Source: an uncultured Bacilli bacterium (GTDB taxonomy: Bacteria; Bacillota_I; Bacilli_A; RFN20; CAG-449). From it: a DNA stretch of 64,000 nt. Position 1 is the first letter of the stretch. Each line of letters begins with the position of its first letter. The stretch covers positions 318-64,317 of the forward strand of contig CALVJL010000007.1 of the NCBI GenBank assembly GCA_944332075.1, written 5' to 3'. Shown here in pieces: positions 1-64,000 of this stretch. The notes under the pieces are model-generated. The model saw only the letters and a program-made list of their open reading frames with translations, had not been told where the DNA came from and ran no database searches. Both the position numbers and the translations under genes were made by a program.

Positions 1-618
1 ATGAAGATTGAGGAAGTGATATCTAGAATCGTGATAATGTGTGTTTCTATTTCCGTAGTAGCCTTCATACCAAATATCAGCGAGTTGAGACATTGTTTTA
101 GGATGCTTCTTATTAATCGTGTTTACTAAGTGTTCATCCATCTTCTTACAAAACCTCATTCTCTCTTGTTTGATTTCTAAGGCTTTATAAAGAAGATCAT
201 TTTTACTAGCCACAATGTTGATGAAGTTTCTAATGCTTCTAACATCGTGATCTTCACCATTTAAATGAACGTGAATACCACAACTTGAATTTGTTAGACC
301 TCCTGCTTTTCTAAGTATCCTTACTAATTCTTGGAGTGTGTTTATATCCTCGTCATAAGTAAGAATTGGACTAACTAACTCGCATGAATAATCTCTTGAA
401 GCACTTATGATTTCGCCATTTCTTTTGGTCTGACATCTTAAGGAACCATCATACATTACTTTCCATTTCCTTCCGTCAGGTGCAGTTATTACCTTAGTGT
501 CGTAATAATCACGAGCATCACTAACTGTTCCGTTTAAGTATTCAGCGACTAGTTTTGCAGCTTTATTTCTAGTGATACCTGTAAACTCAATTTCAATGCC
601 AAACTTCTCTTTAAACAT
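1..618 (-). CDS. Amidoligase-family (COOH-NH2 ligase type 2) protein, 3' end truncated by the window
   Basis: Not in the ORF track. Manual translation from ATG 618: MFKEKFGIEIEFTGITR...WKVMYDGSL...CELVSPIL...SCGIHVH...RYHFLNLH, matching the hallmark motifs of the family. Confidence 0.88.
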   Translation of the reverse strand, partial: MFKEKFGIEIEFTGITRNKAAKLVAEYLNGTVSDARDYYDTKVITAPDGRKWKVMYDGSLRCQTKRNGEIISASRDYSCELVSPILTYDEDINTLQELVRILRKAGGLTNSSCGIHVHLNGEDHDVRSIRNFINIVASKNDLLYKALEIKQERMRFCKKMDEHLVNTINKKHPKTMSQLADIWYEGYYGNRNTHYHDSRYHFLNLH

Positions 619-619
619 C

Positions 620-814
620 TTACTTACTCTCCTTTATAAGCTCTTCATATAACTCTTCCATTCTTTCCATTGATGAGAGGTAAGCATCCTCTTGAAGCAT
701 GTGTTTCATATCGTCTTCACTAGTTTCACAAGGATTCTCATCATAGGCTTTTTTGTTCTTAAGGTAGTTAAGAGCTTCCTTTAAGATTTCCTTTTTAATC
801 TCTTGTTTTGTCAT
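620..814 (-). CDS. Small phage hypothetical protein
   Basis: 64 aa ORF with a strong AAGGAGG RBS, ending 1 nt before the amidoligase start. Confidence 0.75.
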   Translation of the reverse strand: MTKQEIKKEILKEALNYLKNKKAYDENPCETSEDDMKHMLQEDAYLSSMERMEELYEELIKESK

Positions 815-860
815 CGTGTTTTTCCTCCTTGAAGGTGTATTTCTTTACCCTTCGCACATA

Positions 861-892
861 TAGTAATCACTCTAAAAACACACGATATCAAC
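861..892 (-). promoter_or_regulatory. Putative promoter of the small-gene/amidoligase cassette
   Basis: Minus strand reads TTGATA...AGAGTGATTACTAT upstream of the RBS of 620..814. Confidence 0.45.
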
Positions 893-1020
893 TACATATT
901 TGAGGTATTTTTAAGTATTTTAAAGAATGTTAAAATTATCATTAAACTTGCAAAAAACACTGCAAAAATAAGTTTTTTTACAAAGAAACGATTTAATTCA
1001 ATTTTTGAGATTTTCAGATT

Positions 1021-1110
1021 TTCAAAATATTTGGCTCGTATTTTTCGTGAGTCCCCCTTGCTCGGTACCCCAAGGATAATTTAAAGGCTACCTGGGGGGG
1101 AGGGTTAAGG
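1021..1110 (-). other. Putative cos/packaging-initiation site
   Basis: GC-rich island in AT-rich intergenic DNA downstream of the HNH gene: CCCTCCCCCCCAGG...GGGGTACCGAGCAAGGGGGACTCACGAAAAATACG. Position and composition are typical of HNH-associated cos regions. Confidence 0.55.
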
Positions 1111-1116
1111 CAACAA

Positions 1117-1500
1117 TTATTTATATTTTTCGCCGAGTTTGTTAGCCCAGCTTTCAGTATAAAAAGAATAGTAGCTGATGTTATTCTTCTCTCTATACTT
1201 ACTAAAACATCCACACCAGATAAGACTTGGTAAGCCAATCACAAATGACCAAACAGGTCCCAAAATTAAGCTTTGAACTGTGTGTCCATATTCGTGTTTG
1301 ATGAGCTTTAAGTCATATGGTCTAGCAGTAAAGATAAACATCCCTAAACTAAGTGAACTACCTAGCTTCCAAGTAGTAATCACTGCTCCGTGAAACACTC
1401 TATGATTTCTTACTGCTAAAAATAAAAAGAGAATCAATCCTAGTAAGTTTTGGATGATTCCCCAAGTCCATTGCACTAAATAAAATAAAAACTTCTTCAT
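1117..1500 (-). CDS. Membrane protein with HExxH motif (putative zinc metalloprotease)
   Basis: Hydrophobic segments, KHEYGH motif and a downstream E (YTESWAN). Confidence 0.65.
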   Translation of the reverse strand: MKKFLFYLVQWTWGIIQNLLGLILFLFLAVRNHRVFHGAVITTWKLGSSLSLGMFIFTARPYDLKLIKHEYGHTVQSLILGPVWSFVIGLPSLIWCGCFSKYREKNNISYYSFYTESWANKLGEKYK

Positions 1501-1832
1501 CTATTTCCGTCCTCCCTAACTTCAACTAAGTCACCATCTTCATTCCATTTGTATTTTGGTAACTTACCATTAAAACGACCATGTATCTTGTTATGGCATT
1601 CTTTGCAAAGCAAGAGAAGGTTATCCAAGTTTAAAGCAATCGATGGATCATCTACGTTATCAAGCGTTAAGTGAATTTTATGATGGACCTCCGTCCCAGG
1701 CTTTCCACAGACTTCACATCTTCCTTTTGCTCTTAAGATAACCTCTTCCCTTACCTTGTGCCAAACATCTGACTTATAGAAGTTATGTAGACGCTTTGGC
1801 TGTAGCCTTCTTGAGCTCACTGACTTTTCCAT
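1497..1832 (-). CDS. Phage HNH endonuclease
   Basis: CEVC...EVHH...NLLLLCKECHNKIH; FYKS..W..VR N-terminus typical of terminase-associated HNH proteins. Confidence 0.92.
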   Translation of the reverse strand: MEKSVSSRRLQPKRLHNFYKSDVWHKVREEVILRAKGRCEVCGKPGTEVHHKIHLTLDNVDDPSIALNLDNLLLLCKECHNKIHGRFNGKLPKYKWNEDGDLVEVREDGNR

Positions 1833-2898
1833 CTACATTCTCCCAAGGATAAATGTCATTACCAAAGTGACCATATTCCGCTAGTCTTTGATAAGAGATA
1901 TCCTTTAATTTAAGTTCTTTTATGATGTTGCCTACCGAGAAATCAAAGTGATCATTAATGAGTTTTAAAAGTTCATCGTCACTAAGTTTTCCTGTGCCAA
2001 AAGTATCTATGCTTACGCTTATTGGACTTGCTACACCAATCGAATAAGAAACAGCCACTTCACACTTGTCAGCTAGCCCAGCCTCTACAATTGACTTAGC
2101 GACAAATCGCGCATAATAAGCACCGCTTCTATCAACTTTGGTATAGTCCTTACCACTAAAGGCTCCTCCGCCATGATGAGCAACTCCGCCATAAGTATCG
2201 ACCATAAGTTTTCTTCCTGTAAGTCCACTATCAGCATAAGGACCGCCTCTAAAAAACGCTCCTGTTGGATTAATTAAAATCTCAATTCCGTCAAGCGTGG
2301 TACCAAGTAAAGGAATTAAAACTTCTTCTTTAATGATTCTTTTTACTTCTTCAAGTTTTATTCCTTTTTTAGTTTGAGCACTTACCACAATTGTTTTGAT
2401 ATCTTTAGGTTTATTATCCTCATATCTAACAGTCACTTGGCACTTACCATCAGGCATAAGAACATCCATATATTTTTCTTTTCTGATGTTTTCTACTGCC
2501 TTTGAAATATCTCTAGCAACCACATAAGGAAGCGGTAAGCACTCTTTTGTTTCATTAGTGGCATAGCCATACATGATCCCTTGATCACCTGCTCCAAGTT
2601 TATCTACACCTTTTGCTATATCCCAAGACTGAGTAGATACTTTAGTAATGACGACAAAATTATCAAAATAGCCAATATCTCTTAAAACTCTTTTAGCTAC
2701 CTTTTCTAAATTCACATGAGCTTTAGAGGTAACCTCTCCAAAGATAATGACTAGGTTATCCTTGATAGAACATTCAATCGCTACTCTTGAGTCTTTATCC
2801 TTAAGCAAATATTCATCCAATATGGCATCACTAATCTGATCGCATAACTTATCAGGATGGCCTCTAAAAACTGATTCACAAGTTACATATTTATTCAT
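1783..2898 (-). CDS. metK: S-adenosylmethionine synthetase (phage-encoded)
   Basis: ESV..GHPDKLCDQISD, GAGDQG, GGGAFSGKD.TKVDRS signatures. Start placed at MNKYVTCESV behind a GAAAGGA RBS. Confidence 0.97.
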   Translation of the reverse strand: MNKYVTCESVFRGHPDKLCDQISDAILDEYLLKDKDSRVAIECSIKDNLVIIFGEVTSKAHVNLEKVAKRVLRDIGYFDNFVVITKVSTQSWDIAKGVDKLGAGDQGIMYGYATNETKECLPLPYVVARDISKAVENIRKEKYMDVLMPDGKCQVTVRYEDNKPKDIKTIVVSAQTKKGIKLEEVKRIIKEEVLIPLLGTTLDGIEILINPTGAFFRGGPYADSGLTGRKLMVDTYGGVAHHGGGAFSGKDYTKVDRSGAYYARFVAKSIVEAGLADKCEVAVSYSIGVASPISVSIDTFGTGKLSDDELLKLINDHFDFSVGNIIKELKLKDISYQRLAEYGHFGNDIYPWENVDGKVSELKKATAKAST

Positions 2899-2919
2899 AA
2901 TTATTATTTTTCCTTTCAA

Positions 2920-4173
2920 TTAAAAAGGAGCCGAAGCTCCAGTGTTATTTTCTTCAATGTTTAAGTCTTGATACCTTATCCTCTCTCCGTCTCTTAGGAC
3001 ATAGACTTCATCACTTTTACCAACTTGAGCGATATATCTTTTTACCGCTACATCTACAAACTTTTCTTCGAGTTCAATACCATAACAAGTTCGATTTGTT
3101 TGCTCGCACGCAATAAGTGTTGAAGCTGAACCTAAGAAAGCATCAAATACTAAATCTTTAGGTTTAGAACTTTGAGCTACAAGATAAGCAATTAATGGTA
3201 CAGGTTTACTTGATGGATGATTCCACCCTTCCGTAGTTGAATTTCTAATAGAAGCAAAGTCAAAGCAAGCCTTCTGCTTTTGGTCACCATACCAGTGATG
3301 CTTTCCGTCTCTTCTCCAACCAAAGATTACTGGCTCAAAATTAAACTTCCAGTCCGTTCTCATTAAAGGTGTATGGTCTTTTCGCCAAACAAGTGATGCT
3401 CCAAGTTTAAAGCCAGCATCTTCAAAGGCATCATAAAATATCCTAGATTGACTAGTCGCATAAAACTCATAGATAGAAGCATCTTCACGCATGATTTCTT
3501 TTAGATTAGTAAAGGCTTTAAGTAAGAACTCATAGGCTTCTTTACCTTTAAGATTGTCATTTTGAATTTTGCCACTAGCACTATCTAAATCTACGAAATA
3601 AGGAGCATCTGTAACTACCAAATTGACTTTATTTCCATCTAAAACCCTTGCAAAAGTCTCTTTAATTGTTGAATCCCCACAAATTACTCTGTGCTTTCCT
3701 AAAAGCCATATATCGCCTTTCTTACTAAAAGCTGGTTTTTGAAGTTCACTATCTATATCAAATTCATCTTCTTTGACATTTTCTAGATCCTCAAGTGAGA
3801 AATCCTCAAAACCAAAATCACCCATATCTAAAGAAATGCCATCTAATTCTTGTTTTAGTTTTTCAAAGTCCCATTCTGATAATTCAGCAGTTTTATTATG
3901 AGCTAAAGCATAGGCTTTTCTTTGTTCATCGGTTAGTTGGTCGAGTCTAATACAAGGCACTTCTTTATACCCTAGTTCCTTAAGAGCTAAGAGGCGGCCA
4001 TGTCCCTCCACTATGATATTTTTGTCACTCCAAACACCAATAGGATCATTCATACCAAAAGCCTCAATTGATTTCTTAATAGCCTCAACATCTGCTTTTT
4101 GGTGCTTTCTAGCATTATTTTCATAAGGAGTAATTTTATTTATATCTATGTATTCAATTCTAAGTTCACTCAT
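2920..4173 (-). CDS. ParB-like N-terminal domain fused to an N4/N6 DNA methyltransferase
   Basis: PYENNAR...GHGR (ParB); GDIWLLG.HR..CGDS, catalytic TDAPY (DPPY variant), HPSSKP, DAFLGSAST. Confidence 0.92.
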   Translation of the reverse strand: MSELRIEYIDINKITPYENNARKHQKADVEAIKKSIEAFGMNDPIGVWSDKNIIVEGHGRLLALKELGYKEVPCIRLDQLTDEQRKAYALAHNKTAELSEWDFEKLKQELDGISLDMGDFGFEDFSLEDLENVKEDEFDIDSELQKPAFSKKGDIWLLGKHRVICGDSTIKETFARVLDGNKVNLVVTDAPYFVDLDSASGKIQNDNLKGKEAYEFLLKAFTNLKEIMREDASIYEFYATSQSRIFYDAFEDAGFKLGASLVWRKDHTPLMRTDWKFNFEPVIFGWRRDGKHHWYGDQKQKACFDFASIRNSTTEGWNHPSSKPVPLIAYLVAQSSKPKDLVFDAFLGSASTLIACEQTNRTCYGIELEEKFVDVAVKRYIAQVGKSDEVYVLRDGERIRYQDLNIEENNTGASAPF

Positions 4174-4186
4174 TTACTTTCCTCCA

Positions 4187-4726
4187 TTAAAGGCAAACAT
4201 TACCGTCGTCAGTTTCGATATTTTCTTCATCTTCACTATCAGCACTTTGCCATTCTTCATCATTTACTTTTTCTTTTTGCTCAGCCATAAAGGTCAAATC
4301 TTCGTATCTTTCGCTCCATTCCCTACCAAAATGTTTCGTTAAAAGGTAAGTCAACGCTTTATAGTCAGGTCCGACTTGCTTTTTGGTTCTATGAACTTTT
4401 TTCACTTGTTGACCACCTTTATCAACTATGTATTGGTCCTCTTCTACCATTTCATATCCAACTGCCTTTTTATACATGGCACTTGCTAAATCTTTTTTAA
4501 GCTCATATTTAGCTTTGTCGATTGCTTCTTGAATATCTGGATGATCTTTTTTCATCGATGAGAATGTATTAGCGTTAATTTTCAAAACTCGACACATTTC
4601 CTTTTGTGAAACAAGTTTTTTTGCACATTCAGTGATAAAGGCTAATACCTCAGGGAGTTTTCCAGATTCAACCCAATTTTTATAAATATCCGTTCCATAG
4701 ATTCTTTTATTTTTTCTATTAGCCAC
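4187..4726 (-). CDS. Terminase small subunit-like HTH protein
   Basis: N-terminal HTH then AMYKKAVGYE...KKQVGPD..ALTYLL..W pattern; first gene after the late promoter. Confidence 0.6.
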   Translation of the reverse strand: MANRKNKRIYGTDIYKNWVESGKLPEVLAFITECAKKLVSQKEMCRVLKINANTFSSMKKDHPDIQEAIDKAKYELKKDLASAMYKKAVGYEMVEEDQYIVDKGGQQVKKVHRTKKQVGPDYKALTYLLTKHFGREWSERYEDLTFMAEQKEKVNDEEWQSADSEDEENIETDDGNVCL

Positions 4727-4751
4727 TCATGATTTCTCCTTTCTTTGCATG

Positions 4752-4787
4752 AAAAAAGCCCACAGCATCTATTTGCACTATGGGCTC
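4752..4787 (-). terminator. Hairpin plus U-tract in the late-transcript leader
   Basis: Minus strand GAGCCCATAG-TGCAAATAGATG-CTGTGGGCT-TTTTT. Confidence 0.6.
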
Positions 4788-4855
4788 AAAAATATAAGTT
4801 GCTCTAGATATAATTATCTATACTACCATTTTACCCTCTTGACATATTATTTCAA

Positions 4856-4905
4856 TGTTTCACTATGTGTCAGAGCGTTCCACCGTGTTTCAGAGTGTTC
4901 CAATT
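4856..4905. repeat. Five tandem 10-bp repeats, likely ArpU/RinA-type activator sites at the late promoter
   Basis: tgtttcacta tgtgtcagag cgttccaccg tgtttcagag tgttccaatt: one-helical-turn period, lying between the ArpU-like gene and the TerS-like gene. Confidence 0.7.
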
Positions 4906-5258
4906 TTTCAAAGCATCAATTTTTATTGAAGATTTTGTCTTTTAAGCCTTGTATACAGCTAGAAAGACATTGTCTTCTTTTGCTTATCTCGTTAAAGACT
5001 TTCAAGGTATTAAAGGTATTTTAAATCTAAGACAATGTCTTTTAAAAAATCTTTTACGTGTCTTTTGCTTGAATTTTCTAACGTATCAAACGTATTACTC
5101 AAATTGAGACAAAATCTCTTTTTAAGTCTTTACCTTAAATCACCTTAAATAAAACTAACGTATTTAACGTAGCGCCTAACATACCGTAATTTACAAAAAG
5201 AAAAGACTATGTTGAATCACCTTAATTCGGTTTAACGACTCTAACATAGCCTCGACAT

Positions 5259-5672
5259 CTATGCATCAAGACTTTTCATTACTTCTTCAGCCTCATTAAG
5301 AAGCCTATAAAGCGAACTTCTCGAAACATACATAGCCGACATTATCTCATCATAAGTCATAAAACTGATATGCCTATACATGATTGCAAGTGCCATATCT
5401 TTATTTTCTAATTTTTCAAGTGCATTAGTAGCTTTAAGCTTTAGATCAGCAAGTGAATCCTCTTCTTCTTTTATCTCCTTTTCTTTATCTAATGCTTTGA
5501 TAATCCATTTCTCAAAAGGAGCTTTACCACTAGGCTGTGTGTGTATTTTTTCACCATAGATAGGACCAGGAATCATATCAGCTTGCCTTTTATAAAACTT
5601 TAATAGTCCTCTATCCTGATGAATTTTGTTGTTTAAGTCTTTGATTTCATCTAGTACAAGTTTTAGTTTCAT
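5259..5672 (-). CDS. ArpU/RinA (DUF1492)-like late transcription activator
   Basis: 137 aa, coiled-coil N-terminus, C-terminal sigma-4-like HTH (TYDEIMSAMYVSRSSLYRL); follows the SNF2 helicase. Confidence 0.8.
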   Translation of the reverse strand: MKLKLVLDEIKDLNNKIHQDRGLLKFYKRQADMIPGPIYGEKIHTQPSGKAPFEKWIIKALDKEKEIKEEEDSLADLKLKATNALEKLENKDMALAIMYRHISFMTYDEIMSAMYVSRSSLYRLLNEAEEVMKSLDA

Positions 5673-7057
5673 TGCCTATTTCCTCCTTTCACATGGGCTT
5701 TTACTGCCTCAATTAAGGCATCCTGCGTTCTTTCCTTTTTATCAAGTGCCTTAATGACGTCTTCATCGATAGTTCCTGAACCGATTATTCTTATCACTAC
5801 TACTGAACTAGCCTTTTGACCTTGCCTATATAATCTTCCGATTGTTTGTTGATAAAGTTCTAATGACCAAGTTAGTGAAAACCAAACTAGAACATTCCCA
5901 CCTTCTTGAAGATTGAGTCCATGCCCTGCTGATTGAGGATGGATAAGTCCAACATTTATTTCACCTTTATTCCATTTTTCTATCGATTCTGGCTCATCCA
6001 AGATTTCAATAGAGATATCTGTCTTATCTCTTATCTTCTTTAGCCTATTTTTGATCCTTTCCAAATCAGATTTAAACCAATAGGCAACTAATATAGGCTT
6101 TCCGTTTGATGCTTCTATAATATCTTCAAGTGCATCAAGCTTCTTATCATGAATCCACTCAAATGTTCCATCGTTTTTGTATATGCCTCCATTTGCAATT
6201 TGAAGCAGTTTACTAGATAAAACACCTGCATTAGCAATGGTGATATCTTTATCCTCAAATTCCAAAACGAAGTTTTGTCTTATGGCATCATAGATTTCAA
6301 ATTCCTTCTCACTTAGTACAACTGGATAATCATTTATAATTAGACGTGGCATTTTTAGATGGTCGATCGACTTCATTGAAATGGTGATGTCCTCAATGAG
6401 CTTATAAATAGCTTTCTTCGCCCAAGGTAGAGGCTTATATGAGAACACTATCTCTTGATTTCTTTTATCTGGTTCAAAGAAAGATTGTCGGTAATTGCTA
6501 ATGAATCTCCCTAGCCTCTTTCCTTTATCGAGAAGTTTATATTCAGCCCATAGGTCCATAAGTCCATTACTTGAAGGAGTAGCCGTTAGACCTATGATTC
6601 TTTTTACTAGAGGCCTTACTTTATTAAGGGCTTTAAATCTTTTTGATTTACCATTCTTGAAGGAAGAAAGCTCGTCTAGAACAATGGTGTCAAAGTCAAA
6701 CCGAACTTTACTCTTTTCAATTAACCATTCGACATTTTCTCTATTGATGATATAAATATCTGACCTTTCACTTAATGCTCTTTTTCTAGTTTTTTCATCA
6801 CCTACACAAAGAGAAAATTTTAAATCTTTCAGATGGTCCCACTTCTTAATCTCATTTACCCAAGTGTTAATGCAAACCCTAATAGGGGCAACGATAAGAA
6901 CCTTATGAGCTTCAAAAGAGTCAAAGAGTAAATCGTTAATTGCTGTTAAAGTAATAATCGTCTTGCCTAAGCCGACATCCAAAATCAACGCACTCTCTAA
7001 ATGGTTTTCAATAAAGTGTATGGCATATTTTTGATATTCATGTGGTTGAAATTCCAT
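5669..7057 (-). CDS. SNF2-family phage helicase
   Basis: MEFQPHEYQ start, GLGKT, LDELSSFK, TATP, SAGHGLNLQ, GRLYRQGQ. Confidence 0.95.
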   Translation of the reverse strand: MEFQPHEYQKYAIHFIENHLESALILDVGLGKTIITLTAINDLLFDSFEAHKVLIVAPIRVCINTWVNEIKKWDHLKDLKFSLCVGDEKTRKRALSERSDIYIINRENVEWLIEKSKVRFDFDTIVLDELSSFKNGKSKRFKALNKVRPLVKRIIGLTATPSSNGLMDLWAEYKLLDKGKRLGRFISNYRQSFFEPDKRNQEIVFSYKPLPWAKKAIYKLIEDITISMKSIDHLKMPRLIINDYPVVLSEKEFEIYDAIRQNFVLEFEDKDITIANAGVLSSKLLQIANGGIYKNDGTFEWIHDKKLDALEDIIEASNGKPILVAYWFKSDLERIKNRLKKIRDKTDISIEILDEPESIEKWNKGEINVGLIHPQSAGHGLNLQEGGNVLVWFSLTWSLELYQQTIGRLYRQGQKASSVVVIRIIGSGTIDEDVIKALDKKERTQDALIEAVKAHVKGGNRQ

Positions 7058-7343
7058 CTTTTCTTCCTCCTTCAATTTCATCAAGTATCTTTTCAATTTC
7101 TTCTTTCTTATCCAGGACATAGACTTTAAATCCTAGATTTCTTAGCTCTTCATGCCTTTTTACCTGTATTGGTCTTGGCATTTTTTTAGGTGCCTTAACT
7201 TCCACAAAGCCAATATGACCAAATGCGATGAGAACTAATCTATCTGGAATACCTATGTAACTAGGTGAATAAAGTTTTAATGCTAAGCCGTTTCTTTTCT
7301 TAACTGCCTTTATAAGTTGCTGCTCTATATATTTTTCATTCAT
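7038..7343 (-). CDS. VRR-NUC domain nuclease
   Basis: MNEKYIE...GIPDRL...FVEVKAP...Q. Confidence 0.93.
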   Translation of the reverse strand: MNEKYIEQQLIKAVKKRNGLALKLYSPSYIGIPDRLVLIAFGHIGFVEVKAPKKMPRPIQVKRHEELRNLGFKVYVLDKKEEIEKILDEIEGGRKDGISTT

Positions 7344-7370
7344 TTTTAAATCCTGCTTCCCTTTTACATC

Positions 7371-7500
7371 GACACACAAGTTACAACTACAACGACCAGT
7401 TCCTTATATTTATATACGCGCCTATATAAATACATAATTCCTATTTATTTCTCACTGTCGGTCTAATAAGAATTAGTTGTGTTTACTGTGTTTCGTGTTT
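7371..7500. other. Putative phage replication origin
   Basis: Convergent ACAC/ACAAC and GTTGTG/TGTGTT short repeats flank an AT-rich core with TATATACGCGCCTATATA, at the 3' end of the primase-helicase gene. Confidence 0.5.
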
Positions 7501-9887
7501 GCATTTAATCTCTTTTTATATATTCTTTGTCTTCCATAAATAGGCAAATTTCTAATTGTTGAGGTTCTTTCCCAGCCACCTATTTGTTTCATAATTGCAG
7601 CAAGTTGATAAGAATCACTAGACTTTAGATCACTTTGTGATTTACCAAAACACTCACACCAAATTTCAGTATTTGAAACTTCCGTTCTTTGAATTGTCCC
7701 TTTTTCACAAATAAAATCATCACCATTTAGAAAAGAACGTCTTTTATATAGATCCATTTCATGCCAATTTTTAGGAAGAAGCCTATTAAGATATTGTTCT
7801 ACAATTCCTACTCTTTCATCTTGCTCTAGTGCTTCATTTTGATAATCAGTCGCAATATCAAGTAAATTGCCTTCAAGGTACAACTCCTCGCCACTTTCAT
7901 AGATTTCTTTTGCTTCAGACCAAAATTGATCTCTATATTTTTTATCATTTTCATCCCACATTCTCTTTTGGAGTGTTTGATTGCATTTGACAATCCAAAA
8001 TCTACGATTACCTGTAATGTCTCTTAAATAACCTCTGCCATCACCATTAACCGTAGCAAAAATGACACATTGTCTAGGATGCGACTCTACCACTCTTCCA
8101 TAACTTGCACGGTACTTGTCATCGGTGGTTGAAACAAAAGATTTAACCTTTTCAATATCTGCTTTCTTCATACCAGAAAGTTCGCCTATTTCAATCAGCC
8201 AATTACCCTGTATTTTCTCAGCAGCGGTTTTGTCATTCATATCAGTTAAAGAAAGGTTATCTGAGAAGAACTCCTCACCTGCTAGATATTTAATAAGCGT
8301 TGACTTTCCTATGCCTTGAGCCCCGTCTAAAACTGGGATGCTATCAAACTTTGTCCCTGGATGATATGCTCTAGCTACACAGGCAGCAAAGATCTTTTTA
8401 GTAATAGCTCTCGTATAGTCATTATCATCAGCACTTAAAAACTTAATGAATACCTCTTCTACTCTTTTAACACCATCCCATTTAGGCAAAGAGTCTAGAT
8501 AATCCCTGACTGGATGAAAACGCCTATTATCAACAATAGAATTAAATGCGACTTCAAAATTACGCTCTTTAAACTCAATGTATTTTTTATCAATATAAAG
8601 CCTTAGCTGTGATTCATCAGCTTCTCTCCAAAACCTATTATCTTTTGGTCTATCCCAAGGAACTCTTCCAATAACCTCAACTCGATTAGATAGTTCGTTA
8701 TAAGCAAAACCTTGCAGATTCTTATCGTTTTCTAAAATTATTTCTAAATTCTTTGAAGTATTTTCAATTGCTCCATCAATTCCTATTGATAATTTTGATA
8801 TCCAATCTTTTACAGGTTTAGTTTTACTAACAATAGGACTTTCGCTTTGACTATCAACATTTATTTCATCTTCATCGAATTCCCCATTATCTAAAATTAG
8901 TTGTGTTCTTACATGCTCATCATCACGCGCTACTTCTTTCATCTTCTTTACAGCATCGTTATTATCACTACCAAATAGATGAAACATGACTAGTTGAAAG
9001 GCATTAAGTTCTCTGCCACAAGCAATATCAGTAGCATGATGAGAAAAGGCATACTTATCATCATAGATAATTAAGCCGCCTTTAGAATCGGCACTTTTTA
9101 AGCTATATCTATTACTTTTATCAGTTGGCTCATAAACATCACTTAAATAAGTCTCTATGGCTTCCTGAACTGTATAAGCTCTACAAAAAGCACCTATAAC
9201 CCCCTTTAGCTCAGTAGGATCCTTTTTCTTCCTCCCTCTTTGAACATTGTTCTTAGGTAGTTCATCAGGAGTTAAAGGAAGAGTAGAAATGTCCTGCCAC
9301 ATAGGATAATCAGCTAAAAACTCATCTGGATTAAGTATCTCTCCTTCAACTTTCTTAAAGATGAACTCGCCGTTTTTAGGAGTAGTTGGATAAAACATTA
9401 ATTGAGCTATTCTAAAAGAACAAACATCAAACTGCTCAATCCCAAATTGAGACGCAAAAAGTCTAGCGATAGCATTATATTCATCAGGCGTAACATCCCT
9501 ACTTAAAGGAACGATCACCCTACATCTAGGTTCTTCTTTTGTATGGCTATGTGTAGTGTATAAACAAGATAAATATTTTGATTCTGTAGTGAATTTATCA
9601 ATAAATTCTACTTTTGCCTTATCTAAATCAAGGGTAAGCATTGAGCGAAATAAAACTTCACTTACACCTCTTTTTGTGCCTTTTAACTTTCCTCCGACAA
9701 AGCCACCATTATCTTTAGCCTTATTTCTTTCCTCTTTATTAAAGTGCTTATATTGCTCTATGGTTTCGCTTGTATATTTAGTCTTTGATAATCTTTGGCA
9801 AAGCTCATCAAAAGTTACTTCTTCATTTGCCCAGAATTTAGCTTCACAGCTATTTCCAACCGCAATGCTATATTTTCTTTCACCCAT
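7473..9887 (-). CDS. VirE (virulence-associated E)-family primase-helicase
   Basis: N-terminal prim-pol motifs (TLDLD, TTHSH); Walker A GAQGIGKS, EIGEL, TGNRRFW. Confidence 0.93.
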   Translation of the reverse strand: MGERKYSIAVGNSCEAKFWANEEVTFDELCQRLSKTKYTSETIEQYKHFNKEERNKAKDNGGFVGGKLKGTKRGVSEVLFRSMLTLDLDKAKVEFIDKFTTESKYLSCLYTTHSHTKEEPRCRVIVPLSRDVTPDEYNAIARLFASQFGIEQFDVCSFRIAQLMFYPTTPKNGEFIFKKVEGEILNPDEFLADYPMWQDISTLPLTPDELPKNNVQRGRKKKDPTELKGVIGAFCRAYTVQEAIETYLSDVYEPTDKSNRYSLKSADSKGGLIIYDDKYAFSHHATDIACGRELNAFQLVMFHLFGSDNNDAVKKMKEVARDDEHVRTQLILDNGEFDEDEINVDSQSESPIVSKTKPVKDWISKLSIGIDGAIENTSKNLEIILENDKNLQGFAYNELSNRVEVIGRVPWDRPKDNRFWREADESQLRLYIDKKYIEFKERNFEVAFNSIVDNRRFHPVRDYLDSLPKWDGVKRVEEVFIKFLSADDNDYTRAITKKIFAACVARAYHPGTKFDSIPVLDGAQGIGKSTLIKYLAGEEFFSDNLSLTDMNDKTAAEKIQGNWLIEIGELSGMKKADIEKVKSFVSTTDDKYRASYGRVVESHPRQCVIFATVNGDGRGYLRDITGNRRFWIVKCNQTLQKRMWDENDKKYRDQFWSEAKEIYESGEELYLEGNLLDIATDYQNEALEQDERVGIVEQYLNRLLPKNWHEMDLYKRRSFLNGDDFICEKGTIQRTEVSNTEIWCECFGKSQSDLKSSDSYQLAAIMKQIGGWERTSTIRNLPIYGRQRIYKKRLNANTKHSKHN

Positions 9888-9906
9888 TATTAATTACCTC
9901 CTTTAA

Positions 9907-11841
9907 TTAATCTTTCTGATAAAAATTGCACTCATATCCATCTGCTCTTAAAAGTAAGTCACTAGCCCATGAAGGTGATTTACTCATTAGTGAAGTCACC
10001 TCTTCTAACTTAGTGTCTAAACTTGCTTCAACAACTACTTCATCGTGAATATGCATCACTATGTCGTAGGCTTTTAAGTTATGAATAGAATTACAAAGTA
10101 TGTCCCTAGCCGTAGCTTGAACGATATTTTCAACAAACTTAGGACCATAGGAATTTATCCTTTCCCATTTCTTGGTATTTCCTATGCCCTCATATGTAAT
10201 GTCACCATTTATGTCACTGATTCTTGGTCTTATATAAGCAAGAGCTCTGCCACTTGGAAGTTTTATGAATAAGACACCTTTATCAAAATATATGGAAAGC
10301 CTATATAAACTAACTTCTCTATGTTCTTTTATGGCCGTTCTTATAGCCTTATCTATATCCCACCAAAACTTAACAATATGCGGATTGGCATTTCGCCAAC
10401 TATCGACTAGCTCTTGAAGTTCATCTTCTTTTAATCCTGCGTCAAGTGCTCCCATTGCTTTAAGTGCACCTATGCTTCCGCCATATCCACAAGCCAAATT
10501 TGCTTGTTTCCCTTTTTGTCTTAGTTCGCCATTAATGCCGTGCTTTACGACAGGTACTCCATACATTTTGCTAGCAGTTGCACAGTAGATATCTTCACCA
10601 TTTTTAAAGGCATCAAGCACCCAAGTTTCACCTGCATACCAAGCCAAGACCCTAGCCTCAATAGCACTAAAATCAGCTACTATAAACTTATGGTTTTTCT
10701 TAGGAATAAAGGCCGTTCTTATAAGCTGAGAAAGTACATCTGGTATATCGTCATAAAGTATGTTTAATGCTTCAATGTCGCCGTTTTTGACAATTTCTCT
10801 AGCACCATCTAAATCAGATAAATGGTTCTGTCTTAGGTTTTGAAGTTGCACGAATTTAGAAGCAAACCTTCCTGTCCTCGAGGCGCCATAAAATTGGAAC
10901 ATTCCCCTGATTCTTTGGTCAGATAACTTGCATTTTTCCATTGCCTCATACTTTTTAATTGAGGATTTAGAGGTTTGTAGCCTTAAGGCTAGCGCTGAAG
11001 AAATAAGGTTATTTGTAGTAGATTTTATTAAACCTTCAACATTCTTTTTCCCTAGATCTTCTACTTCTAAACCTTGCTCCTTTAACCATTTTTTAAGCTG
11101 TGTAACTGAATTAGGATTTGATAAATTAGTTAGATTTTGCAAGGAATTTAATAGATTTTCATTAGTTTTTGCAGCAATATCAATTGCATTACTTACTAGG
11201 TCTTTATCTATTAAAACTCCTCTATCATTTATCTTTTCGCTCTCGCTATATTCTCTCCAAATAAAATCTGGAACCTTAATCGCACTTAGCCTTTTAATTA
11301 TCTCTACTTCACTATCGACATCACGCTTGTTATATTCCTTAAATAAGGTCCATTTACTAATATCATGAATGGGCAAATTCCTAGTTCGCATCTTGTTTGA
11401 TTTAGTAGGTTTGCATGGAACACTAAAATAGCGAATGAGGTCCTTTCCTTCATCAAGTTTTTGTTTATCTAATTCAAGTACTATCCCTATATCTTTAAGC
11501 GACTTTGGTAAGCCTAGCATTGAGGCATAGACCATCGAGCAACGCCATGAAGAAGGATCTAAATATGTGTGTGATGGTAGCCTTAAGTATCTAGAAAGAC
11601 AAATACGTTCAAAGGCGGCATTATGACTTATTTTGATTATCTTATCGCTTAAAATAGCTTCTACTATTTCATCTGGTATCTTCTCACCATTTGCTAGGTC
11701 AATGACTTTTGCTTCGTTAAAATCGACACTATAACCAAATAAAAGGATTTCAAAGTCTTTATCTTCAGCGTATCTATATGCACCACTTTTAGAGATATCA
11801 GTGCTTGAATATGTTTCTAAATCTATTATCAAATTATGCAT
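9907..11841 (-). CDS. Phage family A DNA polymerase
   Basis: Exonuclease IDLETYS; polymerase motifs DFSAIEAR, KQANLACGYG, HIHDE. Start at MHNLIID behind AAGGGG. Confidence 0.95.
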   Translation of the reverse strand: MHNLIIDLETYSSTDISKSGAYRYAEDKDFEILLFGYSVDFNEAKVIDLANGEKIPDEIVEAILSDKIIKISHNAAFERICLSRYLRLPSHTYLDPSSWRCSMVYASMLGLPKSLKDIGIVLELDKQKLDEGKDLIRYFSVPCKPTKSNKMRTRNLPIHDISKWTLFKEYNKRDVDSEVEIIKRLSAIKVPDFIWREYSESEKINDRGVLIDKDLVSNAIDIAAKTNENLLNSLQNLTNLSNPNSVTQLKKWLKEQGLEVEDLGKKNVEGLIKSTTNNLISSALALRLQTSKSSIKKYEAMEKCKLSDQRIRGMFQFYGASRTGRFASKFVQLQNLRQNHLSDLDGAREIVKNGDIEALNILYDDIPDVLSQLIRTAFIPKKNHKFIVADFSAIEARVLAWYAGETWVLDAFKNGEDIYCATASKMYGVPVVKHGINGELRQKGKQANLACGYGGSIGALKAMGALDAGLKEDELQELVDSWRNANPHIVKFWWDIDKAIRTAIKEHREVSLYRLSIYFDKGVLFIKLPSGRALAYIRPRISDINGDITYEGIGNTKKWERINSYGPKFVENIVQATARDILCNSIHNLKAYDIVMHIHDEVVVEASLDTKLEEVTSLMSKSPSWASDLLLRADGYECNFYQKD

Positions 11842-11910
11842 AATAAATTCACCCCTTAATAAGCAAATAGGGTGATAAGAGCTTCCTCCTACCACCCTTA
11901 AAACTTCTAA

Positions 11911-12483
11911 TTAAAATAAGTAATCTTCGTCATCGTCAGCATCTTCTAGATTGCTAAAATCACTTTCAGCTGTAGCTTTACCACCAAGTCTCTCGCCATC
12001 AGCTATCTTTTGAACGTTATTAAGTCCGCAAGCGATGCCCTTTGACATACCAGTGTTATAGGCATAGAAGGTAATTGATGCCCTACCATAAATTCCTGAA
12101 TAGATTTCTTCTTCTGGGTTTAAGATAGGTTCACAATTAGCATCGACGATTCCAGGTTTTGTTCTTGATTTAGCATTGACGAAATAGCTGTTTTTATAGG
12201 CTTCGTCCCCTGCTTTATCAATATCACCATCACGTAGGACACTTCTAAGTGAAGCAAGAGGAGGTACAACTTTAGAGTTGCCTTTTAATTTATTTGCACC
12301 TTCTTCATATGCTGCTTTGATAGCATTATTGATTTTATCGATAGTAAACTTATCATCTTTAGAGATAATAAGAGATACACTATAGACTGGTTCAGCTCCT
12401 TCAACAGGGCTTTTTGGTGTTAAGAGATTAGCATAAGAAAATCTCACATTTTTTGAAGTAATAACTTTAGTTTGTTTATTCAT
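11911..12483 (-). CDS. DUF2815 single-stranded DNA-binding protein
   Basis: VRFSYANL, LRDGD, YSGIYGR, GLNNVQK..DGERLGG and an acidic tail ending in an aromatic residue. Confidence 0.92.
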   Translation of the reverse strand: MNKQTKVITSKNVRFSYANLLTPKSPVEGAEPVYSVSLIISKDDKFTIDKINNAIKAAYEEGANKLKGNSKVVPPLASLRSVLRDGDIDKAGDEAYKNSYFVNAKSRTKPGIVDANCEPILNPEEEIYSGIYGRASITFYAYNTGMSKGIACGLNNVQKIADGERLGGKATAESDFSNLEDADDDEDYLF

Positions 12484-12499
12484 AATAATTTTTCTCCTT

Positions 12500-13627
12500 T
12501 TATTCATCTTTAAAATCATTAACAGCTAGATTCATTTCTGGTCTTTTATCATCAATGCTTACTAAGGTTGGCTTACCTTGTGGCTTATAGACAAATTCAT
12601 CTAATAGCTCGACAAACTTCGCCTTGCCTAGAAGCTTTGTTAGTTCAGTAATGCTACGAAGTTTCTTCTCATAAGGATCATATCCAGCATCCTCTACGAT
12701 TTTGGCAACTTCGTCTTCTTTACTAAACTTACGATTAGAACGACCTTCAACCACTTTGTATCTAGACCACTTTTTTCCTTTTAATGCTTCATTCAAGGCA
12801 TATTCTTTAATTGAATTAGCCCACTCGACTAAATCATCAGTTTTACCGATAATCTCTTCGATTTCTTCATCAGTAAGTAAGTCAGCGGTCTTGAATTCAT
12901 AAGCAGCTAGTTTAAGGTTTTCAAGTGCTCTAGCAGTACACTTGACCCTAGCTTTGCAAAATCTACAATGCTCTCCAGGTACAAATTCCCCTTTACCTTC
13001 AAATGCCAACTTTGCCTTTGGTGCTAAGAAGTTATTAGCCCAGTCTAGGAGTTCATCTTTACTCATCTCATAAGTGCTGATATTGCCTATCCTAGGTTGG
13101 AAGATAGTCATTGAGATTTTTGGTGTGTCATATAGGCAAGAGAAGAGATTTAAGGCACCGAGTGAGTAAAGCATCATTTGTGGATTTTTCTCACAAGAGA
13201 TCTTGATACCCGTCCCATTTTTGTAGTCAATTACATGCATGACTCCATCTTCTATAATCAAACAATCACAAGTTCCAAATCCCTCAGGTACAAAGTTTGA
13301 AAAGTCCACTTTTTGCTCGATTAGGATTACAGGATCATTGCATCTTTGCTTAATCTCTGAGATTAAATCCATGATGTAATTAACGTACTCATCGCTTGCT
13401 TCTTTTAGGTCTTCACTAAACTCAAAGTCTTGTGGCAATTTCTCATCGGTATGGATTCCTAGTAGCTCACATAATCTAATCTCATTTAGCAAGTGAACCA
13501 TAGTTCCTTCACGACTATAAATTGTCTCAATATCTTCAAAATTAGCTGAGATTGAAGGGGATTTTGTACAATTTAGCCAAATATGAGCACCTGAAGCAGA
13601 TAGCTTAGCGTGTATTTCACTTGCCAT
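12500..13627 (-). CDS. DUF2800 PD-(D/E)xK (Cas4-like) exonuclease
   Basis: HAKLSAS...W..C, GFGTCD, IDYK.G, NPQMMLY, CRFC.....C. Confidence 0.92.
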   Translation of the reverse strand: MASEIHAKLSASGAHIWLNCTKSPSISANFEDIETIYSREGTMVHLLNEIRLCELLGIHTDEKLPQDFEFSEDLKEASDEYVNYIMDLISEIKQRCNDPVILIEQKVDFSNFVPEGFGTCDCLIIEDGVMHVIDYKNGTGIKISCEKNPQMMLYSLGALNLFSCLYDTPKISMTIFQPRIGNISTYEMSKDELLDWANNFLAPKAKLAFEGKGEFVPGEHCRFCKARVKCTARALENLKLAAYEFKTADLLTDEEIEEIIGKTDDLVEWANSIKEYALNEALKGKKWSRYKVVEGRSNRKFSKEDEVAKIVEDAGYDPYEKKLRSITELTKLLGKAKFVELLDEFVYKPQGKPTLVSIDDKRPEMNLAVNDFKDE

Positions 13628-13629
13628 AA

Positions 13630-13938
13630 TTAAAGCCCCTCTGCTTCCTTTAATAGTTCTTCATAGTCATCTGGATTAACCTCTGACAATTTGTTAGAAC
13701 CATGCTTTTTAAGTAAAGCCTTAACGTCACTAGTCTTACCTGCTCTAGACTTTTCAATTAGTACTTTTCTAACATCCTCTAGCGTAAGTTTGACAGTCTT
13801 AGCTTCTGCCTTACCTAACACTTCTTCTGATGCTTCTTTTTCTCCATCATTTAATAGGCTTTTAGCTTCTTTAGCCTTCTCAATGATTTCAGTTAAAAGA
13901 GCATCAATCTTTTGAATTTCTTTTTTCTTCATCGTCAT
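13630..13938 (-). CDS. Conserved phage replication-module protein
   Basis: C-terminal LEDVRKVL..KSRAG...VK.LL..HG..KLSEV.P..Y..L pattern, typically found just before DUF2800. Confidence 0.75.
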   Translation of the reverse strand: MTMKKKEIQKIDALLTEIIEKAKEAKSLLNDGEKEASEEVLGKAEAKTVKLTLEDVRKVLIEKSRAGKTSDVKALLKKHGSNKLSEVNPDDYEELLKEAEGL

Positions 13939-14059
13939 TTTTCCTTTCTGCAAGGAAGCTCCCACTTTGAAGGACGATGATTTTAGAAAGTAAAGACAGT
14001 AAGTTTACGAACTCTTGGATAGGATTCATGTTTGGTTCGTTCTTATTTTCTTCTTTCAC
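13904..14059 (-). CDS. Small hypothetical protein, 51 aa (below ORF-track cutoff)
   Basis: GTG start behind GAAAGGCGGTG; MKEENKNEPNMNPIQEFVNLLSLLSKIIVLQSGSFLAERKNDDEEKRNSKD. Confidence 0.5.
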   Translation of the reverse strand: MKEENKNEPNMNPIQEFVNLLSLLSKIIVLQSGSFLAERKNDDEEKRNSKD

Positions 14060-14148
14060 TTTTAATCACCGCCTTTCTTGTGGATTTGCTTAACCCTTAC
14101 ACTTACAAAAGGAAGCAAACTTTCATCTTTGGAACCTTGATGACAAAA

Positions 14149-14820
14149 TTATTTCAAAAGGTATTTAGCTAAAAAGTAATAATCATCTTCACTTATTTCT
14201 TCTTTAGCTTTAGCAAGAGCAGTCTTTATAGCTTTTTCGATAGCTTTATGACTAACTCCGTAAATATCTCCTATCTTTTGATAGGTTAAGCCTTCTTTAA
14301 AATAGAGCTTAATCTTTTTAAACTGCTCTTCTGTTGAAACGCTTTTTATTACATTCCACAGTAATTTATTAGCTTCATTAAAAAGAGATAGTTCTTTAGG
14401 ATCGAGGCTACTATCATCAGCAGGCTCAAACTTAGTTTCGGCTTTCATAGCATCAAGTGATGCTGGTTTACCGCTTTTGCAAAATGGACACTTTTCGCAG
14501 TCTTCCATGCAACGCTTATAACCAACGCTATTTTTAGCAGGTATAAGGCATCGCTTTTCTAACTGTTCTTTTTTCCATTCTCGCCATATAGGTCTTTTGT
14601 AGAGAAGATAATCATGGCGGTCGACATAGATAGTATCTAGGACTTTGCCATGAACATCTTTAAGCTCAATGTAGTAGTTTCTCTCGTCAGTCTGAGTTTT
14701 AAGTTCGACTTCTGATAAATTACTACAATGGTATTTTTCATCTTCATTTAGCTCTTCTGCCTCATCAGCAAAAGAGTCAATTTCTTTCTTTATTAAATCG
14801 TTATAATTATCGTTATACAC
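14149..14820 (-). CDS. Phage sigma-70-like factor (region 4 HTH) with a Cys cluster
   Basis: RC...RCMEDCEKC, SLD, C-terminal HTH TYQKIGDIYGVSHKAIEK. Likely GTG start at 14820 behind AAGAGGTG. Confidence 0.8.
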   Translation of the reverse strand: MYNDNYNDLIKKEIDSFADEAEELNEDEKYHCSNLSEVELKTQTDERNYYIELKDVHGKVLDTIYVDRHDYLLYKRPIWREWKKEQLEKRCLIPAKNSVGYKRCMEDCEKCPFCKSGKPASLDAMKAETKFEPADDSSLDPKELSLFNEANKLLWNVIKSVSTEEQFKKIKLYFKEGLTYQKIGDIYGVSHKAIEKAIKTALAKAKEEISEDDYYFLAKYLLK

Positions 14821-14858
14821 CGTGTTGCACCTCTTGTTTGGAAGGCGCAAGCCACAGC

Positions 14859-15004
14859 GAGCAAAAACTTATGATGTAGTGCTTACTGCGGCCTTTGCCT
14901 AACAGAAAGCGCAACTCGATTCACCTAAGTTTTGCCTCTATAAAACTGACAACATGTGAATCGGAGACATTGATTTTCCGGAGTCTAATGTCCCTTATTG
15001 TCAG
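14859..15004 (-). ncRNA. Candidate structured cis-regulatory RNA in the sigma-factor leader
   Basis: Two stems (14946-14952/14998-15004 and 14859-14871/14926-14938) plus a perfect 8-bp cross-pairing 14917-14924/14956-14963. Confidence 0.5.
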
Positions 15005-15032
15005 AAAAAATTGTTTGTTAAGACTTGTATCT

Positions 15033-15176
15033 CTAGTCTTCGTTGTCTAATTCATGAGCTAATTCATCTTCTTTGAAAAGCTCCCAAGAATTAATTGTTA
15101 AGTGACCTTCAGCATCATAAGAATCAGGTTCTAATGCGTCAGGTCCGCCATCAGGGACTGGAATTTTCTCTAGCAT
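15033..15176 (-). CDS. Small acidic protein, 47 aa (below ORF-track cutoff)
   Basis: AAAGGTAGGTGG RBS; MLEKIPVPDGGPDALEPDSYDAEGHLTINSWELFKEDELAHELDNED. Confidence 0.6.
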   Translation of the reverse strand: MLEKIPVPDGGPDALEPDSYDAEGHLTINSWELFKEDELAHELDNED

Positions 15177-15255
15177 ATAACCACCTACCTTTATTAATAA
15201 TTCGCCTGTTGCAACTGACTTAAAATCATTCTAAAAGATATCTTTTAAACCCGTT

Positions 15256-15360
15256 AGGACACCCCTGTCCTTAAAAATTCTGTAGAAAAAAGCCACAAAA
15301 AAAGCCTAGAGATATACCTCTAAGCCTTAATTGTGGCTAATTTATAGACACCATTGTCTA
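15256..15360. promoter_or_regulatory. Two palindromic operators RGACA-N4-TGTCY
   Basis: AGGACA-CCCC-TGTCCT (15256-15271) and TAGACA-CCAT-TGTCTA (15345-15360), between the ImmA-HTH gene and the early lytic genes. Confidence 0.65.
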
Positions 15361-15369
15361 AATTTTTAT

Positions 15370-17256
15370 TTATTCTTCAATTTTTATTAATGGTTTGAAG
15401 CCCTGCATTATCAAATAATGATTGGCTTCATCAACCGATTTATCATACATATAGCAAAGTATAGTCCTAAACGCATCACCTTCTGGCGTTGTTCTAATAC
15501 CTCCGCAAGTAAATTTTATGAGAATATTGGAAAGCTTAGGAGGAAGGTTAAAAGATAAGCAAATTGAAACAATACATCTTATATCAAATTGCTTTTCTTT
15601 GCTATTTTTATCGAGATACCTAGATATGGTCTTTTCACTTAGCTTGCTTCTTCTAATAAGAGAAGCTTTATTCATCTTAAATTCTTTCATAAGATACTCG
15701 AGTAGTTCTCTGAATGTGTTATATGTCGAAATCTCTCTTATCATCCCAGCAATCCTAGCTTGCGATTCTTCCCTCGCTTTTTTAATGTCAGGTATACTCT
15801 CTGGGGCTTTAACCGAAACAATTTCATAAGTCATGTCTTCTCTTATTTCGCGGCACAAATAGCAAAAAGTTACAAAAGACGAAGAAATATTATTAAAGGA
15901 CTTGTCTTTAGCTACTATTTTGAATTTTATGGCACATTCATCAAGATGAACCCTAGCGTAATCCGTTAATTCTCCTTCGTCCGTTATGTACTTTTTATCA
16001 TTAAGGATTAAGTGGTTTTCGATAAAATGATAATCACCAGAAAACATCAAAGCCAGCAAACTTGCTGAGTTTGATTTAGATAAATCATTAAAAGAAATGG
16101 TATAAGTTTCCCCTTCCTTTAATGAATCCTTAGCAAATAAATAAGGTTTGACATATGCGTTATCTGCATAATCAAATACGCCTTTAGCGCTGTTATAACC
16201 TAAATCTATTAAGCGCTTCTTAACGGCATATTTTGTAACTCCATATTTTTCAGCCAAATTCTCTATAACATGAGGTGCATAATTTTCAAATTTCGAGCCG
16301 TATAGCCTCTGTGCATCAATTAACTCAGTTTCGTAATTTTTAATAAACGAATCTTTCGGCATTAGAACACAGGGGGCAATTCCGTTAGCCTGTATTTCCA
16401 TCCATTTGGAACGATCGTCATCACTGGCATCAATAATTCCATTCATTGAACACGCTATTCTAGTTATATTTTTGTTGTAAATTTGAGAAAAAATAAAAGC
16501 TCTTCTATGAAGATAGTAATGCAAACACTCATGGATGATAGTAAGGCCTATTGTTCCAAAAGAATAAAAGCACATCGCCAAGTCATCAATCACTATGGTA
16601 TTAGCTTCTACTTCTTCCTCAACATATTCATTGTTAAACGCATCATAAAAAGAAGCCTTAGATTTTTTAAAAAATATTTCGCCAAAAATCGTATCTTCTT
16701 TGTTAATTTTTCTTCTTATAAGTTTCAATCCCATCGCCTTAACTATCTTGTAAGGGTTTGGTATGTCATCTTTTAATGCTGACGGAAAATAAGTCATTAA
16801 AAATTCAGTTGCTATGTCATCATATTCTGTTTTGCTGATGATTGGCACTAAATCGCCGTTAAATGGTTTGTCGTATTTTTTATATTGATGCTCATAAACG
16901 TCCAAAACATTAAAATCGTGAATCGTTTCTTCGAATTTAGCAGAGCATTCGATTATAACCTTGCCTAAGCGCACCAATTCGCTTTCGTAGGATTTATATT
17001 TCCCTGAATGATAAACTGAAACTTGAACATCCGGCATCATGACGATATCTATGGCTATGTTGTTTGCTTCAGCTGGTTCGACATGAGCACCCATTTCATT
17101 GAATTCGATCTCGATATCATCATCGATTTTTGTGGCATCATCAAACTTATCAAGAATCAGACTCTCATGATTGTTCAATATGTATTTTCTCAGTGCTTTG
17201 TATAATTGATCGTAATAGTTGTCCAGCACATATGATAAAAAATTGTTCTTCTTCAC
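15370..17256 (-). CDS. ImmA/IrrE-family metallopeptidase fused to a C-terminal XRE-like HTH
   Basis: TIIHECLH...MEIQAN..A..VLMP...YGVTKYAVKKRL; C-terminal KASLIRRSKLSEKTISRY. Confidence 0.85.
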   Translation of the reverse strand: MKKNNFLSYVLDNYYDQLYKALRKYILNNHESLILDKFDDATKIDDDIEIEFNEMGAHVEPAEANNIAIDIVMMPDVQVSVYHSGKYKSYESELVRLGKVIIECSAKFEETIHDFNVLDVYEHQYKKYDKPFNGDLVPIISKTEYDDIATEFLMTYFPSALKDDIPNPYKIVKAMGLKLIRRKINKEDTIFGEIFFKKSKASFYDAFNNEYVEEEVEANTIVIDDLAMCFYSFGTIGLTIIHECLHYYLHRRAFIFSQIYNKNITRIACSMNGIIDASDDDRSKWMEIQANGIAPCVLMPKDSFIKNYETELIDAQRLYGSKFENYAPHVIENLAEKYGVTKYAVKKRLIDLGYNSAKGVFDYADNAYVKPYLFAKDSLKEGETYTISFNDLSKSNSASLLALMFSGDYHFIENHLILNDKKYITDEGELTDYARVHLDECAIKFKIVAKDKSFNNISSSFVTFCYLCREIREDMTYEIVSVKAPESIPDIKKAREESQARIAGMIREISTYNTFRELLEYLMKEFKMNKASLIRRSKLSEKTISRYLDKNSKEKQFDIRCIVSICLSFNLPPKLSNILIKFTCGGIRTTPEGDAFRTILCYMYDKSVDEANHYLIMQGFKPLIKIEE

Positions 17257-18032
17257 AATAAATCGCTTTCTCCCTTACTATAAGTTCCAGTTTTGATATG
17301 GAATCTTATATTGTTTTTCTTACAAAAATCAATGACCGTCTCACTACATTCATCATAGAAAGCCTTGTGGTCTTTATATTGAGAGATTAGCTTGTTGTAA
17401 TGCCACATGCCAAAAACTATGTAATCAACAAATTTTACCCTATTAAGCAGCTTTTTTAGGCTTTGCTTATTAATGTTTGGCGTTGGGTAAGGTTCAATAC
17501 TAACCCAGGTCTTACATCCCCTTTCGTGAAGGTACTTCAATGCTTTTATTCGATCTTCATATTTACTAGTATATGGCTCATATTTATCTCTAAAAGATTC
17601 ATCAGTGGAAACAAGTGTTATACCATATTGATTTATCCTCGATAGTTTAGCTAATTCATGAGGTAGGGTACTTTTTGTTAAAACAATAGCTGGAACATTA
17701 TAATCATTTAGTTTATTTATAATTTGAATTGTCATTTCCCCCACTTCTGGATAATCAGACATAAATGGATCAGTCGTAAAACATAACTGAACACTTTTAA
17801 TTTTGTCTTTTAATCTTGGTAATTCTTTTTCAAGAAGATCAATGGCATTAATAACTAATTTTGGCTCTAACCATTCCTGATAAGATTTGACATTTCCAAA
17901 TCTCTTAGCCATGTTAAAAGCATAACAAGGAAACATGCACCCATGGGCACAGCCTTGCACATGATTTATGGTATAGTCGCCATATTCAACTCCAGTTTTA
18001 TAAAGAAGTGATTTTCTCTCTATCGTTTTCAT
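17253..18032 (-). CDS. Radical SAM protein (SPL-like/DUF5131-related) with a CX3CX3C motif
   Basis: INHVQGCAHGCMFPCYA, TTDPF, LTKS, GITL, WVSIEP. Confidence 0.85.
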   Translation of the reverse strand: MKTIERKSLLYKTGVEYGDYTINHVQGCAHGCMFPCYAFNMAKRFGNVKSYQEWLEPKLVINAIDLLEKELPRLKDKIKSVQLCFTTDPFMSDYPEVGEMTIQIINKLNDYNVPAIVLTKSTLPHELAKLSRINQYGITLVSTDESFRDKYEPYTSKYEDRIKALKYLHERGCKTWVSIEPYPTPNINKQSLKKLLNRVKFVDYIVFGMWHYNKLISQYKDHKAFYDECSETVIDFCKKNNIRFHIKTGTYSKGESDLL

Positions 18033-19243
18033 TAAGCCATACCTCTTTTCACTTGCACCGTCTGCTTCTCTTTTCCACTTTTTTCAGACCAAAAATTGCT
18101 GCGCTTTCCTTTCTCTGTGAAGGCAGGCTCTCTTACGACAACAATATCACCGTTTGTTTCAAATTCTTTTAAAAATAAAATTAATTTTTTCTCGTCGCAT
18201 AAAACCCCATTGTTTGTGTAAAAATTAGCAAGAATATTTTTAAGATGTATAAAGCCATCAGGAATCTCTTTTATTATCTTTTCTTTTATTTCCTTATCAT
18301 CAATTGCCATATCCTCAACTGTAAATTCAAAGAAAGACATTTGCCCACCATGCCTTACATTCCTATGTTCTAAACTTCTTTTATACATATTATTTGCCAT
18401 AAGAATGCAACCATCAGTATGATTGCAACAATGAACTAATCTATATTTAGTGCCCTCTTCATCCTTTCTTCTTATAGGCATATTAAGAACATACTTATAT
18501 CCATTTTTTAAGGTGTTACAAAAAAGTTCGGCTATGTTTCTCTCAGCTTCTCCAGCACTAATTTTATTTTCCTTGTATTTTAAAACTATATCAACCCATT
18601 GATTACTTCCTATAATGTTGGTTAATGTATCTTTTGAATCAATCGGAGTTGTATCATATTCTTCTAAAATATTAAGTATATGATTAATTGCATTGTCTTT
18701 TAATTTTACATTTAAAACGCGACATGCATCTCTAAAAAATCCATAAGAATTGAAATTTATTAATAATTCAATGCTCTTGAAATAGTTTGCATAATTAACA
18801 AAATCTTTAGCATTTAAAGCTTTAATCCCGTATGGATCAATATAAAGAAAAACGGAACTTTCCTTATTTTTGAATAATATATTTTGAATATTTTCTTCAA
18901 ACGTACCATTGATTACATGCAAATTATATTTTTCATAATCTATTAAATTATTTTTTAAGTCCTTTGCATAATTAACGTCGATAAAGTAGCAATTTATGAT
19001 GGGTTTTGTAATTGTGTTAAAATGTTCAAAAGACTCATCTATTGTTTTCATTGCAATTCTTGGAGATCCATCTTTCCCATCATCAAATTTGCCTTTGCCA
19101 GCAAAAGCATCTATATAACAAATTGGTTTTTTTCTATATTTAATTTTCTCAAGATAGGGTTTCAAATAACAGCCTAAAAGAGCATCTTTAGTTTCAGACC
19201 ATATTTTCTTTTTAACAAAAAAGTCATCATTTCTCTTGGACAT
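18032..19243 (-). CDS. tcmP: Three-Cys-motif partner protein (SAM-methyltransferase-like fold, C-terminal wHTH)
   Basis: WSETKD.LL..YL, YIDAFAG.G...DGSP, FLYIDPYG, ELLINF; about 400 aa and adjacent to a three-Cys partner. Confidence 0.85.
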   Translation of the reverse strand: MSKRNDDFFVKKKIWSETKDALLGCYLKPYLEKIKYRKKPICYIDAFAGKGKFDDGKDGSPRIAMKTIDESFEHFNTITKPIINCYFIDVNYAKDLKNNLIDYEKYNLHVINGTFEENIQNILFKNKESSVFLYIDPYGIKALNAKDFVNYANYFKSIELLINFNSYGFFRDACRVLNVKLKDNAINHILNILEEYDTTPIDSKDTLTNIIGSNQWVDIVLKYKENKISAGEAERNIAELFCNTLKNGYKYVLNMPIRRKDEEGTKYRLVHCCNHTDGCILMANNMYKRSLEHRNVRHGGQMSFFEFTVEDMAIDDKEIKEKIIKEIPDGFIHLKNILANFYTNNGVLCDEKKLILFLKEFETNGDIVVVREPAFTEKGKRSNFWSEKSGKEKQTVQVKRGMA

Positions 19244-19245
19244 AG

Positions 19246-20124
19246 TTATTTTTCCCCTTCTCTTGCTTCATTTAGATAATAAATAAGCAAACTATTAATG
19301 TCAGCAAGTGGTCTTCCCATTCTTAAAGGACAAACAAAGTATAAAGCCTTCTCAGATTTGCCTTTTTTTATTAATTTCATTAAACTAGCATTTTCATAAA
19401 AAGTTTTTTTGTCAACCCAGCCCATAATAATAGCTTTACGAGCATCTTCGTCTATAAAAACTCTGATATACACATCATCAGAATTCTCTTTCTCTATTTT
19501 TAGAACATCTTTTATCAAGTCGTTATCAATAGAGCTAAGACCTATTTTATCCTTGACAAACTTACAATAATTTTCAAAGTTTAAATCCCCTTCTCTCAAG
19601 AAAAACGGATAAGTTAGAAAATCTAGCGACTCTAATTCGCTAAAAAGACTTTCAACTTCTTTTGGGTTGTTATAATCAGCAAAATGAGCTCTTTCTTTAT
19701 ATTTTTTTGCTAATCTTGTAGATTTTATTTCCACAGTGAAAGCATTAAATTTTCGAATTTGTTTTCTTACTTCAGCGTTAAGTTTAGGCCCATTTTTCTT
19801 GACAGAACTATTAATTAATTCTACTAAATCATCTTCTAAACATTCACATAAAAGAGCATCAAAAGGGGCATGTAATTTAAAATTATCTTTTCTAAAAGAA
19901 TCATATGGATAATAAATAGGTATATTAAAAATTCTAAACGCAGTAGCAACCGCAAATTCAGCAATTTTGCCAATATTTGTGTCAGATTCCTTTTGATACG
20001 TAGTTCGCCCCTTTTGCCAGGTGTTGAATGTATTAACTACTAATTTATGAATATTAAGATTTTTATCAGCAATAATGTCATCAAAATTTATAATTATCGC
20101 ATTATTTATTAATTGCAAATACAT
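19246..20124 (-). CDS. Putative PD-(D/E)xK restriction-endonuclease-like protein
   Basis: GKIAEFAV helix, APFD...VEIKS core, DVYIRV...IIMGWV strands. Confidence 0.65.
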   Translation of the reverse strand: MYLQLINNAIIINFDDIIADKNLNIHKLVVNTFNTWQKGRTTYQKESDTNIGKIAEFAVATAFRIFNIPIYYPYDSFRKDNFKLHAPFDALLCECLEDDLVELINSSVKKNGPKLNAEVRKQIRKFNAFTVEIKSTRLAKKYKERAHFADYNNPKEVESLFSELESLDFLTYPFFLREGDLNFENYCKFVKDKIGLSSIDNDLIKDVLKIEKENSDDVYIRVFIDEDARKAIIMGWVDKKTFYENASLMKLIKKGKSEKALYFVCPLRMGRPLADINSLLIYYLNEAREGEK

Positions 20125-20129
20125 TTAAA

Positions 20130-22262
20130 TCACCTTTTTGATATTAATTGGACAAATTGATCAAATGTTAGCGTGCTTTCAAGCCCATTAAAATAACAGC
20201 TAATTTGCCACGAATCATCTTTCTTTATTGGTAAATAAAAATAATATCCAGTTAAGCGAGATGCTTCTTTATAACATTTTTTGAGCTCAGCTACTTTTGC
20301 AATATAAGAGCCTCTATCAATATTAACATCAGACGAAATATTGACACTTTTTACTTCAAAAAGATGAATTCGATCATAACTATCTTTAACAATAAAATCA
20401 GGATAAGAAAAATGACTACCTTTTAAATAATATTCATATTTAATCTCAGAGTTTGAAACGTAGTTTTTTGCCCATAAAAATTTATTTGTAGCATTTAGAT
20501 ATTTTGGCTCTGGCTCGTCAAGTAATGTTGGCTGACCATATCTAGGATTTTTACGGCCAAATAGTCTACACTTCACAATAGTTTGTTTATTTGAATTGAT
20601 CTTAGAAGTAAGGTCTTTTAATCTTGAAGCCCAGTCCCATTCAGCTTCACTATCGAAAGAAAACTTAACTTGCCCATCTTTTCTTTTCCAAAGCCAATCA
20701 TCTATAAGTAAATAGTTTCCGTTATCGGTGTAATAAGATTCAATTGGAAGACTACTTAAAATTATTCCTGTGTCACTTTCATTTAAAGTCATGCTTTTTG
20801 AATAATCACATAAAAATTTATTTGATTCGTTTTCAATTTCCTCTACGTGGGAAGTAAATTTGATCCATTTTTGAATCGAATTTGAATATTCATAGCACAT
20901 ATTTTTTACATGCTCATCCGATTGCATCAGTCTTCTATATAACGCAAAAATAGATTTGAAATTATCGTCTTCATTTTTTGTTGCGATAAAACTATCTATT
21001 GAAAAATTTGCCTTCTTGGATAAATTCTTAAGACGAGTTGTCTTTATTGATATTTCACTTTTAACATCATAGTATTCATCAATAGGCTTAACGGCAAATG
21101 TTTTCTTTTTACGTATAGGCAATATGCCCCAGATCCATGCAGTCATTGCTAGTTTTTGTGCGTCAATATTTAGATTTTCAAAATCTAGTAATCGTGGATT
21201 TCTTCTTACTCTCCCTATAACTTGTTCATCAAGTTGATCACTTTTTGTATCTCTGACTTGATAAAGCATACACGCTCTAGGAATATCCCATCCTTCTGTT
21301 ATAACCATTTTAAAAATGATTATGTCTATACCCGATGTATTTTCTTTTGCATAGTCTTTCCATTTTTTTACTGGCATTTTTTTAGCCTTGAAGACATCGT
21401 TCGTGTTACATTTCTTTTCATCATCAACAATAAGCATCCATTTTAAATCTTGATGCTCTATTTTATTTAAGGTTGGAAATATAATATTGTTTAGTTCGTA
21501 ATCTGCTTTATCTTTATTTGAAATTTGTATTATAAGGCAAGGATTTACACCTAATAGATTTCTATAGTTATCTTTAATACTTTCAAATTTATTTATTGCA
21601 GCTTCAACAGTGTCGTTTTCATCACCAAGAACAACTCTTTTAATCAAACATGAATTAACTGCTTCTTCATCAGCAATTTGTACATCAGGATTTTGTCCTC
21701 GTCTTAAATTTGGCGTAGCTGAGAAATTAATTATTTTTTCAAAGTATTCATCAGAAATACTGTCGAGATTATTGGTTGCAATGTGACACTCATCTTTAAT
21801 TAAAATAAAGCGTTTACCAAGACCACCTAAAAAAGGATTGAACGTCATCGTGTTTAAAAAATTTTGCATAGCACCTTGCATTAACCTACCACCTTTTTTG
21901 AAAAGATCTCGAGGCAGTAAATAAATATTATAAGTAGTCGGTATAAATAGACTTTCTTCGCCACTAATATTTGTGTTTATAAGATATGTGTTAAGATTAG
22001 GAAATTTCCCTGAACTCTTATATTGCTCAAATTTTTCGTAGTTTTGCTCCGCTAAATTACCTTTGGATAAAGTGGAAATTAGAAAAACTATATCTTTGTT
22101 CGCAGAGATAATTCGATTTATTAAGTCAGCCATCATGAAAGTTTTTCCGCTTCCTGTAGGAGCACGAAAAGTGAATTCGTTTTTCTTTGAATTACTATTT
22201 TGTAAAAGAGAATATAACTCGTTAACAGCTCTATTTTGTAAATCAATTGCATCTTGAAGCAT
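20130..22262 (-). CDS. res: Type III restriction endonuclease subunit
   Basis: APTGSGKT, DECH, SATP, EGWDIPR, QVIGRVRR and C-terminal YPDF...EVK nuclease; directly follows mod. Confidence 0.92.
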   Translation of the reverse strand: MLQDAIDLQNRAVNELYSLLQNSNSKKNEFTFRAPTGSGKTFMMADLINRIISANKDIVFLISTLSKGNLAEQNYEKFEQYKSSGKFPNLNTYLINTNISGEESLFIPTTYNIYLLPRDLFKKGGRLMQGAMQNFLNTMTFNPFLGGLGKRFILIKDECHIATNNLDSISDEYFEKIINFSATPNLRRGQNPDVQIADEEAVNSCLIKRVVLGDENDTVEAAINKFESIKDNYRNLLGVNPCLIIQISNKDKADYELNNIIFPTLNKIEHQDLKWMLIVDDEKKCNTNDVFKAKKMPVKKWKDYAKENTSGIDIIIFKMVITEGWDIPRACMLYQVRDTKSDQLDEQVIGRVRRNPRLLDFENLNIDAQKLAMTAWIWGILPIRKKKTFAVKPIDEYYDVKSEISIKTTRLKNLSKKANFSIDSFIATKNEDDNFKSIFALYRRLMQSDEHVKNMCYEYSNSIQKWIKFTSHVEEIENESNKFLCDYSKSMTLNESDTGIILSSLPIESYYTDNGNYLLIDDWLWKRKDGQVKFSFDSEAEWDWASRLKDLTSKINSNKQTIVKCRLFGRKNPRYGQPTLLDEPEPKYLNATNKFLWAKNYVSNSEIKYEYYLKGSHFSYPDFIVKDSYDRIHLFEVKSVNISSDVNIDRGSYIAKVAELKKCYKEASRLTGYYFYLPIKKDDSWQISCYFNGLESTLTFDQFVQLISKR

Positions 22263-22264
22263 AT

Positions 22265-23932
22265 CTATTCGTTCTCCCTTTTGATATATGACTCATCACT
22301 TTCAATGATTATTTGTGTAGGTTCAAAGCTGTTACAAACCCATTGTATTTTGTCTTTCAAATAATCAAATTTCTTTAATCCGTAAAGCTCTTCGTCGATT
22401 ACATCAAATGCAGTTTTACCTTCGGTTTTCTCAAAATTGGCAACACTGTTTATTTCATACACATCCAAATTTTCTTTGTATGGAATAAAACCATCTCGGG
22501 CTAACTTAAAATCTTTAGTCCCGTCATAGCAACAGCCAGTCATAATTCTCTTTAAACGCTTTGCCGTAACGTCATATGCAATTCCGTTTGGTGTTGTATC
22601 TGTAACTTCGTTTAATTGGCAAAGGATAAATTGCCTTTCACCGCCATCCTTAGAATTTAATTCAAGTACAGACTGAGCAGTCGTCCCTGAACCACCAAAA
22701 AAGTCAAGTATAATAGCGTCTTTTTTACTACAAACCATATTAATTAAAGATGTAGTTAAAGAAGATGGCTTAGGATTCTTAAAAATAACACTCCCATTAT
22801 CAAAAATGGAATCAAGTTCTTTTTTCCCATTATCATTGGAATATTTATTGTCAATAAATGAAAGAGTAGTAAAAGCTTTAGTAGGATCTATAAACTCAAT
22901 TTCATTTTTGCCATTTTTCTTTCTACATTTAAGGTATGATTTTGTATAAATTCTATTATTTTTAACCACAAGAAAATCATTTTTTATACCCCATTCAACT
23001 GCGCTTTTAGACCATCTCCATACCCAGTCAGTTACGCCATGGATACCATTATGTCTTTTCTCCATTTCTTCTTTGTTACCGCCAGGATAAAACTTTTTAC
23101 CTTCAAACTCGATTTCGTAGTCCATGCCTGTACTATATTGAAGCGAATCATAGTCCAATGTCTGTGTGAGAGCATATTTGCCCCTTGTCTCGACATATTG
23201 GTCTTCGTATTTATATTTTGATAAATCAGTTTTTTCTTCTTGGCTAAAAACAATATCAGAAGATAAAGTATAACCCAAAACATAGTCGTTATTTTTTGCA
23301 ATTGTTTGGGTGGATTTTCCACCTTTCTTAGTAATGCGTGGAACATTAAGAAGAAAACTTGACTCTCCGAAAACCTCATCCATTAAGCATTTAATATATG
23401 CTTGATTTCTATCATCAATGCTGACGAAAATAACCCCACTAGATGATAAAAGTTGTTTAGCTAATATGAGTCTCGGATACAGCATTGATATCAAATTATC
23501 ACGAGTTAAAGCATTCTCATAATTAGTCTGAGCAAATTCACCTAAACTATCCTTCCCATAAGGAGGATCTATATAAATAACATCTATGCTATGTCTATAC
23601 TGAATTAATAAATTTAACAATGCTGGGTAATTATCACCAATAATTAGTTTATGAGTTGTTTTTGATTGGTTTGTGACAAAGCTTAAACTATTATTTTTCT
23701 TAAAATAACTTATAGTATTGCTAGGTTTCTCTAATCTTTTATCAAAATGAAGTCCAGTTCTTTTATAGGTTGTCCCAAGTTCAGCTATACTAATTGCTTC
23801 AGTCAAAGATTCTGATTTAATTATAAGTTTTTTTAATAAGTCAGCATTTGATTTTTCTAAAATTTTATCTGCTACTCTTCGGTCTAATTCAGCAATAAGC
23901 ATGTCTTTACTTGCATTTGTTTTGTTTTCCAT
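22265..23932 (-). CDS. mod: Type III adenine DNA methyltransferase subunit
   Basis: GDNY..L, IYIDPPY, FVSIDD, NPKP, DFFGGSGTT (beta-class order). Confidence 0.93.
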   Translation of the reverse strand: MENKTNASKDMLIAELDRRVADKILEKSNADLLKKLIIKSESLTEAISIAELGTTYKRTGLHFDKRLEKPSNTISYFKKNNSLSFVTNQSKTTHKLIIGDNYPALLNLLIQYRHSIDVIYIDPPYGKDSLGEFAQTNYENALTRDNLISMLYPRLILAKQLLSSSGVIFVSIDDRNQAYIKCLMDEVFGESSFLLNVPRITKKGGKSTQTIAKNNDYVLGYTLSSDIVFSQEEKTDLSKYKYEDQYVETRGKYALTQTLDYDSLQYSTGMDYEIEFEGKKFYPGGNKEEMEKRHNGIHGVTDWVWRWSKSAVEWGIKNDFLVVKNNRIYTKSYLKCRKKNGKNEIEFIDPTKAFTTLSFIDNKYSNDNGKKELDSIFDNGSVIFKNPKPSSLTTSLINMVCSKKDAIILDFFGGSGTTAQSVLELNSKDGGERQFILCQLNEVTDTTPNGIAYDVTAKRLKRIMTGCCYDGTKDFKLARDGFIPYKENLDVYEINSVANFEKTEGKTAFDVIDEELYGLKKFDYLKDKIQWVCNSFEPTQIIIESDESYIKRENE

Positions 23933-23949
23933 TCTCTTCACCTCTATTA

Positions 23950-24144
23950 TTAATCATCTAATTTCATGCCTATCTCATCAAAGAGAGCGACAAGTTTCTT
24001 TTTGGTATCCATAGTTGGCTCGAATCTACCCGTTTCCCATCTACAAACGGAAACATAACTAACATTTAATATTTTAGCTAATTCCTCTTGTGTTAAGCAT
24101 TTTCTTTCACGGTATTCTCTTATTTTCTTTGCATAATCAAACAT
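23950..24144 (-). CDS. XRE-family HTH regulator (possible controller protein)
   Basis: LTQEELAKILNVSYVSVCRWETGRFEP; first gene of the R-M operon. Confidence 0.92.
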   Translation of the reverse strand: MFDYAKKIREYRERKCLTQEELAKILNVSYVSVCRWETGRFEPTMDTKKKLVALFDEIGMKLDD

Positions 24145-24240
24145 ATGGTCACCTCAAATATTTATCAGTATTTTAACATAAACAAGGTTAAATTTCGATA
24201 TTTTCGTAGAACTTTGAAGAGATTTTTTCTCAAAAAGGAT

Positions 24241-24297
24241 AAAAAGTTTTTTGTGGGACAAAAAGTTTATTGTGCTATAAAAAGTTTTTAGTGCAAA
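24241..24297. repeat. Three tandem 19-bp direct repeats (AAAAAGTTTWTWGTG core)
   Basis: aaaaagttttttgtgggac / aaaaagtttattgtgctat / aaaaagtttttagtgcaaa. Confidence 0.75.
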
Positions 24298-24393
24298 ATC
24301 ATGAGCTAAAAGTTCACTAGCAGAGGTTAGGATGTTTAGTCGGTTATACTCAATTTATGTTAAAAAAATGCTAAATTTTGCTAATTTTGGCAC

Positions 24394-24432
24394 AAAAAAA
24401 GGTTTGACCAGCGATTTTCACTGTATCAAACC
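24394..24432 (-). terminator. Intrinsic terminator after tRNA-Glu
   Basis: Minus strand GGTTTGA...TCAAACC followed by T7. Confidence 0.7.
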
Positions 24433-24445
24433 TATGCTTTCAATA

Positions 24446-24522
24446 TGGTGATCCTTAGGAGACTCGAACTCCTACTCTTCTCCTTGAGAGGGAGACGTGT
24501 TAACCAGTTCCACCAAAGGACC
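24446..24522 (-). tRNA. tRNA-Glu (anticodon CTC), CCA encoded
   Basis: GGTCCTT/AAGGATC acceptor stem, D arm with GG, TCTCC-CT-CTC-AA-GGAGA anticodon arm, GTTCGAGT T loop, ACCA end. Confidence 0.96.
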
Positions 24523-24553
24523 AATGTGGTGCTTAGTTATTACACCACATTTT

Positions 24554-26218
24554 TTACATCAATGCAATAGCTTTTTCAATTCTCCGGTTAATTTCTTCCT
24601 TACCGAGAATTCTTAAGATGTAATAAATATTTGGAGATTGTTTTGATGAAGTTAATGCAATTCTAATCATCTCTGCAACATCACCGACTTGTCCGATATA
24701 AAGATCTCTATTTTTCTTTAAGGTCTTCATATTTTCCGCAAAATGATATTTGGCTCCTAAAGCTTTTAAAGAAGCAAACCAAGTGCTTTCATCAGTATCA
24801 TAATTTAAAGTAGCAGCGAACTCTCTTAAAATATTTTTAATTAATTCTTTATCAAAATTTGGATTAAACGGTAATGGATTGCTTTCCATTAATTCCGAAT
24901 AATATGGTTCATACATAAACTTAATCTTATCAAAGACTTCAGAATAGGTAACATAGTCTTTTCTTGGATTAGGTTTATCTTTTTCAATATCCATAATCTT
25001 CTCAAAATATTCTTCATTAGAAGTAATGAGCTTATAGAAGTTTTGATCATACTTTTCAGTATATTTTTTCATTTCTTCTAACATCTTTTTCGCGGTATAT
25101 TTTCCGATTACTTCTTTAGAAATATTTCTTAATTTCTCTAAATCGAATAACGCTCCATCAAGAGACATTTTATCAAAGGAGAAGGTAAAATCATCTAAAC
25201 CTAAAGTTGGATTTTCAATATGCCATTCTTCATAGTTAGAATTAGCAATTGTATATAAATATTCTTTAATTGCTTCAACTGGATAGCCGTCTTGAAGGAA
25301 ATAGGCAATAGCAGCTTCATTATCTTTTCTCTTTGATAATTTTCTCTTATTTCCGTTATCGAGTTTCATGATAACTGGAAGATGAGCATATTTAGGAGCC
25401 TTCCAGCTCATGGAAGCAAATAATTCAAGGTGAATAGGTAAAGATGGAAGCCATTCTTCGCCGCGGGAGACAATCGTTGTTCTCATAAAGTGATCATCGA
25501 CTAAATGAGCGAAATGGTAAGTTGGTAAACCATCAGATTTATAAATAACGATGTCTTGGTCATTTTCTGATAGGAAAAGGTGACCTCTAACTAAATCATC
25601 GACTTCAACTTTATTATTGTGATCGCCCATTGATTTAAAACGGATGACATAAGGTTTGCCCTCTTTAATTAAAACCATAGCTTCATCGACTGATAATTTA
25701 CGGCATTTCGCGTATTCTCCGTAGTAACCTGGGATAATTTTATTTTCTTCTTGAGTCTTTCTTAAAGCCTGTAAATCTTCTTGAGAGCAAAAGCATGGAT
25801 AGGCCCGTCCTCTTAATAATAAATCCTTAATTACGACTTTATAAATATCCGCGCGGTGAGATTGGATATATGGTCCATATTTTCCTTCTTCATGGTCACC
25901 TAAATAACCTTCATCTGGGACGACATTAAAGACTGCGAGTTGATCGAGTAATTCTTTTCCTGATCCTTCAATTTCTCTTTTAGTATCAGTATCTTCAAGA
26001 CGGGTAAAGAAGACACCTTTGCTTTGATGAGCGACTTTTTCAGCAACTAAGGTTGTAAAAAGTGAACCAGTATGTAAAAAGCCGGTTGGTGAAGGAGCAA
26101 AACGAGTAACTTCGGCACCTTCAGGAAGATTTCTTGAAGGATATCTCTTTTCTAAATCTGCGACAGTTTCTGTGACTTCTGGGAAAATTAAATTTGCTAA
26201 ATCTGATAATGTAGCCAT
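24554..26218 (-). CDS. gltX: Glutamate--tRNA ligase
   Basis: TRFAPSPTGFLHTG, RLEDTD, PTYHFA..VDD, RGEEW, KLSKR. Confidence 0.97.
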   Translation of the reverse strand: MATLSDLANLIFPEVTETVADLEKRYPSRNLPEGAEVTRFAPSPTGFLHTGSLFTTLVAEKVAHQSKGVFFTRLEDTDTKREIEGSGKELLDQLAVFNVVPDEGYLGDHEEGKYGPYIQSHRADIYKVVIKDLLLRGRAYPCFCSQEDLQALRKTQEENKIIPGYYGEYAKCRKLSVDEAMVLIKEGKPYVIRFKSMGDHNNKVEVDDLVRGHLFLSENDQDIVIYKSDGLPTYHFAHLVDDHFMRTTIVSRGEEWLPSLPIHLELFASMSWKAPKYAHLPVIMKLDNGNKRKLSKRKDNEAAIAYFLQDGYPVEAIKEYLYTIANSNYEEWHIENPTLGLDDFTFSFDKMSLDGALFDLEKLRNISKEVIGKYTAKKMLEEMKKYTEKYDQNFYKLITSNEEYFEKIMDIEKDKPNPRKDYVTYSEVFDKIKFMYEPYYSELMESNPLPFNPNFDKELIKNILREFAATLNYDTDESTWFASLKALGAKYHFAENMKTLKKNRDLYIGQVGDVAEMIRIALTSSKQSPNIYYILRILGKEEINRRIEKAIALM

Positions 26219-26230
26219 AAATAAACCTTT

Positions 26231-27277
26231 CTATTGAATCGGTTTAAGGAAGAATTTTCCATAAACCCTAAATGCGTTATTAACAGTAACGAATGCATGC
26301 GGATCAATTTTATAAATAATCTGCGTCGCCTTCTTTAATTCAAATGAAGAGATAACGGTAAAGATAATCTTTTTATCGGAATTATAGAAAGCACCTTTAG
26401 CATCGACAATCGTGCAGCCATGCGGGAATTGCTGAATGAGCATCTTAGCAACGCGCGGCTCACTGGTAACGATTTGTAATTGAACCTTTTTATTTCTTGT
26501 CGAGATATGATCGATAACCAGTGATGACGTAAAGAAATAAATTAAGGTATATAAAGCCATGGTGAATGAACCCGGGACACCAGGTGATGTCGGGGTATCA
26601 ACCGCGGCTAATAAGGTATAAGCGATAACAATTGATGTATTGATAATCAAAACATATTTTCCAATTGCGATACCTTTTTTCAATGCAAAGTACATCGAGA
26701 TGATATCCGTGCCTCCGGTTGAGTGACCTAATTCAACAGCGATAGAAATAGCTAAGCCGTTTAAGACACCTGCAAAAACCGCGCGGGCTAATAAATCGTT
26801 TTGGATATCAAAAATTTCGCACCACGATTCCGGTATCACAGAAATAAAAACAGATGTTAATAAAACATTGATAACCGAAAAGATAGCGAATTTCTTGCCG
26901 ATGCAGAAGAACGCTAAAAGGAATAAAGGAATATTCACCGCGAAATAGATAATAGACTGCATCGTGGCATGACTAATAATATAATCAATTCCTAACTTAT
27001 CTAATATTAATATTATTACTTGGCCAAACCCGGTTACACCTCCGCCGATTAAGTTATAATGATTAATATTAGGTGGTTCAACAAGTACACCATTTTCAAT
27101 AACTGGCTCTATAATATTAGCGCTAGGAGAAACTAAAGCCCTATATGAATAAGCCAAAGCAAAAGCGGCAATAACCGTTCCAATTAAAATAAAGCCATTA
27201 CTAGTTAGAAATTTTAAGACTGGATGTTCTAAGACATAATCATTCCATTTTTCTTTAAGTGCTGCAATACGCTTCAT
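26231..27277 (-). CDS. YitT-family membrane protein
   Basis: GGVTG, NIPLF, STGGTD, C-terminal DUF2179-like domain (HGCT..DAKGAF, IDPHAF). Confidence 0.9.
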   Translation of the reverse strand: MKRIAALKEKWNDYVLEHPVLKFLTSNGFILIGTVIAAFALAYSYRALVSPSANIIEPVIENGVLVEPPNINHYNLIGGGVTGFGQVIILILDKLGIDYIISHATMQSIIYFAVNIPLFLLAFFCIGKKFAIFSVINVLLTSVFISVIPESWCEIFDIQNDLLARAVFAGVLNGLAISIAVELGHSTGGTDIISMYFALKKGIAIGKYVLIINTSIVIAYTLLAAVDTPTSPGVPGSFTMALYTLIYFFTSSLVIDHISTRNKKVQLQIVTSEPRVAKMLIQQFPHGCTIVDAKGAFYNSDKKIIFTVISSFELKKATQIIYKIDPHAFVTVNNAFRVYGKFFLKPIQ

Positions 27278-27498
27278 AAACTAATTTTTTCCTCATTAGT
27301 ATTTTAGCATTTGAAAAATTTTTATCTATATAAAGATAATTGAAATAAGAAAGTCTTTTGTAAAACTTAGTTTCTTTATTAATTTTTGTAAATAAATGCA
27401 TGACAGAAGAAAAATTTTAAAGTATAATCGCTATTGAAAAGCCCTAATAATAATGGTATTATTATTTGGCTTATGTTTTAACTAATAGGAGGTTCGAC

Positions 27499-28179
27499 AT
27501 GAATACAAAAGTCGGGAATTTCTTTGTTTCAATCGGTCGCGGAATCAAGAAAGGATTCTTCGGTCTTATCAACTGGATCAAGACAACTGCTTGGATTCAA
27601 CCATTATTAATAGTTGCAGTTATCTTAGGTATCATTCTTTGCATTAAACCGGTTGGTTCATTAATCGGTAATCTCTTCAACCCAGATACCACCTATCAAT
27701 TCTATCGTCAACATACCGCTGATATGGATGATGTCTTAACTGTTATGAATAAAGACGGTACTAGCATTGTCTTATTCTACAGCGAGGATTCTTCTAGTAA
27801 GGATGCTGAAACAGCTATTATCAATTTCAACGCTGCTAATCCATCAGTTAGTTGGTACTGCATCAATGTCGATGGCACAAGCGATGAAGAAAATGATTTA
27901 GGTCAAACCGAAAAAGAACAATTACAAGATCAATTCGCTAATGAATTCCTCGATCAGTACGATAATCTTTATTACGAATTACCAGAAAGCATGAAGGATT
28001 CAAATTATCCAACAACCTTAGCTACCGATAGCGCAGCTATCCCAACTCCTCTCTTCGCTCGTTACGATAAAGGTGAATTATACGGAGTTAAAGTTGGAGT
28101 TAATTCAACTAACCCAGGTAAAGATCTCGATAACTTCATTAACGGCACTAAAGAAGACTGGGCTAACTTCACAATCTAA
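27499..28179 (+). CDS. Membrane-anchored protein with a degenerate thioredoxin-like fold
   Basis: AGGAGG RBS before ATG 27499; one TM helix; IVLFYS...IPTPLF; no CxxC. Confidence 0.6.
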   Translation: MNTKVGNFFVSIGRGIKKGFFGLINWIKTTAWIQPLLIVAVILGIILCIKPVGSLIGNLFNPDTTYQFYRQHTADMDDVLTVMNKDGTSIVLFYSEDSSSKDAETAIINFNAANPSVSWYCINVDGTSDEENDLGQTEKEQLQDQFANEFLDQYDNLYYELPESMKDSNYPTTLATDSAAIPTPLFARYDKGELYGVKVGVNSTNPGKDLDNFINGTKEDWANFTI

Positions 28180-28246
28180 CAAATAATAGGAACTGACAAA
28201 AGTTCCTTTTTTCTTGCTAATAAAAAAAATGAGATAACTCTCATTT

Positions 28247-28741
28247 TTATTTTTTTATCTTTAATTCTTTTTCCCGAATTGCAAATTGCTCAATGACAAT
28301 TGGAGGAACTAGCCCAGAAATATCGACGTTATGATAACGGAACTCTTTAATTGACGAAGAGGAAATAAAAGACTTGCCAGGTGAGGCCATTAAAAAGACC
28401 ATCTCTATACTTTTATCAAGATATTCATTACCCGCGGCTAAAGCGAATTCGTATTCAAAATCAGTCACCGCGCGTAAGCCTCTGACTATCGCTGAGCAAT
28501 TTAACTTCTTCGCGACATTAACAATTAAGTCTTCAGAAATAATTACTTCGACATTAGGAATATCTTTACAAGCTTCTTTCACCATCAATAAACGCTGCTG
28601 AGGGGTAAAGAAGGAGGTTTTAGAAATATTTTTTGCGACGCAGACATAGATTTTATCAAAAAGCTTCGCGCATCTTTTAATAATATCGATATGGCCGTTG
28701 GTCACTGGATCAAACGAACCAGGATAGATAACAGATCTCAT
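28247..28741 (-). CDS. coaD: Phosphopantetheine adenylyltransferase
   Basis: YPGSFDPVTNGH, RGLR...DFEYE, ISSS. Confidence 0.97.
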   Translation of the reverse strand: MRSVIYPGSFDPVTNGHIDIIKRCAKLFDKIYVCVAKNISKTSFFTPQQRLLMVKEACKDIPNVEVIISEDLIVNVAKKLNCSAIVRGLRAVTDFEYEFALAAGNEYLDKSIEMVFLMASPGKSFISSSSIKEFRYHNVDISGLVPPIVIEQFAIREKELKIKK

Positions 28742-29289
28742 TTTAAAGTCCTTTCTAAGAGAAGATAAACAATTCCGTAATGATATTTCTTATGATAAAC
28801 AAAACGTTCATCTTCATTTAATTCTTCATCGCTTTCTTTAACAATTAAGCAATCCTTATTTAGTAAATCTAATTCAATTAATAAATCGACAGCTCCTTGA
28901 TAATACTCTTTAAATTTATAAGGGGGATCGAGATAAACGATATCGAATTTAATATTTTTATCGCTTAATGATTTTAAATAAGTATGAAAATCACCTTTAT
29001 TAACATGCGTTTGTTCTTCAATCTTTAAAGTCTCAATGTTATTTTTTATTGTTTGGTACGCTTTAAAGTTTTTATCAAGAAAATAGCATTCTCTTCCCCC
29101 GCGCGATAATGATTCTAAGCCTAAAGCCCCAGAGCCAGCGAATAAATCTAAAATCACCGCGTCAATAACCTTTTCACCGATAATTGACATTAAAGCTTCG
29201 CGAACTTTATCAGTCGTCGGACGCGTTGTCGTCACTTCTGGAGCTTTAATTAATAAATGCCGGTACTTACCTGCGATAATCCTTAGCAT
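28738..29289 (-). CDS. rsmD: 16S rRNA m2G966 methyltransferase
   Basis: LRIIAG, TRPTTDKVRE, DLFAGSG, DPPY; conserved adjacency to coaD. Confidence 0.96.
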   Translation of the reverse strand: MLRIIAGKYRHLLIKAPEVTTTRPTTDKVREALMSIIGEKVIDAVILDLFAGSGALGLESLSRGGRECYFLDKNFKAYQTIKNNIETLKIEEQTHVNKGDFHTYLKSLSDKNIKFDIVYLDPPYKFKEYYQGAVDLLIELDLLNKDCLIVKESDEELNEDERFVYHKKYHYGIVYLLLERTLK

Positions 29290-29633
29290 ATTTTCTTTTT
29301 CCTTCTAAAACGAGAAAGCAAATTTCTTTCTAAATAGACAAAAGGTTCATTAGCCTCGTTATAGACTTTTAAATATTCTTGAACTAAGGGATGGGAGTCT
29401 AATGCAAGTTTTTTCTCATGGAGAATTTTCTTTTTTTCTTCGCAGATAGGTGAAGTGCTTTGATACCAACGCAAAACTTCATTATAGGCATCTAAAGCTT
29501 GATTCATCTCCTTAGATAAACGTCTAACTTCTTCATTATTAATTAATTTTTTTTCGATTTCTTGATATCTTTTCATCACTTCGCGAGAAAAGATTTTATT
29601 AGCTAGTAGAGTTTCTAATTCTTCAAGTTCCAT
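29283..29633 (-). CDS. YlbF/YmcA-family regulator
   Basis: Helical protein with LDSHPLVQEY motif, upstream of rsmD-coaD. Confidence 0.7.
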   Translation of the reverse strand: MELEELETLLANKIFSREVMKRYQEIEKKLINNEEVRRLSKEMNQALDAYNEVLRWYQSTSPICEEKKKILHEKKLALDSHPLVQEYLKVYNEANEPFVYLERNLLSRFRRKKKIC

Positions 29634-29735
29634 AAGTACCTCTTATATCAGTATTTTACAAATTTATCAATGATTAGTAAATATTTACTTAAAGCTGTTA
29701 ATCATGCTAAAATAAGCCCAAGAGGTAACTATAAT

Positions 29736-30110
29736 ATGCACATTTTAGAATCTGGTCAAGATTATCTTGAACGCATTTTAATGATTAAGAATAAAAAAGG
29801 TGTCGTTAGAAGTATCGATATTGCTAATGAGTTAAATTTCTCTAAGCCAAGCGTCTCAGTCGCGATGAAAAAACTTAGAGAAGAGCATCTAATTGAAGTT
29901 GATGAGAAAGGTTATATCACTTTAACAGAAGAAGGATACAAAATTGCTTCAGGAATCTTAGAAAGACACGTCATCATCTCGAAAATGCTCATCTCATTAG
30001 GCGTTAATGAAAAAACGGCCTTAGAAGATGCTTGCAAAATCGAACACGACTTAAGCGAAGAAACCTTCCAGGCTATTAAAAATCACTTTTTAAATAAGGT
30101 TAACAAATAA
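29736..30110 (+). CDS. DtxR/MntR-family metal-dependent regulator
   Basis: ESGQDYLE.I, DIA..L..SKPSVS, ERH, DACKIEH. Confidence 0.94.
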   Translation: MHILESGQDYLERILMIKNKKGVVRSIDIANELNFSKPSVSVAMKKLREEHLIEVDEKGYITLTEEGYKIASGILERHVIISKMLISLGVNEKTALEDACKIEHDLSEETFQAIKNHFLNKVNK

Positions 30111-30112
30111 CC

Positions 30113-30226
30113 TTATTTTTTATTTTTGCTCATTTGATAACGGACAAAAATAATAACTAAACAGATAAAGGCGATAGTAATGCCGATAAGAGCAATCATC
30201 CGCGGCAGGGAAATCAAACTATTCAT
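30113..30226 (-). CDS. Small single-TM protein, 37 aa (below ORF-track cutoff)
   Basis: GAAGGAG RBS, start overlapping the ABC gene end; MNSLISLPRMIALIGITIAFICLVIIFVRYQMSKNKK. Confidence 0.6.
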   Translation of the reverse strand: MNSLISLPRMIALIGITIAFICLVIIFVRYQMSKNKK

Positions 30227-31877
30227 AGATTACTCCTTCCTTCAATAAATAGACTTTATCGCAGTATTGAGCGATATTTTCTTGATGGGAGACAATAATA
30301 ACTGACATATCTCCCTTTTCTTTTAATAAGGCTTTATAAATTAATGAAGCATTAAGCGAATCAATATTACTTGTCGGCTCATCGAGTAATAAAAGCTTTG
30401 GTTTTCTTAAAAAGACTCTCGCTAAACCAATTCTTTGTTTTTCGCCTAAAGAAATATTTAATGCGCTTTCGTTAATAACGGTATCTAACTTATTCGGTAA
30501 ATTATTAATAAACTCACCTAAAGAAGCTTTTTCTAATGCTATCATGATTTCTTCATCACTAGCGTCGGCTTTAGCGATTTTTAAGTTATCGCGGATTGTT
30601 TCATTAAAGAGATAGGTTTGCTGAGAGAACATGCTGACATTATCTTTTAATGATGTATCATCAATAGTACGTAATTCTTGATCGTTATAATAGATTGCAC
30701 CTTGATAAGGATAATAACGCATTAAAAGTTTTAATAAGGTCGATTTACCCGCGCCGGACTGCCCTTTTAATAAGACAATTTCACCTTTGTTAACATGGAA
30801 ATTAACCTTATTTAAGATTATTTTCTCGTCATAGCCAAAGGACAGATTCTGAATATCTAAAGAAGTAAAATCAAAAGTCTTATCATTATGAACTTCTTTT
30901 ACTTTAGCTTTTTCGTCAAGCAAAGCAAATAAGCGTCTAGCCGAAGCAAAGGTTTGATTTAAATTGCCTGGTAAGGAAGCTAAAGAAACCACCGGGCCAT
31001 AAGAAGTTAATAAAGTAACTAGAGAAACGATAATTAATGAAAAGGCGATTAATCCTTTATTAAAGAGATAAAAGTTTAAAAAGAGCATTGCTAAGGCGGA
31101 AAGAATAATTAATGTATCAACGACAATTCTAACGGTTTTAGAGTTATATAAACTTTTTTCGCTTTGCTTTTGTAAGCTTAAAGTTTTTGCTAAATTTTCC
31201 TTTTTAATCTCTTCTTCCTTTTGCGAAAAGATAATATCGTTTTTACCTTTTAAAATATCGAGGTAAAAGCTTTGATAAGAAGCCAATTCACTTCGATAGA
31301 TCTTTCCGTTACGTTTATTAATTTGATAAAAGATTAGAGGAATAACTACGCCGATTAACAAATAGAAAGCTAAAGCTAGTAAGCCAGTTAAATAATGGAC
31401 AAATAAACTTAAAAAGACTACAATCACCCCATTAGCGATTAAAGCGATTAAAATCGGGGAAATAGTATGCGCGTAGAAAACCTCCAATGTTTCAACATCG
31501 CTAGTAATCTGGGAAACTAAATCACCTTTAGAATCGTTATCGACTTTACTCGGTGAAAGGCTTCTTACCTTTTCAAAAATAATATGCCTGATAGAAGCTA
31601 AAATCTTAAAGGCGATATAGTGATTTGAATACTGTTCAAAATAACGTAAGACTCCGCGTAAAACTCCAAATAATACCATTAACGATAATAAAAGAGGATA
31701 AGATAAGGTGATAGCTAACCCTAAAGCCTTAGCTAAGGTTAACGAAGCAAAAATAGCTACTGACATCGCCAGAAGATTTCCGACAATTCCGTTAATCACT
31801 GCTAAGATGACAATTTTTCTAAATCCTTTAATTAAGGATAATAACCTGATAATTAAATTCTTACGCATATAAATCAC
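30219..31877 (-). CDS. CydC-like ABC transporter (TMD+NBD)
   Basis: RYFEQY..H..AF, DVETLE, GQSGAGKS, ISLGEKQR, LLLDEPT. Confidence 0.9.
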   Translation of the reverse strand: MIYMRKNLIIRLLSLIKGFRKIVILAVINGIVGNLLAMSVAIFASLTLAKALGLAITLSYPLLLSLMVLFGVLRGVLRYFEQYSNHYIAFKILASIRHIIFEKVRSLSPSKVDNDSKGDLVSQITSDVETLEVFYAHTISPILIALIANGVIVVFLSLFVHYLTGLLALAFYLLIGVVIPLIFYQINKRNGKIYRSELASYQSFYLDILKGKNDIIFSQKEEEIKKENLAKTLSLQKQSEKSLYNSKTVRIVVDTLIILSALAMLFLNFYLFNKGLIAFSLIIVSLVTLLTSYGPVVSLASLPGNLNQTFASARRLFALLDEKAKVKEVHNDKTFDFTSLDIQNLSFGYDEKIILNKVNFHVNKGEIVLLKGQSGAGKSTLLKLLMRYYPYQGAIYYNDQELRTIDDTSLKDNVSMFSQQTYLFNETIRDNLKIAKADASDEEIMIALEKASLGEFINNLPNKLDTVINESALNISLGEKQRIGLARVFLRKPKLLLLDEPTSNIDSLNASLIYKALLKEKGDMSVIIVSHQENIAQYCDKVYLLKEGVIYE

Positions 31878-33564
31878 CTTCTATCTGTTTTTGCTTTTGA
31901 TAAAGCGAAGCAAATTCTTGATTATCTTTGATTAATGAAGCAAAATTACCTCTTTCTTTAATCTCGCCATGCTTTAAATAAAGTATTTCTTTACAAGGCT
32001 GAAGATTTCTTAAGTGATGCGAGATAACGATTACTAATTTATCTTGACTCAGTTTTTGAATTAATGAATTAATTATTTCTTCGCTTTCATTATCGATATT
32101 GCTCGTCGCCTCATCAAAGATATAGACCTTTTTATCTAAAGAAAGATAAATCGCTAAGACCATTCTTTGCTTCTGCCCCCCGGAGAGATTAGTTGTATCT
32201 TCGCTTAATTTATAATCTAAGCTTAATGACTCTAAACGCACTAATTTTAATAATTTTAAGATCTCTTCATCGCTTAAAAGAGGATTAATTAAATGAAAGT
32301 TTTCTCTAACAGTTTTATTAAAAAGATGAGAGTTATAGGAAATAAAAGCTGTTAAATTAAAATAAGAACTCTCTTCGATACTAGACAAATTAATATCATC
32401 AATTAGTATCTGTCCTTCATGTATTAAACTTTCTTTGCTAAGCAACCTGACAATTGTCGATTTACCTCCTCCAGAAGCCCCGGCAATTCCGTATAATCCG
32501 CTTCTAGAAAAATTAAAGGAAACATTATTTAATGCTTTATTATTGCTGCCTTCATACGTCAAAGAAACATTCTTAAAGGTAATATTATTAATATCATTAA
32601 TGATGACATCACCTTTCTTTTCTTCTTGGTAATTTAATATTTCTAAAATCTTTTTACCCGCGGAAGCTCCGTTCATGGAAATATGAAACGCTGAACCTAG
32701 ATAACGCATCGGAAGGAAAAATTCGCTGCCGACTAAGATAATAAAGATTACTAAAGCAAAATTAGTAATGCCCCCGTTAAAGAAGCTAATTAACGCGCAT
32801 AATAAGCCAACAGCCGCGCCGCCATAAGCAATTAAATCCATTAATGATGTTGAATATAACTGCATTACTAAGACCTTCATCGTTACTTTTCGAAATTCTT
32901 CTGCGTTTTGATCAAGCTTTTCTTGCTGACGTAAATCAGCATTAAAGATTTTTAATTCTTTCATGCCCATCAACGAATCATAGAAATCACCGCCCATTGA
33001 TAAATATTTATCCCAGTACTTATTAAAAATTTTCTTTGCATATTTACTGACTAAGATAATTGAAAGAGGAATTAATGGCACGCAGATTAAGAAAATAAAG
33101 GCCGTTAATAAATCGATAAAGCAAAATATAATAAATAAGATAATCGGTCCAATTAACGCGTAGAAAAATTGAGGAAGATAAACGCTATAATAAAGGTTTA
33201 ATTGCTCTACCCCTTCAATGCCTAACTGGGCTAAAGCTTCAGAGTTATAAGGTAACGTCTTTCTAAATGAAAAAATCTTACTTAAAACATCATTTCTTAA
33301 TTTTACTTTTACTTCTCTTCCTAAGCTCGCTTCGCTTTTACTAATAGAAAGAGAAAATAAAATCTTCAAAGCGATCAAGAGAAAAAAAGTTAAAATTAGA
33401 TAAGTAATCGACTCAAACTGGCTATTAGCAATTTGATAGATAAATAATGCTAATAAGGCGTATAGTGAAACAGATATCAGCAGATTTAATAAATTAATAA
33501 AGGTAATAAAAAAGATTTTCTTTTTATCTTTACCTAAAAATTTTAACAATGCTTTATCAATCAT
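31861..33564 (-). CDS. CydD-like ABC transporter (TMD+NBD)
   Basis: YLPQ, EFFLPMR.LG..FH, GASGGGKS, LSGGQKQR, DEATS. Confidence 0.9.
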   Translation of the reverse strand: MIDKALLKFLGKDKKKIFFITFINLLNLLISVSLYALLALFIYQIANSQFESITYLILTFFLLIALKILFSLSISKSEASLGREVKVKLRNDVLSKIFSFRKTLPYNSEALAQLGIEGVEQLNLYYSVYLPQFFYALIGPIILFIIFCFIDLLTAFIFLICVPLIPLSIILVSKYAKKIFNKYWDKYLSMGGDFYDSLMGMKELKIFNADLRQQEKLDQNAEEFRKVTMKVLVMQLYSTSLMDLIAYGGAAVGLLCALISFFNGGITNFALVIFIILVGSEFFLPMRYLGSAFHISMNGASAGKKILEILNYQEEKKGDVIINDINNITFKNVSLTYEGSNNKALNNVSFNFSRSGLYGIAGASGGGKSTIVRLLSKESLIHEGQILIDDINLSSIEESSYFNLTAFISYNSHLFNKTVRENFHLINPLLSDEEILKLLKLVRLESLSLDYKLSEDTTNLSGGQKQRMVLAIYLSLDKKVYIFDEATSNIDNESEEIINSLIQKLSQDKLVIVISHHLRNLQPCKEILYLKHGEIKERGNFASLIKDNQEFASLYQKQKQIEGDLYA

Positions 33565-33973
33565 ATTTTTGCTCCATCTGTCTTATTTTGATATATTCTG
33601 CTCTCGATACTGTTTTGATTTTGAAAATAAAATAAAGATACTTAATTAAAATCAAAATAGTTAAGCAAATGCTCATATAAAGGTTATTAACGCTATACAT
33701 GGCCATAAAAAGCATCAATGAAACTAGACTTAATAATATCATCTGTCCATACCATGTCATCACCTTATGCTTAGTGAAATTTTCTAAATGCTTTTTATAA
33801 ATCTTAGTTGAATGAAACCAGTTATTAAATTTATCTGAGCCACGAGAAAAGAAAAAGGAAGTGAGCAATAAAAACGGAACAGTCGGTAAAATAGGAAGAA
33901 TTATTCCAACTATACCTAAACCTAAAAAAATAAAACCTAAACTGATATAGATAGCCTTTTTTATCTTGTTCAT
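33557..33973 (-). CDS. YbaN/DUF454 membrane protein
   Basis: LGIVGIILPILPTVPFLLL...F.RGS. Confidence 0.9.
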   Translation of the reverse strand: MNKIKKAIYISLGFIFLGLGIVGIILPILPTVPFLLLTSFFFSRGSDKFNNWFHSTKIYKKHLENFTKHKVMTWYGQMILLSLVSLMLFMAMYSVNNLYMSICLTILILIKYLYFIFKIKTVSRAEYIKIRQMEQKYD

Positions 33974-34273
33974 TTAATTGCTCCTTTCAAAGAGATGTTT
34001 AAATAATAAAATTGGATGTTTAAATAACATTCTCGGTCCAGCATAACGCATGACCTTTTTCATCTTTTCCCGGTATTCTTTTTGATAGCAATGAATCTTA
34101 CAATGGGAACAGAACTTTTTATTATCTTTAAACGGACACTTACTTAACCTAAGTTCGGCATAACGAAGCAAATTTAAACATTCTTCATTATCTTCTAACT
34201 TCTTTTTATCGACGCCTTGAGAATACATAGAAATCATCAAGGCAACAATTTTCTTCTCTTTTTCTATTTTCAT
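33974..34273 (-). CDS. YgbA-like (nitrous oxide-stimulated promoter family) Cys-rich protein
   Basis: EKK.V..MI..Y, RL.KCPF...K.FC.HC.IHCY, VMRYAGPRM...HP. Confidence 0.9.
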   Translation of the reverse strand: MKIEKEKKIVALMISMYSQGVDKKKLEDNEECLNLLRYAELRLSKCPFKDNKKFCSHCKIHCYQKEYREKMKKVMRYAGPRMLFKHPILLFKHLFERSN

Positions 34274-34298
34274 AACTCAAGATACCTCTTAAAAATAT

Positions 34299-34545
34299 AG
34301 AGGTTAATGTTAACTCAGTAGGAGAAGATATAAGTTTAACTATTTCTATTCATTCTAATTTTTAAGAAGATTGATATTTGATTTAGAGAGAAGTAAACAA
34401 AGCATAAGAATAATCTAAATATCAATAACTAAAAACTTAAAACGAGAAGCATTAAACCTATCAATAACGGCAGAAAGAATATTTATAGAAGGAAGAAACA
34501 TAATAATAAATACATTGCCGTTATCTGAGTTAACAATTAACCTCT
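34299..34545 (-). ncRNA. Candidate multi-stem cis-regulatory RNA in the 5' leader of the ygbA-ybaN-cydDC-like operon
   Basis: 20-bp closing inverted repeat with nested inverted repeats inside; its 3' arm can alternatively pair with the downstream Shine-Dalgarno. Confidence 0.55.
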
Positions 34546-34552
34546 TTTAATT

Positions 34553-34643
34553 GGTTAGTAATGACTAACCTATAATGATAAGATAAAGCTGATATTTAAA
34601 TCAGCCTTTAAGTTAGTTTATACTAACTATCTTTATTTAGCAA
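34553..34643 (-). promoter_or_regulatory. Sigma-A promoter with two DtxR-type palindromes
   Basis: GGTTAGT-AATG-ACTAACC (34553-34570) and AGTTAGT-TTAT-ACTAACT (34611-34628). Minus-strand TTGCTA-17bp-TAAACT overlaps the second box. Confidence 0.75.
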
Positions 34644-34757
34644 GTATTTTTTTCAACTTTTTTATTTATCTTTCATAAAGGCAATTATTGCAAAAATATA
34701 ATTTAGTCCTATAATTATTTAGTCATTAATATTTATTAATTTGTTATAGGGATATTT

Positions 34758-36128
34758 ATGAAAAAACTTTCACTTCAAGAAGAAGCCGAACTCTTCGGTA
34801 AAGAAAAAATTTATAAAATATTATTGAGGACTGCTCCTCCAGTAATGCTCGCCCAATTAATTCAGGCTCTATATAATATTGTCGACTCTTTCTTCGTCGG
34901 CCATTATTCAAACGATGGATTAACCGCCTTATCAGTTATCTATCCTCTGCAGTTAATCATTACCGCGTTAGCTGTCGGTACCGGTGTCGGAGTCAACACC
35001 TTAATGTCACGTTATTACGCGGCAAATAAAGAAAGCGAAGCGAATAAAGCCGGTGGATGCGGAATTGTTGTATCGTTATTTCTTTGGATGATTTTCTCAA
35101 TCATCTCAGTCTTCATCTTAAGACCGTTTGCCATGACCAGCGCTGATTCACCTCAGGCAATTGACTATGCCGTTGAGTACGGCATGATCTGCTGCGTTGG
35201 CTCAATCTTTATATTTGTTGAAAGTATCTTCACCAAGATTCACCAAGCTCACGGCAATATGGTTATCCCGATGATTGCTCAAGTATCCGGAGCTATTACC
35301 AACATTATCTTTGACCCATTATTAATCTTCGGAATTGGCTTTTTCCCAGAACTCGGAATCAAAGGCGCGGCTATCGCGACTGTCTTAGGGCAGTTAGTCG
35401 CTGCGATTATCGTCGGCATTAAAGGCTTTAGAAAATCACCGGCTCTATCGACTTATCCAAAGTATATTAAAAATATCTTTAAGCTTGGTTTCCCATCGAT
35501 TTTCATGCAAGTCTTATATACAGTTTATATTTTAGCCTTAAATATTATTTTAAATGGCTTTTCTGATCAAGCTGTCACGGTTTTAGGGCTTTATTATAAA
35601 ATTCAATCCTTCTTCTTCATTCCGTTATTTGGCTTACAAACATGTATTGTTCCTATTCTCAGCTTTAACTATGCTCAAGGACGTTATCAAAGAGTTAAAT
35701 CGGTTTTCCATGAGTCATTAATCATATCGGCTGTCTTTATGGTAATCGGCATTCTCTGCTTTGAATTAATTCCAGGCCAATTAATCGGTTTATTCTCAGA
35801 AGATGATTTAGTTAAACAAATCGGTACAACGGCCTTTAGAATAATCGGTATATCTTTCTTACCAGCCTGCGTTTCCTTAATGTCACCGGTATTCTTCCAA
35901 GCACTTGGAAAAGGAGTAAAAAGCGTCTTGCTTTCTTTAACTAGACAAATTTTCTGTTTAATCCCAATTTTCTACGCTTTCTCGTTTATCGGCCTAGATT
36001 ATACCTGGATTGCTTTCCCGGTTGCTGAGACAACCACGACGATTATTGCAGTTATCCTCTATTTCTTAACTGTGAGAAAATGGAAAGCGCTAGGCCACGA
36101 TCAAGAAAAAATTCTTAATCTTAACTAA
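34758..36128 (+). CDS. MATE-family efflux transporter
   Basis: YNIVDSFFVG, NIIFDPLLIFG...LGIKGAAIAT, about 12 TM segments. Confidence 0.95.
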   Translation: MKKLSLQEEAELFGKEKIYKILLRTAPPVMLAQLIQALYNIVDSFFVGHYSNDGLTALSVIYPLQLIITALAVGTGVGVNTLMSRYYAANKESEANKAGGCGIVVSLFLWMIFSIISVFILRPFAMTSADSPQAIDYAVEYGMICCVGSIFIFVESIFTKIHQAHGNMVIPMIAQVSGAITNIIFDPLLIFGIGFFPELGIKGAAIATVLGQLVAAIIVGIKGFRKSPALSTYPKYIKNIFKLGFPSIFMQVLYTVYILALNIILNGFSDQAVTVLGLYYKIQSFFFIPLFGLQTCIVPILSFNYAQGRYQRVKSVFHESLIISAVFMVIGILCFELIPGQLIGLFSEDDLVKQIGTTAFRIIGISFLPACVSLMSPVFFQALGKGVKSVLLSLTRQIFCLIPIFYAFSFIGLDYTWIAFPVAETTTTIIAVILYFLTVRKWKALGHDQEKILNLN

Positions 36129-36261
36129 TAATTAAATTAATGAATACAGTCGCTTATTTATCTAAGCGACTTTTTGTTATATAATTTCAATATAAAAGTT
36201 ATATAGAATAACTATTTATTAAGAAAGGAGGATTCATAGCCTTGGCTATGGAACACTTTAC

Positions 36262-37209
36262 ATGGAATTAAATAGAGAAACTGCAATGCGGATTTGGAAC
36301 CAGCGTTATGGAAGACAAATCGCAGTTAATGATTTTGCTGGGAGAAAAATTGTTAAATCGGCCTATGAAGATGAGATGAGCCAGTATTGTTGGTCACTTG
36401 GTCACATCTTACCTCCAGAGCAAGGTGGAGCGAACATCAACTATAATTTAATCTGCTGCCATAAATTAACCTTAACGGAAAAAGGTGATCATTTTCCTTT
36501 ATTTTCAGCAAACGGAGAAAATTATGAAATCGTTAGAGTGATGAACCATTATGAAATCCATCTCCACGAAAAAAATGATGAACAAGCTGTCACCATTATA
36601 AAAGAAGATAATGAAGGTATTAACTTATTAGACAAAGATAACGCCTTAAATTTATTAAAAGATATTTCAAGAAAACTCAACGAAGAAAGATTTATGTCAG
36701 TTATCCAAATCTCTTTAACAAATATCACTAACTTAGAAGTCCATGAATTTATTAAAGAATTATTTAATCAAGATAACGTTATCTTCTCACCTTTATCATC
36801 GCAATACCGTAATGATATCATCATCGCTGATTACGATTTATTTTCCAAAAGCGATGTTTCTAACTTATTAGATAAATGCGTCTTATTAAACACTTATCTT
36901 TCTAATTACTTTGTACCAAAGGGCGATATTATCACTTATAGTATCTACTTTACTGTTAAGCATTTTGAAAAGGGTAAAGATATGTTTAACCATATCGACT
37001 TTGATGAATTAAAAAGATTAGCGTTATTACCTGGTAAATCAACAGTCTATATCGATTCTGAAGCTGCAATTAATTCTAAAGCTCAAAATTATATAAACCG
37101 TTTAACACCTGCAGTAATCGGTTATAAAAAATTCTATGAATATAACTTCATCTTTAAAAATCTTGCTGACCAGTTAAAAGCAGAATTAGCTAAAGAAACA
37201 AAAAAATAA
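36262..37209 (+). CDS. Protein with a degenerate N-terminal HNH-like domain
   Basis: DFAGRKI...W.LGHILP..QGG.....NL.CCH...TEK.D; the canonical DH and N positions are substituted. Confidence 0.55.
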   Translation: MELNRETAMRIWNQRYGRQIAVNDFAGRKIVKSAYEDEMSQYCWSLGHILPPEQGGANINYNLICCHKLTLTEKGDHFPLFSANGENYEIVRVMNHYEIHLHEKNDEQAVTIIKEDNEGINLLDKDNALNLLKDISRKLNEERFMSVIQISLTNITNLEVHEFIKELFNQDNVIFSPLSSQYRNDIIIADYDLFSKSDVSNLLDKCVLLNTYLSNYFVPKGDIITYSIYFTVKHFEKGKDMFNHIDFDELKRLALLPGKSTVYIDSEAAINSKAQNYINRLTPAVIGYKKFYEYNFIFKNLADQLKAELAKETKK

Positions 37210-37236
37210 ATGCTCATTTCTGAGCATTTTTTATTA

Positions 37237-37458
37237 TCAAATCCAAGGAAAGACAACTTCGGTATCTTGATTTGATGAAATAGATGAACTGCTGACTGCT
37301 TGACTAGATTCAGAAGAAACTGCAACTGATGAAGATTCGCTGACTTGAGAAGTAGTAACTTCACTTTGCGAAGATGAAGTATTGCTAGGCTTATCAGTGC
37401 ATCCCATTAGCAATCCTAATGACAGCAATATTGTAACTGCGAATATACTTTTTTTCAT
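37237..37458 (-). CDS. Small Ser-rich lipoprotein
   Basis: Signal peptide with LMGC lipobox, Ser/Thr linker, short EVVFPWI tail. Confidence 0.65.
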   Translation of the reverse strand: MKKSIFAVTILLSLGLLMGCTDKPSNTSSSQSEVTTSQVSESSSVAVSSESSQAVSSSSISSNQDTEVVFPWI

Positions 37459-37735
37459 ATAAATCTCCGTAAAAATAGTATCATAAATATTAAGTAAAAA
37501 AAAGAAATACTACAACATGTAGACTATTTAATGACATTTATCATATAAAACAAGATTTATCTTATTTTTCTATTATAATAGTTATAAACGGTGGTTATAA
37601 AAATAGTTGATTTAGTAACTTTAAAAGAGAGCCAAGAAGCTCGAAGACGCGCGCACAATCTTATTAACAAAGTCAGAAACCATAAAAAAATAAAAGGTCA
37701 TTATAAATTTTTTTGCAATAGTTATAAGTGTAAAA

Positions 37736-38338
37736 ATGGATGAACGCGGGACAATGATACAAAGATTCAATGGTAACAACGAATTATATGAAAATATCAT
37801 TTCAGAGCTAGGTAATCTTGATGCTAACAATATTTTGTTTAGTCCTTCTAAAACTTTATTACTAGTCGAAGGAGAAGCAGATAAAGCTGTAATAAAGAAG
37901 CTTTCAGATCTACTAAGGTATGACATATCAGACTATTCCATTCATGTTTGCGATGGCGATTCTATCATGCAAGTATCGTATATTTGTATAACTAACAATA
38001 TAAAATTCATCGCAATAGCCGATTCTGATAATAAAAGCAAAGAGGAATGGTACCTTAATAGTCATAAAAATTTTAAAAAATGTTTAAACAAATATGAACA
38101 AGATTATAAGCATTGTTTCTTCGTCGGCAATGGCTCTAATGGATCAATAGAAAATTTATTTGACAGTAATAAAGATAAAATATTTTATAAAAATGGCGAA
38201 AACAAGAAAAAAATAAGTATTAATTTAATTTCACAATTATCAAGTAAAGATGCTCTTAGCAATAAAGCTATTCAAAATTTCAATGATTTATTTTTGAAAA
38301 TAGGTTTGCATAAGAATAATATAGTCAAAAAATCTTAA
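37736..38338 (+). pseudogene. Orphan TOPRIM domain, probably the 3' remnant of an OLD-family ATP-dependent nuclease
   Basis: LLLVEGEAD...IADSD...IENLF; no ATPase half upstream (in-frame stop at 37691) and no clear RBS. Confidence 0.6.
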
Positions 38339-38503
38339 GGTATATCATCTTGGCTTTTCTTAGCATTACAGCAGTTTTTAGTAATTAAATACAATAGAAA
38401 ATAATTAAATTAATGTTTTTGAACATTTTTTGCAAAAATTCAAATTAAATTATTTAATTTCACAAATACTACTATATAATATTAGTAATAGGTGGGATGA
38501 CAT

Positions 38504-39745
38504 ATGATTTTAGAATTTAGCATTAAGAATTTTCTATCATTCAAAGATAAGGTCACATTTAGCATGCTAGCCAACGCAACAAAAGGATTAGACGATAATT
38601 ACGTTATGTATAAAGATCGAAGAATTTTAAAAACTGCTGCAATATATGGCGCTAACGCCTCTGGCAAAACTAATATATTTAAAATTTTAGCTTTAATCAC
38701 AGCAATGTTAAGAAATTCAAATAATGTTAATATAAACGCTAAACTTCCAATATCGCCATTTAAATTTGATGATAATGCAAATAAACTAAGCGAATTTGAA
38801 ATTAAATTTATTATCGAGAATATTAGATACGTTTATGGTTTTATCGCTGATGCTAATAATATTTACGAAGAATATCTATATTACTATCCAAACGGAAAAG
38901 AAACAAAAATCTTTGACAGAACAGAAATCAATAACTATTCATTTTCTCAAAAAGATGAAAAATTTTTAAGTGAAATAGTTAAAAAGAATACTCCAAATAA
39001 ATTTTTTATAGCGACTGCGACAAATTGGAATTATGAAAAGACAAGACTTCCTTATAAATTTCTAAGTACCGAAATCAACGTTTTTAATAATTTAGGTGGA
39101 CTTAGAGATTTTGCTCTAAAGGAATATTTAAAAAATGACGACGAATTAAAAACTTTTGCATTAGAATTTCTTAAAAATGCTGATTTTAATATTGAAGATT
39201 ATAAAGTTTTAGAAACAGAAGTTCCAGATGATTTGTTTGCAGCTATACCGGATTTTATTAAAGCTGGAATGAATATAAAAGAAAAGTTAAAAGTATTCAC
39301 TGCTTTATTTAAACATAAGGGATCAGATGCTGAACTTTCTTATGAAGAAGAATCTTTAGGAACTCAGATTATTTTTTGTTTTATTCCTTTTATAAGAGAT
39401 GCTTTTAATAATAAAAAGGTTTTAATAGTTGATGAGTTAGATAAAAGCCTGCATCCATATTTAATCGAAATGATTGTTCAAATGTTTAATGATCCAGATA
39501 TTAATAAAAATGGTGCTCAATTAATTTTTAATACTCATGACACTAATTTATTGAGATTAAATATTTTAAGACGTGATCAAATATGGTTTACCGAAAAGAA
39601 TGATGATAATGGGGTAAGCACATTATATCCTTTAAGCGATTTTTCCGTTAGAAATAGCGAAAATGTAGAAAAAGGATACATGTTAGGACGATATGGAGCT
39701 GTTCCGTTTATCAAAAATGATTTTTACTTAAGAGAAGAAAAATGA
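38504..39745 (+). CDS. AAA_21 ABC-type ATPase (RloA/AbiLi-like)
   Basis: NFLSFKD, GANASGKT, ESLGT, VDELDKSLHP, QLIFNTHD, RRDQIWF, GRYGAVP. Confidence 0.92.
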   Translation: MILEFSIKNFLSFKDKVTFSMLANATKGLDDNYVMYKDRRILKTAAIYGANASGKTNIFKILALITAMLRNSNNVNINAKLPISPFKFDDNANKLSEFEIKFIIENIRYVYGFIADANNIYEEYLYYYPNGKETKIFDRTEINNYSFSQKDEKFLSEIVKKNTPNKFFIATATNWNYEKTRLPYKFLSTEINVFNNLGGLRDFALKEYLKNDDELKTFALEFLKNADFNIEDYKVLETEVPDDLFAAIPDFIKAGMNIKEKLKVFTALFKHKGSDAELSYEEESLGTQIIFCFIPFIRDAFNNKKVLIVDELDKSLHPYLIEMIVQMFNDPDINKNGAQLIFNTHDTNLLRLNILRRDQIWFTEKNDDNGVSTLYPLSDFSVRNSENVEKGYMLGRYGAVPFIKNDFYLREEK

Positions 39746-40368
39746 GCAAAAATAGGATTATCAGCAGTGACAGAGTAAGGCAAATTAGAAAGCCTAAAAC
39801 TAAAATATTAATTGCCGTTGAAGGCAAAAACAAAACTGAGAAAAACTATTTTAACAATTTTGAAAATGGTCAAAGATCATATAATATTTCCTATGCCAGA
39901 AGAACCAATACCGATTCATTAAACTTAGTTACTATGCTAATTAAAGAAATAAAAGAATTGAGACTCAATTTACAAAATGGTGATATGGCTTATTGCGTAT
40001 TTGATACGGATACTAATCAAGATAAGAACATAATAATCAATAAAGCCATTGAACTAGCTAAAAATAATAGAATAATAGTTATCACATCATCACCATGCTT
40101 TGAAATATGGTTCTTATTACATTATGTCTACACAACCGCGAGCATGAGTAATGATGATGTGATTAAAGCTCTCAAACAACATTATCCAAAATACGAAAAG
40201 AATATTAATATTTATCCGTATATCAAAGAAAATTTAAATGAAGCTATTTTACGTTCAAAAAGATTAGAACAATATCATCTAAATAACAATCATACAATCG
40301 GTAACATTGAAGCCAATCCAAATACTGAAGTATATAAAGTTATAGAATACTTAACAAAAAATAACTAG
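39742..40368 (+). CDS. rloB: RloB-family (AbiLii-like) TOPRIM-fold protein
   Basis: IAVEG..KTE.NYF, CVFDTD, SSPCFEIWFLLHY, NP.T.V; ATGA overlap with the ATPase. Confidence 0.9.
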   Translation: MSKNRIISSDRVRQIRKPKTKILIAVEGKNKTEKNYFNNFENGQRSYNISYARRTNTDSLNLVTMLIKEIKELRLNLQNGDMAYCVFDTDTNQDKNIIINKAIELAKNNRIIVITSSPCFEIWFLLHYVYTTASMSNDDVIKALKQHYPKYEKNINIYPYIKENLNEAILRSKRLEQYHLNNNHTIGNIEANPNTEVYKVIEYLTKNN

Positions 40369-40388
40369 GAGAAAATCCTAGTTATTTT
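40360..40388. terminator. Bidirectional intrinsic terminator
   Basis: AATAACTAGGA-GAAAA-TCCTAGTTATT between convergent genes. Confidence 0.8.
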
Positions 40389-40415
40389 AATATATTTTTC
40401 TAATGTTATTTAATA

Positions 40416-40556
40416 TTACTTATCCCAAACATTTAAAATATCATCAAATGAGAAGGCTTTGTCACCGGCAACTGAATCACCAACAGATGCAGCGATAACA
40501 TCATCTAATTCGATATTTTCAATTTCAATAATTGGTTCAACATATATTTTTTTCAT
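40416..40556 (-). CDS. 46-aa acidic peptide with YxxP leader-like motif (copy 1, absent from the ORF track)
   Basis: AAAGGAG RBS; MKKIYVEPIIEIENIELDDVIAASVGDSVAGDKAFSFDDILNVWDK; paralog at 42519-42659. Confidence 0.85.
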   Translation of the reverse strand: MKKIYVEPIIEIENIELDDVIAASVGDSVAGDKAFSFDDILNVWDK

Positions 40557-40574
40557 TTTTAAATATCTCCTTTA

Positions 40575-42197
40575 TTACATTGCATTTAAAGCATTTAAGA
40601 TAGCTACGCTATTATCAGTTAATGAGCCCATTATTTCTTCATCGGCTAAATAAGCATCAACAACTGAATTAATTGAACGTCTAGCTTCTTTCATTAAATA
40701 AAGTTGCCCTTCATATTCCATATAGCAAACAGCTGCGAATGTTTGATCCATATGTTCAAGTAATCCATCAATAACTACTGCAAATTGAGCATATTTAGCA
40801 TTAGGGTCTGTTTCATCTAAGGCAACTGTTGAGTTAGGTGTTGCAACATATGCAATTTCTTTATCAGCAAATGGTTCTTGATAAACGCTAATTCCTTGTT
40901 CTTTCAAATATGCTACATAGTCAAATGCAGAACTTGTATTTGATTCATCAAATAAAGAATTTAAATTATCGTCGCCATCGATTTTAGTAGCATCAGCAAG
41001 AATTACACCATAGGAAGCTTCTTTAACAAATTTATCCATAGGAATACTAGTACCAAATCTAATTGAAGCAGAGTTGATTCTAGTACTAATTAAGCCAACG
41101 CCAAAAACAATATCATTTTCAACATATACATTATCTTTAGTATCTTTTGGAACCATTAAAGTTACTGACTGTGTACCATTTTCAAAGTTTATATTGCCAT
41201 TATTTGCGCTAGCACTATATTTGTTGTTCATATCATCTATGATTGTAATAGTACCTTTACTAATATCTAATTTTAAATTATAAATTTTTTCGTCGAGTCT
41301 AGTAAATTTAATTTTTCCACCCTTATAAATTCGTAAACTAACATCGTTATCAGAATTTTGCCATAATCTATTTTTAGTACCATCCCCATCTTCATTTAAA
41401 ATATTCCACTCGTCTGATAAATCATTCCAAAATAATTCACTAATATTGCTACCAATATCATCAATATTAACATAGTAATTTGTGTTCTCAATTTTGCTAT
41501 TAGGCATCTCACTTACTGTAAAATTATTTAAAGAAATTTCTTGTTCTCTAATGTTTCTATCAACAATACCACTAGCTTTAAGTGATGTTTTAGTTGATAA
41601 AGAATTAAAGTAATCTTCACTAGATATTTCATCTACACCAGAAAGTGTAATTGATAAACTTCTAATGCCAATCTGATTCTTTTGACTTGAAAATGTGAAT
41701 TGTAATTCTGTAGCACTATAAGAGCTAATATCTCCACTATCTATAACAAAGTTATCAGAGCTTAAATTTGGCTCAAATGTGTCAAAATTCAAATTGTCTA
41801 CAGAATATTCTGCTGTGATTGTCTGTGGTTTAGTATCCCACTGTTTGCAAGTCAATGTAAAAGACTTTACAATGAACCCTTCTTCTTTCAAAGCAAATGT
41901 TACTGGTGATCCTTTTGTGACAGGCATATTCGTAATAGTTTGCGATTGTTTATTCGCACTATCAAAAGTAATCTCAGCACTTGGCAAATCTGCAACACCA
42001 AAATTTTCACTATTTACGACACGTTCTTTATATGAATTATCCCATGTAGAAAAGTCATCAAAACTAGTGAAATCATAAATGTATTCTCTATTTGCTTCCG
42101 CCGCCTTCGCACTAGTTACACCATCTGCTGCAGACAAAGCAAAAATACCTCCGCCCACGAGCAAAGAAGCTGTAACTAATAATTTTAATTTCTTCAT
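40575..42197 (-). CDS. Large secreted protein with a conserved C-terminal SIRFGT/YGVI/CYME domain (copy 1)
   Basis: Signal peptide ending AKA-A; beta-rich middle; C-terminal region clearly paralogous to 42682..44415. Confidence 0.8.
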   Translation of the reverse strand: MKKLKLLVTASLLVGGGIFALSAADGVTSAKAAEANREYIYDFTSFDDFSTWDNSYKERVVNSENFGVADLPSAEITFDSANKQSQTITNMPVTKGSPVTFALKEEGFIVKSFTLTCKQWDTKPQTITAEYSVDNLNFDTFEPNLSSDNFVIDSGDISSYSATELQFTFSSQKNQIGIRSLSITLSGVDEISSEDYFNSLSTKTSLKASGIVDRNIREQEISLNNFTVSEMPNSKIENTNYYVNIDDIGSNISELFWNDLSDEWNILNEDGDGTKNRLWQNSDNDVSLRIYKGGKIKFTRLDEKIYNLKLDISKGTITIIDDMNNKYSASANNGNINFENGTQSVTLMVPKDTKDNVYVENDIVFGVGLISTRINSASIRFGTSIPMDKFVKEASYGVILADATKIDGDDNLNSLFDESNTSSAFDYVAYLKEQGISVYQEPFADKEIAYVATPNSTVALDETDPNAKYAQFAVVIDGLLEHMDQTFAAVCYMEYEGQLYLMKEARRSINSVVDAYLADEEIMGSLTDNSVAILNALNAM

Positions 42198-42518
42198 TTG
42201 TTTGCCCCCCTATAAATAAATTAAAATATTGTTTACATGAAAAATGTTATCACTTAAAAATATAAAAAAACATAAGATATATAAATAAAATGTTTATAAC
42301 GCAAAAAAGATTAAGTTATACAAGATTTATTCTAAAAACCGCAAATATATTTAGAAAAACATATAGAAATATAACTTAATCTAATATTTTTACAATCACT
42401 ATCTATAAAATAGTGAATAAATTTCTATAAACCTTCCAGGAATATATAATAAGGGGCAAACAATATTATTAAATTCGAAGGAAGGTAATCTAACATCAAA
42501 TATGATGAAAGATTTTGA

Positions 42519-42659
42519 TTAATATACATCGTTGAAAATATCATCGAAGGTGAAAGCATTATCACCAACAAAATCATCGCCAAATTTTGAAACAGCAATA
42601 ACATCATCTAATCTGATATTTTCGATTAAAATTTCAGGTTTAATATACTCCTTTTTCAT
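42519..42659 (-). CDS. 46-aa acidic peptide with YxxP leader-like motif (copy 2)
   Basis: GAGGAG RBS; MKKEYIKPEILIENIRLDDVIAVSKFGDDFVGDNAFTFDDIFNDVY. Confidence 0.85.
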   Translation of the reverse strand: MKKEYIKPEILIENIRLDDVIAVSKFGDDFVGDNAFTFDDIFNDVY

Positions 42660-42681
42660 TTTATTAATCTCCTCTAAATAA

Positions 42682-44415
42682 CTAAGCATTATAATTAAGA
42701 ATTGCATTTAAGATATCTTTATAATCTTCAGATAAGGTTCCTTCTTCGATATTATTAAGATATTCATTGGACAATGTTTTCACTGAATATGTAACTTCGT
42801 TCATAACGTATAAATTATCATTTGTTTCCATATAACAAGCTGCTGTAATTTCTTCACCTATATGCTCCAACATATCTTTAATAACAATTGCATATTGGAA
42901 ATAAGGAGCTGTTTCTGGATTTTTTGATTCTTCAACAGCACCCGTATCAGTGTCAACCATTGCAATGTTCGAAGCTTGAGCAGAATGAAGAGTTTTGTTA
43001 TTAATTAGTAAATTTTCAACAGAAGTTTCATTTTCAGCAAGTGTGTTAATATCTTCACCATTCAATCCAAAGATAACACCATAAGTAGCCTTTTCATCAT
43101 ACAATTTTGAACTTAATGCAGTACCAAATCTAATTGATGAATTTGTTACTTCTAAAACATTATCAATATATTCTATTGAGAATGAATTATTGATAGTAGT
43201 ATTTGTATCACTAGAATTATAAATTGTAAAACTATGATTATTATCTGAAAATGAATAGGTTCCGTTTAGATGACTTACAATATCTCCTTTTTCATCACGT
43301 ATTTCGATTTTAGATAAATTAGAAATATCTTTGAATGAAATAGAATTAATTATTCCATCATACGACATCGTAAGTGAGGAATGATTTCCTTTATTAGTAA
43401 ATAACTTTAAATCACCATTAGATATTTGTGGATAAGTGCCTGATCCATTATGCTTTGCATCATAAGACCATTTAGAATCGAATCCTATTGTAGAAAGTTT
43501 GTTTTTATTAGGATTAAATGTAAAGCTACTTGTTAGATTTTTAGTAATAATAGATTTTGTTTCTGACACATTAGCAATCAAACTTTTTTTAGTTGTTTGC
43601 AAAGCAAATTGCTCTCCAATCGAAAGATCTGAGATTAAAATATATTTAGCATATAATACCAAATCTTCAGTTACTAGAGTATTAACATCGAAAGGAGTAG
43701 TGAATTCACTATCAATATACCATCCTTCAAAAACAAAGCCTTCTTTTATAGGATTTTCATCTTTTAAATCTACGAGTTTTCCTTCGTCAACTTCAATGGT
43801 ATTAATTATCTCATCTCCGTCCATCAATGTAACTGAATATTTATTATTTTCAATAATTTTAAACAAATCAAATGATTCTTGCGTTCCCTTATAACAAGCA
43901 AATCTTTCTTGACCACTACTTTTATTATATTCTAAAAATCTATCTTTTCCATTGCTATCTTTTTCTATATTTTGAAAATGAAATGAGCCATCTTTTAAAA
44001 TAGGTGTCCAATAAATATTTCCATCATTTTTCAAATATACATTATTGCTACTTCCATGGTATTCGACATATTGTTCACCAATTTGCAAAGTATAATAACC
44101 GTTAGAGCTATCCTTTTTTATATTAATTATTTCAGCACCATTTAATTCTGTAGTTCTTTGAAAAATATTTTCTCCAAAACTACCTAAAAAATTACCCGAC
44201 TTGATTGAACTTGTATTTTCATCAAAATTAACATCGTAGCCAAAAATATAATTTCCATCGGATAATGCTTCAACACTATCAATCTTTTCATATTGGCAGT
44301 TAGTTAAATCAATATCCGCCGCATTGGCCTTTATTATGTTATTAGAAGAGGAAGCTAATAGACCCCCCCCCACAAGCAACGCAGCACTTGTGATTAACAA
44401 TTTAATTTTTTTCAT
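42682..44415 (-). CDS. Large secreted protein with an InlB B-repeat and the conserved C-terminal domain (copy 2)
   Basis: Signal peptide ending ANA-A; P.KEGFVFEGWY.D.......F........D..LYAK B-repeat; SIRFGT...YGVI...CYME. Confidence 0.8.
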   Translation of the reverse strand: MKKIKLLITSAALLVGGGLLASSSNNIIKANAADIDLTNCQYEKIDSVEALSDGNYIFGYDVNFDENTSSIKSGNFLGSFGENIFQRTTELNGAEIINIKKDSSNGYYTLQIGEQYVEYHGSSNNVYLKNDGNIYWTPILKDGSFHFQNIEKDSNGKDRFLEYNKSSGQERFACYKGTQESFDLFKIIENNKYSVTLMDGDEIINTIEVDEGKLVDLKDENPIKEGFVFEGWYIDSEFTTPFDVNTLVTEDLVLYAKYILISDLSIGEQFALQTTKKSLIANVSETKSIITKNLTSSFTFNPNKNKLSTIGFDSKWSYDAKHNGSGTYPQISNGDLKLFTNKGNHSSLTMSYDGIINSISFKDISNLSKIEIRDEKGDIVSHLNGTYSFSDNNHSFTIYNSSDTNTTINNSFSIEYIDNVLEVTNSSIRFGTALSSKLYDEKATYGVIFGLNGEDINTLAENETSVENLLINNKTLHSAQASNIAMVDTDTGAVEESKNPETAPYFQYAIVIKDMLEHIGEEITAACYMETNDNLYVMNEVTYSVKTLSNEYLNNIEEGTLSEDYKDILNAILNYNA

Positions 44416-44626
44416 GTTCTTCCCCCTAAAAATTAATTTGTTCTTATACGATATTAGTCTAATACTTTATTTAGGAAAATCCCATATCTAAAGGTAAAAA
44501 GAACGTAAAGATAGCACCTTATTTAATACATTAAATAAAAATTCATATGGTTATTAGAATTTTTTATATAAATTTTGCTTTTATCCATAAAAGTGCTTAT
44601 ATAAGCGAATAGTTTTATAATTTTAT

Positions 44627-45772
44627 TTAATTTAGCAAAAATAGAAAATTATTTATCAATTTTTTTATTATAAAAATTATTCTTTCCAAACCATTAAATT
44701 TATAAAAATAAAGATAGCCATTACCATGCGATAAGGCTTGTGAAATTAAATAATAAGATAAAATCTCTTCTTTATTCTCATTAAAATACTTATCTAAATA
44801 ATTATTAACTAAAGTGAAATAAGTTTGAGGTTTATCATTCTCTAAAATATTTAACCCGAAATAATTTTTTAAAAACACCTCTTGGAATTTTTCTTTCTTT
44901 AATCCTTTAATGCATAATTCATTATAAAGTTCATAGGCTTCATCAATATTAAATTTTTCATGCTGAAAATATTGATATTTAATAAAAGTATGTTCCTTAA
45001 CTAATTCTCTAGCTAAATTATTTGTTAATTTATCTTCTTTCTTTAAATAAGCAAAGAAGGCTATTAATTCAAGTAATGTTTTAAACGATATTAAAATGAA
45101 TTCACCTTGATTATAAGATAAAAGTTTGTCTTCGCTTTTTAAAAGATTAACGATAATATCTCTCGTCTCTAAATAATACTTATCATTAGACTGAATATTT
45201 TTTAATAGCTGTATTTCTTGATTAAAGACATTATTTTCTTGATAAGGTAAATCTTCAACTTTAGATAATAAAGAAAATTCATCATAGATTAACTTATCAA
45301 TAACCTTTTCTTTCTCTAAGCAATCAGTAATTAATAATTGAGAATTAAAATGCGGATGAATCACTAATGATAAACATAGATATTCATCAGTTAAATCATG
45401 GCTAAGATATTTATTGACGATTTGATGATAAGTTAAATCTTTTTCTTTTAAGTAATCTAGACGGAAATAAGGTAAATTTTCATCAATTTGCTGAACCTTT
45501 TTAATTAGTTCATCAACTTCTAAAGAAATATCGTTTTTAACCTTGATTGAAACATGCTGCGATAACCTTTTAATCGAGAGATGTTCAATAACCATGCGCA
45601 TAGCAAAAACAGTTAATTGACTCTTCTCCTTTTTTAAAAGCAGATAAGCAATCATCGCCGTCACTAAAGAATAATCAATTACATCAAGAAACGAAGGATC
45701 ATCAGAAATCAAACTTTTTTGGTATTTATAGAGTTTTTTTAATAGTTCATCCATATCTATTATCATTACCAT
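44627..45772 (-). CDS. Hypothetical protein, possibly two DUF5677/HEPN-like repeats
   Basis: RMVIE...YLCLSLVIHP and KTLLE...YYLISQALSHG, i.e. a twice-occurring R/K..LE ... Y..LS...H pattern. Confidence 0.45.
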   Translation of the reverse strand: MVMIIDMDELLKKLYKYQKSLISDDPSFLDVIDYSLVTAMIAYLLLKKEKSQLTVFAMRMVIEHLSIKRLSQHVSIKVKNDISLEVDELIKKVQQIDENLPYFRLDYLKEKDLTYHQIVNKYLSHDLTDEYLCLSLVIHPHFNSQLLITDCLEKEKVIDKLIYDEFSLLSKVEDLPYQENNVFNQEIQLLKNIQSNDKYYLETRDIIVNLLKSEDKLLSYNQGEFILISFKTLLELIAFFAYLKKEDKLTNNLARELVKEHTFIKYQYFQHEKFNIDEAYELYNELCIKGLKKEKFQEVFLKNYFGLNILENDKPQTYFTLVNNYLDKYFNENKEEILSYYLISQALSHGNGYLYFYKFNGLERIIFIIKKLINNFLFLLN

Positions 45773-45859
45773 GATAAATAATTGTTACAATATGTAAAAG
45801 CATATTTCTTGAATTAAATGCGCGCGTTATTTATTATGTAGTCATTAAGGTATTAAATT

Positions 45860-46690
45860 ATGGAAGAAGAATTAACAACCAAAAAGCCAAGAATTTGGGA
45901 AATTGACTTTTTAAGAGGCTTAGCTATTATCATGATGATTCTCGATCACTTTTGCTATGACTGCTTATTCTTACCAAGGCTCTTTTCCAATTTTTATCAA
46001 ATAAACAACCCTTTTGTTAATTTTCTTTATAATGATATTGGTCCAATTTATTCTAGCGGTGTTAGAAACGTCTTCCACGTTATCTTTGTCGGTATCTTTT
46101 TAATGTTAGTCGGTATCTCTTGTCACTTTTCCAAGAATAATCTAAAAAGAGGTTTACTCTTATTATTAGTCCAAGTTATCTTCGGTACCATTATGGAAGT
46201 CGTTTCCTTCTTATTAAAAGAAGACTTCAGCGTCTGGTTCGGTATTTTATACGCGATTTCCTTTTCTATCTTAGCGACTGTCTTATTTGATTTCTTATTA
46301 AAGAAAGTCAAATACAAACAGTTTATCTATCTCGGAATGGGAGTTATCTTAGTTGCTATCGGCTTAATCTTCCATCAATTCACCCAATATCATTACGTTA
46401 GTGAAATAACCGTTTCTAATTTTTTTAAAGTCATTCTCGGCATTAATGCCTATGGCGCGGATTATTTTCCTCTCTTCCCGTTGATGGGCTTTTGCTTTAT
46501 CGGTAAATTCGTCGGAGAATTTTTCTATAATGATAGAAAGTCATTATTACCAAAGCTCGATAAAGCCTACAATAAGCCGTTTTGCTTCGTCGGCAGACAT
46601 TCAATTATCTTTTATTTAGCCCATCAGGTAGTCTTAGTCTTAATTCTCGGCATCATCATGCTCAGCTTAGGTTATAAATTAGCCCTTTAG
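45860..46690 (+). CDS. DUF1624/HGSNAT-like membrane acyltransferase
   Basis: RIWEIDFLRG.AI..MI.DH, DYFPLFP, GRHS..FYL.HQ. Confidence 0.88.
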   Translation: MEEELTTKKPRIWEIDFLRGLAIIMMILDHFCYDCLFLPRLFSNFYQINNPFVNFLYNDIGPIYSSGVRNVFHVIFVGIFLMLVGISCHFSKNNLKRGLLLLLVQVIFGTIMEVVSFLLKEDFSVWFGILYAISFSILATVLFDFLLKKVKYKQFIYLGMGVILVAIGLIFHQFTQYHYVSEITVSNFFKVILGINAYGADYFPLFPLMGFCFIGKFVGEFFYNDRKSLLPKLDKAYNKPFCFVGRHSIIFYLAHQVVLVLILGIIMLSLGYKLAL

Positions 46691-46698
46691 GAGGTCAA

Positions 46699-48288
46699 AT
46701 GGATTTATCTCAAACGCTTTTTGAAAACTTTTATCAGATTAATAAATTACATCCAACATTTAAAGCGATTAATTATTTAGGTAAGAAGATTTCTTATCAA
46801 GAACTCTTTGCTTTTGTTAACAACATCGCACATTTTTTTAAGTCTTTAGATTTAAAAAAAGATGATTTTATCACCTTAGTCGCTCCAAATATTCCGGAGG
46901 CCTTCTACTGCTTTTTAGCCGGAGAGAAACTCGGATTAAAGGTACATCTCCTCCATCCTCTTGCCGGCAAAAATCTCGTTGAGGAAGAAATTAAAGATAA
47001 GCATTCTCGATTATTTATCACCGCGGATATCTTTTCTAAAAAATATGAAGACATTATCAAAGTAACTCCGACTTTACTTTTATCACCGGTTGATTCTTTA
47101 TCATTTATCAAAAAGACTGCTTTTAAATTAGCTAACTTAAAAAACTATACTTCAGAGAAATGCTACCATTATCATAAGATTCCGCATTTTAATAAAGAAA
47201 TTAACACTGAACATTTTAATAATAAAAAAGGCTGCGTTTATCTTTCTTCAGGAGGAACGACAGGTAAGAGCAAAACCATTGAATTATCTGACTATGCAAT
47301 TCTTGCTTTGTTAAGTCAAACCTATCATATTCTTGATAAAAAGATTATCGATAACCATTATATGTTATCAGTTTTGCCAATGTTCCACGGCTTTGGTTTA
47401 GTCATGGGAATTTTAACTCCGTTATTCTTTAATGCAAAAATTACCATGCTTCCAAACTTCCATACTAAGCCGGTAATTAAGTTAATTAAGAAAAACGAAA
47501 TTAATGCAATGATCGGTGTTCCGTTAATTTATGAAGCTTTATTAAGAAATCCGAAATTTAATGGACCTTTATTAAAAAATCTTTATGTTTCCTTTGTCGG
47601 AGGCGATTTTATTTCTCCGTCTTTACTTTCGCGGTTTAACACTCGCATGGCAGAGAATAACTCTTCTTGCTTACTTTTAGAAGGATATGGCTTAACGGAA
47701 ACCGTCACGGTCTGCAACGTTAATACCATTGATGAAAACCGGGAGAAATCAGTTGGTAAACCTTTACCTAACGTTGAAAACTTTATTATTGATGAAGAGA
47801 ATAATATTTTACCTCCAGAAGCTATTGGAGAAATTGTTGTCACCGGAGAAACTTTAATGAATGGCTACTATGAAGGCGATAGCCCATTTATTGAAATTAA
47901 CGATAAAAAAGGTGTGAGAACTGGTGATTTAGGTTATCTAGACAAAGACGGCTATCTCTATTTCGTTTCCCGTAAGAAAAACGTTATTTCTTATAAAGGC
48001 TTTAATATCTATCCATTAGGTATTGAAAAGAAAATATCATTGCTTCCTTATATTAAAGAAGTTTCTTACTTCCAGTTAAATGATAAAATCATCATCTACT
48101 TATCTTTAAAAGAAAATAAAGATCATGAAGAAGTAAAAAAAGAAATAAATAAGCTTATTGAAGATAACTTTGCTTCGTATTGTTTACCAAATGAAATCTG
48201 CTTCTTAGAATCTCTTCCGTACACGAATGTCGGTAAGATTGATGTAAAAGAATTAAAAAGAATTCATGAAGAAAAAGCTGCTAATTAA
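46699..48288 (+). CDS. Class I adenylate-forming enzyme (long-chain acyl-CoA ligase-like)
   Basis: SSGGTTGKSK, LPMFHGFG, EGYGLTE, TGDLG, GKID. Confidence 0.92.
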   Translation: MDLSQTLFENFYQINKLHPTFKAINYLGKKISYQELFAFVNNIAHFFKSLDLKKDDFITLVAPNIPEAFYCFLAGEKLGLKVHLLHPLAGKNLVEEEIKDKHSRLFITADIFSKKYEDIIKVTPTLLLSPVDSLSFIKKTAFKLANLKNYTSEKCYHYHKIPHFNKEINTEHFNNKKGCVYLSSGGTTGKSKTIELSDYAILALLSQTYHILDKKIIDNHYMLSVLPMFHGFGLVMGILTPLFFNAKITMLPNFHTKPVIKLIKKNEINAMIGVPLIYEALLRNPKFNGPLLKNLYVSFVGGDFISPSLLSRFNTRMAENNSSCLLLEGYGLTETVTVCNVNTIDENREKSVGKPLPNVENFIIDEENNILPPEAIGEIVVTGETLMNGYYEGDSPFIEINDKKGVRTGDLGYLDKDGYLYFVSRKKNVISYKGFNIYPLGIEKKISLLPYIKEVSYFQLNDKIIIYLSLKENKDHEEVKKEINKLIEDNFASYCLPNEICFLESLPYTNVGKIDVKELKRIHEEKAAN

Positions 48289-48297
48289 AGCAGCTTT

Positions 48298-49638
48298 TTA
48301 TATTGTAAATAACAAATTAATTCTAAAAATATTATTCTCCGCGTCAATTTCCATTGAGCCATCATACTTCGCGCAGATCATTTTAACTGATTGAAGACCA
48401 AATCCGTGATAAGCTGAATCACCTTTACTAGTTTTTGGTAACCCGTTAACCATCTTTATTTCGCCTGAGAAAGAGTTCTTTGAAGATATTGAAACTAAAT
48501 TACCAATTGCTTTAATCTTTAAAATAATTATTCTCTTATCTTCTTCAAGTTCCTTAACCGCGTCAATTGCATTATCAATGATATTGCCAAATAAAGAATA
48601 GATATCCTCTTCTTCCATGAATGAAATAAGCTGACCATCCGCGACGCAGGAAAACTTAATATTATATTTATTACAAATCAAAGATTTTTCACCGAGAATA
48701 ATATTTAACGTCTTATTGGAAGTCTTAATCGCCGAATCATAAATATCGATATAACTATTAATATTTTTAATAACATTCTCATCGATATGATTGTATCTCC
48801 CCATATCGCGGATTTGATGACGGAAATCATGGCATTTAACGTTAATCATATCAATCGTTTGCTTACTTAACTGATATTGCTCTTTTTCACCTTTTCTAAT
48901 TGCCTGAATAATTTCATATTTTCGGTTAAGGTTATTACGGTAATAAACTTCAAAAATAAACATAATACCGAAGGCGCAGCAGATGAAATTAATCATGGAA
49001 ACTAAGCCGATATAAATTCTTTCAAAGTGAATTGATGAATAATAGCTGACCACGGAATTAATTACGACATTAATTAAAATATAGAAAATACCGATAATAA
49101 CTAAACTATAACGCGTCTCTTCATGGAAACTTTCACCTTTAACAATTCTCCGAGCAAACAATAAAAAGATAATCCAGTAGACATTAATAAATGAAGCTAT
49201 CCAAAGTGTTAAATCGACAGAGTTAGCAAAAAGTTTCAGCTTATCATAATCATAAAGTCCACCTAAAGCTGAATCGTTAGCCACGATAAAGCAATGAAGC
49301 ATCATATAAAGTTCATACGCGGCATGTTCAGCGGTATACGCGCAGATAAGCGAAAAAAGGATCATTCTCCAATTTTCTTTAAAAAGCCATAACGCCATCA
49401 CAAAAGTAAAGGCGAACATAATTAAAAACATCGCCATTGAATAAAAGGCATTGCCGGTTGGAATAGGAAAAGCTAATGCAAAAAGAAAACAAGCTAAAAT
49501 AGCAATGATAAGTTTAATAACAAATTTATCTTTTCTTTTAAACTTATAGCAAAACATGCCTTCGGCAACGAGTAATGTCGCCATAAAAATTAAGCGATAA
49601 AAGAATAAACTATTAATCGGATACAATAATTTTAACAT
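48298..49638 (-). CDS. AgrC-like GHKL sensor histidine kinase
   Basis: Multi-TM N-terminus, HDFRHQ, GNIIDNAIDA, HGFGL. Confidence 0.92.
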   Translation of the reverse strand: MLKLLYPINSLFFYRLIFMATLLVAEGMFCYKFKRKDKFVIKLIIAILACFLFALAFPIPTGNAFYSMAMFLIMFAFTFVMALWLFKENWRMILFSLICAYTAEHAAYELYMMLHCFIVANDSALGGLYDYDKLKLFANSVDLTLWIASFINVYWIIFLLFARRIVKGESFHEETRYSLVIIGIFYILINVVINSVVSYYSSIHFERIYIGLVSMINFICCAFGIMFIFEVYYRNNLNRKYEIIQAIRKGEKEQYQLSKQTIDMINVKCHDFRHQIRDMGRYNHIDENVIKNINSYIDIYDSAIKTSNKTLNIILGEKSLICNKYNIKFSCVADGQLISFMEEEDIYSLFGNIIDNAIDAVKELEEDKRIIILKIKAIGNLVSISSKNSFSGEIKMVNGLPKTSKGDSAYHGFGLQSVKMICAKYDGSMEIDAENNIFRINLLFTI

Positions 49639-50342
49639 TTTCCTAAATATGCGCTGAGCTCCTTCATAAATTCTTTTTTACGCGGATGAGAAATTAATAA
49701 CTTATGTCCCTTGACCGTGACATCATAGCCATCTACTCTCTCAACATAATCGAGATTAACTAAAAAGCAAGAATTGCATAAAGCAAAATTAAAGCTTTTT
49801 AATTCTTTTTCAACAGCTTTTAACGAACCATATGTCTTAAAATCACCAACCGATGTATGATAAATCATCTGATGACCAGAGATTTCTACATAATAGATAT
49901 CTTTAATCTTGACCACTGCCTTCATCCCATCATTTTGAAGGAGAATTCTCTCCGATTTTTGGGAATTAATTTTTGAAACAATCGCCATAATCTGCGATGA
50001 AAAATCAAAATAGGAATAAGGCTTAACGATATAATTAAAAGCATTAACCTTATATCCTTCAATAGCATACTGAGCTAAATTGGTTGTAAAAACCAAAACG
50101 ACATCTTCATCAATTTTTCGAAGCTTTTTTGACACCTCAATTCCGTTATCTTTACTGCTTAAATCAATATCCATTAAGACTAAATCAAACACTCCGTATT
50201 GAAAAGAAAAAAGAAATTGATCACCGTTTAAAAAGAATGACAAAGCAAACTTTTCTCCGCTTTCTTCACTGAGCCTTTCAAAAAAAGTTTTCGCCTTTTC
50301 TTGATCTTGAATATCATCTTCTACAATTGCAATTTTAATCAT
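49632..50342 (-). CDS. LytTR-family response regulator
   Basis: IAIVEDD, LMDID, YIVKP; LytTR IYYVE...FLVNL. Confidence 0.95.
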   Translation of the reverse strand: MIKIAIVEDDIQDQEKAKTFFERLSEESGEKFALSFFLNGDQFLFSFQYGVFDLVLMDIDLSSKDNGIEVSKKLRKIDEDVVLVFTTNLAQYAIEGYKVNAFNYIVKPYSYFDFSSQIMAIVSKINSQKSERILLQNDGMKAVVKIKDIYYVEISGHQMIYHTSVGDFKTYGSLKAVEKELKSFNFALCNSCFLVNLDYVERVDGYDVTVKGHKLLISHPRKKEFMKELSAYLGKC

Positions 50343-50480
50343 ATATAAAAACCTATAATAAGCATTAAATATATCATATATTATAATATCAATTTATCTT
50401 TCTCCTGTCAAAAGCAGGCCTCACGCTAAAGTGAAGCCTGCAAGGAGAAATATAATTTATTTAGAGGATGTAACCTTTCC

Positions 50481-51002
50481 CTAACGCTTTTGCTGATCAA
50501 TCAGATCTTTGTGATGGAGGATAATCATCGCTGAAGGGTAGGAGGCGATGACTGAGAGTAAAGCTGCGACAGGGACAAGTATATTTCCTATCTTGAATCC
50601 CCAATAGCCTTGGGTGAAACCGAGTTCACTATTTAATTTATCAAGGCCGGAAATAAAGATTCCGCATGAGAGGATAATTGCTCCTCCAAGCGTGCAAACG
50701 ATGCTTAACACCGACATAACTGTGGTGATAATATCATTGCTTTTCTTTAAAACTAATAAGGCTAATAAAATTAGAGTAGTAATAATTCCCACAATTAATA
50801 AGACAAATCCGAAGATTAATAATGGTGATGCTCCAACACGTCCATCACCGAGCATTATCTGGAACAAGGATAAGTCAGGGCGATTTTGTTCAAAATATGC
50901 GGGAAGGAAGGTAAAGGCTAAAGCCAAAATTCCAAATAGTAACGCGATACCTTCAGATATGGTATACTTTAAATTTTCGTTAGGCGTTTTCATGATCTTC
51001 AA
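50481..51002 (-). CDS. Four-TM membrane protein
   Basis: Hydrophobic helices; overlaps the end of the GH3 gene. Confidence 0.7.
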   Translation of the reverse strand: MKIMKTPNENLKYTISEGIALLFGILALAFTFLPAYFEQNRPDLSLFQIMLGDGRVGASPLLIFGFVLLIVGIITTLILLALLVLKKSNDIITTVMSVLSIVCTLGGAIILSCGIFISGLDKLNSELGFTQGYWGFKIGNILVPVAALLSVIASYPSAMIILHHKDLIDQQKR

Positions 51003-53967
51003 TCTCTCTTTCTTTACGAGGTTTTAACCAAGTGAGGTAGATACATAAGGCTCCCCAAGTTAAGAAACCAACACCGACAACACCGTCAACAGAATAGAGA
51101 ACATATCTCCACCATCTGCCACTAGTATCTTCTCTTCTTTGACCAATTTCTTCACTCATATCGACACCAGTAAACTTTTCTGTTCTATCAATTGTATCAA
51201 TATATGTATAAAGAATATTATGAGCAGCATTTTGCAAAGCAATTAAAGTAGTATTACTTGGGTTAGCGTAATCTTCAAAGTAACTAGGTCCACCAGAAGG
51301 TTGTAAGACCATATCATTACCCGCGCGGATACCTTCATCGATATCGTTAACGTTACCGGCTTGATAATAGTCGGTAATAACCGATCCTCTAAATCCCCAT
51401 TCATCTCTTAATAAAGATGTTAATAAGGCATAAGAACCAGTTGCTCTAGTCGCACCGATACGGTCAACTGAAGCCATCATGGCATTAGCTTTTCCTTCTT
51501 TAGTAGCTAATTCACCAGGTTTTGCCCAAATTTCTCTTAATGACTGTTCGGTCATCCAGATAAATTGACCATTTCTGCCTTCATCAGTATCATTAGCCGC
51601 AAAGTGTTTCATATAAGCATAGACGCCATTTTCTGTACAAGCTTTAACAGTTTGAGCGACAAACTTACCGCACATAAAGCCGTCTTCTGAGAAGTATTCA
51701 AAGTTTCTGCCGCCTAATGGGCTTCTATGGACGTTACATCCAGGGGCATACCAACCATTAATCTTTAAAGCCTTGCCTTCTTCACCGATTGAATGGCCCC
51801 ATTTATAAGCTAAATCAATATCAAAGGTGGAAGCTAAGACGTTTGCTGCCGGATATTTAATCGCATGTCCGCCATCACCGCTAACAATGCCGCTTGTAAA
51901 TCCAGTTCCGCCATCAGAATCGACGCAGGCACCTTTATTAATGTCTGGAATAGCAATTGTACCAAATCCAGCTTTCGCGCTTAATGTTTGCAATTCATTA
52001 ACTGATAATTGAGAAATTAATTCATCCCATTTTGGATCTTCATAAGGTAAGCCTTTAACATCATCAAGAGTCCAACTTGTTTCAGTTGAATCAGTTAATG
52101 GTCTTTCATCATCTTCGTTATTAAACGGAGAATGGACGACGAAGACATTATTAAACATCGCGTCGGACATACTTCTTTGAGCAGTAGCTTTTGGGAATGT
52201 TCCCGCAAAATCTGCTCTAGTGAGATAGGTAACATTTTGATTATAGTCTGCTGATTTATCATTTCCGTCTATTGATAAAGGATAGATTGTTTGAGGTTCA
52301 TCGCAGACAGAAGAAGCTCCGCTCTTTTCATTAGTATAAGTAGTAAATCTATTTTTGACTTCATTGCCGGTAGTTGAATCATTTCTTATTTGATATCCAC
52401 CATCTTTTACGCGGAAAGAATAAGACATCGGTTTACCATTTTTATCAATTTTAACATCATGAGAATTTACTCTAAGTGAGAAAGTAACTTTTCCGCCTTC
52501 AAGTTCATAACCCATGAAACCATTGTTGTTACTATCATATGTATCATATGAAGCTAAATCACTAACCTTAACCGAAATTTCAAGAGCTTGGGAATCACCT
52601 GGTTCATCACCGAAACGCGGTTTTAATTCGGTTGTCTTTTCAAAGCCGACTAAATTTTGAGATGCTTTTTCAATTCCGCCTTCAGTATATTCAGGACTAA
52701 AGTAGAGTTGAACTGTATCTTTACCATTAAATGTATTACCGATATTTTCAACCCAAACCTTGAAAGTTAAAGTATCATTGATATCTAACTCAGAATTTTC
52801 TGTAATTGTCTTTCCGTCTTGGTTAGTAATTGACTCTAAATCCCAATCAAAATCAGTATAGCTTAAGCCGTGACCAAACGGATATTGAACAACGGCAGAA
52901 TATCCTTTTTTAGTTTCTCCGTTTTCGGTAACTCTAGTTTCGTTATCAAAATAACCTTCTTCATCCGCGGTTTCATACCATTTATAACCGACATAAATAT
53001 TTTCAGCATAATCTTTATAGTTGCCGCCTTTGCCAGCATAAGTATGAGTTGCATCTGGGCCGGCATTAACATAGCTAGGTGCACTAGATAATTCATAAGC
53101 GCAGGTATCGCTCATATGTCCGCTTGGAGTAACCACGCCGCTTAAAATATTTGGAATAGCCATCGCGCCATAATATCCTGGATATCCAACCCAGAGGGCA
53201 GCATCGATTTTATCATTATCGAGGAAACCCATCTCCATCGGTGCAGAAGTATTGATTAAGCAGATAACTTTATCAAAGTTTTCCGTAACCTTATCAATCA
53301 TTAACTGCTCTTTATCAGTTAAAGCTAAATAGTTTCTGCTATCATCAGCATTGCCGTTTTCATCATAGCTAACCTTTGGTAAATCATCACCTTCAGTTGC
53401 TCTTCTAGATAAAACAATTACGGCTGTATCTGAGAAACTAACTGCTTCTTCCATTAATTCAGTTGTATAGAAATCTGCACCTGGTTCATAAGTTCTATAA
53501 TAGACAGAGTGCTGGTTACGGTCAGGTGATCCTTCTCGGCGATAAGATAAGCTATTATAAGCATCACATAATGATTCATTAACGCTAAATCCTGCATCGC
53601 GGAAGGCATCATAAAGTGAAATTTTATCCGCGGAATACCCGCCTTCACTAGATCCGCCACCTTGATACATAAAGCCGTTATCACATCCGCCCCAACCAAA
53701 GATATTGATTGAAGTATTGTCGACTTCTAATGGCAAAGTATTGTTTTGATTTTTTAGAAGAACATCGCCGTTTTCACAAATTTCCATTGCGAGTTCTTTG
53801 CCTAATGTTAAGGCTTCTTCAACTTGTTCCCCATCAAAGCTCTGTGACTTTGAGAAATACTTATCGATAACACCTCCATTGGCGAAGGCAATAGAATTGC
53901 CTACCGCCAAAACTGAGGCGAGAAACACAATTGAAGAAAGACAGATGACTGCTGTAGTTCTTTTCAT
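50980..53967 (-). CDS. Membrane-anchored GH3 beta-glucosidase-like enzyme (inverted domain order)
   Basis: VLLKN, YVGYKWYET, YPFGHGLSYT, GRNFEYFSED, KHF, LRDEWGFRG.VITD; N- and C-terminal TM segments. Confidence 0.95.
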   Translation of the reverse strand: MKRTTAVICLSSIVFLASVLAVGNSIAFANGGVIDKYFSKSQSFDGEQVEEALTLGKELAMEICENGDVLLKNQNNTLPLEVDNTSINIFGWGGCDNGFMYQGGGSSEGGYSADKISLYDAFRDAGFSVNESLCDAYNSLSYRREGSPDRNQHSVYYRTYEPGADFYTTELMEEAVSFSDTAVIVLSRRATEGDDLPKVSYDENGNADDSRNYLALTDKEQLMIDKVTENFDKVICLINTSAPMEMGFLDNDKIDAALWVGYPGYYGAMAIPNILSGVVTPSGHMSDTCAYELSSAPSYVNAGPDATHTYAGKGGNYKDYAENIYVGYKWYETADEEGYFDNETRVTENGETKKGYSAVVQYPFGHGLSYTDFDWDLESITNQDGKTITENSELDINDTLTFKVWVENIGNTFNGKDTVQLYFSPEYTEGGIEKASQNLVGFEKTTELKPRFGDEPGDSQALEISVKVSDLASYDTYDSNNNGFMGYELEGGKVTFSLRVNSHDVKIDKNGKPMSYSFRVKDGGYQIRNDSTTGNEVKNRFTTYTNEKSGASSVCDEPQTIYPLSIDGNDKSADYNQNVTYLTRADFAGTFPKATAQRSMSDAMFNNVFVVHSPFNNEDDERPLTDSTETSWTLDDVKGLPYEDPKWDELISQLSVNELQTLSAKAGFGTIAIPDINKGACVDSDGGTGFTSGIVSGDGGHAIKYPAANVLASTFDIDLAYKWGHSIGEEGKALKINGWYAPGCNVHRSPLGGRNFEYFSEDGFMCGKFVAQTVKACTENGVYAYMKHFAANDTDEGRNGQFIWMTEQSLREIWAKPGELATKEGKANAMMASVDRIGATRATGSYALLTSLLRDEWGFRGSVITDYYQAGNVNDIDEGIRAGNDMVLQPSGGPSYFEDYANPSNTTLIALQNAAHNILYTYIDTIDRTEKFTGVDMSEEIGQRREDTSGRWWRYVLYSVDGVVGVGFLTWGALCIYLTWLKPRKEREIEDHENA

Positions 53968-53992
53968 TGCATTATACCCTTTCTTTTTTTAA

Positions 53993-56914
53993 TTATGCAG
54001 AAAATTTAAAATTGAAATAATCAACATTAGCACCGCTTTGGAAAGTGATTCTAAATGTATGTGTACCTTTAGCGACTGCTACAGATTCAGTAGTAACCGT
54101 TTTGTAATTATAATAATATAGATTATCGACACCAGGTCCTAATGCTACTTCATCAAATTCTAAGATAGTATCATCAATTTGAATCGAAGAAATTTTTGTT
54201 TTGGAGGTTGATCCAACATCAGCATTTGAAATTATCGACTCTATGATAAGATTTAAATCGGTTTCAGTAACAAAGTAACCTTCAATATATCCTTTGCTGA
54301 AATGTCCAACATTTTGTCCGTTGCTTGATGCTGCACCGCTATTTTCAACTTGAGAGAACGCTGGAGAATCTGGAACGAGATTGCTTAAATCAAGGGTTTC
54401 AGCTTCAACTTTGAAGTCACTAGCTTCAGTAACAGTAAACATCGGTGAAATAATATTAATATTTAAAGTTGTTGTCAATTCACCAGCTGTAATAGTAATG
54501 ACTGAATCATCAACTGTTAATGGTGATGTCTTATCAACTGTATACTCGGTAACCACTTCATCAAAAGAATCAGAATATTTTCCCATGATAACCATGCCAG
54601 TTGGATCAAAGGTCTCACCAACTTTATAATCCATCTTATTTGGATTTTGTGAAACATAAATTGATTCTAAAGTATGTTCTTCTTTTGCTTCACCGTATTC
54701 ATAAGCATGGAAATTGATGCAGTCAAGATTTGGTTTGGCATTGGTAAATGTAATAGTAATTGTATGTTCACCCATGGTTAATTCTTGTGTTCCATAATCA
54801 ACATTAACCCAGTTATAGAAATCATTATCATATCTATGGCCAAGTTTTGGATTATTTGAAGTAATAACTTCACCATCAATCTTCACTTCAACGCCTTCAT
54901 CAAAGACGATTTCTTCATAGTTCGCGGCTCTGAGAGTTAAGTGTGTTTTGCTATCGGCTCCAACATAGAATGGGAATTCAATAACCGAACCGACATCATA
55001 ACGTTCAATAGATTTTCCATTACTTGCACCTGGAGCATCGACAACATACGGTGTTCCTGCTGGAACATCTGCACGAATTTTTAATCCGTCTTGAGGCATG
55101 TTTTCAGCTTCAATAATATTATCGCCGAGAGCATTAATTTTTCCAACATATGCTTTACCGACAATAATAGGTACTTCAACAGAGAATCCGCCATAATAAA
55201 TTGTAACTTTATCATCTGATAATTCTAATGGACGATTTGGTTCGACTGTATAATCAGTGACTACTTCGGTTTCAAAGGTGCTGAATGTTGCTTCAACAAC
55301 CATTCCAGTTGGATCAAAAGTTTCACCAACCTCATATTGAGTTTTTGATGGAGAAGCAGTTAATTTTAAGCCTGTGACTTCTTTTTCTGCTACTTCATCG
55401 CCATATTCGATTACGACAAAGTCAAAGCAGTCGAGATTAGGTCTTCTATTAATTGACTCGAGCATGAAGGTATGTTCTCCAGGTGTTACTTCAACTAAGC
55501 CGATATTAAATTCCACCCAGTTCCAAAAATCGCCGGTTCCAGCATAGTAGAATCCTGGTTCATCAGCAGTGAGAACTTCTTCATCGAAGGTAAATTTTAA
55601 TCCTTCATTGATTGGATATCCTAAATCAGTATCGGACATTCTCGCTCTAATCATGATTTTGGCATCTTTATCAGTTTCAACAGAAATCTTGAATTTACTT
55701 CCTGGATTATATCCGCAGATATTATAGCCATTACTTGCACCTTGTCCTGATTCTAAGAAGGTTCTGCCCGCTGCGATAAAGTCTTCTCTTAAGGTCGCTT
55801 CACTAGTATCAAGATATTCTGCTTCAATTCTTGTCGTGCCAAGGGAATCAACTTTGACTTTATTTGGGATTGCATTAACAACGATAGTGACCTTAGCAGT
55901 AAATCCGCCGTAAGAAATGGTTATTTCGGTATCACTTGTTGCAAGAGGTCCGGTCTTATCAATTTCATAATCAGTAATTGTTTCTGTTTTGCCGCCTTCA
56001 TAATTTGCTGTAACAACCATTCCGGCTGGATCAAAAGTTTCGCCTTCGAGGTATTCTGTCTTAGTTGGCTGAGAAGTGATGCTGATTCCAGTTAAAGCAG
56101 CTTCGCTAACAGCAATCTTTAAAGTTGTAGTCATATCATTATAAGAGATGGTTACAACAGTATCAGCTAATGTCAATGGAGATGTCTTATCATATGTATA
56201 GTCACTTGCTGATAAAGCTGTCTTCTTGCCGGCATTAGTGACTGTAGAAACTTCCATTCCTGTCGGATCAAAAGTTTCTCCGACTAAATATGACATCTTA
56301 GTAGGATTTTTAGTAACAGCAATTCCAGTCACTACTTCTTCAGTAACGGTAATTGCAACTTTACATGTTAAGTTTTCATAAGAAATAGTGACATATTTAT
56401 CATCGAGAGTTAAAGGTCCTGTCTTATCATAAGTATAATCACTAATATTTGTTTTCTTATTAGTATTCCAGTATCCAACGACTTTCATTCCAGTTGGATC
56501 AAAGGTCTCACCGACAACATAGTTAGTTTTATTTGGTTGAACCTCAACTTTAATTTCAGTAATCTTTTCAACAAAATTAACTTTGATAGGGACATAAGCA
56601 CGTCTACCTTGATAAGTAATAGTTACTTGAGTAGTGCTCGTATCTAAAGGTGAAGTTGGATAAGTGTAGTCTTCAACAACACGAGAAGTTCCGTCATTAA
56701 ACTTCGCGGTAACTTCCATTCCAGTTGGATCAAATAAATCCCCAACTTCATATACGGTCTTAGTCGGCATTTTAGTAATTTCAATGCTTTGGACTCTTAT
56801 TTGCTGCGAAGTTTGGGAAGTAGCACTGCTTGTTTTACCTCCGCAGGCAGTCAATGGCACGCTAATACATGTGAATGTAAGTAAGGCTACCATTAATTTT
56901 TTGGCACGTTTCAT
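53993..56914 (-). CDS. Surface lipoprotein with six bacterial Ig-like (Big_3) repeats and three CBM6/35-like modules
   Basis: LTAC lipobox; six P.K..Y..GE/D.FDP.GM.V repeats; three EAE...N.D modules. Confidence 0.88.
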   Translation of the reverse strand: MKRAKKLMVALLTFTCISVPLTACGGKTSSATSQTSQQIRVQSIEITKMPTKTVYEVGDLFDPTGMEVTAKFNDGTSRVVEDYTYPTSPLDTSTTQVTITYQGRRAYVPIKVNFVEKITEIKVEVQPNKTNYVVGETFDPTGMKVVGYWNTNKKTNISDYTYDKTGPLTLDDKYVTISYENLTCKVAITVTEEVVTGIAVTKNPTKMSYLVGETFDPTGMEVSTVTNAGKKTALSASDYTYDKTSPLTLADTVVTISYNDMTTTLKIAVSEAALTGISITSQPTKTEYLEGETFDPAGMVVTANYEGGKTETITDYEIDKTGPLATSDTEITISYGGFTAKVTIVVNAIPNKVKVDSLGTTRIEAEYLDTSEATLREDFIAAGRTFLESGQGASNGYNICGYNPGSKFKISVETDKDAKIMIRARMSDTDLGYPINEGLKFTFDEEVLTADEPGFYYAGTGDFWNWVEFNIGLVEVTPGEHTFMLESINRRPNLDCFDFVVIEYGDEVAEKEVTGLKLTASPSKTQYEVGETFDPTGMVVEATFSTFETEVVTDYTVEPNRPLELSDDKVTIYYGGFSVEVPIIVGKAYVGKINALGDNIIEAENMPQDGLKIRADVPAGTPYVVDAPGASNGKSIERYDVGSVIEFPFYVGADSKTHLTLRAANYEEIVFDEGVEVKIDGEVITSNNPKLGHRYDNDFYNWVNVDYGTQELTMGEHTITITFTNAKPNLDCINFHAYEYGEAKEEHTLESIYVSQNPNKMDYKVGETFDPTGMVIMGKYSDSFDEVVTEYTVDKTSPLTVDDSVITITAGELTTTLNINIISPMFTVTEASDFKVEAETLDLSNLVPDSPAFSQVENSGAASSNGQNVGHFSKGYIEGYFVTETDLNLIIESIISNADVGSTSKTKISSIQIDDTILEFDEVALGPGVDNLYYYNYKTVTTESVAVAKGTHTFRITFQSGANVDYFNFKFSA

Positions 56915-56984
56915 TTATTATTCCTCCTAACAAAACGCTAGAAAACAATTTACACTAAGTATAATCGTTTTCCTTTTGCTAACG

Positions 56985-56998
56985 TGAAAGCGCTAACA
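56985..56998. promoter_or_regulatory. cre/LacI-family operator
   Basis: TGAAAGCGCTAACA fits the TGWAARCGYTWWCA consensus, about 70 bp upstream of the lipoprotein-GH3 operon. Confidence 0.75.
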
Positions 56999-57382
56999 TT
57001 TATACTGATACTTTATATTACGGCTTATTTTTTGTGTTGATAATTTGTTATTCTTGAATTTTTAGAGCATAATCTTAAAAATTTTCTCTAAATAGCTACC
57101 ATAATTAAGATATCTTTTAATTACTCTATACATAAAGATAATTTTTCTTTCATTTAGCCTTAATTATATTATATTTATTAATTATATTATCTAATAATCT
57201 AATATTATTATTCATTTTTTAGAATTATCTTATTAATATGATTAAACCATAAATTATTGTATCAATTATAAATAGGGGTCATAATAGTTACTAAATGAGG
57301 GGTTAATTACATCCTTCGGGAGCTTTTTTTATTATTGACTAAGTAAAAATATATGCGACAATATTTTTAAGAGGAATAGTCA

Positions 57383-58735
57383 ATGAATAATAATATTATC
57401 ATCAAGTTAGTTTCTTTAACTTTAAAAGGAATCAAAAATGTCTCAAACGGTAAAATTACTTTTGAAGATTATCGTCATCTTCTTAAAGGCGATTTTACTT
57501 TTACCCATCCGGTAAGTGGCATCTACGGTCAAAACGGATCAGGTAAAACCGCGATTATCGAAGCAATTAAATTATTAAGAATTCTTTTGATGGGTGAAAA
57601 ATTAGCTAAAAGCGATATTAACTACATTAACTATCAAGAAAAGGAACTTTATTTAAAAAGCCAGTTCTATTTATTTTTAAACGATAATCATTATCTCATT
57701 AGTTATGAATTCACGTTAAAAGATAATCAAGGTGAATGCGAAATCATTAATGAAGGTTTATCTTATCGCTTCTTTGATTTGCAAAAGGAAAAGTTCTCCG
57801 CGAATAAATATCTTTTCCATATGGATAATCATAAATCGATCAACCAGCAATTCAATGCTTATTTTGACCATGATGAAAGATTAACATTACATGTCACCTC
57901 TAAAATTTTAAAGAGTGAATCCTTATTATTTTCGCAAGTTAGCCGCGCGTTATTAAAAGAAAAACTCGGTAATTCTTTATTAAGCGAATTAATCGATATC
58001 TTTAATTACTACGGACAAATGAAGATGGTAATCATCGGTAATGAATTCTTAGGAAATATTTCTCTAAATAAAATGATGCCGATTAATATTTATCTTGAAG
58101 ATGATGACGATATCACCTTTAATAATATTTATTTAAATTTATTAGAGCCTTCAACAATTAAAAAGAATCTCTATCCTTATTTAAAGAAGGCCTTAAATGA
58201 AGTTGATTTATTAATCAATGCGATTATTCCGCATCTGCACTTAGAAATCGGACGCGAACAACCATTACTCATGAAAGACGGAGAAGAAGGAATCAATTTT
58301 GAGGTGGTCACTAGAAGAGAAGATCACGTTGTCCCATTAAAATATGAATCTGAAGGCATTAAGAAGATTATCTCAGTAACCTGCGCGTTAATCGCTTGCT
58401 TTAACGATGAATCGCTTTTATTAGCGATTGATGAACTCGACGCGGGCATCCATGAATATCTGCTTGGAGAATTATTAGATATCTTCTTAGATGCGAAGGG
58501 ACAATTAATTTTCACTAGCCATAATCTGCGTCCATTAGAAAAACTTTCTAGTAAAGATGTTATTTTCACAACTACTGATAAAGATCAAAGATATATCCAT
58601 CTAAATAAAGTTGGTGAATTCACCAATCTCCGCGACTTATATATGCGGAAATTAATGCTCGGGGAAAAAGATTACCTCTACCATCAAACCGATAATTATC
58701 TAATTAAGAAAGCTCTTAGAAAGGCCGCGAAATAA
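57383..58735 (+). CDS. AAA_21 ABC-type ATPase
   Basis: GIYGQNGSGKT, ESEGIKK, IDELDAGIHE, QLIFTSHN. Confidence 0.9.
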   Translation: MNNNIIIKLVSLTLKGIKNVSNGKITFEDYRHLLKGDFTFTHPVSGIYGQNGSGKTAIIEAIKLLRILLMGEKLAKSDINYINYQEKELYLKSQFYLFLNDNHYLISYEFTLKDNQGECEIINEGLSYRFFDLQKEKFSANKYLFHMDNHKSINQQFNAYFDHDERLTLHVTSKILKSESLLFSQVSRALLKEKLGNSLLSELIDIFNYYGQMKMVIIGNEFLGNISLNKMMPINIYLEDDDDITFNNIYLNLLEPSTIKKNLYPYLKKALNEVDLLINAIIPHLHLEIGREQPLLMKDGEEGINFEVVTRREDHVVPLKYESEGIKKIISVTCALIACFNDESLLLAIDELDAGIHEYLLGELLDIFLDAKGQLIFTSHNLRPLEKLSSKDVIFTTTDKDQRYIHLNKVGEFTNLRDLYMRKLMLGEKDYLYHQTDNYLIKKALRKAAK

Positions 58736-59469
58736 TGAGAAAAATTATTTTATTCATCGTGGAAGGAACATCCGATGAATATGCCTTATCGCCGTTAATC
58801 GATAAGCTAATCAATCAAAACCTCGTCCGTTTTTCCGTTATGCGCGGAGATATTACGGCTTTTCCAGACGGAATATATAAAAATAAAAGTATTGAGGAGA
58901 GATTAGAAATCGCCTTAAAGAAATATTTACTTAAAAATCGTCCATTAAGGAAAAAAGATATTGAAAAAATTATCTTTGTTACTGATACAGATGGAGTTTT
59001 TATCCCTGATTCTTTAATTTACGAAAAAGAAGATCAAAAGTCTTTTTATTATCAAGATGACGGCTTATATTGCCAAATTAAAGAAAACGCAATTAAACGT
59101 AACCAAGTCAAAAAAGAAAATTTAACGCGGATTGTCGAAATGGAATTTCTCGATGATATTCCTTTAGAAGCTTATTATTTTTCTTGTAATCTCGACGATA
59201 CATTATATGGAGAAAAGAATCTCTCATCGCGTTTAAAAGAAGATTACGCGGATGACTTTTCCGAAAATTTTTATCTTAAAGAAGAAGATTTTATCAACTT
59301 TATCTTTAGAGATGATATCGCTAATCAAGAAGAGTATTATTCTTCTTGGGATTATATAAAAGAAAGTAACCATTCGTTATTAAGAGGAAGTAATTTTCAT
59401 ATTTTCTTTATCAGAAATTATGACGCCTTATCCGATAAAAGCAAAATAAGATTAAGTAATTTTATCTAA
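58735..59469 (+). CDS. TOPRIM-fold partner protein
   Basis: LFIVEGTSD...FVTDTDG...YYFSCNLD; TAATG overlap with the ATPase. Confidence 0.75.
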   Translation: MRKIILFIVEGTSDEYALSPLIDKLINQNLVRFSVMRGDITAFPDGIYKNKSIEERLEIALKKYLLKNRPLRKKDIEKIIFVTDTDGVFIPDSLIYEKEDQKSFYYQDDGLYCQIKENAIKRNQVKKENLTRIVEMEFLDDIPLEAYYFSCNLDDTLYGEKNLSSRLKEDYADDFSENFYLKEEDFINFIFRDDIANQEEYYSSWDYIKESNHSLLRGSNFHIFFIRNYDALSDKSKIRLSNFI

Positions 59470-59509
59470 TTCTTTACAAGTGAGGTTTTTCTTTTTAAAA
59501 TATTAACCG

Positions 59510-60082
59510 GTGAAAAACATGGACAAAGTGAAAATTTTTAAGATTTATGATGACAAACAAAAACTTCTTCGCACGACTTTAGATGAAGTTACCCTTCCTT
59601 TAGATGCGAAGACCCGTCAAACCATCATTGATATGGTCGACTATTTAAAAGCTTCTCAAGATGAAGACTTTCAAAAAGCGCATCCGAATATCCGCGCGGG
59701 AATTGGTCTCTCCGCGAATCAAATCGGAATCAACAAACGCTTTTTCGCTATCTATATGTTAGATGAAGACGGAAACGAAATTAAATATGGTTTGGTCAAT
59801 CCAAAAATCATTAAAAATTCTTTAAGAAAATGTGCGTTAAGAAGCGGTGAAGGTTGCTTATCAGTTAAAAATGACCGTCACGGCTACGTCTATCGTTACG
59901 CGAAAATTACCTTAAGAGCCTTTGATGTCTTTGAAAATAAAGTTATCGACATAAAAGCTGAAGGCTATCTCGCTATCGCTTTGCAACATGAACTAGATCA
60001 CTTAAACGGTGTTCTTTATTACGATCACATTAATAAATATAACCCGGAAGAAATAATTGATAATTCTTATCTCATCGGATAA
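59510..60082 (+). CDS. def: Peptide deformylase
   Basis: GIGLSANQIG, EGCLS, QHELDHL. Confidence 0.97.
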   Translation: MKNMDKVKIFKIYDDKQKLLRTTLDEVTLPLDAKTRQTIIDMVDYLKASQDEDFQKAHPNIRAGIGLSANQIGINKRFFAIYMLDEDGNEIKYGLVNPKIIKNSLRKCALRSGEGCLSVKNDRHGYVYRYAKITLRAFDVFENKVIDIKAEGYLAIALQHELDHLNGVLYYDHINKYNPEEIIDNSYLIG

Positions 60083-60226
60083 TGAGATTTTAATTTTTAT
60101 CTGTATTTCTCTTTGAAAAAAACGATATAAACTTTATAATAAAAGTGATTTCAATCGGTTTTTTGTGGTGAATTTTAATCATTACCATTTAATAAGGGTC
60201 TTTTTCAGAAAGGAAGGATTTATAAT

Positions 60227-61924
60227 ATGTCAGATTACCCTATCATTTCTTCTCCTGTACGCATTTATGCTTTAGGTGGTTTAGGAGAGGTCGGAAAAAA
60301 TACTTATTGCATTGAAGATGATGACAATTTAATCTTAATCGATGCCGGAGTTATGTTCCCGGAAGAAAGCGTACTCGGTATTAATTACGTGATTCCTGAC
60401 TACACTCATTTAAAAAATAATCGTTATAAAATTCGCGCGTTATTTATTACTCATGGCCATGAAGACCATATCGGAGGTATTCCGTTTTTAATTCAAAATG
60501 TCCATATTCCGGTTATATATGCACCAAAATTAGCCGCGGCTTTGATTAAGCACAAACTCGAAGAAAATAATATTCGCGATAAAGTCTTAATTCAAGAAAT
60601 CGATGAGGATTCCTTAATCAATGTCGCTGATGATTTCCGCGTTTCCTTTTTCCATATGACCCATTCCATTCCGGATTCATATGGTATCTGCGTCGATACT
60701 CCGCAAGGCAGAATCGTTACCACCGGCGACTTCAAAGTTGACTTAACTCCAGTTGATCATGATATCTCCTTAAGTAAAATCGCCCGCATCGGCGAAGAAG
60801 GTGTCGACTTATTCTTATCAGATTCAACTAATGCTGAAAAAGAAGGCTATACCCCATCAGAAAGAAGCGTTATCGATTCCATTAATGAAGTCTTTACCAA
60901 AGCGCCGGGCCGCTTAATTATTTCAACCTTCTCATCTAACGTTTCAAGAATTCAGCAAATCGTCGAAGCAGCGGTCGCTCATAAAAGAAAAATTGCAATT
61001 ATCGGCCGCTCGATGGAATCAATAATCACGATGGCGAGAAAATATGGCTATATCAAAATACCTGATTCAGCCATTCTCTCCGCGGATAATGTTAAATCAA
61101 TTAAATCCTCTTCGGAAATCTGCATTCTCTGCACGGGTTCCCAAGGTGAACCGATGGCAGCCTTAAGCAGAATTGCTAATGACGAACACCCAACAATTAA
61201 AGTTCAACCGGGTGATACCATCGTCTTCTCTTCATCAGCTATTCCAGGTAATACCGCATCAATTAACCGCGTCGTTAATAAATTAACTAGAAAAGGCGCT
61301 AATGTCTTAACTAATTCAATTCTTTCTAACCTTCACGCTTCTGGTCACCCATCAAAGCAAGAACTTAGATTAATGTTAAAATTAGTTAAGCCAAAATACT
61401 TTATGCCGGTTCACGGTGAATACCGCATGTTAAGAATTCATGCTGAATTAGCTCAAAGTTTAGGAATGGCTAAAGATCATACTTTTGTCTTAGGAAACGG
61501 CGATACCTTAGTCCTTTTCCATCACAATGTTAAGCAAGGAACTAGAATCCATGCTGATGATATCTATATTGACGGAAAAGATATTTCAGGCTTATCTACC
61601 GCGGTTATCAAAGACAGAAAAGATTTATCGCAAGACGGCATGATCAGCGTTCTTCTCGCTATCGATAGCAAGACCAACAGCTTATTAATGAAACCAAAAA
61701 TCATCTCAAGAGGTTTCTTAGCAGCATCAAATAAGACCGACTTATTATTAAATAATGCCTTAGATATTCTCGTTAAAGAATTAAATGAATTATTTAAGAG
61801 CAAAGTCACCTTTAACGAAATCAAGAATACTGTTAGAAATACCATTTCCCAAGTTATCTTCATCACGACTCATCGGACCCCGATGGTCATCCCGCTAATT
61901 ATGAATAAGATTCAAAATTATTAG
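60227..61924 (+). CDS. rnj: Ribonuclease J
   Basis: GGLGEVGKN, THGHEDHIG, HSIPD, HASGH, PVHGE. Confidence 0.97.
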   Translation: MSDYPIISSPVRIYALGGLGEVGKNTYCIEDDDNLILIDAGVMFPEESVLGINYVIPDYTHLKNNRYKIRALFITHGHEDHIGGIPFLIQNVHIPVIYAPKLAAALIKHKLEENNIRDKVLIQEIDEDSLINVADDFRVSFFHMTHSIPDSYGICVDTPQGRIVTTGDFKVDLTPVDHDISLSKIARIGEEGVDLFLSDSTNAEKEGYTPSERSVIDSINEVFTKAPGRLIISTFSSNVSRIQQIVEAAVAHKRKIAIIGRSMESIITMARKYGYIKIPDSAILSADNVKSIKSSSEICILCTGSQGEPMAALSRIANDEHPTIKVQPGDTIVFSSSAIPGNTASINRVVNKLTRKGANVLTNSILSNLHASGHPSKQELRLMLKLVKPKYFMPVHGEYRMLRIHAELAQSLGMAKDHTFVLGNGDTLVLFHHNVKQGTRIHADDIYIDGKDISGLSTAVIKDRKDLSQDGMISVLLAIDSKTNSLLMKPKIISRGFLAASNKTDLLLNNALDILVKELNELFKSKVTFNEIKNTVRNTISQVIFITTHRTPMVIPLIMNKIQNY

Positions 61925-61935
61925 GAGGTAATATC

Positions 61936-62490
61936 ATGGACGTAATCTTAGCATCTTCTTCCCCGCGCAGAGCCAAATTATTAACTCAGCTCTTTGATGA
62001 TTTCAAAATCATTCCACCAAAGATTGATGAAAGCAAGTATCCAGTTGAGACATTATCAACCGAAAAATGTAAAAAAGTCGCGTTGATGCATAAAAGCAGT
62101 TTAGTCATCGCTGCCGATACCTTTGTTTTATTAGACGGCGAAGTTATTGGAAAACCAGAAAACGATGAAGCAGCTTTTAAAATGTTAAAGTTACTTTCCG
62201 GAAAGACCCATCAAGTTATTACTTACTATACCTTTATGATGCTTTCTGAGCACCTTCTCTTTACATCATCAGCTGTTAGCAACGTCACTTTTAATGATTT
62301 AAGCGATGAAACAATAAAAAATTATATCGCTGCTTCAATGCCGTTAGATAAAGCTGGAGGATATGGCTTACAAGAAAACGATGAATTCCATTTAATCAAG
62401 GAAGTGGACGGTTCGTTAACTAACGTCATCGGTTTACCTATTGAAATGTTAAAAATTGATCTTAACCGTTTAGGATTTAAGACTAAATAA
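61936..62490 (+). CDS. maf: Maf nucleotide pyrophosphatase
   Basis: ILASSSPRR, AADT, GKP, DKAGGY, NVIGLP. Confidence 0.96.
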   Translation: MDVILASSSPRRAKLLTQLFDDFKIIPPKIDESKYPVETLSTEKCKKVALMHKSSLVIAADTFVLLDGEVIGKPENDEAAFKMLKLLSGKTHQVITYYTFMMLSEHLLFTSSAVSNVTFNDLSDETIKNYIAASMPLDKAGGYGLQENDEFHLIKEVDGSLTNVIGLPIEMLKIDLNRLGFKTK

Positions 62491-62530
62491 CAAAGCTTCG
62501 GCTTTGTTTTTTTATAAAAAAAGCGAACTA

Positions 62531-62893
62531 TTATTGTTCGCTTAAGAACTGTTCGATTTCTTTAGTTTCTTCACCGATAACTAAGGTAATTTTATTTGAC
62601 ATTTTAATTAAAGAAGCTACGCCGCATTTTTTTAACTCTTCATCATCGACTAAGGTATAATCTTTTAAAGTTAATGATAGTCTTGAACCATTAGCTTTAT
62701 AAGTTAAGATATTATCTCTGCCACCTAAAGCTAAAATGATTTTATTATCAGCCTCTCTTCTTTCCCGGAAATAAGCCTTTTTCTTATTGTTTTTAACAAT
62801 TAAGACAACTGCAATTATAATTACTGCGATAACAATAACTGCTCCGATAATATAATAAAGCCAATTAAGGTTAAAATTATTTGCTAAGTACAT
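62531..62893 (-). CDS. Membrane-anchored PTS EIIB-like protein
   Basis: N-terminal TM; ALGG.DNI......SRL...LKD...VD; the catalytic Cys is absent. Confidence 0.75.
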   Translation of the reverse strand: MYLANNFNLNWLYYIIGAVIVIAVIIIAVVLIVKNNKKKAYFRERREADNKIILALGGRDNILTYKANGSRLSLTLKDYTLVDDEELKKCGVASLIKMSNKITLVIGEETKEIEQFLSEQ

Positions 62894-63682
62894 CTATTTA
62901 CTTCCTTTCACATATGACATCTTTAGTTTATCATAATAACGCATCTCTTTAAAATGTGCAAATTGAACTTTTTTATCGCTAAGGGTGATGACGATTTCTG
63001 AATTTATATCGTCATTAATCGTTTGATAAACGGTATCACCTCCGATAAATGTTCCTTTAAAATTACCTTTTAAAGTTATTTTATCGTCTTTTCTTAATAG
63101 GACAAACGAGGTAATTGATCCATAGACATTATGGTTTATCGGAGCGATTTCTCCTAAGATTAAGCCTTCGATATCCGGATGGATTAACGGTCCTCCTAAA
63201 GAACGGTTATAAGCTGTCGAGCCTAACGAGGTAGCGACGTTAAAGCCGTTTCCGCGGAAAGTTTCAATCTTCTCATCGTTAATATATAAATCGCAGGTCA
63301 ACGTATCAAAGATTTTTTCAACCCGAGCCTCATTAACAAAATACGAAGAGAAATAAGGGCTTTTAAGAGAAACTAAGCGATGAGATGAGATATTGCATTT
63401 GCCATCTTTTAATAGTGAAATAAATGTTTGATATTCATCGCTAGAGAAATCGCATAAAAAACCTAATTTACCAGTTTTAATCCCGGTAAAGACGATATTA
63501 TCAAGTTTATCGATATATTTCCTGACCGCGCGCAAAAAAGTTCCGTCCCCTCCAACTGATATCACTAAAGAAGGATTTTCTTCATCTAAGACATAATCAT
63601 CCTTTAATGAAACGAGAATCTTTTCTTTAATCTCTTGAGAAAGGGGATTTGAATTAGCATAGACAAAATAAGTGTTTTTCAT
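62894..63682 (-). CDS. nadK: NAD kinase
   Basis: GGDGT, GKLGF, NE, GSTAYNRSLGG. Confidence 0.95.
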   Translation of the reverse strand: MKNTYFVYANSNPLSQEIKEKILVSLKDDYVLDEENPSLVISVGGDGTFLRAVRKYIDKLDNIVFTGIKTGKLGFLCDFSSDEYQTFISLLKDGKCNISSHRLVSLKSPYFSSYFVNEARVEKIFDTLTCDLYINDEKIETFRGNGFNVATSLGSTAYNRSLGGPLIHPDIEGLILGEIAPINHNVYGSITSFVLLRKDDKITLKGNFKGTFIGGDTVYQTINDDINSEIVITLSDKKVQFAHFKEMRYYDKLKMSYVKGSK

Positions 63683-63797
63683 ACTTCTAATTCTAGCATT
63701 TTAATCAATATTTTTAAATGAATTAATCTACTAGATATAGAATTAAAAAATTAGATATTGTAATATATAGGTATCCTAAGATAAAGGAGTAAATGAA

Positions 63798-64000
63798 ATG
63801 CATTCAAATATTGAAATCGAATCAAAAGTTCTCTTAACAGAAGAAGAATACTTAACTCTTGTTTCTTATCTCCATCTCGAGAGATATAAAAGAATCAAGC
63901 AGGTAAATCATTATATTGATTCTCCATCACGGACTTTAAAAAACAACGATTTTGCTTTACGTGTCAGAGAATTAGATGATTTCGTATTAACCCTGAAGAC
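63798..64000 (+). CDS. CYTH-domain (YjbK-like) protein, truncated by the window
   Basis: MHSNIEIESK...QVNHYID...ALRVRE...LTLK. Confidence 0.88.
   Translation, partial: MHSNIEIESKVLLTEEEYLTLVSYLHLERYKRIKQVNHYIDSPSRTLKNNDFALRVRELDDFVLTLK

Follow-up and report, generated by a model that had tools for sequence, protein, structure and literature searches.

Short peptides encoded beside large exported proteins in an uncultured Bacilli bacterium: candidate precursors of linear polyphosphorylated peptides

The window considered here, a 64,000-nt stretch of one contig from an uncultured Bacilli bacterium, carries on its minus strand two genes for large secreted proteins in tandem, each followed by a gene for a 46-aa peptide. 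As read from the ORF list, the first large gene (protein A, 42682..44415) encodes 577 aa with an N-terminal signal peptide, a single copy of a Listeria-Bacteroides repeat at residues 193-257 (Pfam Flg_new, E 3.6e-13), and a C-terminal domain occupying the last 165 aa (42685-43179), a beta-sandwich with helices that matches the domain profile at E 3.4e-49. Peptide A (PepA; 42519..42659, minus strand; peptide profile E 1.1e-15) follows after a stop-to-ATG gap of 22 nt and comprises a leader-like head (residues 1-24, 42588-42659) and an acidic, aromatic tail (residues 25-46). Its start is placed at MKKEY because a GGAG box precedes this MKK, though a 62-aa frame from 42707 also exists. Protein B (40575..42197, minus strand; 540 aa) likewise has a signal peptide, a middle unlike that of A, and the same domain over its last 165 aa (40578-41072); the most conserved stretch of the domain is the strand QFAVVIDGL at residues 471-479 (codons 40761..40787, minus strand). 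Peptide B (PepB; 40416..40556, minus strand; 46 aa) begins 18 nt beyond the stop codon of B, again behind a GGAG box, with its head at residues 1-24 (40485-40556) and its tail at residues 25-46 (40419-40484), and is 62-65% identical to PepA.

Proteins A and B are 54% identical over their first 35 residues and 30% identical over the last ~260 (E 1e-18), and no alignment was found between their middles. A simple pattern script detected no LPxTG, lipobox or late TM-like stretch in either protein, and the source genome has no PF04203 sortase; sortase/LPxTG anchoring was thus rejected. These readings bear out what a preliminary description had drawn from the letters of the locus: a unit occurring twice, with 46-aa peptides sharing one motif; ribosome-binding sites at a spacing of about 20 nt; large proteins with a common signal peptide and C-terminal domain and differing middles; and the lack of an LPXTG, a lipobox or a C-terminal TM segment. 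A third peptide copy lies on another contig of the genome, C1, after an unrelated secreted protein of 890 aa.

Directly after peptide B, and after a convergent RloB gene, stands a hairpin with a 13-pair stem and T-runs on either side (40358..40388), which by its sequence is likely the terminator-like end of the cassette transcript. Two sequencing runs that carry an RNA-Seq label were judged to be probably DNA. Beyond it lies a Ser/Thr-rich small lipoprotein of 73 aa ending in VVFPWI (37237..37458, minus strand), recognized from its ORF, its family and its C-terminal motif. Members of this family directly follow a peptide in 14 of 68 cases elsewhere; membership of this copy in the module is uncertain, since ~3 kb of plus-strand defence genes separates it from peptide B. 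An insertion of these defence genes (37.7-40.4 kb) between peptide B and the lipoprotein was considered; the terminator comes directly after peptide B, and the joints that bear on an insertion, having 21-25 letters on the short side, are unreliable.

The peptides belong to a large family in which the 24-residue head is conserved, as MKKxYxxPxIxIxxIxxxDVIxxS, and the tail is variable, acidic and aromatic. Among 52 aligned peptides P8 is invariant and K3, Y5 and S24 are each kept in at least 90%. A profile search of a 1.84-billion-protein library returned 2912 cluster representatives at E<=0.001, a precursor family far larger than the clusters reveal; the best 150 of the 2912 are all 32-64 aa long, and all 139 representatives examined carry the motif, with a median tail charge of -4 and a tail Cys in 1 of the 139. 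Among 201 genomes of the order, 34 have short open frames matching the profile. The precursors are 37-50 aa long and their genes scattered, with up to 15 matches per genome, and the family reaches from these reduced, apparently wall-less gut Bacilli into Clostridia. Database searches put no established name to these parts: neither Pfam nor NCBIfam has a model matching the peptides, the small lipoproteins, the C-terminal domain or the 890-aa protein; the 46 peptides and the 12 close relatives of protein B found by a homologue search are likewise unnamed; the peptide profile had no meaningful match in the PDB, where no LppA chain matched; and for the peptide the ESM Atlas yielded nothing beyond small unnamed clusters at 0.89, a lead rather than evidence. 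That the peptide genes are chance ORFs or untranslated spacers has a negligible probability, given the profile matches in 34 of 201 genomes and the 2912 representatives, the conservation of frame, length and motif, the RBS-like GGAG boxes before peptide starts in the loci listed, and a membership that runs to thousands over several bacterial classes.

The association of the peptides with exported proteins extends well beyond the two cassettes. Across 31 genomes of the family, a peptide gene lies directly downstream of 24 of 30 copies of the C-terminal domain, comprising 17 of 17 strong and 7 of 13 weak domain matches, and 6 copies have none. In the converse direction, 68 peptides were examined. 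For 54 of them an ORF of 100 aa or more on the same strand ends no more than 80 nt upstream; 40 of these ORFs show a signal peptide or lipobox, and in 9 the edge of the locus truncates the frame. For a further 9 of the 68, an exported-protein gene starts within 80 nt downstream. Spacing is typically 1-25 nt and is kept across two classes of bacteria. The C-terminal domain precedes 26 of the 68 peptides, a share inflated by 13 loci that were fetched for the domain itself, and is present in 19 of 39 large upstream proteins of the peptide-first set; the remaining peptides stand beside large exported proteins of other kinds, some of them in Clostridia, in whose loci the domain profile found no match. 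The domain itself has a confident model (pLDDT 92.3 for protein B), for which Foldseek found nothing in the PDB at E<=0.001 and returned only weak Ig-like and CBM21-like rows; a CBM_4_9 hit at 0.83 for protein B in the ESM Atlas is a lead and not evidence.

The preliminary description had noted that no RRE, peptidase or cyclase lies nearby, which holds for the window and fails for the genome as a whole: the search for RRE-containing maturases that it proposed led to contig C1 of the source genome (G000), where five genes stand in the order HprK-like kinase, PqqD-type RRE, SipW-like peptidase, ABC exporter and NTP transferase. The PqqD gene matches PF05402 at E 3e-10, the only other match in the genome being a weak one on contig C13, and the NTP transferase matches NTP_transf_5 (PF14907) at E 6e-26. 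The kinase is modelled at pLDDT 94, its fold matches PEP carboxykinase and HprK/P, and its Walker-A residues are invariant. The S24/S26 peptidase adjoining PqqD gives a sigpep_I_arch match at E 2.6e-11, below the cut-off, and all 14 homologues keep its residues S30, H67 and D82. In 14 of 15 loci the peptidase gene lies next to PqqD; the ABC pump is found in 11 of the 15 and the NTP transferase in 10, some loci being cut by contig ends. The pump, of 522 aa, has only the Pfam domains ABC_membrane and ABC_tran and aligns with peptidase-containing transporter models only from about position 150; with no peptidase domain on the pump and no GG in the peptide head, a double-glycine leader served by a C39-peptidase ABC transporter was rejected. 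The NCBIfam HPr-rel-A and SynChlorMet cassettes were rejected as well, with scores under the curated cut-offs for ScmC (21.4 bits vs 125), HprK_rel_A (15.9 vs 200) and ScmD (17.1 vs 100).

The RRE profile matches the lasso RREs TbiB1 (6e-10) and TfuB1, and also 9x90 and 9x8z (PbaB1 and LppB of PMC13381572), and ranks TbiB1 above LppB (2.4e-6). This lasso-like RRE, together with the YxxP leader and with the kinase and NTP transferase that, according to the available part of a published paper, accompany Firmicutes lasso clusters (PMC7533575), would suit genuine lasso peptides, with the cyclase and the B2 protease encoded elsewhere. Against such an origin, the source genome, which is 98.75% complete, contains no Asn-synthase-like PF00733 cyclase above the cut-off, the best score being 13.8 bits inside a 384-aa frame taken to be a tRNA-modification enzyme, and no PF13471 protease; moreover, the residue before the conserved Ser, the penultimate leader position, is variable in the 52 aligned peptides and not Thr. 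Lasso peptides are on this evidence highly improbable.

That the C1 cluster serves the peptides is suggested by their joint distribution. Among the 201 genomes of the order, 28 have both peptide and kinase, 6 the peptide only, 5 the kinase only and 162 neither, a table that overstates significance, the genomes being related and not independent of one another. Five of the 6 peptide-only genomes owe their place to weak matches within frames of 128-388 aa and the sixth is 65% complete; the 5 kinase genomes lack a peptide by this profile. The two are also physically linked: one genome, G008, has a contiguous run of kinase, RRE, peptidase, NTP transferase, large protein, peptide and lipoprotein; in 6 genomes no more than 10 kb separates the kinase from a peptide on its strand; and in two Clostridia loci (L076 and L081) the peptide adjoins an HprK-like gene, with PqqD also present in L076.

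Co-folding of peptide and C-terminal domain gave a score of 0.67 (runs 0.67, 0.66 and 0.75), compared with 0.10 for the best of 3 controls, the same peptide scoring 0.10 against an unrelated protein. Of 157 solved complexes, 116 attain the mark applied, as do 2 of 215 mismatched pairs; these counts hold only roughly here because the analysis used its own alignments. Contacts agreed between runs by at least 63%, and partner pLDDT was at least 51; the peptide's own pLDDT was low, at 52-55. In the PepB model, tail residues 27-45 are predicted to meet the domain, the contacts being made by residues 27-38, 40 and 43-45 with domain residues 96-104 and centred on QFAVVIDGL, and the conserved leader-like head is absent from the interface. 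The tail is thus predicted to lie against the domain's most conserved strand by strand addition.

These observations leave the preliminary description partly standing. Its expectation that the peptide would be enriched beside the C-terminal domain is borne out by the adjacency counts. Its proposal that the peptide is a partner of that domain gains from the co-fold model and loses generality from the 26 of 68 peptides that follow the domain. Its picture of a two-part module, if taken to mean a self-contained one with an unprocessed peptide, is not supported, given the RRE-type head and the LPP-type cluster (for linear polyphosphorylated peptides, LPPs) elsewhere in the genome, which co-occurs with the peptides and is contiguous with one in G008; that the peptides might prove substrates of a known RiPP cluster elsewhere, which it had named as grounds against itself, comes close to what is found on C1. 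An unprocessed cytoplasmic peptide that needs no RiPP machinery and serves the large protein as its chaperone, anchor or export signal would agree with the gene adjacency, the co-fold and a window devoid of maturation genes (PqqD being on C1, with its weak match on C13). It is very improbable in view of a conserved head that takes no part in the predicted interface, peptides that track the kinase cluster genome by genome, and large proteins that bear Sec-type signal peptides. Proteins exported through Sec would fold outside the cell, so a peptide without a signal peptide needs an exporter of its own.

Our preferred reading is that the 46-aa peptides are precursors of the LPP kind, which we regard as probable. 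By analogy with that pathway we infer that the PqqD-type RRE of contig C1 would bind the YxxPx[I/L] motif of a leader made up of residues 1-24, that the HprK-like kinase would phosphorylate the near-invariant Ser24, that cleavage by the SipW-like Ser/His peptidase would fall a few residues ahead of Ser24, and that export would be the task of the MsbA-like ABC pump, with the NTP transferase perhaps decorating the product further. Once outside, according to the co-fold model, the acidic aromatic tail could add a beta-strand onto the conserved QFAVVI strand of the neighbouring protein's domain, making the peptide a small extracellular partner of the large protein, perhaps a ligand, cap or adaptor. 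The reading in full, binding included, falls a little short of an even chance.

The same precursors could instead yield mature peptides that do not bind their neighbours, the pairing of genes reflecting common regulation or timing; for example, the peptides might be released alongside adhesins or glycan-binding proteins as signals, antimicrobials or matrix components. All evidence for LPP-type precursors fits this account equally, and it would readily accommodate a peptide that flanks several unrelated kinds of large protein, at times upstream instead of downstream, the Clostridial neighbours without the C-terminal domain, and a patchy, transfer-prone distribution described as typical of conflict systems in the portion of the LPP report available (PMC13381572). 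It accounts less well for the very tight spacing across two bacterial classes, for a peptide at every strong copy of the domain, and for a co-fold that passes the mark and sets the peptide's variable portion against the most conserved strand of the domain. We consider this account a real possibility, if not a probable one. If tails do bind their neighbours' domains, it is tempting to speculate, although the proposal is an unlikely one, that LPP-type peptides act as cell-surface adaptors, the tail plugging into the co-encoded protein's domain and a decorated, polyphosphorylated N-terminal Ser linking both to a glycan, to a lipid or to the Ser/Thr-rich 'ELPW' lipoprotein. Bacteria without wall and sortase would in that case anchor proteins by way of a RiPP pathway. 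Genomes of the host lineage are small, and the source genome revealed no PBP.

Elements of this arrangement recall several known systems. In lasso peptides of the paeninodin type, a YxxP leader is bound by a PqqD-type RRE, and an HprK-like kinase, a nucleotidyltransferase and an ABC pump are encoded as accessory genes. The kinase and nucleotidyltransferase are described for paeninodin/pseudomycoidin-type clusters of Firmicutes in the accessible part of the paper cited above (PMC7533575), and leader, RRE, kinase, nucleotidyltransferase and pump thus have counterparts here. Unlike the product of those clusters, the present one should stay linear, since neither a cyclase nor a B2 protease was found in the genome. 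Prochlorosin-type systems pair one maturation locus with many dispersed precursor genes having conserved leaders and hypervariable cores; they differ in chemistry, and the precursors here are each additionally coupled to one particular protein gene next door. In chaperone-usher donor-strand complementation and in the split Ig-like domains of SpyTag/SpyCatcher, a short strand lies along the edge strand of a beta-sandwich, as the co-fold model predicts for the peptide. This likeness is one of analogy only: the systems are unrelated in sequence and family, the comparison implies no isopeptide bond, and a RiPP-type route would deliver the peptide here.

The closest parallel is the lppA-K-B-S-D-N cluster of Paenibacillus alginolyticus, a gene set that makes linear polyphosphorylated peptides, the biological role of which is stated to be unknown in the part of the report available (Popov et al., Nat Commun 2026, PMC13381572). 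As far as that part goes, both systems have the same K-B-S-D-N set and order, namely HprK-like kinase, discrete RRE, SipW-like Ser/His peptidase, MsbA-like pump and NTP transferase, neither has a cyclase or B2 protease, and in both the precursor joins a conserved YxxPx[V/I] head at the N-terminus, closing on a conserved Ser, to a variable C-terminus. The published leader motif, YxxPxVLxHQxIxFETxxS, places this Ser at Y+18 rather than at Y+19 as here, and its HQ and FET are absent from the present peptides. The precursor genes here lie outside the cluster in G000, and one precursor gene lies within 10 kb of it in G008 and five other genomes; each also sits beside the gene for a large exported protein, and binding of the peptide to a neighbour's domain is predicted. 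In the available text of PMC13381572 the terms 'surface protein', 'secreted' and 'orphan' have 0 occurrences, and no mention was found there of a coupling of LPP-type precursors to surface proteins. This locus and some 60 like it tie what are probably such precursors, gene by gene, to large exported proteins, a coupling that hints at a purpose for a class whose role is left open in that text, and that makes the question one for the bench, through binding of the mature peptide to the domain and retention of the protein at the surface.

The minus strand of the window carries, at 40416-44415, two tandem cassettes in which the gene for a large secreted protein is followed by the gene for its own 46-aa peptide. 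Protein A (44415..42682, 577 aa) lies 22 nt upstream of peptide A (42659..42519), and protein B (42197..40575, 540 aa) lies 18 nt upstream of peptide B (40556..40416). A GGAG box precedes the start of both peptide genes, an AT-rich spacer of 321 nt separates cassette A from cassette B, and a hairpin with T-runs (40358-40388) is found 3' of peptide B. The two peptides are 62-65% identical. The large proteins share 54% identity over 35 residues of the signal peptide and 30% identity over the C-terminal ~260 residues (E 1e-18), and pairwise comparison revealed no common sequence in their middles. This gene anatomy, with shared ends and unlike middles, confirms the tandem arrangement recognized in a preliminary description of the sequence. 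Pfam and NCBIfam searches identified one Listeria-Bacteroides repeat in A and beyond it matched nothing in A, B or either peptide, and a simple pattern script detected no LPxTG motif, lipobox or late hydrophobic stretch in A or B.

Several features of the surroundings deserve mention. A run of nine G residues (44363-44371, minus strand) falls within the signal-peptide codons of A, and next to it one or three additional letters appear, at low depth, in the contigs from two metagenome runs. The tract may act as a phase-variable switch, or it may be an artefact of assembly. Proteins encoded on the two flanks (44627-45772, minus strand, 381 aa; 36262-37209, plus strand, 315 aa) are without significant Pfam match. 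Three defence-type genes on the plus strand, for an OLD-like TOPRIM protein (37736-38338), an AAA_21 ATPase (38504-39745) and RloB (39742-40368), lie in a low-GC (26%) stretch (37736-40368) between peptide B and a Ser-rich lipoprotein gene and may constitute an inserted island. The 64,000-nt stretch was found mainly in chicken gut metagenomes.

The peptides belong to a large family, none of whose homologues found bears a name or a Pfam domain. Alignment of 52 members yields the consensus MKKxYxKPxxxxExIxxxDVIxxS (P8 invariant; K3, Y5 and S24 at least 90% conserved), followed by a variable tail. Among 201 genomes from the order, 34 contain matches to the corresponding profile, as many as 15 in a single genome. 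In a library of 1.84 billion proteins the profile retrieves 2912 cluster representatives, and the 150 top-scoring ones are 32-64 aa long. The motif is present in all 139 members examined, whose tails have a median charge of -4 and three aromatic residues, with a cysteine in 1 of the 139. The window's own genome (1.47 Mb, 20 contigs, 98.75% complete) encodes a third copy on another contig, C1, between the gene for an unrelated secreted protein of 890 aa, 19 nt upstream, and that for a Ser-rich lipoprotein, 2 nt downstream. Relatives in Clostridia MAGs (Ruminococcus, Oscillospiraceae, 'Candidatus Fimimorpha') likewise lie directly 3' of genes for proteins of 800-1300 aa. Weak look-alikes, perhaps not genuine family members, also occur in three Prevotella/Bacteroidaceae MAG records (L083, L086, L088), beside proteins whose ends seem to resemble type IX secretion sorting domains.

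The coupling of the peptide to exported proteins extends well beyond the two cassettes. Among 51 peptides in loci fetched through the peptide, 39 are preceded on their own strand by an ORF of 300 aa or more, and 19 of these 39 ORFs carry the C-terminal domain common to A and B. In a wider count of 83 loci with 68 distinct peptides, 54 peptides lie no more than 80 nt beyond the end of an ORF of at least 100 aa on the same strand; a signal peptide or lipobox was assigned heuristically to 40 of these 54 ORFs, and the locus edge truncates 9. An exported-protein gene starts within 80 nt downstream of 9 of the other 14 peptides, leaving 5 of 68 without such a neighbour on either side. The C-terminal domain precedes 26 of the 68 peptides, a share inflated by 13 loci that were fetched for the domain itself. 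Viewed from the domain, 30 copies were detected in 31 genomes of the family, and a peptide match lies directly downstream of all 17 strong copies (E<=1e-24) and downstream of 7 of the 13 weak ones. In all, a peptide follows 24 of the 30 copies.

Other loci point to a putative maturation machinery. The peptide gene is followed by an HprK-like gene in two Clostridial loci, one of which, L076, continues with genes for PqqD and an S24-type peptidase. Contig C1 carries a colinear five-gene set (L093 6873-11030, minus strand) encoding, in order, a kinase-like protein (277 aa), PqqD (91 aa), a SipW-like S24/S26 peptidase (139 aa), an ABC exporter (522 aa) and NTP_transf_5 (365 aa); a pyrimidine-nucleoside phosphorylase gene precedes the set, and a gene for a GtrA-family membrane protein (L093 6355-6837, minus strand) lies just downstream. 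The same gene set and order have been described for linear polyphosphorylated peptides, or LPP (Popov et al., Nat Commun 2026, PMC13381572), and the C1 set is the sole LPP-type cluster of the genome. The modelled kinase structure (pLDDT 94.1) matches PEP carboxykinase (E 7e-7) and HprK/P 1kkl_C (E 1.4e-5), the PqqD-type recognition protein (RRE) profile matches TbiB1 (6e-10), TfuB1 (2e-8), 9x90_B (6e-7) and 9x8z_B (2.4e-6), and peptidase residues S30, H67 and D82 are kept in 14 of 14 homologues. Neither a lasso cyclase nor a B2 protease was found in this 98.75% complete genome. Fifteen loci from other genomes, some of them truncated at contig ends, all have the kinase and RRE genes side by side; 14 have the peptidase next, 11 contain the ABC pump and 10 the NTP transferase. 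The earlier observation that no RRE is nearby holds within the window but not for the genome, whose contig C1 carries a cluster with an RRE, of a type already described in the literature. The accompanying proposal of a two-part module survives in part: peptide and domain are indeed linked, and the modelling described below makes binding plausible, but the peptide does not stand alone.

Kinase and peptide profiles, searched in the same 201 genomes, matched 33 and 34, respectively: both are present in 28 genomes, the peptide alone in 6, the kinase alone in 5 and neither in 162, counts given without a P-value because the genomes include relatives and are not independent. Five of the six peptide-only genomes contribute single weak matches (E 8.6e-4 to 8e-3) inside frames of 128-388 aa, and the sixth is 65% complete. 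Within genus g2 the distribution is jointly patchy (of 15 genomes, 5 have the kinase, 4 the peptide and 4 both), and two of the six domain copies lacking a peptide reside in genomes also lacking the kinase (G050, G077). One genome, G008, combines kinase, RRE, peptidase, NTP transferase, a 581-aa C-terminal-domain protein, peptide, Ser-rich lipoprotein and GH26 lipoprotein in a single run, and five others (G095, G089, G102, G182, G186) have a same-strand peptide within 10 kb of the kinase. We consider it quite probable that the 46-aa peptides are LPP-type precursors.

On this view the head of the peptide, which is conserved, would serve the machinery for maturation and export, and the tail, which varies, would serve the neighbouring protein. 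The last 165 residues of B are confidently modelled (pLDDT 92.3) as a beta-sandwich with three C-terminal helices, and this domain has no PDB match at E<=0.001. Co-folding of the domain (19-row alignment) with peptide B (52-row alignment) gave a score of 0.67 (runs 0.67, 0.66 and 0.75) against 0.10 for the best of three controls, with at least 63% of contacts agreeing between runs and a partner pLDDT of at least 51. The score passes a mark attained by 2 of 215 mismatched pairs, compared with 116 of 157 solved complexes; these counts are only a rough guide here since our own alignments were used. The predicted contacts involve peptide residues 27-38, 40 and 43-45, that is, the variable tail with GDKAFSF at its core, and domain residues 96-104 (QFAVVIDGL), the domain's best conserved strand, together with residues 62-68, 72-76 and 80-84; the leader lies outside the predicted interface. 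We know of no solved complex of this peptide-domain kind. The model supports binding, and it is plausible that the tail binds the neighbour's C-terminal domain. The main alternative, in which the peptides are LPP-type precursors that do not bind their neighbours, shares the kinase co-occurrence and parts from a binding model over the predicted contact; we regard it as possible but somewhat doubtful. The complete chain, in which the exported product of an LPP-type precursor becomes a small partner of the adjacent secreted protein, is our tentative preference, at slightly short of an even chance.

Where such a partnership would operate can be considered from the surface context. Wall anchoring is unlikely because neither a penicillin-binding transpeptidase (PF00905) nor a sortase (PF04203) was found in the 1.47 Mb, 98.75% complete genome, and the organism is probably wall-less, like Mollicutes. 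Small lipoproteins with a long Ser/Thr-rich stretch (62-186 aa, no Pfam match) directly follow the peptide in 14 of 68 cases, often starting 2-20 nt after its gene, and end in motifs like VELPWI, VVFPWI or IELPPII, many close to [V/L]E[L/F]P[W/Y/P][I/L]. Members include one in the window (37458..37237, minus strand), those at L001 6417-6752 and L037 5552-5788 (both minus strand) and 20-odd others; they are candidates for a membrane tether of the large proteins. Glycoside-hydrolase lipoproteins of the GH5 cellulase family and GH26 are encoded just downstream of two cassettes (L001 4665-6371, on contig C1, and L037 3583-5454, in G008; both minus strand), which suggests that the large proteins act in polysaccharide capture. 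Speculatively, these observations would fit a glycan-capture surface assembly with the peptide or the lipoprotein as tether.

The published LPP clusters encode a kinase (LppK), an RRE (LppB), a leader peptidase of SipW-like type (LppS), a pump (LppD) and an NTP transferase (LppN), hold one to three precursors of 35-200 aa and often lie within capsular polysaccharide loci; lpp genes were expressed in Bacillus subtilis, and the authors describe the biological role of LPP as unknown (PMC13381572). The terms 'surface protein', 'secreted' and 'orphan' do not occur in the text of that article; gene neighbours may be tabulated in its supplementary data. HPr kinase, PqqD and nucleotidyltransferase genes also adjoin lasso clusters of rumen Firmicutes (PMC7533575). 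The LPP leader motif, YxxPxVLxHQxIxFETxxS, is cleaved after T-1, and the conserved Ser at core residue 3 bears several phosphates (PMC13381572). The peptides described here differ in having neither HQ nor FET and in placing the conserved Ser at Y+19 rather than Y+18. By analogy with LPP, phosphorylation would take place at Ser24, a few residues downstream of the expected leader cut.
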